From: an uncultured Clostridia bacterium
GTDB lineage: Bacteria; Bacillota; Clostridia; Christensenellales; UBA1242
DNA: 64,000 nucleotides
Direction: 5' to 3'
NCBI GenBank assembly: GCA_944362705.1
Contig: CALVTO010000001.1
Location: forward strand, 17,416-81,415
Shown here: piece by piece, positions 1-64,000 of the stretch
Position numbering within the stretch: the first letter of the stretch is position 1
How the letters are laid out: each line of letters opens with the position of its first letter
Position numbers and translations under genes: made by a program
The notes under the pieces: generated by a model
Database searches by the model: none
What the model saw: the letters and a program-made list of their open reading frames with translations, nothing else
Told to the model about the DNA's origin: nothing

Positions 1-1139
1 ATTGTTCCGTTATTCGAACAGCGCCTACCAATCGTTTGCCGGTGCAAACCTTTGTTACAGAGTACACCGAAGATTTGGTGCGTGATGCTATTTTGCGCGA
101 AATGTCACGTGGTGGGCAAGTGTTTGTGCTGTATAATCGTGTGGAACATATGTATACTTTTAAAGAAGCGTTACAGCGTATTGTGCCATCGGCACGTATT
201 GTGGTGGGGCATGGCAAATTAAAAGGCAAAGAATTAGAAGATGTTATGTATCAATTCATGAAAGGCGAAGCCGATATTTTGCTATGCACTACCATTATTG
301 AAAACGGGGTAAATTTTCCTAATGCCAACACCCTTATTGTTATCGATAGTGAGCGATTTGGTATTTCTCAATTATATCAAATTAAAGGGCGCGTAGGTAG
401 AAGCGATAAAGTAGGGTTTGCATACTTTACCTACAACGAACAAAAGGTGCTTACCGAAGAGGCAACCAAGCGCTTATCCGCCATTTCGGAATTTACCGAA
501 TTAGGTAGCGGGTTTAAGCTTGCCATGCGCGATTTAGAAATTCGCGGTAGCGGAAGCGTGCTCGGCGCAGAGCAACATGGGCACATGGAAAAAGTAGGGT
601 ACGAGCTTTATACGCGTATGCTTGCGCAAGAAATGCGTATTTTGCAAGGCGCGCAAGAACAAACGGTAGAAGATACAGAAATGAAAGTGGCACTCGATGC
701 CTTTATTGCCGAAACGTATATCACCGATGCCGAAAACCGCATGACGGCATACAAAAATATATCACGTATTGCTACGCGTAAAGAATTAACCGACGCCATG
801 CAAGAACTTGAAGATATGTTTGGTAAAGTGCCTATACAAACGCAAAACTTAATGCATATAGCGCTTGTAAAAAACATGGCAAATAAACTAGGTGTTGTAC
901 AAATTGTATGTAAACCAACCACAGCAAGCATCGTGTTTGCAAGCAAAGAGCAGGTATTAGAAAATGAATATATTGCCGAAGCCATATATGCGTATCGGCA
1001 ATATTGCGCACTCGATTTTACGCAAAAAGCAAGCATCTTGTTTAAAAACCTAAGTGCAAATGTGGCAGACGTTTTACAAATGTTGGAAGAATTTTTTGCA
1101 ATAATATATAGAAAACAACAAGAAAAGAATAAAAAGTAA
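1..1139 (+). CDS. mfd: Transcription-repair coupling factor Mfd, C-terminal part (5' end lies outside the window; frame begins at nt 3)
   Basis: The upstream in-frame codons read ...APTNRLPVQTFV. It has helicase C motifs (ILLCTTIIENGVNFPNANTLIV, QLYQIKGRVGRS) followed by a TRCF-type C-terminal domain. Confidence 0.9.
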   Translation, partial: CSVIRTAPTNRLPVQTFVTEYTEDLVRDAILREMSRGGQVFVLYNRVEHMYTFKEALQRIVPSARIVVGHGKLKGKELEDVMYQFMKGEADILLCTTIIENGVNFPNANTLIVIDSERFGISQLYQIKGRVGRSDKVGFAYFTYNEQKVLTEEATKRLSAISEFTELGSGFKLAMRDLEIRGSGSVLGAEQHGHMEKVGYELYTRMLAQEMRILQGAQEQTVEDTEMKVALDAFIAETYITDAENRMTAYKNISRIATRKELTDAMQELEDMFGKVPIQTQNLMHIALVKNMANKLGVVQIVCKPTTASIVFASKEQVLENEYIAEAIYAYRQYCALDFTQKASILFKNLSANVADVLQMLEEFFAIIYRKQQEKNKK

Positions 1140-1168
1140 TTGCAATGAGCTATACTTTTAGGTATAAT
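1140..1168 (+). promoter_or_regulatory. Sigma-A type promoter (TTGCAA, 17 nt spacer, TATAAT)
   Basis: The hexamers were read directly at 1140-1145 and 1163-1168. Their position means the ORF-track start at 1145 lies upstream of the transcript. Confidence 0.5.
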
Positions 1169-1195
1169 ATCGTTATGAAAATGGAGAAATTAGGC

Positions 1196-2917
1196 ATGAA
1201 GAAAAAAATTTTAGCACTTGTTATATGCTTTTGTTTAAGTTTAAGTATATTTACAGGTTGTACGTTGTTTCAAAAAGATACACTTCGTTATAATAACCAG
1301 GTTGTAGCAAAGGTAGGCAATCAAACCATAACGCGTGAAGAAGTTGTAAATATGTACTACACATACTATTACAACTACTATTATTACATTTACGGCTATT
1401 CAGAAGATGAGCTTATGAGTTTAGTGTACGATTCTTTAGTTACGCGTAAAGTTATTTTAGAAGAAGCAAAGCAAATCATTCAATTAAAAAATTCTGAAGT
1501 GAACGAACTTTGGGAACAAGTTTACGAAAATATGCAAGATACGCTCGATAGTAAAGTAAAAACCATGTTAGAAAACGATGGGTACGATGAAGAAAGCGAT
1601 CTTTATAAAGAATATTTTCCAGAAGAAGAAAGCAGTACAAAATACATTTACAAACTATACGAGCTTGAAACTTTGCCAAAGCCAGATTATACAAACTTTA
1701 ATCCTAACGACGTAGAATTAAGCGCAAGCAATAATGTTTTGCCAAAAGAAGAAGATTACACCAAAGACTATATGTTAAAAGCATATAAAGAATGGGTAAC
1801 CGAACTCATTCAGTCTGCACGTTTAGCTGGTAAAAGCACAAACGTTACCGACGTATTGCAAGCCGAGTTAGATAGGCAATATAAAGTGTTTGAAGAAAGC
1901 AAATATATTGAAAAATACCAAGAATATATAGAAGGTCAAAATCTTTCTATTGGAAACGAAACCGAAGCTGCCAAGCTTGTACTAGAAAAATACGAAATGC
2001 TTTTAACGGCCGACCAGCAAACCTATGGCTTACTTGGCAATTACGAAACGACTATGAACGGCACCGATAATGATAACTTGGTGTTATATCACAATCCAAA
2101 CAGTCAAGGTTATTTCCAAGTGCAACACATTTTAGTTAGTTTTACCGCTGAGCAAAAGAAAGTGCTTGAAAGCATGGATGGTTACGATGAAGATAAAGAT
2201 GCCATTTACCGTGAAGAGTATTTACAAAAACTAGAAGAGTTTATGAACGATCTTATTTCTAGTGAAAATGGCATTATGTACCGCGAAAACTACGACGATG
2301 AAGAAACTTATAAAGAAATTTCTGCACAAGATAGCACCGTTACATTTGCCAACTTGCAAGCAGAACTCGATGCCCTTGTAAACGCATTAAAAACAGGTGG
2401 TTCGTATGTAGATTACGCCCAAGGCTTTAATGAACTTATGTATAAATATAGCGCTGACCCGGGTTTAATCACCGAAGATTCATTAAGCCAGTTCACAGGG
2501 TACTATGTTCCACTAGATTCTGAAGAAAACGGCGCATGGATTAAAGAATTTGCCGACGCAAGTAGAGATTTATATACCAATTCGTATGAAAACGGTTTTG
2601 CAGATGGAAGATATTATACCATGGTAGCTACTTCTAACGGTGTGCATATTATTATGATAACCGGCGAAGTGCAAAAAGGTAATTTGGTCGATTTTTCTGG
2701 TATTGAAAATGATAATTCTGCAAAAATTCAAGCTTTACAAAACACATTTATTTCCTTGCGAGAAGATAAAAGTGTATACGATTACTTGTATGAACTTGTG
2801 CTAGCCGACCAACAAGAAACCTTCTTCAACACCTACATGGGTAAAAAGGTAGAAGAGTTAGAAAAAAATGGAACCATTGTGTACTACTATAAATCATACG
2901 ATGAAATCATGGGTTAA
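1196..2917 (+). CDS. PrsA/SurA-like lipoprotein with a parvulin-type peptidyl-prolyl isomerase domain
   Basis: GGAGAA RBS sits 7 nt before the ATG at 1196. The lipoprotein signal is MKKKILALVICFCLSLSIFTGC. Parvulin-like motifs are FQVQHILVSF and NGVHIIM. The position just after mfd is typical of Firmicutes. Confidence 0.7.
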   Translation: MKKKILALVICFCLSLSIFTGCTLFQKDTLRYNNQVVAKVGNQTITREEVVNMYYTYYYNYYYYIYGYSEDELMSLVYDSLVTRKVILEEAKQIIQLKNSEVNELWEQVYENMQDTLDSKVKTMLENDGYDEESDLYKEYFPEEESSTKYIYKLYELETLPKPDYTNFNPNDVELSASNNVLPKEEDYTKDYMLKAYKEWVTELIQSARLAGKSTNVTDVLQAELDRQYKVFEESKYIEKYQEYIEGQNLSIGNETEAAKLVLEKYEMLLTADQQTYGLLGNYETTMNGTDNDNLVLYHNPNSQGYFQVQHILVSFTAEQKKVLESMDGYDEDKDAIYREEYLQKLEEFMNDLISSENGIMYRENYDDEETYKEISAQDSTVTFANLQAELDALVNALKTGGSYVDYAQGFNELMYKYSADPGLITEDSLSQFTGYYVPLDSEENGAWIKEFADASRDLYTNSYENGFADGRYYTMVATSNGVHIIMITGEVQKGNLVDFSGIENDNSAKIQALQNTFISLREDKSVYDYLYELVLADQQETFFNTYMGKKVEELEKNGTIVYYYKSYDEIMG

Positions 2918-2927
2918 CAAACAAAAT

Positions 2928-2953
2928 AAAAAGCGTACGTATATACGCTTTTT
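2928..2953 (+). terminator. Rho-independent terminator
   Basis: Stem AGCGTA/TACGCT with flanking A and T runs. Confidence 0.7.
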
Positions 2954-3008
2954 ATTTTGTTTAGGTTTGACATACCCAAGGGTATGTGTATACTAAATAT
3001 AGAAAAAG

Positions 3009-4502
3009 ATGGAACAAAAAAACACAAAAACAGCCCAAAAACAGAAGAAACATTCTGTAGAAAAGCCAATAGACTTGTCCGTAGAGCAATCTCAAGCAGA
3101 GGTTACTCCTTTTTCGCAAGCATCCATGTTCGACCAAGATATGAAAAAGCAACAACAGAAAAATGAAAAATATGCAAAACTTAAAAAGCAGGTTGCTCTT
3201 GAAGAAAATTTAGATTTAAAAGCGCAAATACAAAAAGACGATTCCAGCATTATCGATGCTGAAATTGTAGAAGAACACTTAGAAGAAGTACAAAAGTACG
3301 AAAAACAAAAGAAAAGTAAAAAATCAAAAATTATCAACTTATTATTTTTGTTAGCCAATATTGTATTGGTGGTTGTGCTTATTGTAGGTTTGTTAAAGTC
3401 TTTAAATGGCCAACCATTGGAAACGGTTATTGCTTCACAAGGCAAACGGTTATGGTGGCTTGCTGGTGGGTTAGGCGTCATGTTTGTTGTTATGCTTGCC
3501 GATGCTTGCTCGCTTTTCATGATTATTCATAAAACCACAAAAAAAGCAAGGCCAGTTTTAAGTTATACAACTGCCATTACGGGTAGGTACTACGAATCTA
3601 TTACACCACTTTCTGCAGGTGCACAACCTTCGCAAATTGTGTATATGGCAAAAAGGGGAATTTCTCCAGGCATTGCCACTAGTATTCCTATTATCAAAAT
3701 GATGATATACAATGCGTGCTACGTGTTTATTGCTTTAACCTTTTTTATTTTCGTAGGTCCAACATTGCAGGCAACCTCCACGCTTAATAATTTGTTTTTA
3801 ATTATTTTTAAAATTTTAGCGGGCATTGGTCTTGTTATTTCATCTGTTACAACCATACTTATTATAGTTGTAGGTTCTAGCAGGGTTTGGGGTAGGTCAC
3901 TTGCTCGTTGGTGCATTCGCATGGGGTACAAACTTCGTTTGGTAAAAAATTATCGCCAATCGTACGATAAACTCATGACACAGGTTATTGAATTTCAAAA
4001 CTCCATTGCTTACTTGCGAAAAAACATTGGTTTGCTTATTGGGTTAATTGTGGCATGTGCCATACAACTACTTGCTACGGCAAGTGTGCCATTTTTTGTT
4101 ACTATGGCGTTTTCTAGTGTCGAATTCGCTTCTACTGCCGAAGGTTTTCGCTATTGGCTAGATACGGTTATGCGTTTTTATATTGTGTTTTTAGCAGCTA
4201 GCTACATACCTTTGCCGGGTGGTACAGGTATGACAGAAGTTGCATTTGTTGCCATGTTTGGTTCCGATTTGCTCATGGGCACTACAAATATTGTTTGGGG
4301 CTTCTTGGCATGGCGCATACTTACATATTATTTGCTCATTGCGCAGGGTATTATTCTTATTATTGTAGATGCCATTGTGGGTGCTAGTCATAAGCGCAAA
4401 ATTCAAAAGCAAGAAAATACGTCTTTAGAAGTGCCAAAAATTACAGCACATACAACGCAGTCGCTTACTAAGCCAACAACAAAACGGAAGAAAAAAGCAT
4501 AA
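3009..4502 (+). CDS. Flippase-like / lysylphosphatidylglycerol-synthase-TM (UPF0104) family membrane protein with a charged N-terminal tail
   Basis: It is multi-pass and contains YYESITPLSAGAQPSQIVYMAKRGISPG, which resembles the UPF0104 core. The first roughly 110 aa are K/E/Q-rich. Confidence 0.6.
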   Translation: MEQKNTKTAQKQKKHSVEKPIDLSVEQSQAEVTPFSQASMFDQDMKKQQQKNEKYAKLKKQVALEENLDLKAQIQKDDSSIIDAEIVEEHLEEVQKYEKQKKSKKSKIINLLFLLANIVLVVVLIVGLLKSLNGQPLETVIASQGKRLWWLAGGLGVMFVVMLADACSLFMIIHKTTKKARPVLSYTTAITGRYYESITPLSAGAQPSQIVYMAKRGISPGIATSIPIIKMMIYNACYVFIALTFFIFVGPTLQATSTLNNLFLIIFKILAGIGLVISSVTTILIIVVGSSRVWGRSLARWCIRMGYKLRLVKNYRQSYDKLMTQVIEFQNSIAYLRKNIGLLIGLIVACAIQLLATASVPFFVTMAFSSVEFASTAEGFRYWLDTVMRFYIVFLAASYIPLPGGTGMTEVAFVAMFGSDLLMGTTNIVWGFLAWRILTYYLLIAQGIILIIVDAIVGASHKRKIQKQENTSLEVPKITAHTTQSLTKPTTKRKKKA

Positions 4503-4513
4503 TTTTATATCGA

Positions 4514-4546
4514 AAGACATATCATGTACAGATATGTCTTTTTTTA
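4514..4546 (+). terminator. Rho-independent terminator
   Basis: A 10 bp stem AAGACATATC/GATATGTCTT is followed by a T6 run. The hairpin covers the ORF-track ATG at 4524. Confidence 0.75.
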
Positions 4547-4556
4547 TGAGGAGAAT

Positions 4557-5840
4557 ATGCTACTAGGTAATGCTAGTATAGACGCATGTTTGCAACAATC
4601 GTGGAAAGGCGCGCAGGGTGCGCATTCTTTTTTGCAGTATAAATTTGTCAAAGTGGTACAAACCATACAACAACTTACACAATGTTTGTTGCATTTGCCT
4701 TTTTCTTCTCTTACTATATGCGCAACTAAAACAACCTACAATGCCTTTGCATGCACCTTGTGTAAAGCCTTAGAGAAAAAATATCAAGTGCACTATACGT
4801 TGCTATCATGCGCGCAAAAGCCTACCGTACAAGAAGCAGAACATCTTTTAAAAACTTTACCCCAAACGACATGTATTGTGTGTATAGGTGACGCATCATT
4901 GCAGGAAACCAGCAAGTACATCGCTGGTGTTTGTCATGTTCCGTTTATCAGCGTGCCTATGCATTCTTTTTATGCTTATACATTTACAAAGTACAGCTTT
5001 TTATTAGAACGTGTTGTTCCGCAAGTATATGTGGCAAGCACGCCGTATGCCGTTTGTATATGTGAAGAACTTTTACATAACAAAAAAGGCTTGCCCAATA
5101 TGCTCTCGCATAGTATTAGTTTAATGTGTGCTTGGTTTGAAATGCGTTTTCAAAATAGAATGTTCGCTAAACCGGTTGTTGCCGAGTATATACAAAATGT
5201 GCAACACATAATAAAACAAATGGTGCAACAAGTGCATCACGCATATTTACAACGAAAGCCCTACCATTCTTTTATTATACAAGGCGTTACAAAACTCAAC
5301 TTTTGTGTAGAACTATGGTTTTCATCTGCACTACCATTTTTACCCAATCGGGCGCTTGTAGAAACATTATCGTTGCTAAGTGGCGTTTACGAAACAGCGG
5401 GGGAAATGCATTATCTTGCCACGTCTTTGTATGTGGCGTGTGTAAAATATAGTTTTTGTACGCAACCGCATGCAAGCGTTGTATGCACTTCTCAACTTAT
5501 TGCATGGGCAAAAAAGTATTGGCGCATGCCGTTTTTAGTATTTTTGCATACACATACACCCATATTACAAGAAAAAACTTGCGCGCAACAAAAACAACTG
5601 TTTACATATAAAAAACGGGGTGTGTGGCAAGATTTAAAATCTTTAACCGCTTGGCTCAAAAAAGCATTTTTTGTATGGAAAGAAATTTCTGTAACAAACC
5701 AACAAATCTTGCACAAAGCCGTAAAAGCAAAACATATACGCATAGCGCTTGCTTTAAGTGCTGAACTTAGTAAACGGCAATCGGTATGGAATTGTTTAAG
5801 AAATTGGGGCGTATTGCAAACGTTAATACAGCATGTTTAA
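4557..5840 (+). CDS. Cys/His/Gln-rich protein, possibly a degenerate Fe-ADH / glycerol-1-phosphate-dehydrogenase-fold homologue
   Basis: IGDASLQETSKYIAGVCHVPFISVPM resembles the IGGGSxxDxxKyxA..iPlisvPT core, but the GGG motif is lost. I moved the start to 4557 because 4524 lies inside the upstream terminator. Confidence 0.4.
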   Translation: MLLGNASIDACLQQSWKGAQGAHSFLQYKFVKVVQTIQQLTQCLLHLPFSSLTICATKTTYNAFACTLCKALEKKYQVHYTLLSCAQKPTVQEAEHLLKTLPQTTCIVCIGDASLQETSKYIAGVCHVPFISVPMHSFYAYTFTKYSFLLERVVPQVYVASTPYAVCICEELLHNKKGLPNMLSHSISLMCAWFEMRFQNRMFAKPVVAEYIQNVQHIIKQMVQQVHHAYLQRKPYHSFIIQGVTKLNFCVELWFSSALPFLPNRALVETLSLLSGVYETAGEMHYLATSLYVACVKYSFCTQPHASVVCTSQLIAWAKKYWRMPFLVFLHTHTPILQEKTCAQQKQLFTYKKRGVWQDLKSLTAWLKKAFFVWKEISVTNQQILHKAVKAKHIRIALALSAELSKRQSVWNCLRNWGVLQTLIQHV

Positions 5841-5881
5841 ATCACTTAGGTGTGGGTATACTTACCTTAGGTGATTTTTTT

Positions 5882-6316
5882 ATGAAAAAACTAAGTTGTC
5901 TTTGTATTCTTTTGGCTGTTGGTTTTGCTTCTATGTGTGCTTGGCAACCCTTGCAAGAGGTGTTTAAAAGTAACGAAACCAAATGGTATGTTACAGACGA
6001 AAATGTAGAGGGTCATTTTTTAGGGTTTTGCATGGAAACGAACGGGGCCGATTTACAAACATACCAAACCTATGTAAAAAACGGAACTATACTTGGCGAG
6101 TCCGTTCTCATTCCTTCTACTTATGCGGTGCAAAAGGTGTGTGATATGTTAGGCGCGCAAATTGTATCGAAAGAAATAACGGCCTACGGGGAAATGATCA
6201 TGGCATATTCTAAACGTGTTCCTTATGCGCCTGTTGCTTTGCAAAGTAACGTCCAAATTGCGGTCACCCAAGAAGGCATATGGGTAGGTGTTCCTGTTTT
6301 GTACGGAAGTTATTAA
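5882..6316 (+). CDS. Hypothetical secreted protein
   Basis: AGGTGA RBS sits 7 nt before the ATG at 5882. The signal peptide is MKKLSCLCILLAVGFASMCAW. Confidence 0.5.
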   Translation: MKKLSCLCILLAVGFASMCAWQPLQEVFKSNETKWYVTDENVEGHFLGFCMETNGADLQTYQTYVKNGTILGESVLIPSTYAVQKVCDMLGAQIVSKEITAYGEMIMAYSKRVPYAPVALQSNVQIAVTQEGIWVGVPVLYGSY

Positions 6317-6371
6317 AACCATGTATAAACACAGGCAAATATGGCAATAGTTAGGGTAATGGAGGAAATAT

Positions 6372-6968
6372 ATGAAACAATCATTTTATGCAAAGGTTAA
6401 AGATTTTGTAAAGCAACATATGTATGGTATTTTGGTAAGTTTTTGTGTGGTTACGCTGGTTTTTGTTCTCACCATAACAGCCATATCATCGCTAGCAAAA
6501 ACGCCAACGCTTGATGAACCAAGCGATGAAGTTGTATCGCCGGCAGTTATTGTTTTTACAGCACCTGTACAAAATGGAACTATAGGTATGGGTTACGCAG
6601 AAGATGAACTTATTTATCATAAAACGTTACAACAATGGCAAACGCATCAAGCAATAGATTATTTAGCGCCTGCTGGAACTGAGGTAGTAGCGGCGTACGA
6701 TGGTGAAGTTTTAAGTGTAGAAAATACTATGCTAGAAGGCGTCATTATAACCATTCAACACGAGCAAAACCTTGTTACAAAATATGCGTCTTTAGATGAA
6801 ACAACAGCGGTAAAAAAAGGAGATAAAGTTACCAAAGGCCAAGTGATAGGCAAAGTAGGAACAACGGCCATGAATGAAGTTGAAGAAGGTCCACATGTGC
6901 ACTTTGAAGTATGGTTAAAAGATGCGCTTGTCGATCCAACCAATTATTTAACCGACGGTAAAAAATAA
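6372..6968 (+). CDS. Membrane-anchored M23 (LytM-domain) metallopeptidase
   Basis: GGAGG RBS and an N-terminal TM helix. It carries HQAIDY (HxxxD), GTEVVAAYDGEV, KGQVIGKVGTT and PHVHFE (HxH). Confidence 0.8.
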   Translation: MKQSFYAKVKDFVKQHMYGILVSFCVVTLVFVLTITAISSLAKTPTLDEPSDEVVSPAVIVFTAPVQNGTIGMGYAEDELIYHKTLQQWQTHQAIDYLAPAGTEVVAAYDGEVLSVENTMLEGVIITIQHEQNLVTKYASLDETTAVKKGDKVTKGQVIGKVGTTAMNEVEEGPHVHFEVWLKDALVDPTNYLTDGKK

Positions 6969-7048
6969 AGGAAAATGTATGGAAACATACATTTTTTCTT
7001 TGTAAAAACATATCCTTTTGCTATACTAATACAAAAGAGGTGAGAGGT

Positions 7049-8467
7049 ATGCGTAAAACAAAAATTGTTTGTACATTAGGTCCATCCATTCAAACATACG
7101 AAGATGTTAAAGACTTAATTCGTAGTGGCATGGATGTTGCACGTATTAACATGAGCCATGGCGATTATGCGTCCTACGCACATTGGATTGATATGGTAAA
7201 AGACGCCCGTGCAGAATTAGATGTTCCTGTGGCTATTTTGCTAGATACCAAAGGTCCAGAAATTCGTATTGGCGTGTTTGAAAAAAATACAGTAACGTTA
7301 AAAGATGGCGAACTTTTTGTGTTAACAACAAAACCGGTGGTAGGCAATGCTAAATATGTTTCTTTAACCAATAAAAAACTGCTTAAAATTTTGAAACCTA
7401 AGGATAAAATATTGTTAAACGATGGGCTTGTTGAGTTAAAAGTATTAAAAATTGAAGGCACAGAAATTGTTTGCAAAATTGTACATGGTGGCGAACTGTC
7501 TAACCATAAAAGTTTAAACATTCCAGGTATTCCATTTGATATGGAATTTTTAACAGAAGCCGATAAAAAAGATTTAGAATTTTGTGCAACGCAAGATATC
7601 GATTACCTTGCGCTAAGTTTTGTCAATTGTAAACAAGATGTCGAAAAAATAAAAAGTTTTCTTGAAAAACTTAATATGAACCAAGTAAAACTAATTTCAA
7701 AAATAGAAAGCGCCGAAGGCGTAAAAAATATGGACGAAATCATTGCTTCTTCCGATGGTGTTATGGTTGCTCGTGGTGATTTAGGCGTAGAAGTAGAGTT
7801 TACCAAAATTCCTGCCATACAAAAACAAATTATTGCAAAATGCAATCAAGCAGGCAAAGCGGTTATTACGGCTACGCAAATGCTAGAATCCATGACACAA
7901 TCTTCACGCCCAACGCGTGCGGAAATTTCAGATGTTGCCAACGCTGTGCTCGATGGCACTTCCGCTGTCATGCTTTCGGGTGAAACAGCCAAAGGCAAAT
8001 ACCCATTCTTGGCGTGCAAAACTATGGCGAAAATTGTGCAAGAGTGTGAAAAAGATATCGACACAACCAAACAAATGGCAAACAACGCACTGTTTCAACA
8101 AGAAAATCTTTCAAAAAGCATGGGCTATGCGGCTGTGTCTTTAAGTTATACAACTCAAGCTAAGGCTATTTTAGTTGTTACGTTTTCAGGTAAAACAGCA
8201 GGTTTTGTGGCACAATTTAAACCTAAAGCGCCTATTCTTGCCAGCACACCTAAATATAAAACCTATCATCAAATGGCACTTTTATGGGGTGTAAAGCCAA
8301 TGCTTAATAAAATTTGTGAAAACACCGATCAACTATTAGAATCTGCACGCACGCTTGCAAAGCAAGCTAAGCTTGTTAAAGAAAAAGATATCGTTGTACA
8401 AACGGCAGGCGTTCCTGTGGGCGAAAGTGCAGAAACGAATTTGTTAAAAGTAGATATAATTTCATAA
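7049..8467 (+). CDS. pyk: Pyruvate kinase
   Basis: MRKTKIVCTLGPS, MVARGDLGVE and SGETAKGKYP. AAGAGG RBS sits 8 nt before the ATG at 7049. Confidence 0.95.
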   Translation: MRKTKIVCTLGPSIQTYEDVKDLIRSGMDVARINMSHGDYASYAHWIDMVKDARAELDVPVAILLDTKGPEIRIGVFEKNTVTLKDGELFVLTTKPVVGNAKYVSLTNKKLLKILKPKDKILLNDGLVELKVLKIEGTEIVCKIVHGGELSNHKSLNIPGIPFDMEFLTEADKKDLEFCATQDIDYLALSFVNCKQDVEKIKSFLEKLNMNQVKLISKIESAEGVKNMDEIIASSDGVMVARGDLGVEVEFTKIPAIQKQIIAKCNQAGKAVITATQMLESMTQSSRPTRAEISDVANAVLDGTSAVMLSGETAKGKYPFLACKTMAKIVQECEKDIDTTKQMANNALFQQENLSKSMGYAAVSLSYTTQAKAILVVTFSGKTAGFVAQFKPKAPILASTPKYKTYHQMALLWGVKPMLNKICENTDQLLESARTLAKQAKLVKEKDIVVQTAGVPVGESAETNLLKVDIIS

Positions 8468-8504
8468 AATTATTATAAATGCAAACAATAAACGTGTGCA
8501 TTGT

Positions 8505-8533
8505 TTGACGAAAATAAAAAAAGTAGGTATCAT
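8505..8533 (+). promoter_or_regulatory. Sigma-A type promoter (TTGACG, 17 nt spacer, TATCAT) ending 8 nt before the ATG at 8542
   Basis: The hexamers were read directly. There is no Shine-Dalgarno (SD) sequence between the -10 and the ATG. Confidence 0.4.
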
Positions 8534-8541
8534 ATATATAA

Positions 8542-9585
8542 ATGAAAAAGTGGGTTGTCGGCATTTGTCTGTGTTTGTTATTCGTTAGCGTCGGGCTAAC
8601 TTTTTCTGCATGTAATTCTAATACTTCGGCAGAATCGGTGGCGGTTACATCGGTTGTGTTTGAAAAACCTTTTGTATATGCTGAGTACCAAGAAAGAGTA
8701 GAATTGCATTATAAAGTATATCCAAGCAATGCAACACCTACCAATGTTAATTTTTCTTATCAAACAGAAGTTGGCAATATTACACTTAACGAATCGCTTT
8801 TAAGTCAAGGCATTGTGTACATCAATAAACCTCAAAATGTTGAGAACTCAGGTAAAATAAAAATTACCATCAATGTCGATGGTAAAACCGATGATTGCAC
8901 GGTGCAATTAAAACCGTATCCAAGCAATCTTTCTTTAAACATACCAGAAGAGCAAACGTTGTCTGTTTTGCGTGGCCAAAGCATACAACTTCCTCTTATG
9001 GTAACAAATGATTATGGCACAAACACTTCTCCTTTTGAAATGTACCATTTTACATTTACAACGCCTAATGGTATTTCCATCAATGAAAATGGTGTATTGT
9101 TTTGTGCAGAAAATTATCCTTCTAGCACAGCTACTATTACGGCAACCATAAAGTATAATGGGCGTGACGACGTTGTTTTCGAGTTTGAAATCAATGTTTT
9201 ACCGCAAAAGCCACAAGAAGTAACCTTGGTTCATCCAACACTAGGCACACTTTCAACAGAAAAAGAAACATCTTGCGCTTTAAGCGTGGGGGAAACGCTA
9301 GCACTTAATGTATATGCTGCCAATCGTGTGGCTGGCGGCACGCAACAAGTTCCTTATCTTAATGTAAAGGCGTATGCTGTTGTGGCGGGTAACGCGTCTA
9401 ACAAAAATATTTCTATAACGGCTTTACCAACAGAAAACGGAGCGACGCTTACATTAACATTTCAAGGTGTTACGGGTGAATCTGGTGAATCTCTTGCTTT
9501 TACTTTGTACGTTGGTGTTGATGGAGAAAAAGGGCCAATTTTGCAAGAATACACATTTGTAATTAACTTTCAAGAGAGTGTTTAA
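8542..9585 (+). CDS. Surface lipoprotein with Ig-like (Big_2-like) repeats
   Basis: Lipobox LTFSAC. The body is beta-rich and T/S/N/V-rich. Confidence 0.6.
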   Translation: MKKWVVGICLCLLFVSVGLTFSACNSNTSAESVAVTSVVFEKPFVYAEYQERVELHYKVYPSNATPTNVNFSYQTEVGNITLNESLLSQGIVYINKPQNVENSGKIKITINVDGKTDDCTVQLKPYPSNLSLNIPEEQTLSVLRGQSIQLPLMVTNDYGTNTSPFEMYHFTFTTPNGISINENGVLFCAENYPSSTATITATIKYNGRDDVVFEFEINVLPQKPQEVTLVHPTLGTLSTEKETSCALSVGETLALNVYAANRVAGGTQQVPYLNVKAYAVVAGNASNKNISITALPTENGATLTLTFQGVTGESGESLAFTLYVGVDGEKGPILQEYTFVINFQESV

Positions 9586-9661
9586 AAGGTCCATTTGCGC
9601 ATTTTTTGTTTATTTTGGTTAAAAATGGCATAAAAACCATGTGTTTTATTTGAATATTTGC

Positions 9662-9688
9662 AAAAAGCGGTCAAAAACCGCTTTTTTC
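9662..9688 (+). terminator. Rho-independent terminator
   Basis: Stem AGCGGT/ACCGCT followed by T6. Confidence 0.7.
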
Positions 9689-9711
9689 TTGTACAAATTT
9701 TGGGGTGAGTG

Positions 9712-9740
9712 TTGACATATTGCTTTTCCTGGTATATAAT
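9712..9740 (+). promoter_or_regulatory. Consensus sigma-A promoter (TTGACA, 17 nt spacer, TATAAT)
   Basis: Both hexamers are perfect. They lie inside the ORF-track start at 9709, so the true start is downstream. Confidence 0.65.
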
Positions 9741-9771
9741 TTACGTAATGAAAAAGAAGGAGATAAACAAA

Positions 9772-12195
9772 ATGTCTAAAAAAAGTTTACTTACATTACT
9801 TTCAATTACATGCGTTTTGGCCGTTTCTTTTATTATCTATACGATTTGTGCTGCCTTTGTCGGTGTAGATAAAAGCGAAACATTTAACCAATACGTTGTT
9901 CTTAGAGTAGGTGATGTTTGTGTTTATACAAATGCATCTTATTCTAAACCTACCAATGAAGAAAATTCTATTATTAAGGTTAATGAAAACGGTGAACTCG
10001 TTGCAAATCTTCCAGGTGAAGTTGTAGCTACCACAACCAAAGGTAACGATACATACAACTACCACATTACGGTTGTTGCAAAAGGTGCGGGAACTGTTGA
10101 AGATCCACGCGTTCTTGTATCGGAAGAACATTTAAAAGAAATGGCTACCGATGAAGATAATAACATTGTATACGCTTTATATAATGATATTGAAGTAAAT
10201 GGCGTATGGGAACCAATTCAAAACTTTAACGGAACACTTACAAGTGTGGGTGACGAAGTTTACACAATTTCCGGGGTACGTATTTACGTAGATGCTGCAA
10301 AAGCAGAATCCATGAAAAATGAATCCCGTGTAAATGTTGGTTTCTTTGGTACACTTTCTACAGGTGCTGTCGTTAAAAATGTAAATTTTGAAAATGTTAC
10401 AATTGAAGTTGCAACTGATATAGAAGCAAATACAACCACAAACATTTTAAGTGTTGGTGCTTTAGCAGGGTATGCAAATGGTGCCAATATTGAAAACGTG
10501 TCTATTTCATCGAACATAGCGGCACATGCCACTCCAAGAAATGGCGCAGCTGCTTTAAACGATAATTTAGCCGGTGTAGGTGGCTTTGTAGGTGCTGTAA
10601 ATGGTTGCACGTTTACAAATGTTCAAGCAGATGTAACGTTCAATATTGTAAAAGGTGGTGCACTTAACACAAGTTCTTCTTCAGATACAGCTTATGTTGT
10701 TTATGGCGGTATCTTTGGTATTTCTCAAATGTCAGCAGAAAGTGAAGTTATTGGTGCAACAACCACTATCCGTGTAAATAATGCAGATGCAAAAGCATAC
10801 GCTGTAAGCGGTATTGCTGGTGTAGCAGAAGTAAATACAAGCATTAAAGATTGTGTGGTTACAAACATACAACTTGTTGTGTCTGATAAAGATGTTTCTT
10901 CGGAATTTGCTCGTGATATCTCTGGTGTTGTTGGCGTTTCTAAAAATGCAAACATTAGTAACTGTCACGTAGAAAATGTTAACGTACAAGGTATTGTTAA
11001 TTTTTCAGGTATCATGCAATCCAATGCTGGCTCTAGCGTAGAAAACTGCTCTTTTGCTGGTACGGTAACAGGTGCTTGGTATGCGTTTGGTTACATTGGG
11101 TACAATGGCGGTACTGTTACAATTACAGATGCATTTGCAAAACCATACATGGTAAATGCAACTTTATCTGCATACAACGCAGTGGCTGGTTTAAGTTATC
11201 AAGTAGGGTATACCGATACTACCGGAGACCATGCTGGTGTATATACTTCAACCGCTACAACACATGCAGTTGTAAATGCTAACTTAACTATGTTGCGCCC
11301 TAATTACGCAACAACATATGCAAGATATCTTCGTTTATTCGATTTATCTTCCGCAGGTTTGTCTGTAAATGTTGTTGCAGGTTCAACCATTTCTAATATC
11401 GACGTACAAGGTACAATTACATCAACTTGTTCTGTAGGCGGTGCCGTTGCTGTATTAAATAATGGTACACTTGAACATGTAAATGTAAATATCCATATGA
11501 TAACCGGTAGAGATACCTACATTGTAGGTGGTGCCGTTGCTCGTTTGTTAGATAAAGGTACACTTAACGATGTTCAAGTAAACGCTTCTTTAAACGAAGG
11601 CAAAACAGAAACCGATATTGTTGCAGGTACCTATGTTGGAGGTTTAATTGGTAACATTGGTTTAACTTCAGCAAATGAATCTAATGAAATCAATGCCATC
11701 GTTAAAGATTGTGCAGTTGCTATGAATATGTATGTTAACACTTCTGTCGTTCTTGCAAAAGTAGAAACTGAAGGCGAAGAAGTTTATAAACAATATATTG
11801 GCGGTATTGTAGGCGCTATTGTTGGCTTAAATGCAGAAGTTACAGAAGGAGTTGAAGGTGCAGCTAACATTACATATTCAGAAACTCGTGTTAACTTAAC
11901 TTCTGATTTGGTTTTTGAAAATGTTTCTTATACCGGAACTATTAAAACCGATCTTAACAAAACTGTAAGAAAAGAAGATGCGGAAACTACCGTAGAAACC
12001 AACGCTTATGTATGTGTTGGTAAAATGATTGCTTTCACAGGTATTCAATCAGGTACACTTAACATAGCAGGCGCTTCTGTAGAAGCAAACATCGTGGTTA
12101 CATATAGTGAAAACATTCAAGCAATTACTGCAGATACCATTGCAGATAAACGCAATGATGAAAGCGTAGTTATTGTAGAAAAAAATGTTGCGTAG
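9772..12195 (+). CDS. Large cell-surface protein with GLUG-like / beta-helix repeats
   Basis: AAGGAG RBS sits 9 nt before the ATG at 9772, followed by a signal anchor. Repeats of the form (V/I)GG(F/L/I/A)(V/I)G recur: VGGFVGAVNG, VGGLIGNIG, IGGIVGAIVG, VGGAVAVLNNG. Confidence 0.7.
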   Translation: MSKKSLLTLLSITCVLAVSFIIYTICAAFVGVDKSETFNQYVVLRVGDVCVYTNASYSKPTNEENSIIKVNENGELVANLPGEVVATTTKGNDTYNYHITVVAKGAGTVEDPRVLVSEEHLKEMATDEDNNIVYALYNDIEVNGVWEPIQNFNGTLTSVGDEVYTISGVRIYVDAAKAESMKNESRVNVGFFGTLSTGAVVKNVNFENVTIEVATDIEANTTTNILSVGALAGYANGANIENVSISSNIAAHATPRNGAAALNDNLAGVGGFVGAVNGCTFTNVQADVTFNIVKGGALNTSSSSDTAYVVYGGIFGISQMSAESEVIGATTTIRVNNADAKAYAVSGIAGVAEVNTSIKDCVVTNIQLVVSDKDVSSEFARDISGVVGVSKNANISNCHVENVNVQGIVNFSGIMQSNAGSSVENCSFAGTVTGAWYAFGYIGYNGGTVTITDAFAKPYMVNATLSAYNAVAGLSYQVGYTDTTGDHAGVYTSTATTHAVVNANLTMLRPNYATTYARYLRLFDLSSAGLSVNVVAGSTISNIDVQGTITSTCSVGGAVAVLNNGTLEHVNVNIHMITGRDTYIVGGAVARLLDKGTLNDVQVNASLNEGKTETDIVAGTYVGGLIGNIGLTSANESNEINAIVKDCAVAMNMYVNTSVVLAKVETEGEEVYKQYIGGIVGAIVGLNAEVTEGVEGAANITYSETRVNLTSDLVFENVSYTGTIKTDLNKTVRKEDAETTVETNAYVCVGKMIAFTGIQSGTLNIAGASVEANIVVTYSENIQAITADTIADKRNDESVVIVEKNVA

Positions 12196-12226
12196 TTGTA
12201 AAACTATAAACGATTTCTTTTCAAAT

Positions 12227-12256
12227 AAAAAGAGGTGCGTGTGGCGCCTCTTTTTG
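12227..12256 (+). terminator. Rho-independent terminator
   Basis: Stem AGAGGTGC/GCGCCTCT (one G-U pair) followed by T5. Confidence 0.7.
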
Positions 12257-12257
12257 T

Positions 12258-12286
12258 TTGACACTTTTACCAAAAAATTTTACAAT
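12258..12286 (+). promoter_or_regulatory. Sigma-A promoter (TTGACA, 17 nt spacer, TACAAT)
   Basis: The hexamers were read directly. Confidence 0.55.
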
Positions 12287-12374
12287 ACAAATAAGAAATC
12301 TTGCAGTGGGAACAGGGTTCCCAAAGCAATTTCATAAAACATGTTTTTTTGAGTAAACTAAAAAAGAGTAGTGT

Positions 12375-13577
12375 ATGAATAAAAAAATAAAAATAATTAT
12401 TATTGTGGGTGTTTTGTTTATTGTATTGTCTGTGGGGGCAGTACTTGCTTTGGCGCTGTTTTCAAAAACAGATGAAAACATTATTTCTAACTTAAAAATT
12501 TCTTATGTTTACGCCGAGGGCGAAAAACAATCTACCGATTCTGCTGTATATAGAGAGGTATATCTTACTACCCAAGCGGAAAATAAAGTAAAAATCAATA
12601 TTTCTTCTAATGTAAGTAATCCGCGTTTGGTTTTCCAAACTTCTAACGAAAAAGTTGCGTATATTCAAGAAGAATCTGGTAATTATTACATATATTATGT
12701 AGGTGCAGGCACCGCCAAGTTAACCGCGTATAGTGTCTCTAATACAGAAATTTACGATTATTGTACCATAACGGTCAAAGAAAATTTTGCAACAGATATT
12801 TCTTTAACCACGCAAGAAAGTTATTTTGTTGCTTATTGTGACGATAATTACAATGCATATTCACTTTATTATCAATTACAGGGCGAAAATGTCAATCTAG
12901 ACCTTGTAGGTTATGAAATGAATGACCCAAGTGGTTTAATTGAAAAAGTGGAATGGAATGCTAAAGAACAAAAGTTCGATTTTATTTGTAATACAAATAG
13001 TGAAGAAGGGTTTGTTCCAGTAACTGTTTATACCTATGTTGAGCAAAATGGGCAACAGCAAAGAACAGCACAAGAAACCATTTTGGTACAAATTGTAAAA
13101 AATAAAGTGGAATACATTCGTGCGGAATTATACACCGATAACGACTTTTCAGAAGAAAGTAAAGTATATTACGATGGCAGAACGCAAACTCCAACCATTT
13201 ATTTAGGTGCAGCGGAGTCAAAGTTTCCATCGTTTATATATATTCGTTTGCAAAAAGTGTATACCAATGGAGCGTATGAATATATACCATACAATACAAA
13301 AAACTATATATTCGTTACATTAGATAATTCTGAAGCTTCCAGTACCAACTTAACTTACAAAGTAGAAGGCGTAGCCGACTTAGTCATTCAGCTTACAAAA
13401 TTTGAAGGAACAGAAGAACAATATCAGCAATTATATAGCAACGAAACTTCTGAGCCGGCAAAATATAATTTTGTATATTGGGATACCCGTTTCCGTTCCC
13501 CATACGAAGTTGCCGATGTAGAAGGCAACATTATATCTTACAAACAGCCAGAACAAGAAGAACCAGAATCATGGTAA
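12375..13577 (+). CDS. Membrane-anchored surface protein with an Ig-like (Big_2-like) domain
   Basis: N-terminal TM segment. The segment KVAYIQEESGNYYIYYVGAGTAKLTAYS resembles Big_2. Confidence 0.55.
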   Translation: MNKKIKIIIIVGVLFIVLSVGAVLALALFSKTDENIISNLKISYVYAEGEKQSTDSAVYREVYLTTQAENKVKINISSNVSNPRLVFQTSNEKVAYIQEESGNYYIYYVGAGTAKLTAYSVSNTEIYDYCTITVKENFATDISLTTQESYFVAYCDDNYNAYSLYYQLQGENVNLDLVGYEMNDPSGLIEKVEWNAKEQKFDFICNTNSEEGFVPVTVYTYVEQNGQQQRTAQETILVQIVKNKVEYIRAELYTDNDFSEESKVYYDGRTQTPTIYLGAAESKFPSFIYIRLQKVYTNGAYEYIPYNTKNYIFVTLDNSEASSTNLTYKVEGVADLVIQLTKFEGTEEQYQQLYSNETSEPAKYNFVYWDTRFRSPYEVADVEGNIISYKQPEQEEPESW

Positions 13578-13586
13578 GGAATATAT

Positions 13587-13859
13587 ATGCTCACGCGAAT
13601 TGATCTTATAAAATACGGAAAGTTGAAAGAAATAGATTTACACGGTCTTTCTTATGAAGATGCGCGTGCAGTGTTATTGCACGAAATATATAGCGTCGAT
13701 GTCGATATAGATGGGCTCATTGTTGTCCATGGGTACCATAAGGGGCAGGTATTAAGAAATTTTATTTTACACACTTTTGAACATCCAAGAGTATATAAAA
13801 AAATAAAAATAGATGCGGGAAATACTTTATTACTTATTAAAAAGGAAATGTGGTTTTGA
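13587..13859 (+). CDS. Small Smr-domain protein
   Basis: IDLHGLSYEDARAVLL...LIVVHGYHKGQVLRNFI matches the Smr pattern LDLHG...IIHGkG. Confidence 0.6.
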   Translation: MLTRIDLIKYGKLKEIDLHGLSYEDARAVLLHEIYSVDVDIDGLIVVHGYHKGQVLRNFILHTFEHPRVYKKIKIDAGNTLLLIKKEMWF

Positions 13860-15022
13860 AGCGTAACTTCACAAAAAAGCAAATTGGGGGAATGGTAATA
13901 AGAACACTTGTTTTATGTGTTCTTATTGCTTTTTTATGTGTAGGTTATTATCATAAATTTTCATGGAAGCATTATTCAACGATTGGCAATCTTAATTATT
14001 TAGGTGTGGGTGCCACCGAAGCTAAGCAACTCGATGCTCATGTTGGAGATTTACTCATTTTTTCAAAAATTGAAGATGTCTCTACATTGCAACCAGGGGA
14101 CAAAATATATTTTAATTACAATAACTATATTTGTGCGGGCTTAGTTGCTACGGCAACCACAAAGCAAACAGATTCTGTTCTTGTAAAAATGATTTATACC
14201 GATGTTACATTAAACATTTCTGAAACACACATTGTGGGCAAGGCTGCGCAATGTATTCCGGTTTTAGGTGCTTTTACGGCTTTTATAAACAGCTACTTTG
14301 GTATCATCTTTTTTTCCATTTGTATTCTTGCTTATGTCGGTTATTTGTACGCGCGACGGGCGAAATACTCTTTTTCTACGGAAGAAAGGCAACTATTGCA
14401 AGAAGAAGCAAATTTACGCAAAAAAACGCGTATGCAACATGCGTTGCGTGCCAAAGTGCAAAGTGTAACTTTTACCGATATAGAAGTCGATGCTTTGTTA
14501 GGTAAAACGTACAAAGAAAACATACAGGCTTTACAAAATTTTGCTATTGATGAAAGCAACGTTATGCAAATGTCGCAAAAGTATACGCTTTTATTGCAAG
14601 CCTTGCATGAAAAACTTTTGCCTAAAGTTCAATTAACACAAATGGAAGTTGGTTATGTGTGTCGTATGATAGAAATGTTAGAACTTTTAGACTCGCTCGA
14701 TGAGAACATTCGGTACCGACTTGTCGACTTAATTTTAAAATGCGATGCATTACCGCTTAAGCCAACAACGTTTACGCGCTCGGCGATTCAATTTTTAAAT
14801 AAGTCTTTAACCAAAGAAGATGTATATAATTTTACACTTGTGTTTTTTGCTATTATTACAAAACCTCAGGCTATGAAATTAGAGAACATACAAAAAATAA
14901 TGATTCATTATCAAAAACAAGCCATTAACTTAAACATGTTAGAAGATAAAACTTTCTTAAAAATATCAAGTAGCATACAAAACGTAGTAAATAAATTGAT
15001 AAAAAATGAATCAATATCGTAA
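13850..15022 (+). CDS. Membrane protein with a degenerate S26B (SipW-like) signal-peptidase fold plus a helical C-terminal domain
   Basis: The layout is TM, then GDLLIFSKIEDVSTLQPGDKIYF ... ETHIVGK, then a second TM, as in SipW. No SxSM catalytic serine motif is visible. The start is ambiguous (GTG 13850 or TTG 13856). Confidence 0.4.
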   Translation: MVLKRNFTKKQIGGMVIRTLVLCVLIAFLCVGYYHKFSWKHYSTIGNLNYLGVGATEAKQLDAHVGDLLIFSKIEDVSTLQPGDKIYFNYNNYICAGLVATATTKQTDSVLVKMIYTDVTLNISETHIVGKAAQCIPVLGAFTAFINSYFGIIFFSICILAYVGYLYARRAKYSFSTEERQLLQEEANLRKKTRMQHALRAKVQSVTFTDIEVDALLGKTYKENIQALQNFAIDESNVMQMSQKYTLLLQALHEKLLPKVQLTQMEVGYVCRMIEMLELLDSLDENIRYRLVDLILKCDALPLKPTTFTRSAIQFLNKSLTKEDVYNFTLVFFAIITKPQAMKLENIQKIMIHYQKQAINLNMLEDKTFLKISSSIQNVVNKLIKNESIS

Positions 15023-15116
15023 AAATTATAGAAAAATACAATAAAATATGAAAAAAGTATTCCTTTTTTAAAATTTATGTAGTATACTTATAGCAAGGAA
15101 AAAGGAGATGTTGCAT

Positions 15117-15380
15117 ATGGATATGAATAAAAAATCTTTAATTATCAGTGCTGTTGTTGTGCTTGTTTGTGTATTTGCAAGTTTGGCGTGTGCCATTATT
15201 CGTAAGTTTGATTTAGTATCTATGGTAATGTTTGCAGTTATTTTAGTATTTGCTATTGTTATTAGCGTTTTACTATGGAAAATTGCTGTAAAAAAGAAAA
15301 ATGAAGAACCTGCAGAAGATCAAGCAGAAGAAATGCAAGAACAACCACAGTCAACAGAAGACAATTCTGTCGAAGAATAA
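15117..15380 (+). CDS. Small two-TM membrane protein with an acidic tail
   Basis: AAGGAG RBS sits 9 nt before the ATG at 15117. Two hydrophobic helices are followed by an E/Q-rich C-terminus. Confidence 0.5.
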   Translation: MDMNKKSLIISAVVVLVCVFASLACAIIRKFDLVSMVMFAVILVFAIVISVLLWKIAVKKKNEEPAEDQAEEMQEQPQSTEDNSVEE

Positions 15381-15395
15381 CATCAATTATGCAAT

Positions 15396-15427
15396 AAAAA
15401 GGGGTGACGCGGGTCGCTCTTTTTTTA
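15396..15427 (+). terminator. Rho-independent terminator (stem includes G-U pairs)
   Basis: GGGGTGAC-gcgg-GTCGCTCT followed by T7. Confidence 0.55.
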
Positions 15428-15483
15428 TGATAAATAGAAATAATTGAATAGACAAAATAAAAAATACATGGCATACTATACGT

Positions 15484-16218
15484 GTGGAAAAGAAAGAGGT
15501 TTTAGCAAAAGAAATTATAGGGGAAAACGATCGTTCCTTACTTTTACCTTTAACTTTTCATCAGGTACAAAGCTCAGTAGATGAACTAAAAAAACAACAA
15601 CTTTTTAAGCAAGAAACTCTTCGAAAATTACATGAAAAACAAAAATTTCATATTCGTCATTTAATCATTTACTTATTGCTTACTTTAGTTATGTTGTGTG
15701 TTGTACCTATGCTTATTTTCGTTAGCATGTTGCTCATATCTCCTGAAAAGCAACCAAACTTTTTTGGATACAGGTTTTTTATTGTGTCTTCCGAAAGTAT
15801 GTTGCCGGAACTTCCAGTGGGGCAGTGTATTGTAGTTAAAAACGTAAGTTCTCCAAGCGATTTACATGTGGGTGACGATATTACGTTTGTAAAACCTTCA
15901 GACGGAACCATTGTAACGCACCGTATTTTGAAAATAGATATGGGTGAAGATAATTATTCTGTAATTACTTACACAACATATGGTATAAACAATATTGATT
16001 CAAATGGTCAAATTGTTGCCGATGCCGAAGCAATAGAGTTTTCAGATATTATAGGTAAGCGTGCTCCGCAGTTAGAATGGTTTGGTTCTTTAATTTCGTT
16101 TAGTAGAACAGTGTATGGATTTTCTATTTTAATTGCAGTGGTTGTGTTGACTATTGTGGGGGTAATTGTAAACCATTATTATTCTAATGGGTTAGTAACA
16201 GGCAGAAGTCGTAAATGA
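15484..16218 (+). CDS. sipW: Signal peptidase I, SipW/archaeal type (S26B)
   Basis: SSESMLPEL (SxSM), GQCIVVKNVSSPSDLHVGDDITF, IVTHRIL (catalytic His) and a C-terminal TM segment. Confidence 0.75.
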   Translation: MEKKEVLAKEIIGENDRSLLLPLTFHQVQSSVDELKKQQLFKQETLRKLHEKQKFHIRHLIIYLLLTLVMLCVVPMLIFVSMLLISPEKQPNFFGYRFFIVSSESMLPELPVGQCIVVKNVSSPSDLHVGDDITFVKPSDGTIVTHRILKIDMGEDNYSVITYTTYGINNIDSNGQIVADAEAIEFSDIIGKRAPQLEWFGSLISFSRTVYGFSILIAVVVLTIVGVIVNHYYSNGLVTGRSRK

Positions 16219-16231
16219 CTTCTGTTTTTTT
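16203..16231 (+). terminator. Rho-independent terminator overlapping the stop codon
   Basis: Stem CAGAAGTC/GACTTCTG followed by T7. Confidence 0.75.
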
Positions 16232-16287
16232 GTTTTTGTTTTTATTTTTTCGTGTTTATTTTTGTTTTGGTTGCGCATACTTATAAC

Positions 16288-16878
16288 ATGAATATGAAAA
16301 AAAGTAAAACAGCAGGCGCTGTAACCGTGGCGATTTTAGTTATTGCTACGTTTGCGGTGGTGGGAATTTGTGTGTCAACATTTTTATTACCACAAAAACG
16401 CATTCAAATTAAAAATGTATATATTACAACGGTAGAGGGTATTGATGTTTTATCGGAAACGGGAGAAGTTATAGATACATTTTCTTTACAAGTTCCGGCT
16501 TTGGGTTTAAAACCTAGTGATGCACATGCGGATGCCAATACACACATTCCGTATGGGGTTACCGATGCGCATGGCAGTGATGGTGCGTACACTACTTTTT
16601 CTATTCGTGCCGAAAAAGCTTATGTTTTACGTTTGGCAAGTGTGCATTTAAGTTGTGGTACAGAATATGCTTCGCATGTTTGTATTGCTATTAAAGGGGA
16701 AGATGAGGGCGTGAAAACGCTTGCAGATAAAAATTCCATTCTTGCTTCTGGCGACCCAACCACGCATGAAGAAGCGCAAAAGTATAGTTTACTTATATGG
16801 TTAAGTCCAGATGCGCCTGAAAGCATGGCTGGCGCTGAAATATCGTTTACTTTACGTGCAGAAGAATTAACTAGTTAG
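16288..16878 (+). CDS. Secreted or anchored hypothetical protein, possibly a SipW substrate
   Basis: N-terminus MNMKKSKTAGAVTVAILVIATFAVVG. It lies immediately downstream of the SipW-type peptidase. No clear RBS. Confidence 0.45.
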   Translation: MNMKKSKTAGAVTVAILVIATFAVVGICVSTFLLPQKRIQIKNVYITTVEGIDVLSETGEVIDTFSLQVPALGLKPSDAHADANTHIPYGVTDAHGSDGAYTTFSIRAEKAYVLRLASVHLSCGTEYASHVCIAIKGEDEGVKTLADKNSILASGDPTTHEEAQKYSLLIWLSPDAPESMAGAEISFTLRAEELTS

Positions 16879-16899
16879 CACCTATGGGTGCTTTTTTTA
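16877..16899 (+). terminator. Rho-independent terminator
   Basis: Stem AGCACC/GGTGCT followed by T7. Confidence 0.7.
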
Positions 16900-16943
16900 T
16901 GCAGAAATTTGCGTTTTTTATATAAATTGTTTACAATAGGTGT

Positions 16944-17888
16944 ATGGCGAATTATTTTATAAAACATGTAAAGCTTTCTTCTCCTTTTCTTTTAGCGCCC
17001 ATGGCGGGAATTACGGATGTGGCTTTTAGAAGCATAGCGCGTGAATTGGGAGCTGGTTTAACTTATACAGAAATGGTCAGTGCTAAGGCGCTTGTTTTTG
17101 GTAGCGAAAAAACCAAACAATTATTAGAAACGGCAAGTAATGAGGTTCCGTGTGCCGTACAAATATTTGGGCATGAGCCTGAAATTATGGCGAAGGCTTG
17201 CCAATTACCAGAATTGCAAAAGTTTGATATTATCGATATTAACATGGGGTGTCCTGCTCCTAAAATTGTGCAGAACGGAGAAGGTAGTGCGCTTATGAAA
17301 CAAATAGATTTGGCTGAAAAAATTATCAAGGCGTGCGTGCAGGCAACGAATAAACCAATTACTGTAAAATTTCGCGCGGGTTGGAGCGAGGAAACTTGCA
17401 GCGCTGTAGAGTTTGCAAAAATGTGCGAGCGTGCGGGGGCGTCGGCTATTACCGTACATGGAAGAACGCGTGAACAATTTTATAGCGGAAAAAGTAATCC
17501 GGAAATCATTAAAGCATGTGTGCAAGCAGTGCATATTCCTGTATTTGCAAACGGCGATGTTTTTACAGCGCAAGATGCGTATTTGTTGCAAGAAAAAACA
17601 GGAGCATATGGGGTTATGATTGCGCGTGGCGCTATAGGTAACCCAGAAATATTTAGTGAGGTAACGCATAACGTATGTCCTTACACAAAATTGCAGTTAA
17701 TTGAAAAGCATTATTCTTTTTTGTTACATCGTTTGCCAGAACGTGTTGTGGTTCCAGCCATGCGCGTGCACTTAGCTTCCTATTTAAAAGGGTATGATGG
17801 TTCAAGTAAATTAAGGGCAGCGCTTATGCAAGAGACTTCTTGGCAAAATATTCACGATGCACTTGTTGCTTTTTTTAAAGACAAATAA
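16944..17888 (+). CDS. dusB: tRNA-dihydrouridine synthase
   Basis: LAPMAGITDVAFR, DINMGCPA and VHGRTREQ. Confidence 0.9.
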   Translation: MANYFIKHVKLSSPFLLAPMAGITDVAFRSIARELGAGLTYTEMVSAKALVFGSEKTKQLLETASNEVPCAVQIFGHEPEIMAKACQLPELQKFDIIDINMGCPAPKIVQNGEGSALMKQIDLAEKIIKACVQATNKPITVKFRAGWSEETCSAVEFAKMCERAGASAITVHGRTREQFYSGKSNPEIIKACVQAVHIPVFANGDVFTAQDAYLLQEKTGAYGVMIARGAIGNPEIFSEVTHNVCPYTKLQLIEKHYSFLLHRLPERVVVPAMRVHLASYLKGYDGSSKLRAALMQETSWQNIHDALVAFFKDK

Positions 17889-17983
17889 GATACGTATACA
17901 ACCTTTTTTTGTTTCATATAGTGAAGTATATAAGGGTTTGTTTGCGAAAAAATGTCGAAAAAGCATAAAAGGCTTTGGTTAAG

Positions 17984-18012
17984 TTGACACAAAATTTCAA
18001 ATTTTATATTAT
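17984..18012 (+). promoter_or_regulatory. Sigma-A promoter (TTGACA, 17 nt spacer, TATTAT) upstream of pgk
   Basis: The hexamers were read directly. Confidence 0.5.
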
Positions 18013-18039
18013 GTAAAAAAGAATGTTGTAGGTGATTAT

Positions 18040-19224
18040 ATGAAAAAAACCTTTAAAGATATAAGCGTTACTGGTAAACGCGTTTTATTAAGAGTCGATT
18101 TTAATGTGCCCTTAGATGAACAAGGCAAAATTATTAACGATGCACGTATTCGTGCAGAATTGCCAACCATTAGTTATTTGTTGCGTCAAAATGCAAAAAT
18201 TATTATAGTTTCGCATTTGGGCAGGCCTAATGGCATGTTTAATCCAAAATATAGTTTAGCACCTGTGGCAAAACGATTAAGTGAAATTCTTAGCCATGAC
18301 GTAAAATTGGCTACCGATGTTGTAGGAGATAGTGCACAAGCTTTAACAAGCAATATGCAAGACGGAGATATTGTTATGTTAGAAAATGTGCGTTTTCATA
18401 AAGAAGAAGAGGAAAACGACGAGGCTTTTTGTAAAAAACTAGCTTCGCTTGCAGATGTTTTTGTAAACGATGCCTTTGGTTCGGCGCACAGGGCGCATGC
18501 CTCAACCGCGGGGGTTGCAAGATATCTTCCAGCCGTTGCAGGGTTTTTAATGAGTAAAGAAATTACGGCTATGCAAAAAGTATTGCAGGCGCCAGAACAG
18601 CCGTTTGTTGTTATTTTAGGTGGTGCCAAAGTTTCGGATAAAATTGGTGTTGTGGTGCACTTATTAGATAAAGCAAATGTTGTTTTAATTGGCGGAGCCA
18701 TGGCAAACACTTTTATTGTTGCTAAAGGTGGTAATGTTGGACTAAGCCGTTACGAGCAAGAAAAAGTGGAAGTTGCGAAAAAAATCTTAGAAAAGGCTGA
18801 ACAGAAAAACGTAAAAGTTGTATTACCAATAGATGAAGTTGTTGCTACAGAATTTTCGCCAACGGCAAAAAGTAAGGTTGTAGATGCTTATAATGTGCCA
18901 GCGAATTATCAGGGTATGGATATAGGACCTAAAACGCGCAAGGCATTTAAAAAAGAAATCAAACGTGCAAAAACGATTGTTTGGAACGGCCCTATGGGTG
19001 TTTATGAATTTCCTAAGTTCCGTAAAGGTACACGTAAAATTGCAAAATATGTAGCTAACAGTTCTGCCGTTTCCATTGTTGGTGGCGGTGATAGTGTGGC
19101 TGCTATTGTGGAATCGGGGTATAGTCACAAAATACATCACATTTCTACGGGCGGCGGAGCAACGCTGGAATTTTTAGAAGGGAAAAGTCTTCCTGGGGTA
19201 GAAATGTTGGAAGATAAAGAATAA
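18040..19224 (+). CDS. pgk: Phosphoglycerate kinase
   Basis: RVDFNVP, SHLGRP, FGSAHRAHAST and STGGGA. Confidence 0.95.
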   Translation: MKKTFKDISVTGKRVLLRVDFNVPLDEQGKIINDARIRAELPTISYLLRQNAKIIIVSHLGRPNGMFNPKYSLAPVAKRLSEILSHDVKLATDVVGDSAQALTSNMQDGDIVMLENVRFHKEEEENDEAFCKKLASLADVFVNDAFGSAHRAHASTAGVARYLPAVAGFLMSKEITAMQKVLQAPEQPFVVILGGAKVSDKIGVVVHLLDKANVVLIGGAMANTFIVAKGGNVGLSRYEQEKVEVAKKILEKAEQKNVKVVLPIDEVVATEFSPTAKSKVVDAYNVPANYQGMDIGPKTRKAFKKEIKRAKTIVWNGPMGVYEFPKFRKGTRKIAKYVANSSAVSIVGGGDSVAAIVESGYSHKIHHISTGGGATLEFLEGKSLPGVEMLEDKE

Positions 19225-19265
19225 TAGGTGGCTATCATAGCCATCTTTTTTATAGGAGAAAAAAT

Positions 19266-19994
19266 ATGATATTTGCAAATTTTAAAACTATGATGCGTAT
19301 AGAAGATGTTGCATTCTATTTTTCAGAATTAAAAAAACAATTAAACAATGAGAATAGCCATGTTGTGTTTTTCCCTTCCTTTACGCATTTGCCGTATGTG
19401 CAACATCATTTGGCAGATACAAACTGGGCTTTAGGGGCGCAAAATATGGCAGACGATGTAGTACCTAATTACACGGGTGAAATTACTGCAGAGTTATTAA
19501 AAGAGCAAGGGGTAAAGTATGTATTGTTAGGGCACGCAGAGCGCCGTTTGCGCTGCAAAGAAACCAATGCGGTTGTAAGAAAAAAAGTAGAAGTTGCACT
19601 GCAACAAAAATTACAGCCTGTTGTGTGCATTGGTGAGGGTTTGTCTTGTAAACTTGCAGGGCGTACGCAAGCGTTTTTAAGGCGTCAAATTTCCGCCATT
19701 TGCAAGGGGTTGCAAGAAAGCTGTGAAATTATTTGGGCATACGAGCCTATTTATGCTATAGGTGCAAAAACCAGCCCTAAACAAGAAGATATTGCTTTGG
19801 CGGTGCGTTATATACAACGTTGCATGGCGAAATATAAAAATAAATCTTATAAAATACTATATGGGGGAAGTGTATCTGCTTCTACGGCGCATGAAATTTT
19901 GCAAATACAAGGGGTTGACGGTCTTTTGTTGGGTAGAGCAGGAACAAAAGTAGAAGAACTTGTTTCTATTGTGAGGGCATATGAAAGCAAATAA
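19266..19994 (+). CDS. tpiA: Triosephosphate isomerase (divergent)
   Basis: ANFKT, LLGHAERR, WAYEPIYAIG and YGGSV. Confidence 0.85.
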   Translation: MIFANFKTMMRIEDVAFYFSELKKQLNNENSHVVFFPSFTHLPYVQHHLADTNWALGAQNMADDVVPNYTGEITAELLKEQGVKYVLLGHAERRLRCKETNAVVRKKVEVALQQKLQPVVCIGEGLSCKLAGRTQAFLRRQISAICKGLQESCEIIWAYEPIYAIGAKTSPKQEDIALAVRYIQRCMAKYKNKSYKILYGGSVSASTAHEILQIQGVDGLLLGRAGTKVEELVSIVRAYESK

Positions 19995-21510
19995 ACAAAC
20001 AATGTTACTTATTATGGATGGGTTTGGTATACCTACACATCCGGAAAGAAGTGCAATTACGGAGCAGAATACCAAGTATTTACAAGCATTATGTCAAAAG
20101 TTTCCGCATACAACACTAGCAGCAAGCGGACCAGCGGTTGGATTGCCAGAAGGGCAGGCTGGAACAAGCGATGTAGGGCACTTAACCATAGGAACAGGCC
20201 GTGTAAACGACCAGCCTTTGGTGCGAGTAGATAAAGCTATTTCTACGGGCGACTTTTTTCAAAATAAGGTTTTGTTACAGGCGATGAAGCGTGCGAAACA
20301 AAAAAATACAACATTGCACTTATTGGGTTTGCCAACCGATGGCGGTGTACATGGGCATATACGGCATTTGTTTGCTTTATTAGATATGGCAAAACAGCAA
20401 AACGTACCGCATGTGGTTTTACATATATTTGCCGATGGTAGAGATGTGCCACCCAAAAGCATGCAAACGTATATTCATGCGATACAAGACAAAATAACTC
20501 AGGTTGGGGTGGGAACCATTGCCACGGTTATGGGCAGGTTTTACGCGCTTGATAGAGATAATAACTGGGACAGATTACAAATAGCCATCGAAGCAATGGT
20601 GCAAGGTAAAGGCGTACGGTGCGATGATATTGACAAAGCAATTATGGAGCAATATGCACAAAATATTACAGATGAATTTTTAAAACCTATTATTTGTACG
20701 CACAACGAAAAAGACTTTATTCATGCAAATGATGAAGTTATTATATACAATTACCGTTCCGATAGAGAGCGTCAGCTTTCTAAGGCGCTTATGCATGCAA
20801 AAGAATTGCATGTATTACAGCAAGATATTGGGTGTGTGGTAACCACAATGATGAATTACGATATAGAACAAACCGATGTGCATGTGGCGTTTGAACCTTT
20901 AAATACTAAAAATACGCTGGCAGAAGTTTTAAGTAACCGTGGGTATACACAATTAAAAGTTGCCGAAACAGAAAAATATGCTTATGTTACCTTTGCAATG
21001 AATGCAGGAAGAAAGGAAGCATTTTTAAATGAAGAAAGAATACTTGTACGCTCGAAAAAACTTCCTAAGTACGATGTTTTACCACAAATGGGTGCGTATG
21101 AAATTACTAAGCAAGTGTTGCAAGCATTGAAAGAAAAAGAATACGATGTTATTGTTATCAATTTTGCAAACTGTGATATGGTGGGACATTCGGGTAATAA
21201 ACAGGCAGCTTGGGAAGCGGTAAAAGTGGTAGATGAATGTGTGCATACATTAACGGAGTATATGTTACATAAACACGCGCGTGTTCTTATTACGGCTGAC
21301 CATGGAAATAGCGATGAAATGGTATACGAAAATGGTAGCCCTAACACAGCACACACAACAGCACTTGTCCCTTTTATTTTGGTAGATGAAGATTGTAAAA
21401 GTTGCGTATTGCGAAAGGGGACTTTGGCAGATGTTGCGCCAACATTATTAGATTGCTTAAACGAAGAAAAACCGAAAGAAATGACGGGCGCTTCGCTTAT
21501 TGTACATTGA
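19981..21510 (+). CDS. gpmI: 2,3-bisphosphoglycerate-independent phosphoglycerate mutase
   Basis: LLIMDGFG, TSDVGHLTIGTGR, NFANCDMVGHSG and ITADHGN. Confidence 0.95.
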   Translation: MKANKQTMLLIMDGFGIPTHPERSAITEQNTKYLQALCQKFPHTTLAASGPAVGLPEGQAGTSDVGHLTIGTGRVNDQPLVRVDKAISTGDFFQNKVLLQAMKRAKQKNTTLHLLGLPTDGGVHGHIRHLFALLDMAKQQNVPHVVLHIFADGRDVPPKSMQTYIHAIQDKITQVGVGTIATVMGRFYALDRDNNWDRLQIAIEAMVQGKGVRCDDIDKAIMEQYAQNITDEFLKPIICTHNEKDFIHANDEVIIYNYRSDRERQLSKALMHAKELHVLQQDIGCVVTTMMNYDIEQTDVHVAFEPLNTKNTLAEVLSNRGYTQLKVAETEKYAYVTFAMNAGRKEAFLNEERILVRSKKLPKYDVLPQMGAYEITKQVLQALKEKEYDVIVINFANCDMVGHSGNKQAAWEAVKVVDECVHTLTEYMLHKHARVLITADHGNSDEMVYENGSPNTAHTTALVPFILVDEDCKSCVLRKGTLADVAPTLLDCLNEEKPKEMTGASLIVH

Positions 21511-21553
21511 CAAGAACGAGTTTGTTTGTTATACTAAGCAAAAGAGGTGTGTT

Positions 21554-21787
21554 ATGGTTTTATCTACAATGGTTTCTATATTAGCGCAAACGGTAAAAGA
21601 AAAACAGTTAACTATTTTAAATATTGCTATTTTGGCGTTTGTATTTTTCATTTTTTTATTAAGTGTTATTATTCATTCAAAAACAAAGAGTTCTAGCATT
21701 GTTACAAGTACTTGGGCAAAAGTTATTTGTGTTATCTTTTTTGTTTTGGCCGTTGCGTTTTTAATTATTATTCTTACGACAAAATGA
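21554..21787 (+). CDS. Small membrane protein
   Basis: AAGAGGTG RBS before the ATG at 21554. Two TM helices. Confidence 0.45.
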   Translation: MVLSTMVSILAQTVKEKQLTILNIAILAFVFFIFLLSVIIHSKTKSSSIVTSTWAKVICVIFFVLAVAFLIIILTTK

Positions 21788-21876
21788 TAGATAAAACTTG
21801 CATTTGTTTTATAAAACTATTTGCTAAATATAAAAATCTATGCTAAACTTGTAACGATTTTAAAGGAGATAAAGGT

Positions 21877-22203
21877 ATGCAATTATTTCAAAACATTCTT
21901 TTGGCAACAGACACAGATACGCCCGTAGCTGAATGGATTACAACAACCGTTCCTATTGTAAAAATAGTTTTAAGTTGTATTATTGCTATTTTGGCTATTT
22001 TAATGGTTGTTGCTGTGATTGCGCAAAAAGGTGATACGAATGGTATTCAGGGTGTAACTGGTGAAGCAGATACATTTTACAACCGTAATAAAGGGCAATC
22101 TTTACAAGGTAAAATGAAAAAACTAACGGTTGCTGTTGCAGTATTACTTTTGGTTTTTTGTATTACATTTTTAATTATCAACAGCGTATATCCTGGAATT
22201 TAA
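21877..22203 (+). CDS. secG: Preprotein translocase subunit SecG (extended N-terminus)
   Basis: AAGGAG RBS. The pattern is TM, then AQKGDTNGIQGVTG..., then a second TM. The position after the glycolytic genes is as in other Firmicutes. Confidence 0.55.
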   Translation: MQLFQNILLATDTDTPVAEWITTTVPIVKIVLSCIIAILAILMVVAVIAQKGDTNGIQGVTGEADTFYNRNKGQSLQGKMKKLTVAVAVLLLVFCITFLIINSVYPGI

Positions 22204-22228
22204 AAATTGGCGTTTGCCAATTTTTTTT
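22202..22228 (+). terminator. Rho-independent terminator
   Basis: Stem AATTGGC/GCCAATT followed by T8. Confidence 0.75.
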
Positions 22229-22285
22229 GTATAATCTAATAAAATTTGGCCATACTAAGTATAAAATAAGAAAGGAGAAATATGT

Positions 22286-22492
22286 ATGGCTATAGCAACA
22301 CTTATTGCACTTATTTTAACCATTATTGGCGCCTTAAATTGGCTTTTAGTGGGTATTTTTAGTTTTAACCTTGTTACCTGGATTTTTGGCGTTGGCGTTG
22401 TTGCTCGCATTATATTTAGTCTTGTAGGTTTAGCCGGAATTTGGTTAATTATTATGCTTATTTTAGGTCGTGGGAAATTAAGCAAAATGTAG
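22286..22492 (+). CDS. DUF378 (YuzA-like) small membrane protein
   Basis: IIGALNWLLVGIFSFNLVTW matches the DUF378 core. Confidence 0.7.
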   Translation: MAIATLIALILTIIGALNWLLVGIFSFNLVTWIFGVGVVARIIFSLVGLAGIWLIIMLILGRGKLSKM

Positions 22493-22495
22493 TGC

Positions 22496-22518
22496 GCGGG
22501 CGGATGCCCGCTTTTTTT
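22496..22518 (+). terminator. Rho-independent terminator
   Basis: Stem GCGGGC/GCCCGC followed by T7. Confidence 0.8.
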
Positions 22519-22573
22519 ATAAAGTGTTTGCTAAATGTTGCGCTTTTGTATATACTTACAATAGTGAGGTTTT

Positions 22574-24343
22574 ATGCAGACAATACAAAATGTTTCTTAT
22601 AAATGGAATATAACAGATATTTTTGCTACGGAAGAAAAATTTACAGAAGCTATACAAGCGCTAGAAAATTTGTCGGAAGAAATTGCTGGGTTGCAACATA
22701 CGTTACATACGCCAGAGGCTTTACTTGTGTATTTGCAAAAAAATGACATTTTTCAGGTGCTTTCTCAAAAGGTATATGCCTATGCGAGCTGTTTTTTAAA
22801 CACAAATGGAGAGAACAAGCATGCTTATGTTTTGCAAAGTCAAGTAGATGCCTTATTTGAAAAGGTAAACGTGCAATTGTCTTTTGTTGAACCAGAAATT
22901 TTAAAAAATTCAGTATCGTTTTTTCGTTCGTTATTAAAAGATGCACGTTTTGCAAACTATGATAAGGTTATTAAAGATTATATTGCGTTAAAACCGCATA
23001 CACTTTCTCAAGAACAAGCGCAAACTTTATCTCATTTTGCGGGGACTATGGTTTCTGAAGACGTGCAATCGTTATTAACCGATGTGGAAATTTCTTACCC
23101 TTCTATGTGGATTCGCGGTAAGAAAACAACAATTACGTCTGGCAATATTTCAAAATTATTATTAGATAAAAGCCGACGTGTACGTATGCGTGCTAATGAT
23201 TTATACAAAAAAAGCATTAAACAGTTTGAAAGAACTTTAGGCGCCAGTTACATTGCTTCTGTAAAAAACGATGTGGCTAGTGCGCGTATTGAACATTTTA
23301 AAACAACTCTACAAGCGAAACTTTTTTACAGTGAGTTGCCAGAAAGCGTATATACTTCTTTAAAGCAATCGGTGCAAGAAAACAAGCAAGTGCTTCAAAA
23401 CTTTTTTACATTATTTCAAAAAAAAGTAAAGGGAAGCGTGTTATATGCTCATGATGTGTATGCAAATACACTTTCTCGCTGGGGGAAAGACGAATTTACG
23501 TATGAACAAGCTAAGGCGCTTGTAAAACAGGCTTTATCTATTTTAGGGCCAACCTATATGTCTTATGTGCAACAAGCTTTTGATGCATCTTGGATAGATG
23601 TATTTCCTAAAAAGGCAAAACATAGTGGTGGGTATTGTTTAAGCGTGCGCGATGTGCACCCATTTATACTTTTAAATTTTAATGGAAGGTTTGACGATGT
23701 TTCTACCATAGCGCATGAAATGGGTCATGCGGTGCATGCTTGTTTGTCTGAAAAGGCGCAACCTGTGGCGAAAGATGGCCATACACTTTTAACAGCTGAA
23801 ACAGCAAGTATCACCAATGAATTGCTACTAACTTTGTATTGTATAGATACAACAAGTAACCAAGAAGAAAAGAAATTTTTAATTGAGCGCATTTTAAAAG
23901 AAATGTTTTCAACATTATATACACAAATGATGTATTCGGCATTTGAAGAATCGGTGCATACAATGATAGAAAACGGACAACCTGTAAACTACGAAACGCT
24001 AAATCAGGAATTTAAAAAAGCATATGAAGATATGTTTTCGCCAGCGCTTACCATAGAGCCTTTTGGAGAAGTGAAATGGGCATACATACCGCACTTTTAC
24101 AGTGCATATTATGTATTTAACTACGCACTAGGGTTTTTAAGTGCTTTAACCATTGCTCGAAAATTGCGCACACAACCCGATTTTGTACCTTTATATATTG
24201 CGTTTTTATCGTCTGGTGAAAGCACACCGCCGTTACAAATGTTTGAAAAGCTGGGGATTTCCTTGCAAGACGCACATTGTTTTGATGAAGCGTATGAAGA
24301 ATGCAAGCGTTTGCTTAAACTTTTGCAAGAGGAGGGTGCGTAA
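22574..24343 (+). CDS. pepF: Oligoendopeptidase F (M3B)
   Basis: HEMGHAVH zinc motif. Length and overall pattern fit PepF. Confidence 0.85.
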   Translation: MQTIQNVSYKWNITDIFATEEKFTEAIQALENLSEEIAGLQHTLHTPEALLVYLQKNDIFQVLSQKVYAYASCFLNTNGENKHAYVLQSQVDALFEKVNVQLSFVEPEILKNSVSFFRSLLKDARFANYDKVIKDYIALKPHTLSQEQAQTLSHFAGTMVSEDVQSLLTDVEISYPSMWIRGKKTTITSGNISKLLLDKSRRVRMRANDLYKKSIKQFERTLGASYIASVKNDVASARIEHFKTTLQAKLFYSELPESVYTSLKQSVQENKQVLQNFFTLFQKKVKGSVLYAHDVYANTLSRWGKDEFTYEQAKALVKQALSILGPTYMSYVQQAFDASWIDVFPKKAKHSGGYCLSVRDVHPFILLNFNGRFDDVSTIAHEMGHAVHACLSEKAQPVAKDGHTLLTAETASITNELLLTLYCIDTTSNQEEKKFLIERILKEMFSTLYTQMMYSAFEESVHTMIENGQPVNYETLNQEFKKAYEDMFSPALTIEPFGEVKWAYIPHFYSAYYVFNYALGFLSALTIARKLRTQPDFVPLYIAFLSSGESTPPLQMFEKLGISLQDAHCFDEAYEECKRLLKLLQEEGA

Positions 24344-24898
24344 ATGTTGGTGTTAATTAGTGGTGTTTCTGGCGCTGGCAAAACAACTTTAATTCGGCAG
24401 GTGTTAAAAAAGCATAAAGATTACGCATATTTACCTTCTTACACTACGCGCAAAAAACGCGCAGGTGAGGTAGATGGTAACCCTTATTATTTTGTGAGTG
24501 AAGAAGAATTTCAAAAAGAACAACAAAAAGGCATGTTTTTAGAATGGTGTGAAGTACATAAAGGTATTTTTTATGGAACGCATAAAAAGGTGTACGAGAC
24601 TTACGCGCAACGCTATCCTGTTCTTATAACGGATATTGATGTTGTTGGAATGCAGGCACTAAAAGGGCAAAAAGAACTAGATTGCGTGACTGTGTTTATA
24701 ACGGTAGAAAATGAACAGCAGTTGCGTGAAAGGTTGATAAAACGTGGAGAAAAACAAATAGAACAGCGCTTAGCACGTGCAAGCTTTGAAATAGAGCATA
24801 TGCATTTATACGATTATGTAATTGTAAATACAAAGATTGATGTTGCGGGTAAAGAATTAGAAGAAATCATAAAAAAAGAATTACAAAGGAGAAAATAA
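24344..24898 (+). CDS. gmk: Guanylate kinase
   Basis: GVSGAGKTTL and SYTTRKKRAGEVDGNPYYFVS. Confidence 0.9.
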   Translation: MLVLISGVSGAGKTTLIRQVLKKHKDYAYLPSYTTRKKRAGEVDGNPYYFVSEEEFQKEQQKGMFLEWCEVHKGIFYGTHKKVYETYAQRYPVLITDIDVVGMQALKGQKELDCVTVFITVENEQQLRERLIKRGEKQIEQRLARASFEIEHMHLYDYVIVNTKIDVAGKELEEIIKKELQRRK

Positions 24899-24899
24899 A

Positions 24900-25304
24900 A
24901 TGGAAAAAACGTATGTTATGTTAAAACCAGATGCTATTCAAAGAAAACTTATAGGACAAATTCTTACGCGTATAGAACGTAAGGGTTTGCAAATTGAAAA
25001 TGTGAAAATGTTTACACTAAATGAAACTATATTAAAAGAACACTATGCGCATTTAAAGGATAAACCTTTTTTCCCTGAAATTGTAGAATATATGACCAGT
25101 GGCCCTGTGGTAGGCATGATTGTTAGCGGTGCGAATGCTGTGGCTGCTATGCGTAAAATTTTGGGCGCAACAAACCCATTAGAAGCCGAAGTTGGTACCA
25201 TTCGTGGGGATTTTGCATTAGAAACGAGATATAATTTGGTGCATGCGTCTGATAGTGTAGAAAACGCACAAATTGAAATAGAGAGATTTTTTGGAACATG
25301 CTAA
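24900..25304 (+). CDS. ndk: Nucleoside-diphosphate kinase
   Basis: YVMLKPDA, GTIRGDFA and NLVHASDS. Confidence 0.9.
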   Translation: MEKTYVMLKPDAIQRKLIGQILTRIERKGLQIENVKMFTLNETILKEHYAHLKDKPFFPEIVEYMTSGPVVGMIVSGANAVAAMRKILGATNPLEAEVGTIRGDFALETRYNLVHASDSVENAQIEIERFFGTC

Positions 25305-26209
25305 CTGATAAATGGCTTGTTATATATAACCCCGATGCAGGCAAAGGGAAAGGGCAAAAAATTGCGCAAACTTTGTCGCGTTTTATGCGTGCCAAAGGAG
25401 CACAAAATATCATTCTTTTTGAAGCCGTTACGCCACAATATGTGAAAGATTATGTAAAAGAAGTTGCTTCATTGCAAGAACCATTTTCATGTTTGGTTAT
25501 AGGTGGAGATGGAACGCTTGGTACGGTGGTAGATGCAGTGGCTTCTGCACATGCATCATGTGCCATTGCTGTGTATCCTGCGGGCACAGCAAACGACTTT
25601 GCAACGAGTTGTAAAGTTCCTAAAAGAAAAAGAGCATTTGTTCGATTTTTAGAGTCTACAACGCCACAAAGCACCGATATTATGTGCGTGAATGGTAAAT
25701 ATATGATTCACGCATTAGGCGTTGGTAATTTTACCAATGGCGCAGTGGTGTATAGCCAACATCTTAAAAAGTGGTTAGGCAAGCTTGGGTATTATGCAAA
25801 GTGTTTAAAAGATGCTTCCACTATGAAAAGTGCATATGTAAGCGTGCATATAGATGATAAAATTTATTCAGGCAATTATTTTTTCTTTTATATTGTCAAC
25901 GCGCCTGTTGCGGGTGGGTTTCGTAAATTTGCACCCGAAGCGCAGGCCAACGATGGGTATTTTGATTTTATAGGATTTAAAGCTTGTAAATTCACCGAAT
26001 TTACCGAAATCTTTTTAAAACTGCTTTCTGGAAAGCATATTCAACATAAAAAAGTGGTATATGTAAAAGGTAAAGTGTTTAATATCTCTACGCAAACCAA
26101 AAACCCTAGATTTCAAGTAAGCGATATAGATGGTAATGTAGGTGCAAGTTTGCCATTGCATGCAGAAGTGGTGCATAAGCCACTAAAAATTTATAGAAAC
26201 ATAAACTAA
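25298..26209 (+). CDS. Diacylglycerol/lipid kinase (YegS/DagK family)
   Basis: NPDAGKGKG and VIGGDGTLGTVVD. Confidence 0.8.
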   Translation: MLTDKWLVIYNPDAGKGKGQKIAQTLSRFMRAKGAQNIILFEAVTPQYVKDYVKEVASLQEPFSCLVIGGDGTLGTVVDAVASAHASCAIAVYPAGTANDFATSCKVPKRKRAFVRFLESTTPQSTDIMCVNGKYMIHALGVGNFTNGAVVYSQHLKKWLGKLGYYAKCLKDASTMKSAYVSVHIDDKIYSGNYFFFYIVNAPVAGGFRKFAPEAQANDGYFDFIGFKACKFTEFTEIFLKLLSGKHIQHKKVVYVKGKVFNISTQTKNPRFQVSDIDGNVGASLPLHAEVVHKPLKIYRNIN

Positions 26210-26229
26210 ACGCCTAAGGGCGTTTTTTT
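26209..26229 (+). terminator. Rho-independent terminator
   Basis: Stem AACGCC/GGCGTT followed by T7. Confidence 0.7.
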
Positions 26230-26261
26230 ATTTGTTTTTTCATTACATAAAGTAAAAATTG

Positions 26262-26339
26262 TGTTATTAAAATATAACAAAATATATTTAAAACGTAAAA
26301 TGAAAATGTTGCATTCTTGCAATGTTATTAAAATATAAC
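26262..26339. repeat. Two identical 17-nt direct repeats TGTTATTAAAATATAAC (26262-26278 and 26323-26339), 61 nt apart
   Basis: Read directly. Each has GTTAT/ATAAC inverted arms. ATATAAC recurs further on near 26368 and 26528. Confidence 0.8.
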
Positions 26340-26462
26340 TATATAATTATAAGAGTAGAACTATATGGTTTTAATAATATAACTATAGAAAAAATTTTTA
26401 AAATTTTTTTTAAAAATGCATGTTTTTTTATTTGCAATCTTTAAAAGGGTATGCTAGCATAT

Positions 26463-26510
26463 ACACAAGATGTTGTGTGAAACAGCTAATGAAAACACAA
26501 TATCTTGTAT
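26463..26510 (+). promoter_or_regulatory. Tandem NrdR boxes: ACACAAGATGTTGTGT (26463-26478) and ACACAATATCTTGTAT (26495-26510)
   Basis: Each differs at 2 positions from the 16-bp NrdR palindrome acaCwAtATaTwGtgt. The start-to-start spacing is 32 bp. Box 2 overlaps a TATAAT at 26508-26513 upstream of nrdD. Confidence 0.7.
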
Positions 26511-26615
26511 AATATATAGTTACAAGAATATAACAAAAATATTACGTTGTGCTATATAGCAACATTTGTAACCGGTAAAAATGTTGCGCATGAAAATAAC
26601 TAAGGAGCGAAGAAC

Positions 26616-28988
26616 ATGTTAACAAAAATTATTAAACGAGATGGAAGAATTGTAGATTACGATATCTCAAAAATTGAAAATGCAATATGCAAAGCTATGA
26701 TGAGTTTAGGCGATGGTGAAATTAAAGATTGCAAAAAATTGGCAAAACTAACGGAGTTGGAATTGTTAGACAATTTTGACAATAAATTGCCATCGGTTGA
26801 AGATATTCAAGATATTGTAGAAAAAGTTTTAATGCGTAATGGCCAAGAAAGTGTTGCAAAGTCATATATTTTATACAGAAAAAGCCATGAAAAAATAAGA
26901 AACATTTCTAACACGTTAATGGATTACAAAAATACCATGGATAAATACCTAAAACTTGCCGATTGGCGTGTTAAAGAAAACTCTACGGTTACGTATTCTG
27001 TGGGTGGGTTAATTCTTTCTAACTCTGGCGCAATGACAGCTAATTACTGGCTAAGCGAAGTGTATGACCAAGAAATTGCTAATGCTCATAAAAACGCAGA
27101 TATTCACATTCACGACCTTTCTATGTTAACAGGGTATTGTGCGGGTTGGTCTTTAAAACAACTGATTCGTGAAGGGTTAGGTGGTGTGCCTGGTAAAATT
27201 AGTTCATCTCCGGCTTCACACCTTTCTACGCTTTGCAACCAAATGGTAAACTTTTTGGGTATTATGCAAAACGAATGGGCAGGGGCACAAGCGTTTTCTT
27301 CGTTTGATACGTACTTAGCTCCGTTTGTTAAGGTAGATAACCTTGATTACAAACAAGTAAAACAATGTATTCAATCGTTTGTATACGGTGTAAATACGCC
27401 AAGCCGTTGGGGTACACAGGCTCCATTTACCAACATTACACTAGATTGGGTTGTGCCTAACGATTTAGCAGAACTTCCTGCGATTGTTGGTGGCAAAGAC
27501 ATGGACTTTAAATATAAAGATTGCAAAAAAGAAATGGATATGATTAACAAAGCCTTTATTGAAATTATGATTGAAGGCGATGCAAATGGTCGCGGTTTCC
27601 AATATCCAATTCCTACATATTCCATTACACGTGATTTTGACTGGTCGGATACAGAAAATAACCGCTTGTTGTTTGAAATGACCACGAAATATGGTACGCC
27701 ATATTTTTCAAACTATATTAACAGCGATATGGAACCAAGTGATGTTCGCAGTATGTGTTGCCGTTTACGTTTAGACTTGCGTGAACTTCGTAAAAAGAGT
27801 GGCGGTTTCTTTGGTAGCGGTGAAAGCACGGGATCTGTGGGTGTAGTTACCATTAACATGCCAAGAATTGCTTACCTTTCTAAATCGGAAGAAGAATTTT
27901 TTAATCGTTTAGATAAAATGATGGATATTTCTGCACGTTCTTTAAAAATGAAACGTGAAACAATTACAACATTGTTAGAAAACGGGTTATACCCTTACAC
28001 AAAACGTTATTTGGGTACTTTTAACAACCATTTTTCTACCATTGGTTTGGTCGGTATGAACGAAGCTTGCTTAAATGCAAACTGGTTAAGGGAAGACTTA
28101 ACACATGAAAGTGCACAAAAATTTACACAAAAAGTTTTAAATCACATGCGTGAAAAACTATCTGATTACCAAGAGATGTACGGCGATTTATATAACCTAG
28201 AAGCAACGCCTGCGGAATCTACATCGTATAGGTTAGCAAAACATGATAAAGAAAGATACCCAGATATTATTACGGCTAACGAAGGTAAAACTCCATATTA
28301 CACCAACAGTTCACACTTACCAGTAGGCTACACAGCAGATATTTTTGAAGCGTTAGATATTCAAGATGAATTACAAACGTTATATACATCTGGTACGGTT
28401 TTCCATGCTTTCTTAGGTCAAAGCCTAGAAGATTGGAAAGCTACAGCGAACTTGGTTCGCACCATTGCTGAAAACTACAAGCTTCCATATTACACAATGT
28501 CGCCAACGTATTCTATTTGTAAAAACCATGGATATTTACTTGGAGAACAACATATTTGTCCTATTTGTGGTGAAAAAACTGAAGTGTATAGCCGAATTAC
28601 GGGGTATTATCGTCCGGTTCAAAACTGGAATGATGGTAAAACGCAAGAATTTGCAGATAGAAAAGTGTACGATATTAAAAATTCCGTTTTAAAACACAAA
28701 GCTTGTGCATGTGGTGAAAAACAAGCAACGGTAACAGGTAAAGTAGCCAAAGAATCTAAAACGCCTATTCTATTTACAACAAAAACTTGCCCTAACTGCA
28801 AAATGGCAAAAATGATATTAAATAATGCGAAAGTTGTATATGAAATGATTGATGCAGAAGATGAAAAAGAAAAAACCGTAGCGTATGGCGTTAAAAAAGC
28901 ACCAACGTTATTGGTACCAAATGGCAATGGGTATGACGTATACGACAATGCTAGCGAAATTAAACGTTATGTAGAAGGTTTAAAATAA
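26616..28988 (+). CDS. nrdD: Anaerobic (class III) ribonucleoside-triphosphate reductase with an N-terminal ATP-cone and a fused C-terminal thioredoxin-fold domain
   Basis: ATP-cone KIIKRDGRIVDYD. The Zn ribbon is CKNHG...CPICG. The glycyl-radical motif is SRITGYYRPV, with Gly at 28602-28604. About 115 further residues include TKTCPNCKMAK. Confidence 0.9.
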   Translation: MLTKIIKRDGRIVDYDISKIENAICKAMMSLGDGEIKDCKKLAKLTELELLDNFDNKLPSVEDIQDIVEKVLMRNGQESVAKSYILYRKSHEKIRNISNTLMDYKNTMDKYLKLADWRVKENSTVTYSVGGLILSNSGAMTANYWLSEVYDQEIANAHKNADIHIHDLSMLTGYCAGWSLKQLIREGLGGVPGKISSSPASHLSTLCNQMVNFLGIMQNEWAGAQAFSSFDTYLAPFVKVDNLDYKQVKQCIQSFVYGVNTPSRWGTQAPFTNITLDWVVPNDLAELPAIVGGKDMDFKYKDCKKEMDMINKAFIEIMIEGDANGRGFQYPIPTYSITRDFDWSDTENNRLLFEMTTKYGTPYFSNYINSDMEPSDVRSMCCRLRLDLRELRKKSGGFFGSGESTGSVGVVTINMPRIAYLSKSEEEFFNRLDKMMDISARSLKMKRETITTLLENGLYPYTKRYLGTFNNHFSTIGLVGMNEACLNANWLREDLTHESAQKFTQKVLNHMREKLSDYQEMYGDLYNLEATPAESTSYRLAKHDKERYPDIITANEGKTPYYTNSSHLPVGYTADIFEALDIQDELQTLYTSGTVFHAFLGQSLEDWKATANLVRTIAENYKLPYYTMSPTYSICKNHGYLLGEQHICPICGEKTEVYSRITGYYRPVQNWNDGKTQEFADRKVYDIKNSVLKHKACACGEKQATVTGKVAKESKTPILFTTKTCPNCKMAKMILNNAKVVYEMIDAEDEKEKTVAYGVKKAPTLLVPNGNGYDVYDNASEIKRYVEGLK
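28758..28985 (+). other. Thioredoxin/glutaredoxin-like (NrdH-like) domain fused to the NrdD C-terminus, CPNC active site at 28788-28799
   Basis: PILFTTKTCPNCKMAK...KKAPTLLV shows the beta-alpha-beta layout, a CxxC motif and a cis-Pro position typical of the Trx fold. Confidence 0.7.
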
Positions 28989-29896
28989 TGACAGATATTA
29001 TTGTTATTGGTGCGGGCGCCTCAGGAATGACTGCGGCGCTCTATGCACTAAGAAATGGCAAAAGCGTGCTTTTAATTGAAGGTAATGGTATTGGCGGGCA
29101 AATTGCACAATCGCCAAGGGTAGAGAATTTTCCTACCATTACCAAAATTTCTGGAAACGAACTTGCAGACAAGTTGTTCGAACAAATATCTGCAAAAGGC
29201 GTACAGTTTGAATTTGGCACAGTGCAAAACATACAAAAAAAAGGTGATACATTTGAGGTAACAACCGATTTTGATACCTACACAGCTAAAAGCGTAATTA
29301 TTGCCGCAGGGGTTCAACATCGTAAACTTCATTTACCAAAAGAAGAACAATTCATTGGGCATGGTATAAGTTACTGTGCACTATGTGATGGCGCTTTTTA
29401 TAAAGGGGAAGAAGTTGTTTTAATTGGCGATGGTAACACGGCATTGCAGTATGCGCTTTTACTTGCCAACGATTGCAAAAAGGTACATGTTGTGATTATG
29501 TTTGATACATTTTTTGGCGATCAAGCGCTTGTAGATGCTTTGGAAAAAACGCCAAATATAACAGTTACTAAACAAAGCAAACTCATTGCCTTAGAAGGAG
29601 AAGACTCTTTAACAGGTGTAACCTTTGAAAAACAAAATGGCGAAACATTTACCATAAAAACCAATGGTTTATTTGTGGCAATTGGGCAAGTACCTAAAAA
29701 CGAAATATTTGCCCACCTTGTGGATTTATCGAAAGAAGGGTACATTGTAGCTGACGAAACGTGTGAAACAAAAACAAAAGGGTTGTTTGTGTGTGGCGAT
29801 TGCCGTACAAAGCAAGTGCGTCAGTTAACAACAGCCTGTGGTGATGGTGCTATTGCTGGAACAAAAGCAAGCACGTATTGTTCAACATTACAGTAA
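28988..29896 (+). CDS. trxB: Low-Mr thioredoxin-reductase-like flavoprotein; the NADPH HRR motif is not evident
   Basis: GAGASGMTAALYA (FAD binding), redox CALCDG and GDGNTALQYAL. Where classical TrxR has HRRDxFRA, this protein reads VIMFDTFFGD. Its ATG overlaps the last base of the nrdD stop codon. Confidence 0.8.
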   Translation: MTDIIVIGAGASGMTAALYALRNGKSVLLIEGNGIGGQIAQSPRVENFPTITKISGNELADKLFEQISAKGVQFEFGTVQNIQKKGDTFEVTTDFDTYTAKSVIIAAGVQHRKLHLPKEEQFIGHGISYCALCDGAFYKGEEVVLIGDGNTALQYALLLANDCKKVHVVIMFDTFFGDQALVDALEKTPNITVTKQSKLIALEGEDSLTGVTFEKQNGETFTIKTNGLFVAIGQVPKNEIFAHLVDLSKEGYIVADETCETKTKGLFVCGDCRTKQVRQLTTACGDGAIAGTKASTYCSTLQ

Positions 29897-29928
29897 AAAA
29901 AGATGATGGTATACCATCATCTTTTTTT
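29895..29928. terminator. Bidirectional rho-independent terminator
   Basis: Palindrome AGATGATGGTA/TACCATCATCT flanked by A7 and T7. Confidence 0.85.
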
Positions 29929-29968
29929 ATTAATTTTTGTTTAAAACTAAAAAAATCAAAATATAGTT

Positions 29969-30511
29969 TTATAAATATTTGATAATATCTTCAAAAGATG
30001 TATAACCTGCACTGGCGTTAAAATGACCTGCTTTGTCGTACACAACTTCTTGTGCTTGAATAGATTTCGCAAAATCTTGTAATGCTTCAAGTTTAATATA
30101 TGGGTCGTTTTTCGAGTAAAAACAAATACGTTCTTTGCATAAATTTTTAAAGTTTGAAACATCTTTTACAAACATTAATTTATTTATATTATCAAATTCA
30201 GGCACGCCGACTTCAAAATTGTTTGCACCGCTAACTGCTATAAGTTTTGCAATTTTAAGGTTGTAAGTTAAGCAATATTTAATAAGAAATATAGGTGCGC
30301 TTGAATGGCAAATAAATACACTTTCTTCCGTTATTTTATCTTTTGCGGTATTTAATACTTTCGACCAATTTTCAAAATTATGACCTTCTGGCGTTGGATA
30401 ATTAAAGTTATATACGTCATATCCTTTTGCTTTTAATAAATCTTCAAGCCAACCAAACCAATTTTCTTTATTATGACCAAATGTGCCATGAATAATAAAA
30501 TAATTTTTCAT
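29969..30511 (-). CDS. Alpha/beta hydrolase (YdeN/RBBP9-like serine hydrolase)
   Basis: IIHGTFGHNKENWFGWL N-terminus and nucleophile-elbow-like ICHSSA. Confidence 0.45.
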   Translation of the reverse strand: MKNYFIIHGTFGHNKENWFGWLEDLLKAKGYDVYNFNYPTPEGHNFENWSKVLNTAKDKITEESVFICHSSAPIFLIKYCLTYNLKIAKLIAVSGANNFEVGVPEFDNINKLMFVKDVSNFKNLCKERICFYSKNDPYIKLEALQDFAKSIQAQEVVYDKAGHFNASAGYTSFEDIIKYL

Positions 30512-30589
30512 ATAAACTCCTTTTGCTTTTATATTTTATTTATAGTATTAAAATGTTAAATAAAAAGTAACTTGTTTAAGTTATATAAC

Positions 30590-31276
30590 CTAATACCCAC
30601 GTAAATATACGTTTGTAACAAATTGTTTTAATATTTGCTGGTATTGTTCGGCTGTTTGCTTAGATATTTCAGATAATCCTTGTTGCAGGCAACCGCCAAC
30701 ATCTTTAAAATGTTGTAAATATACCACTTGCGCGCCCTTTAGCATTTCACCCATTTCATATATATCTTCTTCTTCGTGATGCCCACCTACAAGCGTGGTG
30801 CGAAATTCGTACGGTATTAAGTTTCTTTTTAGCAAGTTTATAGATGTTTGTATATTCTTGGTGTTTATGTTAGGAACGCCTGTAGTAAAAGCGTAATTTG
30901 TAAATGAGTTTTTAATATCCATTGCTACATAATCTATAAGATGTTCTTTTATTAAAAATTCTAGCATGGCGGGGTTTGTTCCGTTAGTATCGAGTTTTAC
31001 GGCATAACCAAGTTCTTTTATTTTTTTTATAAATTCAGGCAAGTCGGGGTAAATGGTGGGTTCGCCACCAGATACAACAACTGCATTTAATACGGCTTTA
31101 CGTTTTTTTAAAAAAGCAAAAATTTCTTCTTGTGCTATTTCTGGCTCATCGCCCATAACAATGCTTGCATTATGGCAAAACGGGCAACGAAAATTACAAC
31201 CGCCTGTAAAAATAATGCAAGCAGTTTTTTCTGGGTAATCAACCAAAGTTAATTTATCTAATCCTACAATTTTCAT
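30590..31276 (-). CDS. nrdG: Anaerobic ribonucleotide reductase activating radical SAM protein
   Basis: IFTGGCNFRCPFCHN and VVSGGEPT. Its size and its neighbourhood with nrdD fit. Confidence 0.85.
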   Translation of the reverse strand: MKIVGLDKLTLVDYPEKTACIIFTGGCNFRCPFCHNASIVMGDEPEIAQEEIFAFLKKRKAVLNAVVVSGGEPTIYPDLPEFIKKIKELGYAVKLDTNGTNPAMLEFLIKEHLIDYVAMDIKNSFTNYAFTTGVPNINTKNIQTSINLLKRNLIPYEFRTTLVGGHHEEEDIYEMGEMLKGAQVVYLQHFKDVGGCLQQGLSEISKQTAEQYQQILKQFVTNVYLRGY

Positions 31277-31386
31277 AATTTTATTGTACTTTTTTTACAA
31301 GGAAATGTCAATGAATGTGCACTTTTGGTTTGTTTTCTATGGTAATTGTGTTACTATATACAAAAGAAATAGAAGGTGGTAGAAAT

Positions 31387-31902
31387 ATGCAGGCAATTGC
31401 AACGTTTGAAAAAGTATCTTTTACGCAATTTAAAAAAGATTGGGTGCAAACTTTTGGTGCAACAAGCGAGCAAAAGTTAAAAGAAATTTACGAAGCAATT
31501 TTATTACCTAAGCGCGCGACGAAAAGTTCTGCAGGTTACGACATTTTTGCACCAATTTCTTTTGTGTTAAACCCACAAAAAGAAATTTTTCTTCCAACAG
31601 GTATTCGTTGCCATATGGATGAAGGTTGGACCATGTTATTGTTTAGCCGTAGTGGGTTAGGTACGAAATTTTATGTGCGTTTAGCTACGTGCGTGTCTGT
31701 TATTGATGGCGATTATTATTATGCGAACAACGAAGGGCATATATTTATAAAAGTGCGCAATGAAAGCACGCAAAATGTACCTGTAGAAATATCTGCTGGT
31801 AGCGGTTTTGCGCAAGGCGTGTTTGTGCCTTTTGGCGTTACAACTAACGATACGGCAGACGGCGAACGTGTAGGAGGTTTTGGAAGCACAACCAAAGCCT
31901 AA
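31387..31902 (+). CDS. dut: dUTP diphosphatase
   Basis: RBS GAAGGTGG. Motifs RATKSSAGYDIFAP, VIDGDY and GGFGSTT. Confidence 0.8.
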   Translation: MQAIATFEKVSFTQFKKDWVQTFGATSEQKLKEIYEAILLPKRATKSSAGYDIFAPISFVLNPQKEIFLPTGIRCHMDEGWTMLLFSRSGLGTKFYVRLATCVSVIDGDYYYANNEGHIFIKVRNESTQNVPVEISAGSGFAQGVFVPFGVTTNDTADGERVGGFGSTTKA

Positions 31903-31912
31903 AGGAGAGAGT

Positions 31913-32737
31913 ATGATCCAATTAGTATGTGATTCTTCTATTGGAATTCCTGAGGCTTACGCAAAAGAACACAATATTTCTATTGTGCCTTTACGCGTTT
32001 TAGTGGGCGACAAGGAATTTGAAGAGGATTATGAAAAAGATTATTCGGCGATGTTTGAAGAAGTAGAGCAAACCAAGCAATATCCAAAAACTAGCCAAGT
32101 TTCGTATGAACTGTATAAACAAGCATTTGATACTATTTTAAGTAACAACCATGAAGTTATTTGTGTAACCATTGCTTCTAGTTTAAGTGGAACAAATAGC
32201 GTGGCGCATTTAGCAAAAAATGATTGTTTAAACCCCGAATTGGTAACAATTATAGATAGTGGCAATGTAGCGCAACCTTCTTTTATGCTTGTTGCATACA
32301 TTATAGAGCAAATACATTTAGGAAAAACACGTGAGGAAATTGCTACTTTGTGCCCAGAAGTTATTGCAAAATGTCATGTTGTGTTTGTTCCTGAAACGTT
32401 AGGCTATTTAAAGCATGGTGGCAGAATAGGAAAAATAAGTGCGTTACTTGGTTCTATTTTGCAAATAAAACCTATATTAAGGTTTACAAATAATTGTTTA
32501 AGCATTGCCAAAAAATCGTTAGGCATGATGCGTGCTTTGGCAGACATGGTTGCGCTTATACCGCAAAAGATAAAAAAACTGTTTGTGCTAAAATGTGGTC
32601 CTGTAAAAAATTATGACATATTAAAGCAGCTTGTAGAAAAAAAAGAAAATATTGGCGCATATAGTGAAGGCTATATTGGTCCAGTAATTGGTGCGCATGT
32701 AGGTCCGGCGGTTGGTTTAGCTTGGATGGAGGAATAG
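31913..32737 (+). CDS. DegV-family fatty-acid-binding protein
   Basis: AAGGAGAG RBS. Motifs IQLVCDSS, SSLSGTNSVA and GHVGPAVG. Confidence 0.8.
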   Translation: MIQLVCDSSIGIPEAYAKEHNISIVPLRVLVGDKEFEEDYEKDYSAMFEEVEQTKQYPKTSQVSYELYKQAFDTILSNNHEVICVTIASSLSGTNSVAHLAKNDCLNPELVTIIDSGNVAQPSFMLVAYIIEQIHLGKTREEIATLCPEVIAKCHVVFVPETLGYLKHGGRIGKISALLGSILQIKPILRFTNNCLSIAKKSLGMMRALADMVALIPQKIKKLFVLKCGPVKNYDILKQLVEKKENIGAYSEGYIGPVIGAHVGPAVGLAWMEE

Positions 32738-32738
32738 T

Positions 32739-33359
32739 ATGGCTGAAAAAATAACAAATAGTCCTTATGAAATTTTTGTGAATTGTGTATATGGTCTTAT
32801 AGGCCTTATTTGCATATTATTTGCGGAAACAATTTCTTTAAATTTAGGCGTTATTCTTGGGCTTATTTTGTTGATTGGTGCTATTTTATCTTTTATAAAT
32901 TTCTTTATTTCTAAGCCGTACTTAGTTGGTTTATATGGCGGGCTTATGCAAAGCTTTGCTATATTATTTGCTTCTATTTTATGCTTTATTTTTGCGCAAC
33001 AAGCATTTCGGTTTATTACCGTTGTTATTGGTATTATTGCTCTTATTTCTGGGTTAACCAATTTTGTGGTTGCTATTATTAACGCTTGGATGAAAGAGCA
33101 TTGTTTGTGGGATATTTTAGATGCTATATGTCAATCTGTTTTAGGTATATTACTTATTTCAAATGCCCAAGGTCTTATATACACTATCATTATATTATTT
33201 GGCATATATTTGCTTGTAAAAGCTATTATACAAATTTGTGTTGTTTTATATAAAGATGCATATAGAAAAAAATATCAAGAAAAAAATCAATTAGACCCCA
33301 TAGATATTGAGGAATATGTTGTACATACAGAGCAAATAAAGGAGAAGAACGAACAGTAG
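32739..33359 (+). CDS. Multi-pass membrane protein (possibly DUF308/HdeD-like)
   Basis: Five to six hydrophobic helices with a charged tail. Confidence 0.4.
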   Translation: MAEKITNSPYEIFVNCVYGLIGLICILFAETISLNLGVILGLILLIGAILSFINFFISKPYLVGLYGGLMQSFAILFASILCFIFAQQAFRFITVVIGIIALISGLTNFVVAIINAWMKEHCLWDILDAICQSVLGILLISNAQGLIYTIIILFGIYLLVKAIIQICVVLYKDAYRKKYQEKNQLDPIDIEEYVVHTEQIKEKNEQ

Positions 33360-33423
33360 TTTCGTTCTTTTTTTGCATGTTTTAGCAAAGCAAGCATACA
33401 TTGAAACTATGGGAGAAAAGGCA

Positions 33424-36078
33424 ATGTATGCATTAAAAAAAGATGATGTTTTACAGAAGTTGCAAACAACAAGAAGTGGTTTAACCGATGCCGAAATAGA
33501 ACAGCGTAGGCAAACGTTTGGCAAAAATGAAATTGTTGCCAAGAAAAAAGAAACCATTGTGCATAAATTTTTTATGCAGTTTAAAAATGTAATGGTAATT
33601 ATATTGCTAATTTCGGCAGTCATTTCTTTATCGCTTGCAATATATAAAAAAGAATATAACGATTTATTTGAAGGTTTTGTTATATTATTTATTGTGTTTT
33701 TAAATGCAACCATTGGGGTGATTCAAGAAGTAAAAGCGGAAGACGCCATTGGAAAACTGAACCAAAGTATGGAATTAAAGGCACGCGTATACAGAAATGG
33801 TGTGCTAGTAAAGTTGCCAAATTCTGAACTTGTGGTAGGTGATATTGTTGTTTTACAATCGGGTGATGTTATTCCTGCAGATATACGCTTATTAGAAACA
33901 CATTCGTTAAAATGTAATGAAAGCAGTATTACGGGCGAATCGGAGCAGGTTTTAAAAAATGAAAATGTAGTGTTGCCCGCTAATGCACTCATAAATGAAA
34001 GAAAAAACATGGCATTCCGCGGGGCTGTGGTAACTTATGGACACGGTTTAGGTGTGGTAACAGCCGTAGGTCAGCATTCTGAAATGGGCAAAATTGCTTC
34101 CATGCTAGAAGACCATGTAAAAAGGCAAACGCCATTAGAAAAAAGTATTGCTAAAATTGGTAGAATTACTTCTTTTGCTGTATTGTTTATTTCTGTTATT
34201 ATCTTTTTTATGCAACTACTTGTGAATAAAAATATGGATATATTGCACGCGTTTATGGTGTCGGTTGCGCTTGCGGTGGCTGCTATACCGGAAAGTTTAC
34301 CGGCAATTATTACCATAATTATGGCATTGGGGGTTCAAAAACTTGCAAAACAACGTGCCATTGTGCGTAAGTTAAGCGCCGTAGAAACGTTGGGTAGTTG
34401 TACATGTATAGCAAGTGATAAAACGGGTACCATTACGCAAAACAAATTGCGTATTCAAAAAATTTACACATCACAAAATGTTTTCGATGTACGTGCACCA
34501 CAAGAACAATCTATGAATGCGTTGGTTACGTTTTTAGCTCTTTGTAATAATGTGGAAGAAAGCCATGGCAGTTTTTTAGGAAATCAGGTAGATATTGCAT
34601 GTGCTGAGTGGGCAATAGAGCAAGGCGCAACGCTAGAAAAAGTACGGGTTATGTACCCGCGGGTAAATGAAATACCTTTTGATAGCAAGCGAAAAAGTAT
34701 GGTAACCGTGCATAAAGGCGCGGATGGATATGTAGCTATTGAAAAAGGTGCCTATGATTATTTACTAAACAGGTGTGATTCCGTTATTTTAAATGGAAAA
34801 GTACAAAAGCTCACGCATGCATTGCGCATGCAAATACACGAAGCAAATTCTGCGCTGGCAAAAGAGGCCTTGCGGGTTATAGGCGTTGCGTTTAAAGAAA
34901 GTAAACAAGAACATATGGATACGTCTGATGGGTTTACGTTTTTAGCGCTTGTAGGCATGATAGACCCGCCGAGACCTGAGGTAAAGCAAGCAATTGTTAC
35001 TTGCAAACGTGCAGGTATGCGCCCTATTATGATTACGGGTGACCACAAAGACACGGCCCTAGCGATAGCCCGTGAAGTTGGCATTGCGCATAATGAAAAC
35101 GAAGTCATAACGGGCGAACAACTTGCTAGCATGGATGATGCTACATTGCGCAATAAAATTCAAAAAATTTCTGTTTTTGCGCGGGTGGTTCCAGAACATA
35201 AAGTTCGTATTGTAAAGGCTTTACAAAGTTTAGGACATGTGGTTGCCATGACGGGAGATGGCGTAAATGATGCGCCTAGCATTAAAAAAGCAGACATTGG
35301 TGTGGGCATGGGCGTTGGCGGTAGCGATGTTACAAAAATGGTTGCCGACGTTGTTCTAGCCGACGATAATTTTGCAAGCATTGTGGTGGCGGTTGAAGAA
35401 GGAAGAAAAGTGTATGCAAATATTGGCAAAGCAGTGCAATTTTTGCTATCTACGAACGCAGTAGAAGTGCTTGCCATGTTGTTTTGTGTGCTACTATATC
35501 CGTTAGGCGTTTTCTTATATCCGGCGCAAATACTTTTTATCAATTTAGTTACCGATAGTCTTCCAGCGTTTGCTTTGGGCTTAGAAAAAGGCGACCCGCA
35601 TTTAATAGAACAGCCACCAAGAAAGGTAGGGTCGCATGTACTTTCTGGGGTTCTGGGTTGGTCGATTGTGTATCAATCTATTGTACAAACGGTTATTGTG
35701 CTAAGCGTATTTGTATTTGGCATAAAATATTTTGGCAACGAAGTTGCGTCTACCATGGCGTTTTACACCATTATTTACATGCAGTGGTTACATTGCTTAA
35801 ATGTACGCAGTCAACAAAGTGTGTTTGATCAAAAACCTTTTCAAAATAAAGTTTTCACCTTGTGTTTTCTTTTAACATTTGGCTTAAATATGCTGGTAAC
35901 CGTATTCCCAATGATGCGCATGTTGTTTGGGTTAGAAACTTTACATGCAAATCAATGGTTAACCGTTATGATTGCTTCTGTTAGTGTTATACCTGTGGTA
36001 GAAATTATAAAAGCAATTACCAATGCATACCTTAACAGAAAACAAATTTTAGGAAAAAAAGCTTGGCATAAAGCATAA
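33424..36078 (+). CDS. Cation-transporting P-type ATPase (Ca2+/P2-type-like)
   Basis: TGES, CIASDKTGTITQNKL, MITGDHKDTA and MTGDGVNDAPSIKKADIG. GGGAGAAAAGG RBS before the ATG at 33424. Confidence 0.9.
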   Translation: MYALKKDDVLQKLQTTRSGLTDAEIEQRRQTFGKNEIVAKKKETIVHKFFMQFKNVMVIILLISAVISLSLAIYKKEYNDLFEGFVILFIVFLNATIGVIQEVKAEDAIGKLNQSMELKARVYRNGVLVKLPNSELVVGDIVVLQSGDVIPADIRLLETHSLKCNESSITGESEQVLKNENVVLPANALINERKNMAFRGAVVTYGHGLGVVTAVGQHSEMGKIASMLEDHVKRQTPLEKSIAKIGRITSFAVLFISVIIFFMQLLVNKNMDILHAFMVSVALAVAAIPESLPAIITIIMALGVQKLAKQRAIVRKLSAVETLGSCTCIASDKTGTITQNKLRIQKIYTSQNVFDVRAPQEQSMNALVTFLALCNNVEESHGSFLGNQVDIACAEWAIEQGATLEKVRVMYPRVNEIPFDSKRKSMVTVHKGADGYVAIEKGAYDYLLNRCDSVILNGKVQKLTHALRMQIHEANSALAKEALRVIGVAFKESKQEHMDTSDGFTFLALVGMIDPPRPEVKQAIVTCKRAGMRPIMITGDHKDTALAIAREVGIAHNENEVITGEQLASMDDATLRNKIQKISVFARVVPEHKVRIVKALQSLGHVVAMTGDGVNDAPSIKKADIGVGMGVGGSDVTKMVADVVLADDNFASIVVAVEEGRKVYANIGKAVQFLLSTNAVEVLAMLFCVLLYPLGVFLYPAQILFINLVTDSLPAFALGLEKGDPHLIEQPPRKVGSHVLSGVLGWSIVYQSIVQTVIVLSVFVFGIKYFGNEVASTMAFYTIIYMQWLHCLNVRSQQSVFDQKPFQNKVFTLCFLLTFGLNMLVTVFPMMRMLFGLETLHANQWLTVMIASVSVIPVVEIIKAITNAYLNRKQILGKKAWHKA

Positions 36079-36104
36079 AAAAAACGGCAATTGCCGTTTT
36101 TTTA
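36077..36104. terminator. Bidirectional terminator shared by the ATPase and gpsA
   Basis: Palindrome ACGGCAA/TTGCCGT flanked by A and T runs. Confidence 0.8.
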
Positions 36105-37103
36105 TTCGTTTTTTAAAGGTGTTCGCATTAACTGTTGAATGGTTTCTTGAATGGTTGCATGTTCAAATAAGCATTTGTAAATACCTTCAATGATTGGCAA
36201 GTGTATATGATGTTTTTGCGCCTGTTGGTACATGGCTTTTGTTGTCATAACACCTTCAGCTAATTTATTGTAAGGTTTGTTTTTTGCAAGCGCTTCTCCG
36301 TAAAGTCTGTTTTGTGAAAATTCTGAAAATAAAGTTGTTTCAAAATCTCCCAAGTGTGCTAACCCAAAGGCTGTTATATAATTTCCACCTTCTTTTTCTA
36401 TATACGTTGCAACTTCTTTTGCACCCAGCGTCATAAGTGGGCCTTTTAAACTTGCCATGTGTAAACCATCTAATGCGCCTGCGGCAATGCCTAATACATT
36501 TTTTGCAGCTGCTCCAATTTCGCACCCTATAATATCTGTATTTACATAAAATTTTAACAGTGGGGAAGTAAGTTGTTCTGCTAAAAAGTATGCAAGTTTT
36601 TCATTATATGCACTAACGACCATGCAATTTGGTTTTCCAGCAACCAAATCTTGCACGTGCCCCGGACCTGCTAATATAGCTAAATTTTCTTTTGGTATAC
36701 CACATTCTTGTGCTACCTGTGTTAAGCGTTTGCCTGTTTCGTTTTCTATACCTTTCATGCATAATATAAACGTTTTATTGCTTATGTTATACGTTGTTAC
36801 GGTTGATAAAAAAGAGCGCAATGCCTGCGAACTAATTGAAATAAAAATATAATCACTTTCTAATGCTTTTTGAAGGTTAGAAGTGAATTCTACTTCTTGG
36901 GGCATAGTTAAGTATTCGTTTTTTCTTGTTTTTACAAATTCTATAAAGTGAGGGTCGTTTTCTTGGTTCCAAGATATGGTTTTATTGCCTATTTTATGGT
37001 TGTACCATGCGAGTAACGAACCCCATCTTCCTGCGCCTAATACGCTTACGTGTAATGTTTGTTTCATTTGTTTAGTATACTCCGTTATGTTGATTTTAGT
37101 CAA
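36102..37103 (-). CDS. gpsA: NAD(P)H-dependent glycerol-3-phosphate dehydrogenase
   Basis: VLGAGRWGSLLAW Rossmann motif and a GpsA-like C-terminal half (GAAAKNVLGIAAG). Confidence 0.85.
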   Translation of the reverse strand: MTKINITEYTKQMKQTLHVSVLGAGRWGSLLAWYNHKIGNKTISWNQENDPHFIEFVKTRKNEYLTMPQEVEFTSNLQKALESDYIFISISSQALRSFLSTVTTYNISNKTFILCMKGIENETGKRLTQVAQECGIPKENLAILAGPGHVQDLVAGKPNCMVVSAYNEKLAYFLAEQLTSPLLKFYVNTDIIGCEIGAAAKNVLGIAAGALDGLHMASLKGPLMTLGAKEVATYIEKEGGNYITAFGLAHLGDFETTLFSEFSQNRLYGEALAKNKPYNKLAEGVMTTKAMYQQAQKHHIHLPIIEGIYKCLFEHATIQETIQQLMRTPLKNE

Positions 37104-37120
37104 TGAAAATAGGTGTGTTT

Positions 37121-37708
37121 TTAAGATAATGGCAAATATGTTTGTTGCTTCATTAAAATTTTCACATTTTCGTAAAATTCTTCTTCGCTTATTGGTGTTT
37201 TATTTTCTAACCACCACACAGCCATTTGCATACAACCGCCGGTTAAAAATTGAGCCAATATGTCTTTGTGTATAGTTAAAGAAGGAAATTGCTTTCTGTT
37301 TTTTACAAATAAATACTTAATAGAACGAGAAATGCTTTCTGTAAATATTTCTATCATGGGGTGTGTTGGATTATGATACATAATTTGTTCAATAATTGTT
37401 CTGTTTTCGTACAAAAAATGAATGGCTATTTTTGCGAGCTGTAAAAACATTTCTTCTGTTTGTTCGGCGGGTATGTGCTTGGCGTGAAGCGTATCGAAAA
37501 TTTTTTCTTTTACTTCGTCAATGGCGTAAGAAAGTAAGTCGTTTTTATTGTTAAAATAGTGATAAAACGTAGTTCTGTGTATAAACGCTTTTTGGCATAT
37601 TTCCTCTATGCGAATTTGCTCATAAGACTTTTGCGTTAATAATGAAAATAATGTATAGCTTAATATTCGGCATGTTCGTTTCATGCGTAAATCTTGTTTA
37701 TGTTCCAT
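37121..37708 (-). CDS. TetR-family transcriptional regulator
   Basis: HTH region IRIEEICQKAFIHRTTFYHYFNNKNDLL. Confidence 0.8.
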   Translation of the reverse strand: MEHKQDLRMKRTCRILSYTLFSLLTQKSYEQIRIEEICQKAFIHRTTFYHYFNNKNDLLSYAIDEVKEKIFDTLHAKHIPAEQTEEMFLQLAKIAIHFLYENRTIIEQIMYHNPTHPMIEIFTESISRSIKYLFVKNRKQFPSLTIHKDILAQFLTGGCMQMAVWWLENKTPISEEEFYENVKILMKQQTYLPLS

Positions 37709-37745
37709 ACTATTCTCCTGTAGGTATTGTACGTAATATTTTTTT

Positions 37746-37785
37746 ATTTGTCTACAAATTTTGATATGTGTAGATTATTTCTACA
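37746..37785. promoter_or_regulatory. Candidate TetR operator: TCTACA/TGTAGA half-sites (37751-56, 37769-74, 37780-85) and palindrome ATTTGTctACAAAT (37746-59)
   Basis: The inverted repeats were read directly in the divergent TetR/ABC intergenic region. Confidence 0.45.
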
Positions 37786-37867
37786 AAATTATTAAATTGC
37801 ATTATAAAATTGTTGCATTTTTTTTATATATCACATACCCTTAAAGTATAAAGAAGGGAGGCGAAAT

Positions 37868-38791
37868 ATGGAACAAATTTCTGTAAACCATGTAACAAAA
37901 GATTATGGCCATGGGCGTGGTATTTTTGATGTTTCGTTTTCTATTCAAAAAGGCGAAGTTTTTGGCTTTTTAGGCCCGAATGGGGCAGGTAAAAGTACGG
38001 CTATACGGCATATTATGGGGTTTAGCAAACCAGATAAAGGTACAATTACGGTACTTGGGCAAGATACATGGAAGCACTATGATAAAATTTTAGGAAATGT
38101 GGGGTATTTGCCTGGGGAAATTGCTTTACCGGCTGGGCTAACAGGTTACCAGTTTATCGATATGATGAAGCAATTAAAAGGTATGAAAGACGATACCTTT
38201 TTAAAGTATTTAATGAAAACGTTTGAATTAGACCCTAGCGGTGAAACGAAACGCATGAGTTTAGGGGTGAAGCGAAAACTGGCAGTGGTTGTTGCTTTTA
38301 TGAATGACCCAGATATTTTAATTTTAGATGAGCCCACAAGTGGGTTAGACCCTGTTATGCAACAGGTATTTATCGAGTTTATAAAAAATGAAAAAAAACG
38401 TGGAAAAACCATTTTATTAAGTAGCCATATGTTTGGTGAGGTTGATGCCACGTGTGACCGTATTGCAATTATTAAAGAAGGGAAAATTGTCACAACGTTT
38501 GACGCGGCAGAATTGAAGCATAATACCAATAAAAACTATGCAATTACGTTTCAAACGGGTCAATCGTACCATGCGTTTTTTAAAGAGTATGCATCTAGTA
38601 AAGATTTTCGTATAGTCGATACATTACCAGATGAAAGAAAAATGATTGTAAATATTGAAGATGCAAACATCAACTGTTTAACAAGCGCGTTGGCAAAATA
38701 TAAAATTCAAGAGTTTCACCATATGCGTAAAACGCTTGAAGAACATTTTATGAGTTATTATAAAGAAGATACGCAATTTGGAGGTGTGTAA
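37868..38791 (+). CDS. ABC transporter ATP-binding protein
   Basis: GPNGAGKST and ILILDEPTSGLD. Confidence 0.9.
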   Translation: MEQISVNHVTKDYGHGRGIFDVSFSIQKGEVFGFLGPNGAGKSTAIRHIMGFSKPDKGTITVLGQDTWKHYDKILGNVGYLPGEIALPAGLTGYQFIDMMKQLKGMKDDTFLKYLMKTFELDPSGETKRMSLGVKRKLAVVVAFMNDPDILILDEPTSGLDPVMQQVFIEFIKNEKKRGKTILLSSHMFGEVDATCDRIAIIKEGKIVTTFDAAELKHNTNKNYAITFQTGQSYHAFFKEYASSKDFRIVDTLPDERKMIVNIEDANINCLTSALAKYKIQEFHHMRKTLEEHFMSYYKEDTQFGGV

Positions 38792-38792
38792 T

Positions 38793-39695
38793 ATGGACGT
38801 AATTAACATACAGCATCTCACCAAAGATTATGGCAATGGCAAAGGTATTTTTGATATTAACATTTCTATAAAAAAAGGCGAAATGTTTGGATTTGTTGGT
38901 ACCAATGGCGCCGGAAAAACAACGACACTTCGTCATATTATGGGGTTTTTAAAACCAGATAAAGGCGAAGTAAAAGTTATGGGGCTAGATGCTTGGAAAC
39001 AAGCCGATAAAGTGAAAGAATATGTAGCCTATATTCCCGGAGAAATCGCATTTCCTGATTTAAAAAATGGTGTTGAATTTTTAAAATCACAAGAAGAATT
39101 TTACGGAATGAAAGATTCCACCTATACAAATGAAATGTTAAAAAAATTGCACTTAGACCCAACAGCAGGCTTAAAGCAAATGAGCAAAGGTATGAAACAA
39201 AAAACGGCTATTGTTGCTTGTTTTATGCGTAATGCCGACATTTTAATTTTAGATGAACCTACCACAGGGTTAGACCCACTCATGCGTGTTGCTTTTATTG
39301 ATATTATAAAACAAGAAAAAGCCAAAGGAAAAACTATTTTAATGAGTAGCCATATGTTTGAAGAATTGCAAGAAACATGCGACAGGGTGGCGTTAATTGA
39401 TAGGGGGCATATTGTAAGTATAGCCAATGTACAAGATATTAAAAATAGGCCTTTTTCAGAGTTTAAAATAGAGTTTTTACACAAAGAAGATTATGTGTCT
39501 TTTAAAAAGCTTTCTTATAACATTGTGCGCGACCAAGAGAAATATCAACAAGTAACCATTTCTATTGCTAAAGACAAAGAAAACGAATTGTTTACAGATT
39601 TAAAAAAGTACAAATTAAAATTTATAGCAGAAGTTTCTTATAACTTAGAAACGTATTTTAAAGAAAAATTAAAGGAGGTGTATCATGGTAAGTAA
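38793..39695 (+). CDS. ABC transporter ATP-binding protein (second copy)
   Basis: GTNGAGKTT and ILILDEPTTGLD. Confidence 0.9.
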   Translation: MDVINIQHLTKDYGNGKGIFDINISIKKGEMFGFVGTNGAGKTTTLRHIMGFLKPDKGEVKVMGLDAWKQADKVKEYVAYIPGEIAFPDLKNGVEFLKSQEEFYGMKDSTYTNEMLKKLHLDPTAGLKQMSKGMKQKTAIVACFMRNADILILDEPTTGLDPLMRVAFIDIIKQEKAKGKTILMSSHMFEELQETCDRVALIDRGHIVSIANVQDIKNRPFSEFKIEFLHKEDYVSFKKLSYNIVRDQEKYQQVTISIAKDKENELFTDLKKYKLKFIAEVSYNLETYFKEKLKEVYHGK

Positions 39696-41280
39696 ACCAC
39701 TATTAAAACAGTCTGTTAAAGCAAATAAAATTATTTGGTTGCTTGTAACCTTGGCGACATGCATTATGCTTGCGTCTATTATTGTTATCATGGGTAGTGC
39801 TGGCGTGAGCCAAATACGTGATTCGCTAACGGGTGTGTTTGTAAAAAATGTTGTCAATACAGAAATTGATAAAAATTCCATGAATTCGTATTATTTAATA
39901 AACGAATCGATTAAGGGGTACAATAGTAATTACAGTTTAGTAAAAAATCTAGTAGAAGGCGATGCAAGCAATGTGAAAAATAGCTATGATACAGCTATTG
40001 AACAAAACCCCGAGCAAAAAGATGAGATCATTGCAACGGTTATTGCAGAATATACACCAAACACGTGGTTGCTTATAGGGTTAAGTCAATACAACGTTAC
40101 CGAAGAAATGTGGAAAGGGTTTATGCTTCAAGTTTTAACCGATTATGCAAATACAGAAACCGCGAATGAGCAAACGGCGGAATTTATGGCAAAACAAGCA
40201 TTTGTGCTTGTGTTATCACAACAAGTTTATGAGCAAGTTCTTGCGCAGGGCGGTGAAAATCCAAGTGTAGAAGAAGCAAACAATGCACAACAACTTGTGT
40301 ATACAGGTGTAATGACATATGTTCGCCAAGCAGATGCGGGGATGGTAGGTACAGATGAGGCAAGCGTAGCTACCTTTACAGAAAATTTTGTCGCATCAAT
40401 TTTATCTGTACAAATGCACGCTATCTTTGTAGAAAGTGGATATGAATTTAGTGAAGAGTACATAAATAACCGCTCTAAAAAAGCAATAGATAATTTCCGT
40501 GCGCAATTAGCGTACAGAGAAATTGACACAACAAACAGTACCGAAGTGCAAGCTTTAATTGATGAACTTTGTGTTAGTTTGTTTGATGAAATGCCAACAG
40601 ATGTTGCAAACAGCTTACGAGATTTGGGAGATTTAGATATTTATGGTCTTGTTGTTGGAAATATTTTCTTCCGTATGGCGGGGCTATTGTTACCGTTTGT
40701 ATTTATTATTATGTGTTCGAACAACTTACTCGCAGGTCAAGTGGATACGGGCGCTATGGCATATGTGCTTTCTACGCCAACAAAACGTCGTAAAGTTGCA
40801 TTTACACAAGCCGTATATTTAGTTATGTCGCTTTTTATTATGTTTTTGTTAACTACCATTGTGAGTGTTATTGCACTGAATTGTGTCAATAGTTCTACGG
40901 TTACCATGAACACTTCTCAAATATTATTATTTAACCTTGGTGCTTTTTTAACCACCTTTGCTATCTCTGGTATTTGCTTCTTAGCTTCGGCATGTTTTAA
41001 TCGTAGCAAAAACGCAATGGGTGTGGGTGGCGGTATATCTATGTTTTTCTTAGTTACTACCATTTTAGGTATGTTTGGTTCAGAAATTATTCCTGCGGTT
41101 GTGCGTATTGATAGTATGAACTTCTTTAACTATTTATCCATTATTACATTGTTTGATGCCGTTTCTATATTAAATGGAACGTTAACGTATTTATGGAAGT
41201 TTGCTATTTTGGTGGTAATTGGTATTGTAACCTACACGATTGGCATTGAAAGATTTAATAAAAAAGATTTGCCTTTATAA
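39685..41280 (+). CDS. ABC-2-type permease with a large extracytoplasmic loop
   Basis: An N-terminal TM, a soluble region of about 300 aa, then five C-terminal TMs. It follows the two ATPase genes. Confidence 0.7.
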   Translation: MVSKPLLKQSVKANKIIWLLVTLATCIMLASIIVIMGSAGVSQIRDSLTGVFVKNVVNTEIDKNSMNSYYLINESIKGYNSNYSLVKNLVEGDASNVKNSYDTAIEQNPEQKDEIIATVIAEYTPNTWLLIGLSQYNVTEEMWKGFMLQVLTDYANTETANEQTAEFMAKQAFVLVLSQQVYEQVLAQGGENPSVEEANNAQQLVYTGVMTYVRQADAGMVGTDEASVATFTENFVASILSVQMHAIFVESGYEFSEEYINNRSKKAIDNFRAQLAYREIDTTNSTEVQALIDELCVSLFDEMPTDVANSLRDLGDLDIYGLVVGNIFFRMAGLLLPFVFIIMCSNNLLAGQVDTGAMAYVLSTPTKRRKVAFTQAVYLVMSLFIMFLLTTIVSVIALNCVNSSTVTMNTSQILLFNLGAFLTTFAISGICFLASACFNRSKNAMGVGGGISMFFLVTTILGMFGSEIIPAVVRIDSMNFFNYLSIITLFDAVSILNGTLTYLWKFAILVVIGIVTYTIGIERFNKKDLPL

Positions 41281-41292
41281 TAAGCAAACAGA

Positions 41293-41318
41293 AAACACCC
41301 TTGTTTGGGTGTTTTTTT
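41293..41318 (+). terminator. Rho-independent terminator
   Basis: AAACACCC-ttgttt-GGGTGTTT followed by a T run. Confidence 0.8.
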
Positions 41319-41365
41319 ATTGAGAAACAAATATATTCGTGGTATACTGCTTTTAGGAGAAAATT

Positions 41366-42514
41366 ATGCAACGAGTGTTACAAACGATATTAGAAAATAT
41401 TCATGCATTTCAAAAAATTATTTTCAGCGATTATTTACCTAATGCTTCATATAAAAAAATTGTTTTGCGTTTAGTGCAAGGTAAAGAACATGTATATATA
41501 CAAGCCGAACAGTTTACGCAAAAACAAGTGTTTCATGTAAACTTTGATTGTAACCAAGCACAAGAATATGTGCACAAGGTAGTACCGTTTTATAAGCAAG
41601 TTGTATTGTTTTTATGCGGTCAAACGATAAGTTTTCATATTTTGCCTAACGGAAAAATAAAAAAACACATACAAAATAACACGTGTGAAAATGTGGTACC
41701 TAGTTTACATAACCGTAATAAAACGTATCTTTTACAAGAAGGCGAAAATATACCAGCACTTAGAGATTTAGGTGTATTTACAGCAGATAATAAAATTGTA
41801 AAAAGTATGTACGATAAATACAAACAAATTAACAAGTTTGTAGAAATGGTAGATGAAACATTAAAAAAAGAAGACTTAACACATATAACTATGTTAGATT
41901 TTGGTTGTGGCAAATCGTATTTAACTTTTATTTTGTATTATTATTTTACGGTAAAACGAAATATCAGCGTACATATCATTGGGTACGATATAAAACGAGA
42001 TGTAGTAGAGCATTGCAACAAAGTAGCGCAAACGTATGGTTACAAAAATTTGCGTTTTGAAGTGAGTGACGTTAGTAAAGATACACTAAGCGAAGAGCAC
42101 ATAGATATGGTGGTTTCCTTACATGCCTGCAATACCGCTACCGATTATGCATTGCATTACGCCATAATGAAAAAAGTTCCTTATATTTTTTCTGTGCCTT
42201 GTTGCCAGCATGAAATTAACGAGAGTATTCAAAAGGGTGGAGACTTTGACATATTTTTAAAACACGGTTTGTTTAAAGAACGTTTTAGTGCTTTGTTGAC
42301 CGATGCCGTGCGGGCAGAAATTTTAAAGGCTATGGGGTACGCGGTAGATGTTATTGAGTTTGTCGATTTGGCCCATTCGCCTAAAAATGTTATGTTGCGT
42401 GCAAAAAAAGTGCATGCATCAAATACAACTATGTTACTACCTATAAAAGAACTTTTGGGAAAATATGGTGTACAACAAACACTATTACAGTTATTAGAAA
42501 AGGAGAATATATGA
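41366..42514 (+). CDS. Class I SAM-dependent methyltransferase
   Basis: Motif I is MLDFGCGKSYLTF. It has an N-terminal extension of about 170 aa. Confidence 0.7.
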   Translation: MQRVLQTILENIHAFQKIIFSDYLPNASYKKIVLRLVQGKEHVYIQAEQFTQKQVFHVNFDCNQAQEYVHKVVPFYKQVVLFLCGQTISFHILPNGKIKKHIQNNTCENVVPSLHNRNKTYLLQEGENIPALRDLGVFTADNKIVKSMYDKYKQINKFVEMVDETLKKEDLTHITMLDFGCGKSYLTFILYYYFTVKRNISVHIIGYDIKRDVVEHCNKVAQTYGYKNLRFEVSDVSKDTLSEEHIDMVVSLHACNTATDYALHYAIMKKVPYIFSVPCCQHEINESIQKGGDFDIFLKHGLFKERFSALLTDAVRAEILKAMGYAVDVIEFVDLAHSPKNVMLRAKKVHASNTTMLLPIKELLGKYGVQQTLLQLLEKENI

Positions 42515-43209
42515 AAATTACTGTTTTAGGCTCTGGGTGCACATGGACAAAAGAACTTTCTACCAGTTTTTTAATTAACGATAATTTTTTATTTGATACC
42601 CCTCAGGGTTCGTATAGGCGCATTTTAAGTATGATAGACCTTGTAAATATTCATTATATTTATATAAGTCATTTTCATAGCGACCATTTTGCAGAAATTC
42701 ATTTAATACTAGAAAAATGCAAACGTACCAATCAAAAACTGACGATTATTGCGCCTAAAGGTTGTAAACGAAGACTGTTTGCCATGTTTCGTATATTTGA
42801 AATTCCGCACTTAATTTCTTATGTAAAAAAATATGTTACGTTTGTTACCATGAAACATGGGAAAACCTACCAAGATGAAAACTATAAACTTACTTTTTAC
42901 AAAATGCAACATGGAGGTTTATTGTGTTTTGGCTGTGTGTTTGAAGAAGGTAATAAAAAAATTGCTTTTTCTGCGGATACTTGTATGTGTGCATCTGTAC
43001 ACGAACTATTACAAAACGCAAATGTTGCGTTTTTAGATACGGCTGCCGTACAACCAAATTTCAAGCATTTATCAGTTAAAGAAGTTGCCCAATTGCAACA
43101 AATGTACCCGCAAGTAACCATATATTCGGTACATGGTTCGGTGGATAGTTGGAGCGAAGGCAAAAATATTTGTCGGTTTGTACATGATAAACAAATTATA
43201 AAAATTTAA
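42511..43209 (+). CDS. MBL-fold metallo-hydrolase
   Basis: ISHFHSDHF (HxHxDH). ATGA overlap with the methyltransferase gene. Confidence 0.75.
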   Translation: MKITVLGSGCTWTKELSTSFLINDNFLFDTPQGSYRRILSMIDLVNIHYIYISHFHSDHFAEIHLILEKCKRTNQKLTIIAPKGCKRRLFAMFRIFEIPHLISYVKKYVTFVTMKHGKTYQDENYKLTFYKMQHGGLLCFGCVFEEGNKKIAFSADTCMCASVHELLQNANVAFLDTAAVQPNFKHLSVKEVAQLQQMYPQVTIYSVHGSVDSWSEGKNICRFVHDKQIIKI

Positions 43210-43227
43210 TATATAAGAGGATATAAT

Positions 43228-44064
43228 ATGAAACAAAGTTTAATATTAGAAATTTGTCAGGCGTGGTGTAAACTTAGTCGTAAAGAAAAAATTAAATTGT
43301 TGCAACAGTTTGAAGAGTGTAATGCAGCATTTCAAAAAAGAGAAGTTCGTGAAGTTGTAGAAAATAGTTCTCTTGAAAAAGGTACTGCCGCAGTTTATAG
43401 TTATGATGCACCATCATATATTTTTTTATCAACATTACGGGATGATAATAATGCAATTGATGTGTTGAGTGACGTGTATCATGAAGGTTTTCATGCATAT
43501 GTGGATGATTTTTTTCACGATAAATCAGATTTATCTCTCTTTTCAAATGTAGATGCAGAAAGAATGTTTAAAGAACGTGAGCTTCAGCATTTATTATATA
43601 ACCGAGCAATGCAAGAAGGTTTGTTAACGCTATTTTCCTTAAAGTATTATGAAGAAAAACTTGTAAGAATAGAAACATGTTTATATTTTTTATATAATTT
43701 ATTGCAATCGTGCGAAAATTTACATGATGTAAATTGTATTCTACAGCTATATCATGATCATATAATGGGAGCTTTTTATAATTATGATCGATATGCGCAT
43801 ATGGTAGATAAAACATCTAAAATACAATATGATCAATTGATGGCGTTGGTGCAAACTGTAGATATTATGTTTTTTAAAGACCATTTACAATCTATAAGCA
43901 CAACGAAAGAAATTCATGATGTTGTTCATCCGCAACTTTTACGACATTTTGAAAAAAATTTTAAAGTTTTTACACGTCTTCAAGGAGAAATGCGTAGTTT
44001 AAGTCGACAACAACTAACAAGAGAGTTTGTAAAAAATATTATAGAATATACAAAAGCAAAATAA
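43228..44064 (+). CDS. Hypothetical protein with an HExxH motif (YHEGFHAY); AT-rich gene
   Basis: AAGAGG RBS and a long ORF. I recognise no family beyond the HEGFH motif. Confidence 0.55.
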   Translation: MKQSLILEICQAWCKLSRKEKIKLLQQFEECNAAFQKREVREVVENSSLEKGTAAVYSYDAPSYIFLSTLRDDNNAIDVLSDVYHEGFHAYVDDFFHDKSDLSLFSNVDAERMFKERELQHLLYNRAMQEGLLTLFSLKYYEEKLVRIETCLYFLYNLLQSCENLHDVNCILQLYHDHIMGAFYNYDRYAHMVDKTSKIQYDQLMALVQTVDIMFFKDHLQSISTTKEIHDVVHPQLLRHFEKNFKVFTRLQGEMRSLSRQQLTREFVKNIIEYTKAK

Positions 44065-44072
44065 AATGTAAA

Positions 44073-44098
44073 AAAACACCCTAATTGGGTGTTTTTTT
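44073..44098 (+). terminator. Rho-independent terminator, near-identical to the one at 41293
   Basis: AAACACCC-taatt-GGGTGTTT followed by a T run. Confidence 0.8.
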
Positions 44099-44413
44099 AT
44101 GCAAAACTGTATATAAAATGATTTATTTTTTGTTTCTGGCGAGAACATGTATCTGTTTTTCAATAAAGTGGTGCCAAGCAAAATGCCGTTTTGTATTTCT
44201 TCCATTTGTAAAGGAACTTCGCATTTTTTATTTATTTTATTTTGTTGCGAATTATATTTTGTTGCAATGAAAAAATTTGAAATATTAAAAAATTCTGTCC
44301 AAATATTTTGTTTGTCGTTTACATTAAGGTAGAGTGGGTGATAATTTGGAATTCCTAAGCTTTCGTCCATGATATCTTCTTTTTATTTCATATATAACAT
44401 ATGTGGGTGCATG

Positions 44414-44983
44414 TCAATAGGGGGCTTTTTCTAGCAATTGTTTTAGTTCTTGAAAAATAGGTACATTTTCTTTATACCCTTTCGGGTTTAGTGGACTTGG
44501 ATGATATATGGGTATTACGGTATACTTCTTTTCATTTAAGGTTATAGGTATTTGTTTGCCAACAATGGTGGCATATGTTTTTATTTTTTGTTGTAATAAA
44601 GCCTGTGTGGGGAATTTGCCCATAGTGAGTATGATAGAACAAGGTATGTTTTGTATTTGCTCTATAAAGAAAGGGCGACAATTATTTGAGCACACATTTA
44701 ATTGTTTTCTATTTGTTATGATACATTTACACATTTCTGTGAAATAAATATCATTTATCGTATACCCTAGTATTTGTAACAGTTTATGAAGTATTTTACC
44801 GCTTGCTTGTAGTTTTCCTTCCGTATTATAAAAAGCTTGATTCGATTGTATCCAACCATCTTTCGCAGGGCTTTCACCTACAATAATAAAAGGCGTGTTA
44901 CCTATTTGAATACTTACTTTTGTAAGTTTTGGTAAATGGCCGCAAGCATTACAGTTGTTAATTTTTTGTTGAATTTGTTGCAT
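44414..44983 (-). CDS. Uracil-DNA glycosylase superfamily protein (family 4/5-like, Cys-rich)
   Basis: IVGESPAKDGW (motif A variant) and IYHPSPLN (motif B). Cys clusters are CNAC and MCKC...CSNNC. Confidence 0.65.
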   Translation of the reverse strand: MQQIQQKINNCNACGHLPKLTKVSIQIGNTPFIIVGESPAKDGWIQSNQAFYNTEGKLQASGKILHKLLQILGYTINDIYFTEMCKCIITNRKQLNVCSNNCRPFFIEQIQNIPCSIILTMGKFPTQALLQQKIKTYATIVGKQIPITLNEKKYTVIPIYHPSPLNPKGYKENVPIFQELKQLLEKAPY

Positions 44984-44996
44984 GCGTCTCCTAAGG

Positions 44997-45803
44997 TTAC
45001 TTATTTTCTAAAAACAAGCAAAACTCGTTTAATAAACTTTTAAATTGTTGTGGTAAATATGTTTGGCACTTTTTTATCATATGTTTTGGAATGTTTTCAT
45101 AATATGCTTCGGCAATACTGGCCGTAATTGTTGTTATGGTGTCGGTATCACCACCAAAGGAAACTGCATTACGAAGACAATCTATAAAGCTTTTTCCATG
45201 AAAAAAAGATACCAAAGCGGGCATTATGGTTTCTAACGCATCACTTGTGTAGGTGTAGTTACGGTGGTAGCGTTCGTAACTTTCTGGGAACGTAATAAAA
45301 AATGTGTTTTGTAAAAATTGTTTTAAGGCACGTTTATTTTTATTTGTTTTTAAAAAGAAAATGGTATAACAAACAATTTTAGCGCCAAATTTCGCTGATG
45401 GAGTGTTATGTGTTGGCGTTATGCCGTTTTCAATAAGCTTATTTATTTCTTCGTAAGAATTTGCGAACCATGCTATAGGGCTACAGCGCATTGCTCCGCC
45501 GTTACCATAGCTTTCTCGAAACCCCTTACAACCACTGTTTGCCCACGCAGCAAAAGCTTCTCCATAAATAGTGGGTGAAATATCGGGGTATATTTTATAA
45601 AACTTGCGCACGCATTCTAGCATTTGTAAACTTGTGTGATTGGTGTGTAACAGCCAATCTATGGTTGCAAATGTTAAAATAGTATCATCTGAAAATTTTG
45701 TGCGTGGTGTAAATAACGCAAATTTTTTTACTTTTAAATTATATAATTCGTTTTCGTGTGTGTATGAATTTGCAATCATATCACCAATATAAAAACCGTG
45801 CAT
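44997..45803 (-). CDS. ADP-ribosylglycohydrolase family protein
   Basis: GDMIANSY..E, FSDDTILT and GGDTDTITTITASIAEAYY. Confidence 0.8.
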   Translation of the reverse strand: MHGFYIGDMIANSYTHENELYNLKVKKFALFTPRTKFSDDTILTFATIDWLLHTNHTSLQMLECVRKFYKIYPDISPTIYGEAFAAWANSGCKGFRESYGNGGAMRCSPIAWFANSYEEINKLIENGITPTHNTPSAKFGAKIVCYTIFFLKTNKNKRALKQFLQNTFFITFPESYERYHRNYTYTSDALETIMPALVSFFHGKSFIDCLRNAVSFGGDTDTITTITASIAEAYYENIPKHMIKKCQTYLPQQFKSLLNEFCLFLENK

Positions 45804-45851
45804 ATCTCACTCCTTACATATATTTACTATAGCATATTTTTTCATGATTGA

Positions 45852-45884
45852 AAAATAAAAAAACAAACAGAAAATGTTTGTTTT
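45852..45884 (-). terminator. AT-rich hairpin terminator after the membrane-protein gene
   Basis: AAACAAACA-gaaaa-TGTTTGTTT with flanking A/T runs. Confidence 0.45.
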
Positions 45885-45888
45885 TTTA

Positions 45889-46725
45889 TTAAGCGGATTT
45901 TTGCCTTTTACGTTTACCGTATACGTATGTATTATGAATTGCTATGGCAATTAAAACAATAATGTAAGAGACCAGAATAAACCCTAAAATATAGGAAAGT
46001 AAAAAGACAATATAAGGAACTTTTGTGTAAATGATAGAAAGAAGAGGGAGGGTACAAGGATAAAATGGGCTAATATAAAACATGTTAAAAGTTTGCCCCG
46101 TGCTTATACCGCCTGCCCATTTCCAAATATAATTGCTTAGCATGGCTAGAGATAGCACGGCTAAAAAAACATAACTTGCTTTAAGTGCAGATTTCTGTTT
46201 ACATTCTACGGAATGGGTTGCCCAAAGCAAAAAGCCAATAACCGTCATGCTTCCATGCCAAAACATGGTTTGAAAATTAATATATAGAGTAGAAGAGAAC
46301 ACATCGCCAGGGTAAATCATTACGGCTAAACCGCCAAAAAGCGCAAAGGTTGCAAGGTAGGCGTATAATGCATTTTGCAATTTCCCTTTTTTGCATAAAC
46401 CTGCTAATATCATAAGGTACATAGGGGTAGAGCAAAATTGAAATGGGAACGCGTACCATTGGTAACCCCAAGAAGCAGTTTGCGTAGCGTTATTCCACGA
46501 AAAACTATATACAAGTTGTTTTATAATTTCAAAAATAAGCAAGAGTAAACCAACAGTTAAAACGGTGTACTTTACACCTTTTTGTGTGATTTTATGCCTA
46601 AATATAAAAATAAGTGTAATAAGGGCGATCATAACAATTAGGCATAAAATATGATACCAACCAAAAATAGTTGGGGTTGCAGATGGTTTTTGAAAAAAAT
46701 AAATAAACGTTTCGAATGCGTTCAA
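45889..46725 (-). CDS. Multi-pass integral membrane protein (possibly YwaF/TIGR02206-like)
   Basis: Seven to eight hydrophobic helices. The family assignment is tentative. Confidence 0.6.
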   Translation of the reverse strand: MNAFETFIYFFQKPSATPTIFGWYHILCLIVMIALITLIFIFRHKITQKGVKYTVLTVGLLLLIFEIIKQLVYSFSWNNATQTASWGYQWYAFPFQFCSTPMYLMILAGLCKKGKLQNALYAYLATFALFGGLAVMIYPGDVFSSTLYINFQTMFWHGSMTVIGFLLWATHSVECKQKSALKASYVFLAVLSLAMLSNYIWKWAGGISTGQTFNMFYISPFYPCTLPLLSIIYTKVPYIVFLLSYILGFILVSYIIVLIAIAIHNTYVYGKRKRQKSA

Positions 46726-46814
46726 GGCTTTTCCTCACGTACTGTTTGTTTTAGTATGTTTCATTTTTCTATTTTTTTGCATAGTTTCTTGTTTTTTTTA
46801 AAAAACCAAGGTCG

Positions 46815-47063
46815 TTATTGTATTTGGTAGTTTAAAAGTTTTCTATAAAGGTTTACTAAAATATGATAGTCAACAATTATTTTCTCTGCATTTGGGAATG
46901 TTTGTAAAGAAATATCTAGGTTTGCTTTACCTTTTTTATATCGTAGGGCATAGGGGTAAACCATTCTAAATTATGTAAATGTTCGTACATATGGATAATA
47001 AGTTTTGAAAATTGTTTAGCGTCTTTTGTTTGTAATTGACTTATAACCATAAAATATTTCCAT
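46815..47063 (-). pseudogene. Possible frameshifted small gene (about 83 codons if two frameshifts in A-rich runs are corrected)
   Basis: Three consecutive minus-strand reading segments join as MEIFYGYKSITNK / KDAKQFSKLIIHMYEHLHNLEWFTPMPYDIKK / GKANLDISLQTFPNAEKIIVDYHILVNLYRKLLNYQIQ. Confidence 0.3.
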
Positions 47064-47099
47064 GTATTTCTATTGTATACTATTGCAACTTATTTAAAA

Positions 47100-47690
47100 T
47101 TATTTCGAACGAGAACTTGTAACAATAGATTCTGTTTCAAATCCTGGCGTTAATTTTTTAAATAATGCGTTTATAAATTTTCTTTGTTTAAGAAAAAACA
47201 AATATTGTTCTTTAGATATAGCATACATTTCATCATTGTGAGTTGCGTTTAAGTTTTCATGTGTTTGTAATACATCGGTTTTGAAGAAAGGTGACGTTTC
47301 TATAGAAGTTAACAAGGTTTTAATGTCTTGATATCGTTTCATTGAATTAATCAATTCAGGGCGAACAGCGTACACGGTTTCGTTATTGCTAGATGCGCTT
47401 GTTATATTGGTTTTATAAAGTGGGTAAGTAGGGTCTTCGCTTTTTGTATCAAGATATTGTGCTATGGTGAATTTGGAAGAAACAAAACTCTGTTCAGAGG
47501 GTTGTGTAGAAGAAAGTGTGCTTACAGAAAATTTTGTTGATGCAATTAAGTGCAGTAAGGCTTCTGTTGTATGTATTTGCGTATGGTTAAATTTTGTTTC
47601 GAAAAGTAACATTTTTAATATATTGCCTACAATAAGCATATTGTAGGATGCGTATAAAATATTTTCTTTTGTTTCATTTGTTGGTTGCAT
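47100..47690 (-). CDS. Hypothetical protein (no recognisable domain)
   Basis: It has its own promoter and an AAGGAG RBS. The ORF is long and S/T-rich. Confidence 0.6.
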   Translation of the reverse strand: MQPTNETKENILYASYNMLIVGNILKMLLFETKFNHTQIHTTEALLHLIASTKFSVSTLSSTQPSEQSFVSSKFTIAQYLDTKSEDPTYPLYKTNITSASSNNETVYAVRPELINSMKRYQDIKTLLTSIETSPFFKTDVLQTHENLNATHNDEMYAISKEQYLFFLKQRKFINALFKKLTPGFETESIVTSSRSK

Positions 47691-47711
47691 AAAAAACTCC
47701 TTTATAATTCA

Positions 47712-47741
47712 ATTGTACCATGGTTTTAAAAGAAAGGTCAA
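47712..47741 (-). promoter_or_regulatory. Sigma-A promoter (TTGACC, 18 nt spacer, TACAAT) for the 47100-47690 gene
   Basis: The hexamers were read on the minus strand. Confidence 0.5.
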
Positions 47742-47754
47742 GGTAACAAAACAA

Positions 47755-47781
47755 AAATAAAAAACGCGTTTACACGCGTTT
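47755..47781 (-). terminator. Rho-independent terminator after the ABC gene
   Basis: Stem AACGCG/CGCGTT with a T run on the minus strand. Confidence 0.7.
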
Positions 47782-49471
47782 AAATTTTACTTGTTTCCGA
47801 TAAGGCTTTTACTAATTTTACTTTGCCATTATCTATTTTGTATATTGTGTCAGCTAAATTATCGTAGTTGTTTTTATGCGTAAAAAGAATAATGGTTCGT
47901 TTATAAGGGTCAGAAGAAGCAATAATATTTTGTAGTTTAATGTGAAAATCTTCCGATACATCTTCAGGATATTCGTAAATCATTAAAATTTTACATTTGC
48001 TAAGTGCAGCGCGAATTAAGCCAATCCAGAAAAGCGTTTCGCCGTTTTTAATATCACCAATAAGTGTTTCGTATCCTTGAGGTAAGGATTGTATAACGTT
48101 TGTTAAATTTAATACTTTTACGAGTTTTTGAATGTTATGAAAGTTGCTATGTGCCATCAGCAGATTTTCTTTTACAGTACCGTTGACAAACGATGGATGC
48201 GCAGAGCAATAGTCAATATGGTTTTTAAATGTTTTTTCATTATAATCGTATAAGTTTAAGTTATCTAGTAATATTTTACCGCTATTGGGTTGAATACGTC
48301 TGCGCAACATATTAAAAATTGCTCTTTTTCCACAACTGCGCTTACCTTTTACAATGTTTACGCCCTTCATGGTAAATAGCATATTCACATCTTTTAAATT
48401 AACGGCTTCGGGTTCTTCAGCTTTATAAAAAACGCTAATAAATGCTAAACTATACCCTTCAGCTTCTTTGTTAATATTACCATATTGAACCATTTGCTTA
48501 TCTGTTAAATTCAAAATTAAGTTAATTCTGTCTACATCTACGCGCATGTTCTCGGTACCATCGAATTTTGTGTATAATGTATTGAGTTTATCGGTACAAG
48601 AAGTTAGGTACGGAACAATAATTAAATATAAAGCAACATCTAATTGGCCTTTAGAAACCATAAATATTAAAAACGCAGTAATGGCGTAAATAACGACATT
48701 CCAAATAGCGTAATAAATATTCCCGCGGAAAGAATAAGTACGATAATATCTGGCATATTCTTTACTAAAATCATTTACGTGTTGCAAAAGGTTGGTTTCA
48801 TAAATTGCACCACCGTGCATTTCTTCAATAACAGATTTTCCAGAAATAATTTTAGAGTATTCTTTAAAAGAATTATCTTTCTTTTCGTAACGCGAGTTTA
48901 AAATTCTTCCCATGCGTTTATTGAGTGCGTTAATTACAAAAAAATTGACAACGCCTAATAAGGCAACAACAATGCCCGCATAAATATTGGTGGTAAAAAT
49001 AGCTGTAATAGCAATAATTACTTGCACCATATATTGAATAATAGACGCTATAACATCGGGGAATTCGCTTGCGTGCCCCATATTGCTTTGTGCAATATTG
49101 ATAATTTTTTCGGCAGAAAACTTTTTAAGGGTTTTAGATTCTACGCTTAAAATTTTACGATAAATTTTTGTAGAAATAGTTTTACGAATATGTATCAGTT
49201 GTTTCCCGTAAAAAATATATTCAATATGATAAAACACATTACGTAAAATAATGTCTAACAGTTCAATTGCTAACCAGAAAAAGGCGCCGTTCCAATCTTG
49301 ATTATATAGGCAGTTAATGGTTTTAGCTGCAAAAATAGTCATTAAAGCATACAAAACAGCGTATAAAATGTAAAAGAAAATTTGAAAAAACCAAATTTTC
49401 TTATCCGGCTCGCATAATGTATACCATCTTTTAAAAATATTATCTTTTTTCTTATTCACTACTTGTTCCAT
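47780..49471 (-). CDS. ABC exporter half-transporter (TMD-NBD) with a degenerate nucleotide-binding domain
   Basis: Six-TM exporter-type N-terminus. In the NBD, Walker A reads GKRSCGKRA, no LSGGQ is present (region NGETLFW) and Walker B reads ILMIYE (Asp to Tyr). The H-loop THK is retained. Confidence 0.7.
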   Translation of the reverse strand: MEQVVNKKKDNIFKRWYTLCEPDKKIWFFQIFFYILYAVLYALMTIFAAKTINCLYNQDWNGAFFWLAIELLDIILRNVFYHIEYIFYGKQLIHIRKTISTKIYRKILSVESKTLKKFSAEKIINIAQSNMGHASEFPDVIASIIQYMVQVIIAITAIFTTNIYAGIVVALLGVVNFFVINALNKRMGRILNSRYEKKDNSFKEYSKIISGKSVIEEMHGGAIYETNLLQHVNDFSKEYARYYRTYSFRGNIYYAIWNVVIYAITAFLIFMVSKGQLDVALYLIIVPYLTSCTDKLNTLYTKFDGTENMRVDVDRINLILNLTDKQMVQYGNINKEAEGYSLAFISVFYKAEEPEAVNLKDVNMLFTMKGVNIVKGKRSCGKRAIFNMLRRRIQPNSGKILLDNLNLYDYNEKTFKNHIDYCSAHPSFVNGTVKENLLMAHSNFHNIQKLVKVLNLTNVIQSLPQGYETLIGDIKNGETLFWIGLIRAALSKCKILMIYEYPEDVSEDFHIKLQNIIASSDPYKRTIILFTHKNNYDNLADTIYKIDNGKVKLVKALSETSKI

Positions 49472-49641
49472 AGTGTTTACTATAAGTGAAACTTGGCAGA
49501 ATAGCAAGCGTTTGTTTCATTTTGTCAAAGGAATTTATGTTTATTTGTTATTTTGTAGAAAATAAGGGTAAATAAAAACAGCTTTACGCAATGCTTTTTC
49601 GTGCATGCCTAACTGTTTTTATTAAAAAAAAATTTATTACG

Positions 49642-50076
49642 TTAAAAATACTTAGTATAACAAAGGGATTCTATATATCCTTGTTTTTTGCATAATGCAA
49701 CGCAGGCTTTACGTGAAGCGGTGGTTGTTAATTTCATAAAAGCACATTTTCTTTTTAAAGATTCTTGTTCGGCAAATTGTAATAATTGTTTACCTATGCC
49801 ATGGTTCTTGTAATTTTCTTCTACAATAAAAGACCATAATGTAGAGAAGGGAACAGTAGTTTCGGTAATATCTTGGTTAATCACCAATTGACAAAAACCA
49901 ACACACGTATTTTTGTAAATGGCTGAAATAAAAATATAATCTTTATTATTTTCTAGTTGTTTAAATTTTCTTTTCATTTTAGGTAAAAGCGTTTTATCAC
50001 CAAAAGCTTGTTCGTATATAAAAGCAATTTTTTCTAGGTCTTCAAATCTTGTTCTGCGAATGGTAACGTTTTTCAT
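49642..50076 (-). CDS. GNAT-family N-acetyltransferase
   Basis: The acetyl-CoA motif region is VEENYKNHGIGKQLLQFAE. The size is typical at 144 aa. Confidence 0.8.
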   Translation of the reverse strand: MKNVTIRRTRFEDLEKIAFIYEQAFGDKTLLPKMKRKFKQLENNKDYIFISAIYKNTCVGFCQLVINQDITETTVPFSTLWSFIVEENYKNHGIGKQLLQFAEQESLKRKCAFMKLTTTASRKACVALCKKQGYIESLCYTKYF

Positions 50077-50153
50077 AATATTCTCCTTATGTATACGTTT
50101 CGTATACTGAAAATTAAAAAAAAGCGTAAAGAAATTTTGTAACTATTAAGGAA

Positions 50154-50186
50154 TAAAAAAATACGTATGGCTACGTATTTTTTTTA
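50154..50186 (-). terminator. Bidirectional hairpin terminator after the bPH_2 gene
   Basis: ATACGTA-tggc-TACGTAT flanked by A7 and T8. Confidence 0.7.
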
Positions 50187-50187
50187 T

Positions 50188-50811
50188 TTACTCTTTGTTG
50201 TTTGATTTTTTTCTGTTTTCTATATTTTGTTTGATACCCTTTGTTTTCTTCTGGACGTAAATCGTTAGGTAGTACATATCGGTTTTTAAGTCATTGACAA
50301 TATCTTGTAGCATGTTACATACATGGTATGGGTCGGTTATGCAAAATAATATAGTTCTTTCTACTTTACTTACAATGTGAATATTACCCACCTTTAAAAT
50401 GCGGTTAATAAGTCCAACATTAAGATGAACAAGCTGAACATCTATGTAGTAAATACTTTTCACATCTACAAAAACACCTGATCGAATGATAATTCGTTTT
50501 GTGGTAAAAACATATTCCGTATTTTTATATTGCGCTGTTGACGTAATTATATTGCCAATCCAAATCCATAATGGTGTTAAATGCAAAACAAAAAACAAAA
50601 TGAAAATAATGAGAACTAATGTGCTAACTTGTGAGGCTGCGCCAGTTTTAATAAAAGCATAAATAATACAGCCATTAACCAAAACCCAAATGAGAACAAT
50701 AGGTGATAATTAAAGAATTTTCGACCAAATAAATACAAATTTTTTAGGCTTGCCTTGCCATAAAATTTTTTCATCGTTTTGAATTAGGTCTTTTATAGAA
50801 TTATGGTGCAT
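50188..50811 (-). pseudogene. bPH_2 (YdbS/YdbT-like) membrane PH-domain protein interrupted by an in-frame TAA at 50710-50712
   Basis: The ATG at 50811 gives MHHNSIKDLIQNDEKILWQGKPKKFVFIWSKIL, then TAA. The same frame continues as LSPIVLIWVLVNGC... into the 164-aa ORF that carries the PH-like core FTTKRIIIRSGVF. Confidence 0.7.
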
Positions 50812-50829
50812 TTCGTTAGAAAGATTTTT

Positions 50830-51825
50830 TTATTTTTGTCTTTTTTCATCATAACCTCGTCTTTGTTTTACATTGTTAAATATTTGAAAAAAATCTAAAC
50901 CGCGATCATGGTATGTATTTGTTAATTTTCCTGTTGGCAATAGTTTAATAGAATAAATTAAATTATTTTTTTCATCATCTATATCTTTGTGAATTTCAGT
51001 GCTTTTAAAAATGACATGTTGATGATATACCATGGCGGAAGAATACGCTTGGGGATTAAATTTTGCAGGATCTAATTGGATTTTTGTTCCTTCGGCAATT
51101 ACGTCTTTTATTATGCTTTGCAATACAGAACTTTCCATTAAATGACTTTTAGTAAATAGTGCAACGTCGGGAATGGTTTCGTGTTCTTTTGTAGAAGAAA
51201 TAGGGAAGAATCTAATTTGATCAACAATGGTTGCATAGTGTTTAATATATTTAAGCGCTTTTTCTGTATTGTCTATATAATTTTTCATTAAAACAACGCT
51301 TAACCATAATTGTTTACCTTGTTGGTGCAACATGTTTTTTATTTTAATAAGTTCTTTTTTACTTAATGAATCTATTTTCATTAAATTACTGTTTATTCTT
51401 TTATTCCAATGATGAATGGATATATTGACTGCGGTTATACAGGAATTTGCAAGTTTGTGCACAAAATCTTCGTCTCGTAGTTTGACTCCATTGGTAATAA
51501 TAGTTATTTCTGATAATTGTTGTTTATATTTTTTTAATTCATGTAATATTGGAAACAAGTTTTTGGAAATAGTAGGTTCTCCGCCTAATAAGACAACATT
51601 TTTTACGTTTAATTTGGTTATGGCTATTTTTATTTTTTGTTCTAAATGATCTATAATGTTCTCTTTTCTTAATTTACCTAGGCGTGCAACGCAAAAGGGG
51701 CATTTCCCATTGCAAGCATCTGTCATTTTAATGTGTAATCTTGTGCTTTTACCAATTTTATACTTTGTATTGAGAACGTCGATAGTATCATATGCAGAAT
51801 CGGTTAATGTTGTGTTTTCAATCAT
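50830..51825 (-). CDS. Radical SAM enzyme with a single CxxxCxxC cluster and no auxiliary-cluster cysteines (viperin/MoaA-like core)
   Basis: MTDACNGKCPFCVAR, VVLLGGEPT, ITIITNGVKL, NISIHH and QIRFFPI. Confidence 0.8.
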   Translation of the reverse strand: MIENTTLTDSAYDTIDVLNTKYKIGKSTRLHIKMTDACNGKCPFCVARLGKLRKENIIDHLEQKIKIAITKLNVKNVVLLGGEPTISKNLFPILHELKKYKQQLSEITIITNGVKLRDEDFVHKLANSCITAVNISIHHWNKRINSNLMKIDSLSKKELIKIKNMLHQQGKQLWLSVVLMKNYIDNTEKALKYIKHYATIVDQIRFFPISSTKEHETIPDVALFTKSHLMESSVLQSIIKDVIAEGTKIQLDPAKFNPQAYSSAMVYHQHVIFKSTEIHKDIDDEKNNLIYSIKLLPTGKLTNTYHDRGLDFFQIFNNVKQRRGYDEKRQK

Positions 51826-51838
51826 TTTTATGAAAATC

Positions 51839-52603
51839 CTATTTTTTATAATTTATTTTTTTTCGGAAACTTGTTTTTACAAATTTGCCTAAAGCAATTC
51901 GCTTGCACTCATTTTGCACTTCTTCAGGAGTCTTGTTGTATGTATCAACTAAAAACAAATTGTCATAATCTTGTAACGTATTGTAAGTATATAAGTATTT
52001 TTCTTGTAGGGATAATGCATTTTTATCAAACTCAGAAATTCTTTCTCTAGAAAAAACTCTTTTTATATGTTCTTGCTCATCGCTAACATATAAAAAAATG
52101 ACTTTGTGATTAGGGTTTTTTATTAAAAAAGACTCAACTGATTGAAGTATAAGCTGTTTATCATTTTGGTTCATTATTCTTGTAATATGTTCTACACAGC
52201 GATCGATGGTGATAATGCCATTTTCTGCCAACCCGTTTACGGTTGTTGTTTTCCCAGTAGCATCAGCTCCTTCAATGTACGTGTATGTTATTTGAATTGA
52301 ACCGTTTAAAAGATTGTCTACATTGAATAACGAATTATTTGTAACATTTAAAAAATCTTTATTTATAAAAATGCCGGAATCTGTTGGAATTAAATATAAA
52401 TCTATAAGATTTTTTATGTGTTGAATATAAAAAAATTGGTTTGTTTTTGGGTCAAGCCAAGTATCCGTTATTATTTCAAAAAACTTATTGTTTTTGTTAC
52501 TTTGTTGTACTGTTTTTTTGTCAATCAGGATTTTATCTGATAAAAACCTGTCGCTCAAATTTTTTTTCATACAAACGTATTTTGTAAAAATTTCATGCGT
52601 CAT
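51839..52603 (-). CDS. P-loop nucleotide kinase-like protein (thymidylate/deoxynucleoside-kinase-like Walker A) with an N-terminal domain of unknown function, about 105 aa
   Basis: YIEGADATGKTTTVNGL resembles the Tmk motif EGxDGxGKTT. The gap to the radical SAM gene is 13 nt. Confidence 0.6.
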   Translation of the reverse strand: MTHEIFTKYVCMKKNLSDRFLSDKILIDKKTVQQSNKNNKFFEIITDTWLDPKTNQFFYIQHIKNLIDLYLIPTDSGIFINKDFLNVTNNSLFNVDNLLNGSIQITYTYIEGADATGKTTTVNGLAENGIITIDRCVEHITRIMNQNDKQLILQSVESFLIKNPNHKVIFLYVSDEQEHIKRVFSRERISEFDKNALSLQEKYLYTYNTLQDYDNLFLVDTYNKTPEEVQNECKRIALGKFVKTSFRKKINYKK

Positions 52604-52609
52604 AGTTTT

Positions 52610-52638
52610 ATTGTAACATATTAAACATATTAAGGCAA
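52610..52638 (-). promoter_or_regulatory. Promoter (TTGCCT, 17 nt spacer, TACAAT) whose -10 ends 6 nt before the kinase ATG (leaderless candidate)
   Basis: The hexamers were read on the minus strand. No SD sequence is present. Confidence 0.45.
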
Positions 52639-52666
52639 TATATATAACGATACACAGTCATATTAA
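52617..52666. repeat. Three copies of CATATTAA (52617-24, 52626-33, 52659-66) in the divergent control region
   Basis: Read directly. Two tandem copies sit in the spacer of the minus-strand promoter. The third sits just upstream of the plus-strand -35. Confidence 0.7.
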
Positions 52667-52667
52667 G

Positions 52668-52696
52668 TTGCTAAAATACGTAATTTTTGTTATGAT
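52668..52696 (+). promoter_or_regulatory. Promoter (TTGCTA, 17 nt spacer, TATGAT) whose -10 ends 6 nt before the NTase ATG (leaderless candidate)
   Basis: The hexamers were read directly. No SD sequence is present. Confidence 0.45.
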
Positions 52697-52702
52697 TATG
52701 AC

Positions 52703-53482
52703 ATGAAACTAACAAATATAGATATTTATCATATTATTGATGAGTTTGTGCATATAAAAAAATACAAAAAAAGAGATGATGTTTTGGGAATCTTCTTTTA
52801 TGGCAGTGCGTTGTATGGCAATCATACAGAAGGTTCTGACATTGATTTACATATTATTACAACCAGTGCAAAAGATATTCGCGGAAATATTGTTTTGCAT
52901 AATACGCATGTGGAATATTTTGAGCGACCGTATAATGCTATTTTAAACCAAATGCAATATGAGAAAGAAACAAATCAAACAGTTATATTATCCATGCTTG
53001 GATACGGCAAAATTATATATGAAAAAAATGGCGCTTTAACTAAATTACAACAAACCATTAAAGCGAGTTATGCTGACTATAAGCCACAAGTTTTAATTTC
53101 AAAAAAAGAAGCTATTTTTAATTTTTACAAAATTTATATCAATATGCAACGATTGGAAAAATTGATGAATGTTGATGATGATGTTTTTTATTATATGTAT
53201 TATATCGTTTTAAACAACATAAAAAAATTTTACGAAAAAATGATGGGGTTGAGTACCGATATTTCTCAATATAAATTAAAAAGGTTTTATTTACATAATC
53301 AAGAGCAAGTGAATACATTTAAAACAATTCCGGCAAATGAATTTATACAAATATTTTTACAATGTGTTCCAATGCAACCTCAAGAAAAAATGTTGCATTG
53401 TTTGCAACAATTATTTACTTTCTGTACGAAAGATCTTGATTTTGATTTTACTAGCAATCATATTATTATGGAGAGAAAGTAA
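52703..53482 (+). CDS. Pol-beta-superfamily nucleotidyltransferase with a helical C-terminal domain (ANT/KNTase-like architecture)
   Basis: GIFFYGSALYGNHTEGSDIDLHIIT fits the G[SG]-x(9-13)-DxD motif. The length of 259 aa is similar to ANT(4')-type enzymes. Confidence 0.7.
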   Translation: MKLTNIDIYHIIDEFVHIKKYKKRDDVLGIFFYGSALYGNHTEGSDIDLHIITTSAKDIRGNIVLHNTHVEYFERPYNAILNQMQYEKETNQTVILSMLGYGKIIYEKNGALTKLQQTIKASYADYKPQVLISKKEAIFNFYKIYINMQRLEKLMNVDDDVFYYMYYIVLNNIKKFYEKMMGLSTDISQYKLKRFYLHNQEQVNTFKTIPANEFIQIFLQCVPMQPQEKMLHCLQQLFTFCTKDLDFDFTSNHIIMERK

Positions 53483-53484
53483 TT

Positions 53485-54321
53485 ATGAAAAAAATTCCTC
53501 GTGGAGAGTATCGAATTTCTATAACATCAGCTTGCAATATGAAGTGTGTGTATTGTCATAACGAAGGGCAGTCTTCGTTTGCACAATTGTCGCTTAATGA
53601 TATAGATTTACTCTTAGCAAATTCTTATGATTTAGGGTTAACATCTGTACGGCTTACAGGTGGAGAACCGCTCATTCATCCAGATATTATTGATATATGT
53701 AAACTAATTAAGCATAAGTATCATTTACAAGTTGGCATTAACACAAATTTAATTAAGTTTGATATTATACTTGAGTTGTTGAAAAATCATTTAATAGATA
53801 AGCTTGTAGTTGGTATGGATTATTACGATGGAAAGGTTTCAAAAAATTCGCCTGTAGGTATATCTTCAAAAATTATAAGACAAAATCTTTCATCTATTAA
53901 AAACATGCCTATATCTATTGCGGTAGATATGGTTTATACAAACAATAAAAATGATATAGATAAAATGATGAAATATTGTTTAAACAACGGGTTTGAAATA
54001 AAAGTACTTGAAGATATTGGAAATTTATCCGAAGAATATCATAAAGAGTTTATGTTGTTTGTGAAAAGTCTTGCTCAAAAATACGGAATTGAACTATACT
54101 CATCTAAAGAAGAATTTGACCAATTTAGAGGGTATAAAGGTAAAAAACGTGTGGCTTCTTTTTTTAACTCGCTTTGTTATGATAAAAAATGTGCGTTGTG
54201 TAAGAATATGCATTTAAGGGTTTCGGCGAAGGGAGTGCTTCATAGTTGTGCAATTAAAGAAGATGATGGTATATGTTTTAAAGGGGAAAGTGTAAGAAAT
54301 AATATTTTAAAAATGTTATAA
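53485..54321 (+). CDS. MoaA-like radical SAM enzyme (GTP 3',8-cyclase family-like) with C-terminal auxiliary Cys motif
   Basis: YRISITSACNMKCVYCHNEG and VRLTGGEPLIHPD. The C-terminal CALCKNMHLRVSAKGVLHSC resembles the MoaA CxxC-NRLRltadGkL-C region. Confidence 0.75.
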   Translation: MKKIPRGEYRISITSACNMKCVYCHNEGQSSFAQLSLNDIDLLLANSYDLGLTSVRLTGGEPLIHPDIIDICKLIKHKYHLQVGINTNLIKFDIILELLKNHLIDKLVVGMDYYDGKVSKNSPVGISSKIIRQNLSSIKNMPISIAVDMVYTNNKNDIDKMMKYCLNNGFEIKVLEDIGNLSEEYHKEFMLFVKSLAQKYGIELYSSKEEFDQFRGYKGKKRVASFFNSLCYDKKCALCKNMHLRVSAKGVLHSCAIKEDDGICFKGESVRNNILKML

Positions 54322-54336
54322 TACATAGTGAAAAAT

Positions 54337-54825
54337 ATGGATATATCAATAAAAAATAAAAATTGCAACTTTAAAGCAAAAGCGGTTGGGTTGCTGTGTG
54401 TTAAAAATAAATTATTATTAGTTCAAATGAGTGATGCTGGTTTTTTTGCTCTTCCAGGCGGACATATTCACATTGGCGAATCTTCCACTGATGCTGTTGT
54501 ACGAGAAATGAAGGAAGAGACACTACTTGACGTAAAAATTAAAGCACCTTTATGCATAATTGAGAATTTTTTTGATGGAAAAATGGGTAAGTATCATGAA
54601 ATAACGTTTTGTTATATTGTACAACTTTTAAATGAAAGCAATTTTAAAATGGAAGATTTTGTACGGCATGATATTGAAGATGGAAAACTTGATTTTAGAT
54701 GGTTTAGCATAGACGAATTACATAACGTGGATTTAAAACCTACTATTTTAAAAGAAAAAATTCTTGCACTAAACACACAATTTGAATTTTTAATTTCCAC
54801 AAAGCCATATCATGGTACAATGTAA
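54337..54825 (+). CDS. NUDIX hydrolase
   Basis: The Nudix box is GGHIHIGESSTDAVVREMKEETLL. An alternative GTG start lies at 54328. Confidence 0.85.
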   Translation: MDISIKNKNCNFKAKAVGLLCVKNKLLLVQMSDAGFFALPGGHIHIGESSTDAVVREMKEETLLDVKIKAPLCIIENFFDGKMGKYHEITFCYIVQLLNESNFKMEDFVRHDIEDGKLDFRWFSIDELHNVDLKPTILKEKILALNTQFEFLISTKPYHGTM

Positions 54826-54978
54826 AACATAAAATAAAACAAAACCATTTTAATGTATGCAAGCATTTTATAGGATTGCAAATGAATACTTTTTAAGCGG
54901 GTTTTTACATGCAAGAAGATGTTATAATCAAAATATAATATTTCATTTTCAATAGATAAATAATTTGAGTTTATAAAA

Positions 54979-55004
54979 ACCATGTGAGCGATCACATGGT
55001 TTTT
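54979..55004. terminator. Bidirectional hairpin terminator
   Basis: ACCATGTGA-gcga-TCACATGGT flanked by A5 and T5. Confidence 0.7.
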
Positions 55005-55082
55005 ATAAAAATAATTTTTTAAAGTTTTGATAATTTTATTTAAATGAATTACCTTCCAAGAAAGTTCTGATAATTTTTCTCT

Positions 55083-55220
55083 TTATCTTCTTTCTTTTTT
55101 TTCATTAGGATAATTATATACAGATTTTAAAGTTTTTGTGTCTGAGTCATAAATTTTATATTTTATTCCGCGTTTGTCATATAAAGGTGTTCTTAAATCA
55201 GTTATTACGAATTTTTTCAT
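55083..55220 (-). CDS. Small ORF (45 aa) with a strong RBS, below the ORF-track cutoff
   Basis: AAGGAG sits 6 nt before the ATG. The product is MKKFVITDLRTPLYDKRGIKYKIYDSDTKTLKSVYNYPNEKKERR. Confidence 0.35.
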   Translation of the reverse strand: MKKFVITDLRTPLYDKRGIKYKIYDSDTKTLKSVYNYPNEKKERR

Positions 55221-55282
55221 TTTAAACTCCTTAGTTATATTCCATTAGTTAAAATCAAAGAAATAATTTATAAAAGCGTGTC

Positions 55283-55330
55283 AAATACATTTATGATTGA
55301 AATTTATAAAAATAAAATACATTTATGATT
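55283..55330. repeat. Perfect 16-nt direct repeat AAATACATTTATGATT (55283-98 and 55315-30)
   Basis: Read directly. It lies between the small ORF and the tRNA terminator. Confidence 0.8.
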
Positions 55331-55362
55331 AAAAAATATAAAACATGATGCATCGACTTTTA

Positions 55363-55397
55363 TATAAAAAATATATCCATACCACAATGGTATGGAT
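55363..55397 (-). terminator. Rho-independent terminator of tRNA-Ser
   Basis: Stem ATCCATACC/GGTATGGAT with a T run on the minus strand. Confidence 0.7.
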
Positions 55398-55409
55398 GGT
55401 TAAGTTTAT

Positions 55410-55497
55410 TGGCGGAGAGAGAGGGATTTGAACCCTCGGAACATTTCTGTTCACTTGTTTTCGAGACAAGCACGTTCGACCACTCCGACATCTCTCC
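55410..55497 (-). tRNA. tRNA-Ser(CGA), class II with a long variable arm and an encoded CCA
   Basis: The minus strand reads GGAGAGA...CTTGT-CTCGAAA-ACAAG...GAACAgaaaTGTTC...GAGGGTTCAAATCCCTC-TCTCTCC-G-CCA. Confidence 0.9.
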
Positions 55498-55634
55498 ATT
55501 AGCCATGGTGTTAGTGTAACAAAAAAAGACGCGTTTTTCAAGTATTTTCACATACAAATGTGGTTTTATATGTAACAAAGCAATATATTTGTTTGTAAAA
55601 TGGTGGTTTCTTTGTTATAGTAAGCGTGTAAATT

Positions 55635-57059
55635 ATGGATAACGTAATGCCCAAAATGGTTAAGCCAAATTTTGTAAATGTTTGGGGTAGGCGGGTGCTG
55701 TTTGCCACGCTACTGTTTTTTTTATGGTGGCCTGTTTGGCAATTATTACTTGCCGAAGTTACAGGTTTTTTTCTGGTAAGCAGACAAGTGCTTTTTGTGT
55801 TTACATGTGTGTTTTTATTTGAAATATTGTGGTGTGTATTATTACAATTTTTTTCATTCAAAAATAAAGGCGATTGTAAGCGCTTTATGAAAGAACATAA
55901 AGAACTTTGGTGCTTGGTGTTTATTTTTGCATGGGGTTTTGTATCTAGCTGTTTTGCTTTAGACCCATTGGTGGCGTTTTTTGGCAAAAGTGGCGAAGCG
56001 TTGTTTCAGTTAGAAGCGTATTGGGCGTATGTTTGTTATGCTGTTATATTTGTTGTTGCATTGTGGTGCATTCCTAAAGATAGGCAGACATGGATTGTGT
56101 ATTCGTTTTTTGCCATGCTTGCTGTTGTTGGGTTGTTTACCATGATTGACCCTAAAGGTGAAATATTTTTTGCGTTTCAAAACCATACAAGTACATGGGC
56201 GGGCATGTTTGTCAATTCTAATCATTTTGCGTATTTACTATGTATGGCGGTCGTTGGTTCAGCATATTTGTATGTAAGCCATACCAAGGTATGGGCGCGT
56301 TATATTTGGTTATTATCTTTCTTGTTTTTTACCATACTTTTAATATACAACAATACGTTAGGTAGTTATATTGCAGTGTTGGCAATTTTGTTGTGTATGA
56401 TGTGCGTGTATGCGTGGAAGCATTTGCACATGGCCTTACAAATGGCGCTGAGTTTAGGTTACGTTGTGTTGCTTGGCTTTATCATACAAAATGGGGTGAT
56501 GGCGCAGGCAGTTGAAAATATGGTGCTGGAAGCATTGCGCATTATAACTTCTTTATTAGGTATACACTGTTCTTTTTTAGAAGGAGCAAGTGCGCCACCA
56601 ATGGAAAATTTAGGTACAAACCGTTGGGGATTATGGATCTTAAGTTTTGCCAATATGATTATGTATCCGTTATTTGGTGTAGGTATACAGTGTTATTTTT
56701 TGGCTAACCCAACGGCAACTTCTTCGCGACCGCATAATGAATTTTTGCAATTTACGGGGGAAATGGGCGTGCCTGTGGGCGTTGCGTACATTGTTTTACT
56801 CGTTTTGGTTATTCGCAAGTATGCTTTACAAACGAAGCATTCTGTTATACAAAATGTTACATTTTGGATGTTGTGCACGTATGTAATTTCTAGTTTGTTT
56901 GGAAACACAATGCCACACACTGCGCCTTATGTATGCATACTTCTTGCGATACTTGAAACAACGTTTACACCTGTTTTACCGAAAAAAGAACGTAAACTGC
57001 TTGCAAAATATAAGCAAAATGAGTACATTTATTATAAAGCAAAACAAAAAGAAATTTAG
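55635..57059 (+). CDS. O-antigen ligase / Wzy_C-family polymerase-like membrane protein
   Basis: At least 10 TM helices. RPHNEFLQFTGEMGVP resembles the Wzy_C motif. Confidence 0.7.
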   Translation: MDNVMPKMVKPNFVNVWGRRVLFATLLFFLWWPVWQLLLAEVTGFFLVSRQVLFVFTCVFLFEILWCVLLQFFSFKNKGDCKRFMKEHKELWCLVFIFAWGFVSSCFALDPLVAFFGKSGEALFQLEAYWAYVCYAVIFVVALWCIPKDRQTWIVYSFFAMLAVVGLFTMIDPKGEIFFAFQNHTSTWAGMFVNSNHFAYLLCMAVVGSAYLYVSHTKVWARYIWLLSFLFFTILLIYNNTLGSYIAVLAILLCMMCVYAWKHLHMALQMALSLGYVVLLGFIIQNGVMAQAVENMVLEALRIITSLLGIHCSFLEGASAPPMENLGTNRWGLWILSFANMIMYPLFGVGIQCYFLANPTATSSRPHNEFLQFTGEMGVPVGVAYIVLLVLVIRKYALQTKHSVIQNVTFWMLCTYVISSLFGNTMPHTAPYVCILLAILETTFTPVLPKKERKLLAKYKQNEYIYYKAKQKEI

Positions 57060-57079
57060 ACAAGAAGGATGGAGAAGGT

Positions 57080-58306
57080 ATGTTAATTAAAGGACAAAAG
57101 CCATTTCAATTTTTAAAAGAAAGGGGCTTATTATACAACGTAACGAACGAAAAAGAAGTAGAAGAACTTTTAAATGGTAAACCTATTACATTCTATTTAG
57201 GTATTGACCCAACAGCCGATGCCATTCATGTAGGGCATTTATGTTCTTTGCGTACGTTCCGTTATTTGCAAGAAGCGGGGCATAAAGGTATTTTAATTAT
57301 TGGTGGTGCAACTGCCATGATTGGTGACCCTTCGGGAAGAACCGATATGCGTACCATGCTAACAGAAGAAAAGGTGCAATTAAACCTTGAAACTATGAAA
57401 AATTTTGCGAAAAAGTTTATTGTAACTGATGGCGAAAATGGTGCAAAAATTGTAAGCAACGCAGAATGGATGAAAAATTATTCATATATTGATTTTTTAA
57501 GAGATGTTGGCGCGTACTTCAATGTAAACACCATGCTTGCGGCCGAAGCGTATAAAAAACGTTTAGCCAATGGTGGTTTAACCTTTTTAGAAATGGGGTA
57601 TATGCCTATTCAAGCGTACGATTTTGAATATTTAAACCGTACGTATGGTTGTGTTTTAGAAGTTGGCGGTTCTGATCAATGGGGAAATATGGTAGCGGGC
57701 ACGGAATTGTTGCGCCGTAAACATAACGTACACGCAAATGCGTTTACTACACCACTTTTGTTAAATGCGCAAGGTGAAAAAATGGGTAAAACCACAGGTG
57801 GCGCTTTGTGGGTTTCGCAAGATAAAACCAGCGTGTATGATTTGTATCAATATTTTATGAACGTTGATGATCGCGATGTAGAAAAATTGTTGCGTTGGTT
57901 TAGTGATTTTTCTACGGCAGATATTCAAAAGATTTGTGCAGGCGATATTCGCGAGGCGAAAAAGATTATGGCGTTTGAAGTTACCAAGCTTATTCACGGG
58001 GAAGAAAACGCAAAGCAGGCGCAAGCTACGGCGCAAGAAATTTTCTCAGGTGCTGGCGTATCCGACAATATGCCAAGTGTTGCATATAATAAACAAGAGC
58101 TTGCAAATGGTGTGAATGTTTGTGCACTTTTGGCAGATATTGGGTTAGCGTCTTCTCGTAGTGAAGCAAGACGCTTAGTACAGCAAGGTGGCATTGTGGT
58201 AGACGGTGAAAAAATTCAAGATTTTTCTACCAACATTCAAAAAACCGACGAATTTGTTGTTCGTAAAGGCAAAAAGATATTTATAAAAGTTATTCCGCAA
58301 GCTTAA
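57080..58306 (+). CDS. tyrS: Tyrosine--tRNA ligase
   Basis: HVGHL (HIGH), KMGKT (KMSKS) and a C-terminal S4-like domain. Confidence 0.95.
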   Translation: MLIKGQKPFQFLKERGLLYNVTNEKEVEELLNGKPITFYLGIDPTADAIHVGHLCSLRTFRYLQEAGHKGILIIGGATAMIGDPSGRTDMRTMLTEEKVQLNLETMKNFAKKFIVTDGENGAKIVSNAEWMKNYSYIDFLRDVGAYFNVNTMLAAEAYKKRLANGGLTFLEMGYMPIQAYDFEYLNRTYGCVLEVGGSDQWGNMVAGTELLRRKHNVHANAFTTPLLLNAQGEKMGKTTGGALWVSQDKTSVYDLYQYFMNVDDRDVEKLLRWFSDFSTADIQKICAGDIREAKKIMAFEVTKLIHGEENAKQAQATAQEIFSGAGVSDNMPSVAYNKQELANGVNVCALLADIGLASSRSEARRLVQQGGIVVDGEKIQDFSTNIQKTDEFVVRKGKKIFIKVIPQA

Positions 58307-58317
58307 AAGGGGAGTTT

Positions 58318-59190
58318 ATGATTACAAAAGCCATACTACCAATTGCGGGGTTAGGAACGCGCATGCTACCAGCAACAAAGGCGGTAGCAAAAGAATTATT
58401 TCCTATCAATTGCAAACCTGCACTTTTATACTTGTTAGAAGAATGTTTGCAAAGCGGTATTACCGATGTTTTACTTATTATTAGTAAAGAGAAAAAAGAT
58501 ATTATACGCTTTTTTAAAGACGAAAAAAGACTTTTTGAGCGGTTGCAAAGCGAACATAAAATGCAATATTTACAAGATTTTATACGCATAAAGCAATCGC
58601 TACGTATTTCGTTTGCCTACCAAACCCCTAACGTTTGTGGGTCGGGTGGCGCGTTACTTGCGGGTAAGGCGTGGGCAAACGGCGAAGATGTGGCTGTTTT
58701 GTTTGGCGATGACGTTATGTATACAGAGCCAAATCAGCCACCTGTAACCATGCAATTGCTACAAGCATATAACGAGCGAAAAGGCTTAGTGGTTGGATGC
58801 CAATACGTTACGCGAGAAGATATCGTTAAGTATAGCAGTATGTGTATTGTAAACCCATATAAAAATTGGTTTGAAGTGAATGGTATAATAGAAAAACCGC
58901 AGAACAATCCGCCTTCCTTATTGTCGGGGCTGGGTAGGTATATTGTACCCAATGCCATGTTTTCTATTTTAAAACAACAAGCCAAAGGGTGTAAGGGTAA
59001 AGAAGTAGGGCTTACCGAAGCCATGCATACATATTTACAAACCCATGGTGGACTTGCCGTTGTTATGGAAGCTCAGCGCTATGATATTGGTGATAAGTTA
59101 GGTCTTGTACGTGCGCAGGTGGAATATGCATTGCGTGACGAGACGATTGGGGAAAAAGTAAAAAATTATATAAAAAGTCTTAAATTTTAA
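58318..59190 (+). CDS. galU: UTP--glucose-1-phosphate uridylyltransferase
   Basis: KAILPIAGLGTRMLPATKAVAKELFPI. Confidence 0.9.
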   Translation: MITKAILPIAGLGTRMLPATKAVAKELFPINCKPALLYLLEECLQSGITDVLLIISKEKKDIIRFFKDEKRLFERLQSEHKMQYLQDFIRIKQSLRISFAYQTPNVCGSGGALLAGKAWANGEDVAVLFGDDVMYTEPNQPPVTMQLLQAYNERKGLVVGCQYVTREDIVKYSSMCIVNPYKNWFEVNGIIEKPQNNPPSLLSGLGRYIVPNAMFSILKQQAKGCKGKEVGLTEAMHTYLQTHGGLAVVMEAQRYDIGDKLGLVRAQVEYALRDETIGEKVKNYIKSLKF

Positions 59191-59286
59191 AAAATGCGTG
59201 TAAAACGTTTGCTAAACGTTGATACTTTTAGTAAACTATACGTAATCAGTTACTAGGAAATAGTACTTGAAAGGGAGAAAATAAAC

Positions 59287-59562
59287 ATGAAAATATCTGA
59301 CGTAAGAATTCATATCGTAAAGAATGAAACAAGCAAAATCAAAGCATCTGCATCTATTACTATTGACGATGTCTTTGTAGTGCACGAAATCAAAATTATT
59401 GAAGGGAACGAAGGTTTATTTATTGCAATGCCTTCTAGAAAATATCCTGACGGTAGTTTTAAAGATATCGTTCATCCTCTAAACACTCCAACTCGTGAAG
59501 AAATTAGAGATATTGTTTTAAAAGCGTATGAAGAAGCGTTAAAAACAGATAAAGCTGAATAA
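59287..59562 (+). CDS. spoVG: Septation/regulatory protein SpoVG
   Basis: MKISDVRIHIV...FIAMPSRKYPDGSFKDIVHPLNTPTREEI. Confidence 0.95.
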   Translation: MKISDVRIHIVKNETSKIKASASITIDDVFVVHEIKIIEGNEGLFIAMPSRKYPDGSFKDIVHPLNTPTREEIRDIVLKAYEEALKTDKAE

Positions 59563-59566
59563 GCAA

Positions 59567-59596
59567 TAAAAACACAGGGGTACCTGTGTTTTTTTG
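59567..59596 (+). terminator. Rho-independent terminator
   Basis: Stem ACACAGG/CCTGTGT followed by T7. Confidence 0.8.
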
Positions 59597-59643
59597 TTGC
59601 AATTTATAAGCGCATATAGGCTATTTTGTGCATATAATGCAAT

Positions 59644-61005
59644 ATGAAAATAAACAAACAACATATTCATATTGTAGGCATTGGGGGCATAAGTCTTTCA
59701 GCGCTTGCTCGTTTATTACAAGCAAAAGGTTACACCGTTACGGGGGTAGATAATACGCCTTCGAATATATTGCACTCTTTAAAAAAATATGGCATTGCAA
59801 CCAAGTTGCACGCTTGTAAAGCATGGGTAAAACGTGCAGATTTGGTTGTGTATTCTTCTGCCATACCCGATACGCACCCCGATTTGGTTTTAGCAAAAGC
59901 GTTACATAAAACCATATGTTCGCGCGCTAAATTATTGGGGGCCATTGCAAGTATGTATCCTAAAACGGTTGCCGTTTCTGGAGCGCACGGTAAAACCACT
60001 TGCACTGCCATGATAGCACAAATGTTATTAACGGCATCGCGCACGCCTACGGTACACGTGGGTGGCATAATGCCTTTTATGCATGGGAATGTACATGTAG
60101 GCAAAGGGGATATTTTTTTAACAGAAGCGTGTGAGTACAAAGATAGTTTTTTAGAGCTTGCGCCTTTTATTGGTATTATTTTAAATATACAACCCGACCA
60201 CTTAGATTATTTTAAAACATTTGCCAACATGCAAAACTCTTTTGCTATTTTTGCGCATAAAATAGATGTTTGTGGCTTTTGCATTATCAATGCCGATGAT
60301 ATGTATGCAAATAAAACTACATCATTTGCACATACACTTACATTTGGGGTGCATCAAAAGGCAGATATAACAGCTTCGAATATTTGCTTAAATTCTTTGG
60401 GCAATGCAGGCTTTGACGTGTTTGTGTTTGGTTCTTTTATTGGTCATGTGCAATTAGCGGTGCCAGGTGAGCATCAGGTATACAATGCTTTGGCAGCGCT
60501 TTGTGCGTGTGTATGCCTAGGGTTGTCGTTTAAAGAATGTTTACCAGGGTTAGAAGGATTTTCTGGCGTAAAGCGTAGGTTTGAACATATAGGCACGGTG
60601 CATGGAGCGCGGGTTATTGCCGATTATGCGCATCACCCAGAAGAAATTAAAGCTACGCTTGCGTTATGTAAAAGCATTACCAAGGGTAAACTATATGTGG
60701 TATTTCAACCTCACACGTTTTCGCGTACAAAAGATTTGTGGAGCGATTTTGTACAATGTTTTACCTTAGCCGACGAAGTTTGCATTGCGCCTATTTATCC
60801 AGCGCGAGAACAACCTATAGAAGGTATTACGCATATTTCCTTAGCAAATGCTATTTATACACATGGCAAAAAGGCTTACGCGAAAACGGTAAAACAAATG
60901 CTTGCTTTTTACCCTAATATTGTAAAGCCACAAGATTGTTTGTTGGTGCTTGGCGCGGGCGATATTATAGAATTTGCACATAAAATTGTAGAGCAAAATG
61001 TATAA
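59644..61005 (+). CDS. murC: UDP-N-acetylmuramate--L-alanine ligase
   Basis: HIVGIGGISLSALA, VSGAHGKTTCTAM and DYAHHPEEI. Confidence 0.95.
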   Translation: MKINKQHIHIVGIGGISLSALARLLQAKGYTVTGVDNTPSNILHSLKKYGIATKLHACKAWVKRADLVVYSSAIPDTHPDLVLAKALHKTICSRAKLLGAIASMYPKTVAVSGAHGKTTCTAMIAQMLLTASRTPTVHVGGIMPFMHGNVHVGKGDIFLTEACEYKDSFLELAPFIGIILNIQPDHLDYFKTFANMQNSFAIFAHKIDVCGFCIINADDMYANKTTSFAHTLTFGVHQKADITASNICLNSLGNAGFDVFVFGSFIGHVQLAVPGEHQVYNALAALCACVCLGLSFKECLPGLEGFSGVKRRFEHIGTVHGARVIADYAHHPEEIKATLALCKSITKGKLYVVFQPHTFSRTKDLWSDFVQCFTLADEVCIAPIYPAREQPIEGITHISLANAIYTHGKKAYAKTVKQMLAFYPNIVKPQDCLLVLGAGDIIEFAHKIVEQNV

Positions 61006-61047
61006 AACCATAAGGGTTTCACATACTAAAAGCAGGAGGAATAAGGT

Positions 61048-61167
61048 ATGTACGGAAACTCTTATTTTGTATCTATGATTCCAAGTTTTGGTAAAGATGT
61101 GTTTGATTATATGTCGCACGGGTTAAAAGATGGTTACATTTTTTCTGGGGAAGATGTGCGAGAGTAA
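61048..61167 (+). CDS. Small ORF (39 aa) with a strong RBS, below the ORF-track cutoff
   Basis: AGGAGG sits 8 nt before the ATG. The product is MYGNSYFVSMIPSFGKDVFDYMSHGLKDGYIFSGEDVRE. Confidence 0.35.
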   Translation: MYGNSYFVSMIPSFGKDVFDYMSHGLKDGYIFSGEDVRE

Positions 61168-61185
61168 AATTTTTTTCATTTTCAC

Positions 61186-61215
61186 TTGACAGTGTTGCGT
61201 TTGGTGTATTATAAT
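61186..61215 (+). promoter_or_regulatory. Sigma-A promoter (TTGACA, 18 nt spacer, TATAAT) upstream of rpmE
   Basis: The hexamers were read directly. Confidence 0.55.
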
Positions 61216-61246
61216 GCTTTTGCTATTAACATAAGGAGACTGCGCT

Positions 61247-61462
61247 ATGAAACAAAACACTCATCCAGATTATCATGAAGTAACCGTTACTTGTGCTTGT
61301 GGCAACAAGTTTAAAACTGGTTCTACTGTTAAACAAGACGAAATTAAAATTGAAATTTGCAACAAATGCCATCCTTTCTTTACGGGTACGCAAAAAATTG
61401 TTGACCAAGGTGGTCGTGTTGAAAAATTCAATAACAGATACGCTAACAAAAAAAGTAAGTAG
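61247..61462 (+). CDS. rpmE: 50S ribosomal protein L31 (Zn-ribbon type A)
   Basis: [14 protein letters not shown]...[10 protein letters not shown]. Confidence 0.95.
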
Positions 61463-61474
61463 CTATTTTTTTCT

Positions 61475-61502
61475 AGTGCAAGAATACTCTTGCACTTTTT
61501 TA
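61475..61502 (+). terminator. Rho-independent terminator
   Basis: Stem AGTGCAAGA/TCTTGCACT followed by T6. Confidence 0.8.
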
Positions 61503-61559
61503 GATTGTGGAAATGTACAAAAACTTGTAGCATAACACAATCTTTTTTTATGTACGCTT

Positions 61560-62348
61560 ATGCATTGGACACAGGTAGAAAAACATTTGCAATCTTTGCT
61601 ACATATAGAAGACATACCGCCGCAAACTGCGCGGTGGCTTATTTGGCATGTGTGCCAAACAAAATGTCCAAGCGATGTAACCGAAGAGCAAATGCAAAAA
61701 CTAGAAGCGCTGGCGCAAGAAGTTTGCACGGGTAAGCCACTTGATTATGTGCTTGGCAATGCAGAGTTTTATGGAATTACTTTAGAAGTAAACCCCAACG
61801 TGCTTATACCGCGAGCAGACACAGAGCGCTTGGTGGAATGGGTTTTAAAAAATACCAAAGAAGGCAATACGGTTTTAGATATTGGTACAGGAAGTGGCGC
61901 GATAGCTATTGTGCTAGCAAAACACAATCGTAAAGTCACCGCAACAGATATAAGCAAAGAGGCGTTGCAGGTAGCGCAAAGAAATGCAAAACAGCACGGC
62001 GTAAACATTACGTTTTTACAAACCGATGTATGCGAGGGTATTACGCAAACATTTGATGTGGTTGTAAGTAACCCGCCATATATTTGCGAGGATTACCCAT
62101 TAGATGCAAGTGTAAAAAATTATGAACCGCACCTTGCGCTGTTTGCTGGTAAAGATGGGCTAGATGTGTATAAAAAGCAAGCACAACAAGTACCAAATGT
62201 TTTAAAACCACATGGGAAATTGTTTTTGGAAGTGGGGTACGACCAAGCGGAAAAAGTAGCGAGCCTTTTAAAACCTTATTTTACAAAATTACAAATACAA
62301 AAAGATTATGCGGGTGTTAACCGTTGTGTTATGGGAGAAAAAATATGA
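61560..62348 (+). CDS. prmC: Peptide chain release factor N5-glutamine methyltransferase
   Basis: DIGTGSGAIAI and SNPPYI. Confidence 0.85.
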   Translation: MHWTQVEKHLQSLLHIEDIPPQTARWLIWHVCQTKCPSDVTEEQMQKLEALAQEVCTGKPLDYVLGNAEFYGITLEVNPNVLIPRADTERLVEWVLKNTKEGNTVLDIGTGSGAIAIVLAKHNRKVTATDISKEALQVAQRNAKQHGVNITFLQTDVCEGITQTFDVVVSNPPYICEDYPLDASVKNYEPHLALFAGKDGLDVYKKQAQQVPNVLKPHGKLFLEVGYDQAEKVASLLKPYFTKLQIQKDYAGVNRCVMGEKI

Positions 62349-63418
62349 TTGAAAAATTAAAAGAAATGAAACAAAAATACATAGACCTTACCAATAAAAT
62401 TGCCGATAGTACGATTTTGCAAGACCAGCAATTATGGCAAAAATATGTAAAAGAACATGCTTCGTTAGCACCTATTGTAGAAAAATATGACGAGTATGTA
62501 AAAGTGGAAAAAGATATGCTCGACGCGCAAGAAATGGCTAAAGTAGAAACCGACCCTGAAATGCTTGCTATGTTACATGAAGAGCAACTTTCGGGTAAAC
62601 AAAACTTGAAAAAGATTGAAGACGAATTGCGTGTTTTGTTATTACCTAAAGACGAGAACGATGAAAAGAACGTTATTATAGAATTACGCGCGGGCGCTGG
62701 TGGCGATGAAGCAAGTTTGTTTTGCGCTGAGTTAAAACGTATGTACAGTTTATATGCGGAAAAAAATAGATGGCGCATAGAAGAAATGGATGGCTCGTAT
62801 ACCGAAGCCGGTGGTATAAAAGACTGTTCGTTTATGGTAATTGGTAAAAACGCGTTTCGTAATTTAAAATTTGAAGGTGGTGTGCACCGCGTGCAACGTG
62901 TGCCTGAAACAGAGTCGCAGGGCAGAGTGCATACATCTACCGTTACGGTGGCGGTTCTTCCAGAAACACCAAACGTGGAAATAGAAATTAACGAAAAAGA
63001 TTTACAAATTGATACATACCGTAGTGGTGGTGCGGGTGGACAGCACGTCAATAAAACGGAATCGGCCATTCGTATTACACATATTCCAACAGGCATTATT
63101 GTGGCTTGCCAAGATGAACGCTCACAGGTAAAAAACCGTGAAAAAGCCATGAACTGGTTAAAAAGTAAATTATACGATTATTACCAATCGCAGGCCGAAA
63201 AAGAGTATGGGGCTATGCGTAGAGTGCAAGTTGGTACGGGCGACAGAAGCGAAAAAATACGTACCTATAATTTCCCGCAAAACCGCGTAACCGACCATAG
63301 AATTAACCTAACGATGTATAATTTAGACCAATTTATGAATGGTGATATTGAAGAAATGATAGAAGCATTACAAGTGGCCGACCAACAAGCAAAACTTGCG
63401 GCAAGTGATGAAGAATAA
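62345..63418 (+). CDS. prfA: Peptide chain release factor 1
   Basis: GGAGGQHVNKTESAIRITHIPTG and a PET-type tripeptide region. ATGA overlap with prmC. Confidence 0.95.
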   Translation: MIEKLKEMKQKYIDLTNKIADSTILQDQQLWQKYVKEHASLAPIVEKYDEYVKVEKDMLDAQEMAKVETDPEMLAMLHEEQLSGKQNLKKIEDELRVLLLPKDENDEKNVIIELRAGAGGDEASLFCAELKRMYSLYAEKNRWRIEEMDGSYTEAGGIKDCSFMVIGKNAFRNLKFEGGVHRVQRVPETESQGRVHTSTVTVAVLPETPNVEIEINEKDLQIDTYRSGGAGGQHVNKTESAIRITHIPTGIIVACQDERSQVKNREKAMNWLKSKLYDYYQSQAEKEYGAMRRVQVGTGDRSEKIRTYNFPQNRVTDHRINLTMYNLDQFMNGDIEEMIEALQVADQQAKLAASDEE

Positions 63419-63443
63419 AAGATGGTTTTTGCCATCTTTTTTG
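63417..63443 (+). terminator. Rho-independent terminator
   Basis: Stem AGATGG/CCATCT followed by T6. Confidence 0.7.
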
Positions 63444-63495
63444 TTTTTATAAAAAATTGGTTTATATTGCGTGTATTGTGTGGTATACTTACAGT

Positions 63496-64000
63496 ATGGT
63501 TCAAGAACAAATTTTGCAAAAGTTACAACAATTACCACAAACCCCTGGTGTGTATATTATGAAAAATGCACAAGGGGATATTATTTATGTTGGAAAAGCA
63601 AAACGTTTAAAAAATAGGGTAAAACAATATTTTGATAACTCTCCCAAACCCGTTAAAGTGGGTATAATGGCGCAAAATGTTGCCAATTTTGATTATATTT
63701 TGTGTGAAACAGAAAGTGATGCGTTTGCCTTAGAAAACACACTTATAAAGAAGCATAAACCCAAATATAACATACTTTTAAAAGATGATAAGGGTTACCC
63801 ATACATTAAAATTACCATGAAAGAAAAATATCCTCGCGTGCAAGTGGCGCGAAAAATTGTTAGTGATGGGTCTTTATACTTTGGCCCTTATGTAGTAGGT
63901 ATGCGGGTTTCGGAAATTTTAGATATTGTACATATGGTATTTCCGCTTCGTACGTGCTCGTTGCAGTTTGAAAAGCCAATACATCAAAAACGCATGTGTT
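63496..64000 (+). CDS. uvrC: Excinuclease ABC subunit C, N-terminal GIY-YIG part (3' end outside the window)
   Basis: My own translation gives MVQEQILQKLQQLPQTPGVYIMKNAQGDIIYVGKAKRLKNRVKQYF...KHKPKYNILLKDDKGYPYI. It is absent from the ORF track because there is no stop in the window. Confidence 0.9.
   Translation, partial: MVQEQILQKLQQLPQTPGVYIMKNAQGDIIYVGKAKRLKNRVKQYFDNSPKPVKVGIMAQNVANFDYILCETESDAFALENTLIKKHKPKYNILLKDDKGYPYIKITMKEKYPRVQVARKIVSDGSLYFGPYVVGMRVSEILDIVHMVFPLRTCSLQFEKPIHQKRMC

What the first reader, a model, noticed from the sequence alone, without database searches (positions are those of the whole stretch)
26616..29896. Class III RNR fused to a thioredoxin-fold domain and followed by a TrxR-like flavoprotein lacking the NADPH motif
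NrdD normally ends shortly after the glycyl-radical motif, here SRITGYYRPV. This protein continues for about 115 aa into a clear Trx/Grx fold (ILFTTKTCPNCKMAK...APTLLV). The finger-loop region carries adjacent cysteines (SMCCRLRL). The next gene starts on the last base of the nrdD stop codon and encodes a low-Mr TrxR-like enzyme (CALCDG). At the position where classical TrxR binds the NADPH 2'-phosphate (HRRDxFRA), it reads IMFDTFFGD, as reported for ferredoxin/flavodoxin-dependent TrxR-like enzymes of clostridia. Together these suggest a self-contained, thiol-based electron path to the RNR (ferredoxin, then the reductase, then the fused Trx domain, then NrdD) rather than formate. Thioredoxin-dependent NrdD subclasses are known. 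I am not aware that this covalent fusion plus a dedicated non-NADPH reductase has been characterised.
Basis: partly seen in the sequence, partly recalled or inferred. Interest (0 to 1): 0.55.

Follow-up and report, generated by a model that had tools for sequence, protein, structure and literature searches.

The report
Anaerobic RNR with tethered redoxin, odd reductase
This small-genome gut bacterium makes DNA building blocks with an oxygen-sensitive ribonucleotide reductase that carries its own thioredoxin-like domain, and the next gene encodes a reductase whose NADPH site is replaced by a different, conserved set of residues; the module is common in gut anaerobes but has never been tested at the bench.

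Summary
Window 26616-28988 encodes a 790-aa class III RNR: ATP-cone, NrdD core, a roughly 30-aa low-confidence linker, then a 73-aa CPNC thioredoxin-fold domain. The next gene (28988-29896) overlaps the stop codon (TAATG) and encodes a TrxR-like flavoprotein with FAD and CALC motifs. Its NADPH motifs read GDGNTALQY and IMFDTFFGD instead of GGGxxAxE and HRRDxxRA.

Two NrdR boxes and two terminators frame the pair as one operon. The fusion occurs in at least 596 species. About 65 of 77 sampled loci have a TrxR-like gene directly downstream.

These reductases fall into three donor-site types. The window's type (T[LM]FD[KR]FFGD) is a well-supported clade. It lies within the NADPH-type low-Mr TrxRs, not among clostridial FFTR/TRi enzymes.

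NrdD has the double-cysteine loop and the glutamate of thiol-dependent enzymes. It also keeps the methionine of formate-dependent ones, and the genome encodes PFL. A thiol path is therefore well supported, but excluding formate is not.

The reductase's electron donor is unresolved. The genome has ferredoxin and PFOR, no flavodoxin, no detectable NAD kinase and no canonical TrxR.

This scan has already noted the same module in at least 87 other genomes. The literature I could search lists one such fusion, in a table.

The parts
26463..26510 (+). Two NrdR-box palindromes (26463-26478 and 26495-26510), 32 bp apart, upstream of nrdD
   Evidence: Both match ACACWANATNTTGTRT with 0 mismatches, and they are the only 0-mismatch sites in the window. 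An NrdR gene is present in the genome at 189 bits (cut-off 125).
26616..28988 (+). nrdD fusion gene (790 aa): ATP-cone, class III RNR core, linker, redoxin domain
   Evidence: NF006126 scores 1146 bits over aa 2-687.
26625..26891 (+). ATP-cone (aa 4-92)
   Evidence: PF03477, 85 bits
27138..27140 (+). Cys175, the conserved beta-A cysteine
   Evidence: Aligned to T. maritima Cys125 in the alignment to 4COI (residue role from PMC4493059)
27753..27764 (+). Finger-loop motif M380-C381-C382-R383 (double cysteine with the methionine kept)
   Evidence: MCCR is present in all 121 close homologues. Classification follows PMC9669993.
28200..28202 (+). Glu529 (NLEATPAE), the subclass-specific active-site glutamate
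   Evidence: Aligned to NIEQVPAE of T. maritima NrdD and to YSILATPAE (Leu) of the single-cysteine P. copri NrdD 8P23. Invariant in 32 fusions.
28590..28610 (+). Glycyl-radical motif SRITGYY (Gly663)
28677..28766 (+). Linker (aa 688-717) holding C697-A-C699
   Evidence: pLDDT is below 50 at aa 695-711 in the full-length model and in the first 12 residues of the domain model.
28767..28985 (+). Minimal thioredoxin-fold domain (aa 718-790) with C725-P-N-C728 and cis-Pro P763
   Evidence: PF00462 match. The AF2 model has pLDDT 84 and topology beta-alpha-beta-alpha-beta-beta-alpha. The best Foldseek matches are thioredoxins at TM about 0.65. C25, P26, C28 and P63 are invariant in alignment A1.
28988..29896 (+). 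TrxR-like flavoprotein disulfide reductase (302 aa), 'type A' donor site
29375..29386 (+). Redox-active C130-A-L-C133
   Evidence: CALCDG is present in all 120 close homologues.
29426..29452 (+). Altered pyrophosphate-binding motif GDGNTALQY (aa 147-155), in place of GGGxxAxE
29495..29521 (+). Altered 2'-phosphate site IMFDTFFGD (aa 170-178), in place of HRRDxxRA; family consensus T[LM]FD[KR]FFGD
29892..29931 (+). Terminator-like hairpin ending the two-gene operon; the preceding gene ends with another at 26208-26225
30590..31276 (-). nrdG (NrdD activase, radical SAM), convergent with the operon
   Evidence: TIGR02495 NrdG2, 208 bits against a cut-off of 131

Best explanation
This is an NrdR-controlled two-gene operon that gives the cell's only ribonucleotide reductase its own disulfide-reducing chain.

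Proposed electron path:
1. NrdD is activated by NrdG to a glycyl radical at Gly663. During turnover it oxidises a cysteine pair (Cys175 with Cys381 or Cys382, assisted by Glu529), as in thioredoxin-dependent class III enzymes.
2. The resulting disulfide is reduced by the CPNC redoxin domain, which is tethered by a flexible linker of about 30 aa. The linker cysteines C697/C699 may act as a relay.
3. The oxidised redoxin domain is recycled by the co-translated TrxR-like flavoprotein through FAD and C130/C133.
4. That reductase does not use NADPH. Its pyridine-nucleotide pocket has been rebuilt into a conserved hydrophobic/aromatic site (D148, Y155, T/I170, L/M171, F172, F176).

The reductase's own electron donor is unknown. 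Reduced ferredoxin (from PFOR or Rnf) is my first guess and NADH my second.

Shown here: the architecture, its conservation, the gene pairing, the operon frame and the motif replacement. Inferred: every electron-transfer step.
For: Architecture and motifs.

Operon frame: NrdR boxes, the nrdR gene, flanking terminators and the TAATG overlap.

Conservation of the fusion:
- At least 596 species carry it.
- All 121 close homologues keep MCCR and CPNC.
- Fused and unfused NrdDs separate on one branch of the core tree (99*).

Gene pairing:
- About 65 of 77 loci with room have a TrxR-like gene directly downstream.
- Three of three type-A reductases chosen by the reductase alone sit directly after a fused NrdD.
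- In the window's own family, only the 5 genomes with a fused NrdD have the P0002 orthologue, and it is always adjacent.

The donor site is remodelled, not decayed:
- T[LM]FD[KR]FFGD and GD[GA]NTALQY are near-invariant in 120 homologues.
- 8 of the 10 positions that separate type A from HRR-type partners lie in the two NAD(P)H motifs.
- Type A is a clade (99*).
- An acidic residue after the first Gly of the pyrophosphate motif also occurs in DvTRi (GEGxxAxN), which NAD(P)H does not reduce (PMC5627308).

Genome context:
- NrdD is the only RNR found.
- The fused domain is the only Grx-family hit.
- The only other TrxR-like enzyme is TRi-type and sits next to the only thioredoxin.
- There is no NAD kinase hit above cut-off.
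- A 2x[4Fe-4S] ferredoxin, PFOR and Rnf-like genes are present; flavodoxin is absent.
Against: No step has been tested biochemically in any member.

The finger loop keeps Met380, and the genome has PFL, so formate could still be a reductant or the main one.

No ferredoxin, rubredoxin or flavodoxin gene is consistently linked to type-A loci (2, 1 and 0 of 42).

The window's own site keeps GxGxxA (GDGNTA), so a pyridine nucleotide such as NADH is not excluded.

About 18 of 30 type-A genomes do have NAD kinase. Lack of NADP therefore cannot be the general reason for this site.

The linker cysteines are not universal among fusions: 29 of 80 species loci have none.

Twelve of 77 fusions have no adjacent reductase.
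Confidence: 0.62

Rival explanations
1. Same chain, but the reductase is NADH-dependent. On this reading the rebuilt pocket only removes the 2'-phosphate site and keeps a dinucleotide fold.
For: GxGxxA is retained in the window's protein and in 98 of 120 close homologues (GDGNTA). NADH-preferring low-Mr TrxRs are known (T. maritima TR and DvTR3, cited in PMC5627308). A fermenter without NAD kinase has NADH to hand.
Against: There is no acidic residue at the end of beta-2, where NADH-specific enzymes bind the ribose; the position is I/T170. Most diverse type-A members have GDANTA, with the second glycine lost. A strictly conserved Asp follows the first Gly, as in the NAD(P)H-inert DvTRi (GEG). 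Known NADH-using TR3 enzymes keep GGGxxAxE (PMC5627308). The separate type-C partners (GGGNSALQE...Q[DN]L) look more like an NADH form.
Confidence: 0.22
2. Formate remains the stoichiometric reductant of this NrdD. On this reading the tethered redoxin and its reductase serve maintenance. They would keep the active-site or zinc-site cysteines reduced, or rescue the enzyme after oxidative disulfide formation.
For: Met380 is kept (MCCR). PMC9669993 notes that such enzymes hold the components for either reductant. PFL is present. [quoted passage not shown] Unfused relatives at about 50% identity have the same MCCR and Glu pattern without a tethered redoxin.
Against: A dedicated reductase under NrdR control, translationally coupled to nrdD in hundreds of species, is more than a repair role usually gets. 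Glu529 and the second cysteine are the features tied to formate-independent turnover (PMC9669993, PMC4390871).
Confidence: 0.15
3. The reductase is a member of the clostridial ferredoxin-dependent flavin TrxR family (FFTR/TRi).
For: It lacks HRRxxxR, as FFTRs do (PMC10880999).
Against: It scores 200 bits against NADPH-type TrxRs, 124 against CaFFTR 6GNA and 93 against DvTRi 5NII. Its motifs are unlike either. The genome's true TRi-type enzyme sits on a very long separate branch.
Confidence: 0.04

Closest known systems
Thioredoxin-dependent class III RNR (NrdD2): Neisseria bacilliformis NrdD with TrxA/TrxB/NADPH, and T. maritima NrdD (Wei et al. 2014, as described in PMC9669993, PMC4390871 and PMC4493059)
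   Same: Double-cysteine finger loop, active-site glutamate, conserved beta-A cysteine, and a protein dithiol as reductant.
   Different: Here the loop is MCCR, not SCCR. The redoxin is covalently fused. The reductase is a dedicated operon partner without an NADPH site. The host also has PFL.
Methanosarcina barkeri NrdD3 with an NrdH-like redoxin and ferredoxin:disulfide reductase (Wei et al. 2015; recalled from my own knowledge and named in earlier scan notes, paper not read here)
   Same: A dedicated small redoxin plus a dedicated non-NADPH reductase supplying a class III RNR.
   Different: In NrdD3 the reductase is an iron-sulfur FTR-type enzyme, not a flavoprotein. NrdD3 lacks both Met and Glu (QCCR/A). 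The redoxin is a separate protein.
Facklamia ignava Grx::ATP-cone::NrdB fusion (PMC6187632)
   Same: A glutaredoxin-like domain fused to an RNR subunit, shown there to act as the RNR reductant.
   Different: That case is a class I enzyme with an N-terminal fusion to the radical-generating subunit. It is glutathione-dependent and has no dedicated reductase.
Glutaredoxin:NrdD of Lachnospiraceae bacterium TWA4, subclass NrdDd (Table S1 of PMC6187632)
   Same: The same kind of fusion, and the only literature record I found.
   Different: It is only listed there, with no analysis of partner genes, spread or function.
Pyridine-nucleotide-independent low-Mr TrxRs: clostridial/cyanobacterial FFTR (6GNA, 5J60) and DvTRi (5NII)
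   Same: TrxR fold with FAD and CxxC but without the NADPH motifs. Type A shares with DvTRi an acidic residue after the first Gly of the pyrophosphate motif.
   Different: Type A is a separate lineage with different replacement motifs. Its substrate is a tethered domain of one enzyme rather than free thioredoxin. Its donor is unknown.

Membership tests
Class III RNR catalytic subunit (NrdD) | Match to curated NrdD models over full length | tested here: met
   NF006126 1146 bits (cut-off 548); TIGR02487 525 bits (cut-off 326); PF13597 643 bits
Class III RNR catalytic subunit (NrdD) | C-terminal glycyl-radical motif, and an NrdG activase in the genome | tested here: met
   SRITGYY with Gly663; nrdG at 30590-31276, TIGR02495 208 bits
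NrdD2 (thioredoxin-only class III RNR, N. bacilliformis / T. maritima type) | Two adjacent cysteines in the finger loop | tested here: met
   C381-C382
NrdD2 (thioredoxin-only class III RNR, N. bacilliformis / T. maritima type) | Active-site glutamate | tested here: met
   E529 aligns with the Glu of NIEQV in TmNrdD and with Leu in the single-cysteine P. copri enzyme
NrdD2 (thioredoxin-only class III RNR, N. bacilliformis / T. maritima type) | [quoted passage not shown] | tested here: not met
   The motif is MCCR, the majority double-cysteine type of PMC9669993, which may use either reductant
NrdD2 (thioredoxin-only class III RNR, N. bacilliformis / T. maritima type) | Turnover with a thioredoxin system and not with formate | not testable with these tools
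   Needs an anaerobic enzyme assay
NrdD1 (formate-dependent) | Single-cysteine MGCR loop and no active-site glutamate | tested here: not met
   MCCR and E529 are present
NrdD3 | QCCR/A loop with neither Met nor Glu | tested here: not met
   M380 and E529 are present
NADPH-dependent low-Mr thioredoxin reductase (TR1 / TIGR01292) | FAD-binding GxGxxG and redox-active CxxC in the second domain | tested here: met
   GAGASG aa 8-13; CALC aa 130-133
NADPH-dependent low-Mr thioredoxin reductase (TR1 / TIGR01292) | GGGxxAxE and VxxxHRRDx[F/L]R NADPH motifs (PMC5627308) | tested here: not met
   The motifs read GDGNTALQY and VHVVIMFDTFFG
NADPH-dependent low-Mr thioredoxin reductase (TR1 / TIGR01292) | Score above the curated equivalog cut-off | tested here: not met
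   303 bits against a cut-off of 343
FFTR / TRi (pyridine-nucleotide-independent TrxR) | Absence of the NADPH motifs | tested here: met
   HRRxxxR is absent and the pyrophosphate motif is altered
FFTR / TRi (pyridine-nucleotide-independent TrxR) | Sequence kinship with characterised FFTR/TRi, and the TQ/NGK-type motif | tested here: not met
   124 and 93 bits against 200 for NADPH-type enzymes; motifs differ; separate clade
FFTR / TRi (pyridine-nucleotide-independent TrxR) | Reduction by ferredoxin | not testable with these tools
   Needs an assay with reduced ferredoxin
Glutaredoxin / NrdH-type redoxin | Thioredoxin fold with a CxxC at the N-terminus of helix 1 and a cis-Pro loop | tested here: met
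   PF00462 30.9 bits (cut-off 22.9); AF2 model with Grx-like topology; C725, C728 and P763 conserved
Glutaredoxin / NrdH-type redoxin | Class signature: CPYC with glutathione-binding residues, or CVQC with WSGFRP for NrdH (signatures recalled from my own knowledge) | tested here: not met
   The motif is CPNC and the tail has no WSGFRP-like motif. All NCBIfam redoxin equivalogs score far below their cut-offs.

The most novel reading that the evidence does not exclude
The type-A reductase would be a third, independently evolved class of pyridine-nucleotide-independent low-Mr TrxR. It would be dedicated to a single substrate, the redoxin domain tethered to NrdD, and charged by ferredoxin or another low-potential carrier. 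In many gut anaerobes, and obligatorily in small-genome lineages such as this one with no detectable NAD kinase and no canonical TrxR, dNTP synthesis would then draw on the ferredoxin pool rather than on NADPH or formate. Sister lineages would have re-tuned the same partner to NADPH (HRR type) or probably NADH (Q[DN]L type).
Probability: 0.33. Interest if true: 0.7.

Novelty: new variant of a known kind. Interest (0 to 1): 0.55.

Why it matters
Which reductant the majority 'MCCR' class III RNRs use is an open question raised in PMC9669993: formate, thioredoxin or both. A natural fusion of the enzyme to its presumed reductant, with a dedicated recycling enzyme in the same operon, is the simplest system in which to answer it.

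The reductase is a second question in itself. It is a large, conserved clade of TrxR-like flavoproteins in which a precise set of residues replaces the NADPH site, and its electron donor is unknown.

In this organism the stakes are high. NrdD is the only RNR found, and neither of the two TrxR-like enzymes can plausibly use NADPH. All DNA precursor synthesis may therefore depend on this chain.

Tried and rejected
Assembly artefact or missed stop codon: rejected.

FFTR/TRi membership of the reductase: rejected on scores, motifs and trees.

'No NADP in the cell' as the general reason for the type-A site: rejected. About 18 of 30 type-A genomes have a clear NAD kinase, although the window's genome has none above cut-off.

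A conserved neighbouring ferredoxin, rubredoxin or flavodoxin gene as a clue to the donor: not found.

The linker CxC as a universal shuttle, like the class I/II C-terminal cysteines:
- Only partly holds.
- 40 of 42 type-A loci have at least one linker cysteine.
- 29 of 80 species loci have none.
- 47 of 48 unfused representatives have cysteine-free tails.
- One unfused relative does end in CGCE.

The representative search at 50% identity was of limited use. More than half of the top 150 hits lacked a recognisable C-terminal glycyl-radical motif, and many were long proteins matched in several stretches.

The order in which types A, B and C and the housekeeping TrxBs branched stayed unresolved. 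An AU test did not finish in the time allowed.

Wei et al. 2014 (PMC4246965) is not held in the library. NrdD2 criteria were therefore taken from papers that describe it.
Full report
**What is in the sequence**

The window holds an ORF of 790 aa at 26616-28988 and one of 302 aa at 28988-29896 on the plus strand. The second gene's ATG begins on the last base of the first gene's TAA (TAATG).

Curated models read the first protein as follows:
- ATP-cone, aa 4-92.
- Class III RNR core. NF006126 covers aa 2-687 at 1146 bits.
- A Glutaredoxin match at aa 719-753, with weaker Thioredoxin matches at aa 709-781.

The extension beyond the NrdD model is 103 aa.

An AlphaFold2 model of the last 90 aa, built on 29 homologues, has pLDDT 84. 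Its topology is beta-alpha-beta-alpha-beta-beta-alpha, and the first 12 residues score below 50. Its best solved neighbours are thioredoxins at TM about 0.65. By sequence the closest solved proteins are small archaeal redoxins, Grx2 and NrdH, all weakly.

In a full-length model, aa 695-711 score below 50 and the domain at aa 718-789 is folded. I read this as a minimal thioredoxin-fold domain (CPNC, cis-Pro P763) on a linker of about 30 aa that looks flexible.

**Active site of the RNR**

Alignment to solved NrdDs gives these equivalences:
- Cys175 matches T. maritima Cys125, the conserved beta-A cysteine.
- The finger loop reads M380-C381-C382-R383.
- Glu529 (NLEATPAE) matches NIEQVPAE of T. 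maritima.
- The single-cysteine, MGCR-type Prevotella copri enzyme has Leu at the Glu529 position (YSILATPAE).

Burnim et al. (PMC9669993) place such enzymes in the majority double-cysteine group. [quoted passage not shown] Strict thioredoxin-only enzymes (N. bacilliformis, T. maritima) have SCCR.

The thiol-type determinants are therefore all present, but so is the methionine of the formate type.

**The reductase**

P0002 has the FAD motif (GAGASG) and the redox-active CALC.

Against the solved NADPH enzyme 7AAW, GGGDSAVEE aligns with GDGNTALQY and HRRDTLRA aligns with IMFDTFFG. It scores 303 bits on TIGR01292, below the 343 cut-off.

In 120 close homologues the replacement is almost invariant: GD[GA]NTALQY and T[LM]FD[KR]FFGD. 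The window's I170 and T174 are minor departures from that consensus.

I compared 45 such proteins with 9 NrdD-adjacent partners that keep HRR. Ten positions separate the two sets. Eight of them lie in the two NAD(P)H motifs: G148D, S155Y, H170T, R171L, R172F, R176F, E178D and their neighbours. This looks like a rebuilt pocket, not decay.

**Not an FFTR**

P0002 scores 200 bits against NADPH-type TrxRs, 124 against Clostridium acetobutylicum FFTR (6GNA) and 93 against Desulfovibrio TRi (5NII). Those enzymes read GYNKEA...VYYVPRYK and GEGVFA...ICTQGK at the same places (PMC5627308).

The genome has a second TrxR-like gene next to its only thioredoxin (WCGPC). That enzyme is TRi-type: it scores 163 bits against 5NII and has the motifs GNAAYA and LTNGQ.

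In trees, type A is a clade (99*). Fifteen housekeeping TrxBs from related genomes form another group (86). The TRi-type enzyme lies on a very long branch. The branching order among these groups is unresolved.

One parallel is worth noting. DvTRi, which NAD(P)H does not reduce, has an acidic residue after the first glycine of the pyrophosphate motif (GEG), and type A has GD[GA].

**Operon and regulation**

Two 0-mismatch NrdR boxes lie 32 bp apart at 26463-26510, and nrdR is in the genome. Terminator-like hairpins sit at 26208-26225 and 29892-29931. The activase gene nrdG is convergent at 30590-31276.

**Spread and linkage**

They include cultured Extibacter muris and many Christensenellales, Oscillospirales, Lachnospiraceae and Bacilli MAGs.

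In the 80 loci kept, about 65 of the 77 with room have a TrxR-like gene directly downstream. These partners fall into three types:
- Type A, 45 loci: the window's kind.
- Type B, 9 loci: canonical GGGDSALQS...HRRDEFRGE.
- Type C, 10 loci: GGGNSALQE...Q[DN]L..TGE, a clade at 99* and plausibly NADH-type.

Going the other way, three type-A reductases picked without reference to NrdD all lie directly after a fused NrdD.

In the window's own family (19 genomes of about 1 Mb), only five have the fused NrdD (66-81% identity to the window's over the matched stretches). Each of those five has the P0002 orthologue adjacent. The other family members with an NrdD have an unfused form at about 50% identity with the same MCCR and Glu pattern, and carry a TrxR at 35-41% identity elsewhere.

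On an NrdD core tree, fused and unfused forms separate on one branch (99*). The two genes therefore travel as one module.

**Genome context**

The genome is 0.97 Mb in 3 contigs and is scored 100% complete. Whole-genome searches gave the following:

| Feature | Result |
|---|---|
| Other RNRs | none found; NrdD is the only one |
| Grx-family domains | only the fused domain |
| Pyruvate formate-lyase | present |
| PFOR | present |
| 58-aa 2x[4Fe-4S] ferredoxin | present |
| Rnf-like genes | present |
| Flavodoxin | absent |
| NAD kinase | no hit above cut-off |

The one weak NAD kinase match is a DAGK-family protein.

This cell therefore has two TrxR-like enzymes, and neither is NADPH-type. Lack of NADP is not the general reason for the type-A site, because about 18 of 30 type-A genomes have a clear NAD kinase.

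No ferredoxin, rubredoxin or flavodoxin gene is consistently linked to type-A loci.

**Linker cysteines**

The window has C697-A-C699 in the linker. Forty of 42 type-A loci have at least one linker cysteine, and 23 have CxC or CC. Only 9 of 35 other loci have any.

One unfused relative ends in CGCE. However, 47 of 48 unfused representatives have cysteine-free tails.

A relay role like that of the class I/II C-terminal cysteine pair is possible but weakly supported. The species are also related, so these counts are not independent.

**Literature**

I found no paper on this module in the library. PMC6187632 lists one Glutaredoxin:NrdD protein (Lachnospiraceae TWA4, NrdDd) in Table S1. PMC4390871 states that no external disulfide or suitable cysteines are known in class III RNRs. 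Surveys of atypical TrxRs (PMC5627308, PMC10880999) do not link any atypical TrxR to an nrdD gene or describe this motif. Further searches found nothing.

The scan's own notes show that the same module was reported before in at least 87 other genomes. I treated those notes as leads and repeated the tests here.

**Verdict**

The thiol-based, self-contained chain is the best reading. The 'ferredoxin, as in clostridial FFTR' and 'rather than formate' parts are unproven. The electron donor of the reductase is the real open question.

Noticed in passing
window 24344-26209 and 31315-31902: The operon sits among nucleotide-metabolism genes. Upstream are guanylate kinase (24344-24898), nucleoside diphosphate kinase (24900-25304) and a DAGK/YegS-type kinase (25298-26209). 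A dUTPase-family gene (31315-31902) is divergent from nrdG.
   Followed up: partly
whole genome G000 (C3:142557-143495 for the weak hit): No NAD kinase was detected. The only PF01513 hit is sub-threshold and lies in a DAGK_cat protein, and PF20143 finds nothing. With no canonical TrxR either, the organism may lack NADP(H)-dependent thiol reduction altogether.
   Followed up: partly
L081:468-1310 (-) and L081:160-564 (-), i.e. G000:C3:43659-44809: A second, separate thiol system: a TRi-type (non-NAD(P)H) TrxR-like gene directly upstream of the genome's only WCGPC thioredoxin.
   Followed up: partly
L053, L055, L071, L073, L074, L076-L080 (genes directly after fused nrdD): A third kind of NrdD-linked reductase with GGGNSALQE and Q[DN]L..TGE in place of HRRD..R. 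It is a well-supported clade and possibly NADH-specific.
   Followed up: partly
P0358, P0365 (representatives): These NrdD proteins continue after the glycyl-radical motif into a radical-SAM CxxxCxxC region (CNLACPWC, CNLKCPWC). They look like NrdD-NrdG fusions.
   Followed up: no
representatives: Many NrdD representatives are 1000-1900 aa long and match the query in 2-4 separated stretches. This suggests large insertions, perhaps inteins.
   Followed up: no
L087:2749-4848 (-), genome G016: An unfused NrdD of the same family ends in ...ANCGCE. This C-terminal CxC resembles the linker CxC of the fusions.
   Followed up: partly
window 29969-30511 (-): A small alpha/beta serine-hydrolase gene (PF06821) lies between the reductase gene and nrdG. 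It has no NCBIfam match.
   Followed up: no
type-A versus B/C/no-reductase loci among L001-L080: Gene order differs by type. In type-A loci nrdG is usually convergent downstream, as in the window. In the other loci nrdG lies upstream of nrdD on the same strand.
   Followed up: no

Follow-up and report, generated by a model that had tools for sequence, protein, structure and literature searches.

Gene content and layout of the locus

Do the radical SAM, kinase, nucleotidyltransferase (NTase) and NUDIX genes found together in an uncultured Clostridia bacterium (UBA1242) form one functional unit, and what might this unit make? The window analysed here is a stretch of 64,000 nt (contig CALVTO010000001.1, positions 17,416-81,415, forward strand), in which the original prediction described a divergent cassette of six genes. 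All six open reading frames were found where they had been placed, and the features of the locus are as follows:

50188-50682, minus strand: bPH_2 ORF (Pfam bPH_2)
50830-51825, minus strand: first radical SAM gene, rSAM1 (Pfam Radical_SAM, 68.9 bits)
51839-52603, minus strand: Tmk-like P-loop kinase (sub-threshold Pfam Thymidylate_kin and AAA_28)
52604-52702, no strand: divergent intergenic region of 99 nt, one promoter-like site per direction
52703-53482, plus strand: NTase of the Pol-beta type (Pfam Polbeta, 32.5 bits; NTP_transf_2, 27.6 bits)
53485-54321, plus strand: second radical SAM gene, rSAM2 (Pfam Radical_SAM; MoaA-derived)
54328-54825, plus strand: NUDIX hydrolase (Pfam NUDIX, 50.8 bits; start GTG at 54328 or ATG at 54337)
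54970-55009, plus strand: terminator-like hairpin (18-bp stem, then a T-rich tail)
55410-55497, minus strand: tRNA-Ser(cga), neighbour of the cassette

The predicted spacings between kinase and rSAM1 (13 nt), NTase and rSAM2 (2 nt), and rSAM2 and NUDIX (6-15 nt) were borne out, as was the 99-nt divergent region, and the quoted motifs YIEGADATGKTTT (kinase), CNGKCPFC (rSAM1) and GS..DIDL (NTase) were all found. The divergent region holds the promoter-like sites TTGCTA-17-TATGAT with TG on the plus strand (52668-52696) and TTGCCT-17-TACAAT with TG on the minus strand (52638-52610); these are consensus matches only, such sites being no more numerous than in shuffled sequence. The hairpin at 54970-55009 looks like a terminator and lies at the end of the plus-strand operon. 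The cassette had been described as an AT-rich island beside a tRNA gene: indeed, no other 4.6-kb stretch of the window has so low a G+C (0.285; window median 0.353), and the low-G+C block around it extends over about 47100-55400. Neither an att repeat nor an integrase was found at the tRNA-Ser. A Wzy_C gene and a GalU-like gene adjoin the cassette, and in agreement with the prediction the roughly 10 kb flanking it on each side contain no molybdenum-cofactor (Moco) genes.

The sixth gene did not hold. When the bPH_2 gene is started at 50811, 18 nt after rSAM1 as had been claimed, its frame is interrupted by an in-frame TAA (50710-50712), so that the open parts are a 33-codon stub and a 164-codon ORF starting at TTG. 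The same split is found in other strains, and a bPH_2 gene lies next to the cassette in no other genome examined. The unit thus comprises five genes.

All family assignments of the cassette are at superfamily level. In Pfam, Radical_SAM (twice), Polbeta/NTP_transf_2 and NUDIX score above cut-off and the kinase below it, and these are superfamily domains only. Every NCBIfam match lies far under its curated cut-off, PADLOC returns weak, superfamily-level matches of rSAM1 and rSAM2 to pVip only, and full-text literature searches returned no published description of the gene combination, in line with the claim that it matches no named system. All catalytic motifs of the five proteins are intact.

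Conservation and gene neighbourhoods

Recurrence outside this genome had been set beforehand as a test of the prediction. The five-gene unit was found in five other loci (L001, L002, L003, L011 and L041), in at least four different neighbourhoods with differing flanks and with protein identities of 50-77%, a recurrence that is real and exceeds chance. An NTase-rSAM2-NUDIX core is more widespread: about 27 of 36 related loci have it, in at least seven gene arrangements, every core locus coming from gut Clostridia or Bacilli MAGs. In about 27 loci the NTase gene immediately precedes rSAM2, and in most loci the NUDIX gene immediately follows it. The loci with the core, with or without NUDIX, include L004, L012, L024, L028, L037-39/L099-100 and a Clostridia lineage of 16 species-level loci. 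Within this lineage identities are 74-100% for rSAM2, 71-99% for NTase and 46-100% for NUDIX, and therefore indicate purifying selection. There the trio occupies one syntenic chromosomal site amid housekeeping and sporulation-type genes, and among strains with identical TyrRS or TMEM164 the cassette is present in every contig that reaches the site. The trio is thus vertically inherited in a conserved neighbourhood across a Clostridia lineage of genus or family rank, and its three genes are passed on and rearranged as one unit.

The kinase accompanies the core in four different arrangements, and both kinase loci found in a metagenome scan carry NTase-rSAM2-NUDIX; rSAM1 is limited to the clade of the window and always occurs together with the module. 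The kinase is thus a frequent fourth member and rSAM1 a late add-on. The two arms of the prediction are divergent as described, but they are not equal partners. A scan with only two peptide patterns detected the very rare rSAM2 family in about 32 of 185,579 species representatives, and no family member was found in plasmid and phage collections. More than 30 rSAM2 loci have conserved neighbours, and Moco genes are among them in none. In three loci (L033-35) an APH-family kinase, a HIT-family protein and DUF1919 stand in for the partners of rSAM2, and such a swap for analogous enzymes is as expected of a pathway. All together, the cassette is a real, conserved nucleotide-enzyme cluster of uncultured gut Firmicutes, unnamed in any curated library.

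Other rSAM2 homologues adjoin a YcaO protein and a C39-like peptidase (L013, L022, L025 and L026) or lie near a SPASM radical SAM enzyme (L024); such neighbours would fit peptide chemistry and speak against a nucleotide pathway.

The two radical SAM enzymes

rSAM2 (278 aa) carries the motifs CNMKCVYCHNEG and GGEP, a family-specific DY(F/Y)D..SKxSPxGxSS loop and three invariant auxiliary-cluster cysteines (C236, C239 and C255), and its alignment to MoaA (1tv7) covers the whole protein. Equivalents of MoaA R17, R71 and R268, which we take to be the arginines holding GTP, are invariant, whereas those of K69, N124 and K163, presumably GTP-contact positions, are not conserved; rSAM2 may therefore act on a substrate other than GTP, and perhaps not on an NTP at all. 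Its AF2 model (pLDDT 88.8) retrieves MoaA (TM 0.74), AbmM (8wm2), SuiB, BlsE and viperin as top Foldseek matches, with SuiB and SkfB at TM about 0.65, and the nearest solved relatives MoaA, AbmM, BlsE and viperin act on nucleotides or nucleosides. The best NCBIfam matches are MoaA models, all below cut-off (116, 110.6 and 105.9 bits against 325, 231 and 284). Identity to archaeal MoaA is about 24%, and in the genome scan the family forms a separate block. No family member ends in Gly-Gly, and RRE and SPASM domains are absent from rSAM2. The match to viperin is weaker still (PADLOC pVip, 42.1 bits; NCBIfam viperin model, 34 bits, cut-off 180). rSAM2 thus keeps the architecture of MoaA (radical SAM cluster, auxiliary cluster and GTP-holding arginines) and is, judging from its sequence, a divergent two-cluster offshoot of archaeal-type MoaA at the hub of the conserved module.

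rSAM1 has a single CX3CX2C cluster (C37/C41/C44), GGEP and ITNG motifs, and a distinct, cysteine-free C-terminal third of about 135 aa; SPASM and auxiliary-cluster cysteines are absent. Its best NCBIfam matches are MoaA (73 bits, cut-off 284) and viperin_w_prok (53.8 bits, cut-off 180), and it matches PADLOC pVip at 60.5 bits. Only five close homologues were found among 5.8 billion proteins, the next match falling to E=1e-13. The core of rSAM1 is homologous to the rSAM2 family over residues 30-193 only (hhalign probability 97%).

The partner enzymes

The kinase has an invariant EGxDGxGKTT P-loop, D133-R134, and R181, R185 and D192 in a LID-like segment, preceded by an unassigned N-terminal domain of about 100 aa. 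Curated models are matched below threshold (DTMP_kinase, 22.8 bits, cut-off 83), and the family is rare, with 66 representatives at E<=1e-3 among 1.84 billion. Its P-loop, DR and LID motifs are of the Tmk type, which suggests an NMP kinase and not a sugar kinase.

In the NTase, G34-S35 and S45-D46-x-D48 are invariant. Profile searches reach PDB relatives at E>0.01 only, and the AF2 model (pLDDT 84), a pol-beta domain followed by a C-terminal helical domain, retrieves 3c18, ANT(4')/KNTase, LinB, ANT(6) and AadA (E 1e-8 to 1e-5, TM up to 0.59). The modelled fold is that of enzymes placing an NMP on a small-molecule hydroxyl, and the usual substrates of KNTase-like enzymes are aminoglycosides or lincosamides, not nucleotides, which counts against the pathway proposed below. 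It had also been proposed that the NTase generates a nucleotide signal for a PH-domain membrane effector. This reading fails, because bPH_2 is interrupted and not co-conserved and the modelled fold is of the KNTase/ANT type, not that of cGAS/CD-NTases.

The NUDIX box is intact, with G44, G45, E51, R59, E60, E63 and E64 invariant in 17 orthologues; the best solved relative, 2pqv, is uncharacterised.

A possible pathway and its alternatives

Production or processing of a modified nucleotide is the most likely function of the cassette. A nucleotide substrate is suggested because the relatives of rSAM2 act on nucleotides, its arginines and cysteines are invariant, the kinase motifs are of the Tmk type and the Nudix box is intact. 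We see about an even chance that the five-gene operon pair encodes a pathway dedicated either to a modified nucleotide or to a small molecule on a nucleotide handle. The kinase would phosphorylate an NMP-like precursor at the entry of the pathway. rSAM2 would bind a nucleotide at its auxiliary cluster, and its 5'-deoxyadenosyl radical would take a ribose hydrogen, giving a rearranged or substituted nucleotide. The NTase may install or use a nucleotidyl group on an intermediate, and the NUDIX enzyme may cut a diphosphate linkage to release the product or, like ThmC of the 4'-thiothymidine cluster, destroy a toxic triphosphate to protect the producer. The order of these four steps is not meant as a reaction order. 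In the clade of the window, rSAM1 would add a second radical step. As to its role, the product may act against microbes as a nucleoside or against viruses as a nucleotide, or it may be a metabolite specific to the lineage.

Viperin-type antiviral defence, in which phage infection would lead rSAM1, rSAM2 or both to produce a nucleotide analogue that terminates chains or is otherwise toxic, the kinase supplying the triphosphate substrate and NUDIX limiting self-poisoning, seems rather doubtful. pVip is the only PADLOC match of both enzymes, PADLOC holds a separate model for kinase-associated viperins, and the cassette has the lowest G+C of the window. Moreover, the surroundings of the five-gene version are variable and include defence or mobile genes: a type II-A Cas9 (L002), a serine recombinase and HTH genes (L001), an HTH/ImmA-like pair and a Dcm methylase (L041), or an SNF2 helicase and an HD protein (L003). 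However, neither enzyme passes the curated viperin model, the trio is stable at one site in 16 species-level loci, unlike patchy defence genes, and its presence in every contig reaching that site, the absence of the family from plasmid and phage collections and the tRNA without att repeat or integrase argue in the same direction. We consider it unlikely that the cassette serves a lineage-specific housekeeping function, such as a nucleotide-activated envelope block, a cofactor, or modification or repair of RNA or the nucleotide pool, with NTase and kinase activating a small alcohol or sugar and rSAM2 tailoring it. The vertical inheritance of the trio and the adjoining Wzy_C and GalU-like genes would suit it. 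So would the swapped partners in L033-35: kinases of the APH fold for anomeric sugars and choline, and HIT-fold sugar-1-phosphate nucleotidyltransferases, serve to make activated precursors. The rarity of the family, the differing flanks of the window-clade version across genomes and the NMP-kinase type of the kinase motifs count against it.

Maturation of a ribosomal peptide (RiPP), cross-linked or modified by the radical SAM enzymes, is very improbable. The structural matches of rSAM2 to SuiB and SkfB and the YcaO, C39-like peptidase and SPASM neighbours would favour it, but the constant partners are nucleotide enzymes and rSAM2 is a short protein lacking RRE and SPASM. In agreement with the prediction that no obvious precursor lies nearby, no conserved small ORF was found in or beside the cassette, only the bPH_2 stub and an overlapping frame; a 51-aa ORF in the large Clostridia lineage encodes a charged, cysteine-free protein. 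A peptide-modifying rSAM1 with a precursor had been named as grounds for abandoning the prediction, and rSAM1 has neither the cysteines, its C-terminus being free of them, nor a conserved precursor ORF beside it. Least credible of all is that rSAM2 is simply the organism's MoaA, with unrelated neighbours. MoaA is its best NCBIfam match and its best full-length match among solved structures, but the scores, the identity, the separate block, the missing Gly-Gly end and the neighbours set rSAM2 apart from bona fide MoaA, a separation on which the prediction had been staked.

Comparison with known systems

Archaeal-type MoaA (GTP 3',8-cyclase, TIGR02668) shares with rSAM2 the CX3CX2C-HNEG and GGEP motifs, full-length alignment, the three auxiliary-cluster cysteines and the three arginines. 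rSAM2 differs in scoring a third of the curated cut-off, in its cysteine spacing (CX2CX15C against CX2CX13C), in the lost GTP-contact equivalents and C-terminal Gly-Gly, in its SKxSPxGxSS loop and in its partners: where MoaA has MoaC and other Moco genes, rSAM2 has NTase, NUDIX and kinase.

Like kinase-associated pVips, rSAM1 lies directly downstream of an NMP-kinase-like gene and combines a single cluster with a C-terminal extension and weak pVip matches. Unlike them, it remains far below the curated viperin cut-off and was never found apart from the NTase-rSAM2-NUDIX module; the sequence before its first cluster cysteine is, as we read it, MoaA-like and not in the viperin N-x-H context.

The NTase model has the pol-beta and helical two-domain architecture and GS...DxD motif of KNTase/ANT(4'), LinB and ANT(6), but with 11-16% identity and TM 0.4-0.59; resistance NTases are uncoupled from radical SAM enzymes, whereas the cassette NTase is always coupled to one.

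In the 4'-thiothymidine cluster ThmABC, a radical SAM enzyme stands beside a nucleoside kinase and an NTPase that confers self-resistance, ThmA being reported as unrelated to AbmM (PMC12691670). Albomycin AbmM/AbmG and ThmABC seem to follow the gene logic of the cassette: a radical SAM enzyme works on a nucleotide, a kinase phosphorylates a nucleoside or nucleotide, and a nucleotide pyrophosphatase protects the producer. AbmM is the second-best sequence match of rSAM2 (63-67 bits over the first 95 residues) and its third-best structural match (TM 0.62), but overall identity is about 20% and the C-terminal half gives no significant alignment. These clusters lack a pol-beta NTase and a second radical SAM enzyme, and their hosts are actinomycetes and gamma-proteobacteria, not gut Firmicutes. 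In fosfomycin biosynthesis, Fom1/Fom3/FomD carry out transient cytidylylation, a radical SAM step and hydrolysis (PMC8158854). The series NTase, radical SAM, NUDIX would follow the same chemical logic, with a handle put on, a radical step and the NMP removed. However, none of the enzyme families is shared: Fom1 contains a cytidylyltransferase domain, Fom3 belongs to the B12-dependent class B radical SAM methylases, and FomD lies outside the NUDIX family. No phosphonate genes were found at the cassette. While a member of none of them, the cassette thus appears to resemble pVip-kinase pairs, ThmABC and Fom1/Fom3/FomD in its logic.

Gene organization of the cassette

The original prediction placed six genes in two diverging operons, and the ORF list recovered all six reading frames:

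50188-50682, minus strand, bPH_2 membrane protein (164 aa)
50830-51825, minus strand, rSAM1, a radical SAM enzyme (331 aa)
51839-52603, minus strand, kinase-like protein (254 aa)
52703-53482, plus strand, NTase, a pol-beta-type nucleotidyltransferase (259 aa)
53485-54321, plus strand, rSAM2, the second radical SAM enzyme (278 aa)
54328-54825, plus strand, NUDIX hydrolase (165 aa)

The close spacing holds, with 13 nt between kinase and rSAM1, 2 nt between NTase and rSAM2, 6-15 nt between rSAM2 and NUDIX, and a 99-nt divergent region. The predicted domains were found by Pfam (Radical_SAM twice, Polbeta/NTP_transf_2, NUDIX and bPH_2), except that the kinase gave only sub-threshold Thymidylate_kin and AAA_28 matches. 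The tRNA gene said to lie alongside is tRNA-Ser(cga), 55410-55497(-), and the AT-rich island is real: no 4.6-kb stretch of the window is lower in G+C than the cassette (0.285 vs a median of 0.353), which is surrounded by a low-G+C block at ~47100-55400.

The divergent region contains one promoter-like site in each direction (52610-52638, minus strand; 52668-52696, plus strand). Both have TG-extended -10 boxes that end 6-7 nt before the ATG codons at 52603 (kinase) and 52703 (NTase), and no Shine-Dalgarno sequence is visible before either ATG; the two operons may thus produce leaderless or near-leaderless mRNAs. A terminator-like hairpin of 18 bp lies 3' of NUDIX. Between this terminator and the 3' end of tRNA-Ser, we observed a 29-nt tandem direct repeat (2 copies, 90% identical, 32-nt spacing; 55283-55343) and a bidirectional hairpin (55374-55398). 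When we searched for regulatory RNAs, Rfam matched tRNA only, and a search for signs of integration at tRNA-Ser found neither a tRNA-derived direct repeat nor an integrase. The low-G+C block also contains an ABC exporter gene (47780-49507, minus strand) with an ABC_tran match restricted to positions 1-97 of the 137-position profile and a Walker-A-like GKRSCGKRA that lacks the usual Ser/Thr; its ATPase may be degenerate, and it is not co-conserved with the cassette.

The bPH_2 gene, which we take to be YdbS/YdbT-like, had been predicted to start 18 nt past rSAM1 (50811), but that frame is broken by an in-frame TAA at 50710-50712. The region 50188-50811 (minus strand) thus consists of a 33-codon stub, MHHNSIKDLIQNDEKILWQGKPKKFVFIWSKIL, in frame with a 164-codon ORF, and other strains of the species are likewise split into 33-aa and 164-aa calls. 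The gene could have decayed to a pseudogene; alternatively, translation may restart at the TTG at 50682. We discarded its product as an effector, the gene being both TAA-interrupted and not co-conserved.

A five-gene unit recurs in other genomes

Among 5.8 billion proteins, rSAM1 has only 5 close relatives (66-99% identity), the next scores falling to E=1e-13. Contigs were fetched for three of them (L001-L003), and each carries the arrangement NUDIX<-rSAM2<-NTase <> kinase->rSAM1 between different flanks: serine recombinase and HTH genes in L001, a type II-A Cas9 locus in L002, and Ppx-GppA, SNF2 and HD genes in L003. The same five-gene unit is present in two species representatives that a genome scan retrieved, L011 and L041; in L041 it adjoins an HTH/ImmA-like pair and a Dcm methylase. 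The bPH_2, GNAT, ABC transporter and 196-aa protein genes were never beside the cassette in the other genomes examined. The predicted six-gene cassette therefore reduces to five genes that recur outside this genome (kinase, rSAM1, NTase, rSAM2 and NUDIX), bPH_2 being the one that does not. We found no cassette-less strain of the window's species; all contigs reaching the site had the cassette.

A 440-aa gene call in L001 appeared to be an rSAM2-NUDIX fusion, which we rejected: the call reads through an in-frame TGA that directly precedes an RBS-like GAGGAAAA and an ATG. These genomes use TGA as a stop, which makes the fusion an artefact of gene calling.

The two radical SAM enzymes

That rSAM2 is not a bona fide MoaA was supported by its score, its C-terminus and its gene neighbourhood. 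It fell below all three MoaA equivalog cut-offs (116.2 vs 325.25 for TIGR02668, 110.6 vs 231 and 105.9 vs 284). MoaA activity requires a C-terminal Gly-Gly tail; none of 24 rSAM2 family members has one, the window protein ending in ...NNILKML. Genes for molybdenum cofactor (Moco) synthesis were absent within ~10 kb of rSAM2 in the window's species and from 36 related loci. Among solved structures, MoaA nevertheless gives the best full-length match: S. aureus MoaA aligns with rSAM2 over its full length, and the AF2 model of rSAM2 (pLDDT 88.8) has MoaA as its best structural match (TM 0.74), followed by AbmM (8wm2), SuiB, BlsE and viperin. Besides the N-terminal CX3CX2C (C17/C21/C24), rSAM2 has auxiliary [4Fe-4S]-type cysteines (C236/C239/C255), the two sets aligning to MoaA C24/C28/C31 and C261/C264/C278; across 24 sequences, C17, C21, C24, C239 and C255 never vary, with C236 conserved in at least 90%. 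At the positions of MoaA R17, R71 and R268 the family is invariant or almost so; the positions of K69, N124 and K163 are not conserved. A CHNEG motif is common to rSAM2, archaeal MoaA and AbmM. AbmM matches rSAM2 over residues 1-95 (63-67 bits; TM 0.62 overall), more weakly than MoaA does over the full length.

The core of rSAM1 is homologous to rSAM2 (hhalign probability 97%), and its C-terminal third is unrelated to rSAM2 and without cysteines; it too is far below the MoaA cut-off (73.4 vs 284). In the rSAM1 orthologue alignment (A5), the ten-sequence cluster P0003 has Ser in the column of window C37, the first Cys of CX3CX2C (MTDASNARCPFC). Unless due to a sequencing error, this substitution would disable the radical SAM cluster.

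The kinase, NTase and NUDIX proteins

The kinase scored below the dTMP kinase cut-offs (22.8 vs 83.25 bits for TIGR00041, 18.3 vs 27 for Pfam Thymidylate_kin). Its family is rare, with 66 representatives among 1.84 billion and no Tmk among the 66; ten longer members that we scanned gave no match at the Pfam cut-off and no informative domain fusions. An alignment of 11 sequences shows E110, G111, D113, G116, K117, T119, D133, R134, R181 and R185 to be invariant; these residues correspond to the Tmk motifs, namely the P-loop EGxDGxGK[ST]T, DR(Y) and the arginine-rich LID. The P-loop EGxDGxGKTT and the DR motif are invariant, together with LID-like arginines.

Sequence searches of the PDB returned only marginal matches for both the kinase and the NTase. 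The AF2 model of the NTase (pLDDT 84) comprises a pol-beta domain and a helical C-terminal domain, and Foldseek matched it to 3c18, 6un8, 1kny, 4ebj, 3jyy and 8vxb (E 1e-8 to 2e-4); its predicted two-domain fold is that of 3c18, KNTase/ANT(4'), LinB, ANT(6) and AadA. The GS...DxD residues (G34, S35, S45, D46, D48) are invariant. Because the NTase is constantly linked to rSAM2, its acceptor would probably be other than an aminoglycoside or lincosamide hydroxyl. The NUDIX protein clearly belongs to its family (Pfam 50.8 vs a cut-off of 21.1 bits), with an intact Nudix box (GX5EX7REUXEEXGU) in which G44, G45, E51, R59, E60, E63 and E64 are invariant; the window protein has Leu at the final G of the box. 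Neither NCBIfam nor solved structures gave a specific subfamily.

A wider NTase-rSAM2-NUDIX core

rSAM2 has more than 190 homologues (36-73% identity). We used the family alignment to scan 185,579 species genomes, which yielded 32 family loci (L011-L042; 35-74% identity), a possible undercount because the scan used two peptide patterns; the matches past these were archaeal MoaA (~24%). All 32 are from uncultured MAGs, the named sources being animal or human gut, and almost all bear the label Clostridia, Bacilli or 'Tenericutes' (one Pseudonocardiaceae, one Muribaculaceae), labels that may be unreliable given the MAG origin of most loci.

We compared the neighbourhoods of L004-L042 by tblastn and ORF clustering. 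NTase lies directly upstream of rSAM2 in ~27 loci, with NUDIX directly downstream in most of those. The kinase occurs in three further arrangements, divergent (L012), as first gene (L028) or as last gene (L037-39), the last also seen in both metagenome-scan loci; rSAM1 was not found outside the window-type unit in L004-L042. Sixteen species-level loci have a common syntenic site, ordered TraG-like, AAA, YlbF, NTase, rSAM2, NUDIX, a 250-aa protein and a sigma factor, with identities of 74-100% for rSAM2, 71-99% for NTase and 46-100% for NUDIX. We considered whether the 251-aa gene after NUDIX in this large Clostridia lineage is a diverged kinase and rejected it, as the protein has no P-loop and starts with a hydrophobic membrane-anchor- or signal-like segment.

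Elsewhere, rSAM2 has other partners. In L033-35 these are replaced by an APH-family kinase, a HIT-family protein and DUF1919. In L013, L022, L025 and L026, the genes accompanying rSAM2 encode YcaO, a protein of the C39-like peptidase type and a NUDIX-peptidase_S51 fusion. In these Bacilli/'Tenericutes' MAGs (L026:2172-9891), the run upstream of rSAM2 encodes a RelA/SpoT-like protein (by eye), a 545-aa protein with the C39-like peptidase domain, a 111-aa protein, YcaO and an unassigned 332-aa protein, and the fusion lies downstream. The 332-aa protein has an HHDLDI motif, but homology to the NTase found no support (hhalign probability 0.3%). In L024, the neighbours of rSAM2 include a SPASM radical SAM enzyme and a TetM/EF-G-like GTPase. 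There (L024:85-9688), the rSAM2 homologue and its NTase are at the end of a cluster unlike those above, whose members, identified by eye from translations, are the SPASM enzyme, a 292-aa protein, another radical SAM enzyme, the GTPase (647 aa), an aminopeptidase-like (M29/PepS-like) protein, a GNAT-like protein and a 417-aa protein; an antibiotic gene cluster with a ribosome-protection gene is possible. The contig is labelled Muribaculaceae, yet is low in G+C.

The rSAM2 homologues of a Clostridium sp. CAG:389-like lineage carry a single additional C, located precisely at the SAM-binding motif:

L037:~8150-8175, extra C in rSAM2
L038:~8150-8175, extra C in rSAM2
L039:~8160-8180, extra C in rSAM2
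L099/L100:~4660-4680, extra C in rSAM2

The motif reads R-L-T-[C]-G-G-E-P, as ACT C GGA GGA GAA or ACA C GGA GGA GAG. Both halves are open and conserved in 3 diverged sequences, and the zero frame continues into CGG AGG AGA, Arg codons that are presumably seldom used in genomes so rich in A+T; an SD-like GGAGG is present there. The pattern may reflect a programmed +1 frameshift or a split gene, and not recent decay.

Searches for known systems and mobile elements

No cassette protein reached a curated NCBIfam cut-off. For viperin (NF038283, viperin_w_prok; cut-off 180), rSAM1 scored 53.8 and rSAM2 34. The idea of an antiviral system had no counterpart among the catalogued ones: PADLOC-DB 2.0 returned only weak pVip (prokaryotic viperin), PDC-S07, PDC-S09 and mad8 matches, and none for bPH_2, the pVip matches (rSAM1 60.5, rSAM2 42.1 bits) being limited to the radical SAM core. 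A search for RiPP maturase features gave no SPASM or RRE match and no conserved small ORF, and a literature search on the gene combination found nothing.

A phage origin, or a DNA-hypermodification toolkit, was also considered and rejected. Scanning IMG/VR with the rSAM2 alignment retrieved a single unrelated high-G+C contig without partner genes. On this contig (L097:10001-10840), the rSAM2-like protein is 35% identical over its full length, NTase, NUDIX and kinase are lacking, and a 528-aa protein is encoded downstream. The kinase had no match in IMG/VR, PHROGs gave generic matches only, and phage and plasmid collections gave MoaA-level matches only (~25% identity).

Proposed function and comparison with known systems

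The analysis shows that the genes are linked, that their catalytic motifs are intact and which folds they encode; from this we infer the remainder of the mechanism. The cassette would encode a short pathway whose central step is a radical reaction on a nucleotide or on a small molecule carrying a nucleotidyl group. This is the most economical reading because nucleotides or nucleosides are the substrates of the closest solved relatives of rSAM2, and because it is accompanied by an enzyme resembling NMP kinases, an NMP transferase and a hydrolase of diphosphates. More specifically, we tentatively propose that the MoaA-derived, two-cluster rSAM2, a KNTase-like NTase and NUDIX might make a novel modified nucleotide or nucleoside in uncultured gut Firmicutes, the kinase and rSAM1 extending the chemistry. 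The product might be a nucleoside analogue of a new kind, active against viruses or bacteria, or the cassette might be a new example of radical chemistry in which the substrate is nucleotidylated transiently; we consider this proposal less likely than not.

The biological role could be antiviral, antibiotic or metabolic. An accessory or defence-like role would fit the five-gene version, whose flanks differ in each genome and which lies near Cas9, recombinase, ImmA-like and Dcm genes, and would fit the low G+C of the cassette. A classical defence system, however, is argued against by the stable, syntenic inheritance of the trio in one large lineage, by its fixation in the window's species (in the contigs reaching the site) and by its absence from the plasmid, phage and IMG/VR collections.

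Nucleotide-remodelling radical SAM enzymes (MoaA, viperin, AbmM, ThmA) have each given new chemistry and antiviral or antibiotic leads. At the centre of the cassette is an uncharacterised MoaA offshoot with fixed nucleotide-handling partners, present in many uncultured Firmicutes of the animal and human gut. With 3-5 genes in less than 5 kb, it is compact enough for direct synthesis and testing. A defined product would give functions to the rSAM2, Tmk-like kinase and rSAM1 families, which have no family-specific model in the libraries searched, and would tell whether gut commensals make nucleoside analogues against phages or neighbouring bacteria.

The gene combination and three families are undescribed in the libraries and literature searched. 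The proposed logic has precedents: ThmABC joins a radical SAM enzyme with a nucleoside kinase and a producer-protecting NTPase (PMC12691670), and in fosfomycin biosynthesis a nucleotidyl handle is added, the radical SAM step follows and a hydrolase then takes CMP off (PMC8158854). It resembles that of known nucleotide-modifying radical SAM cassettes.
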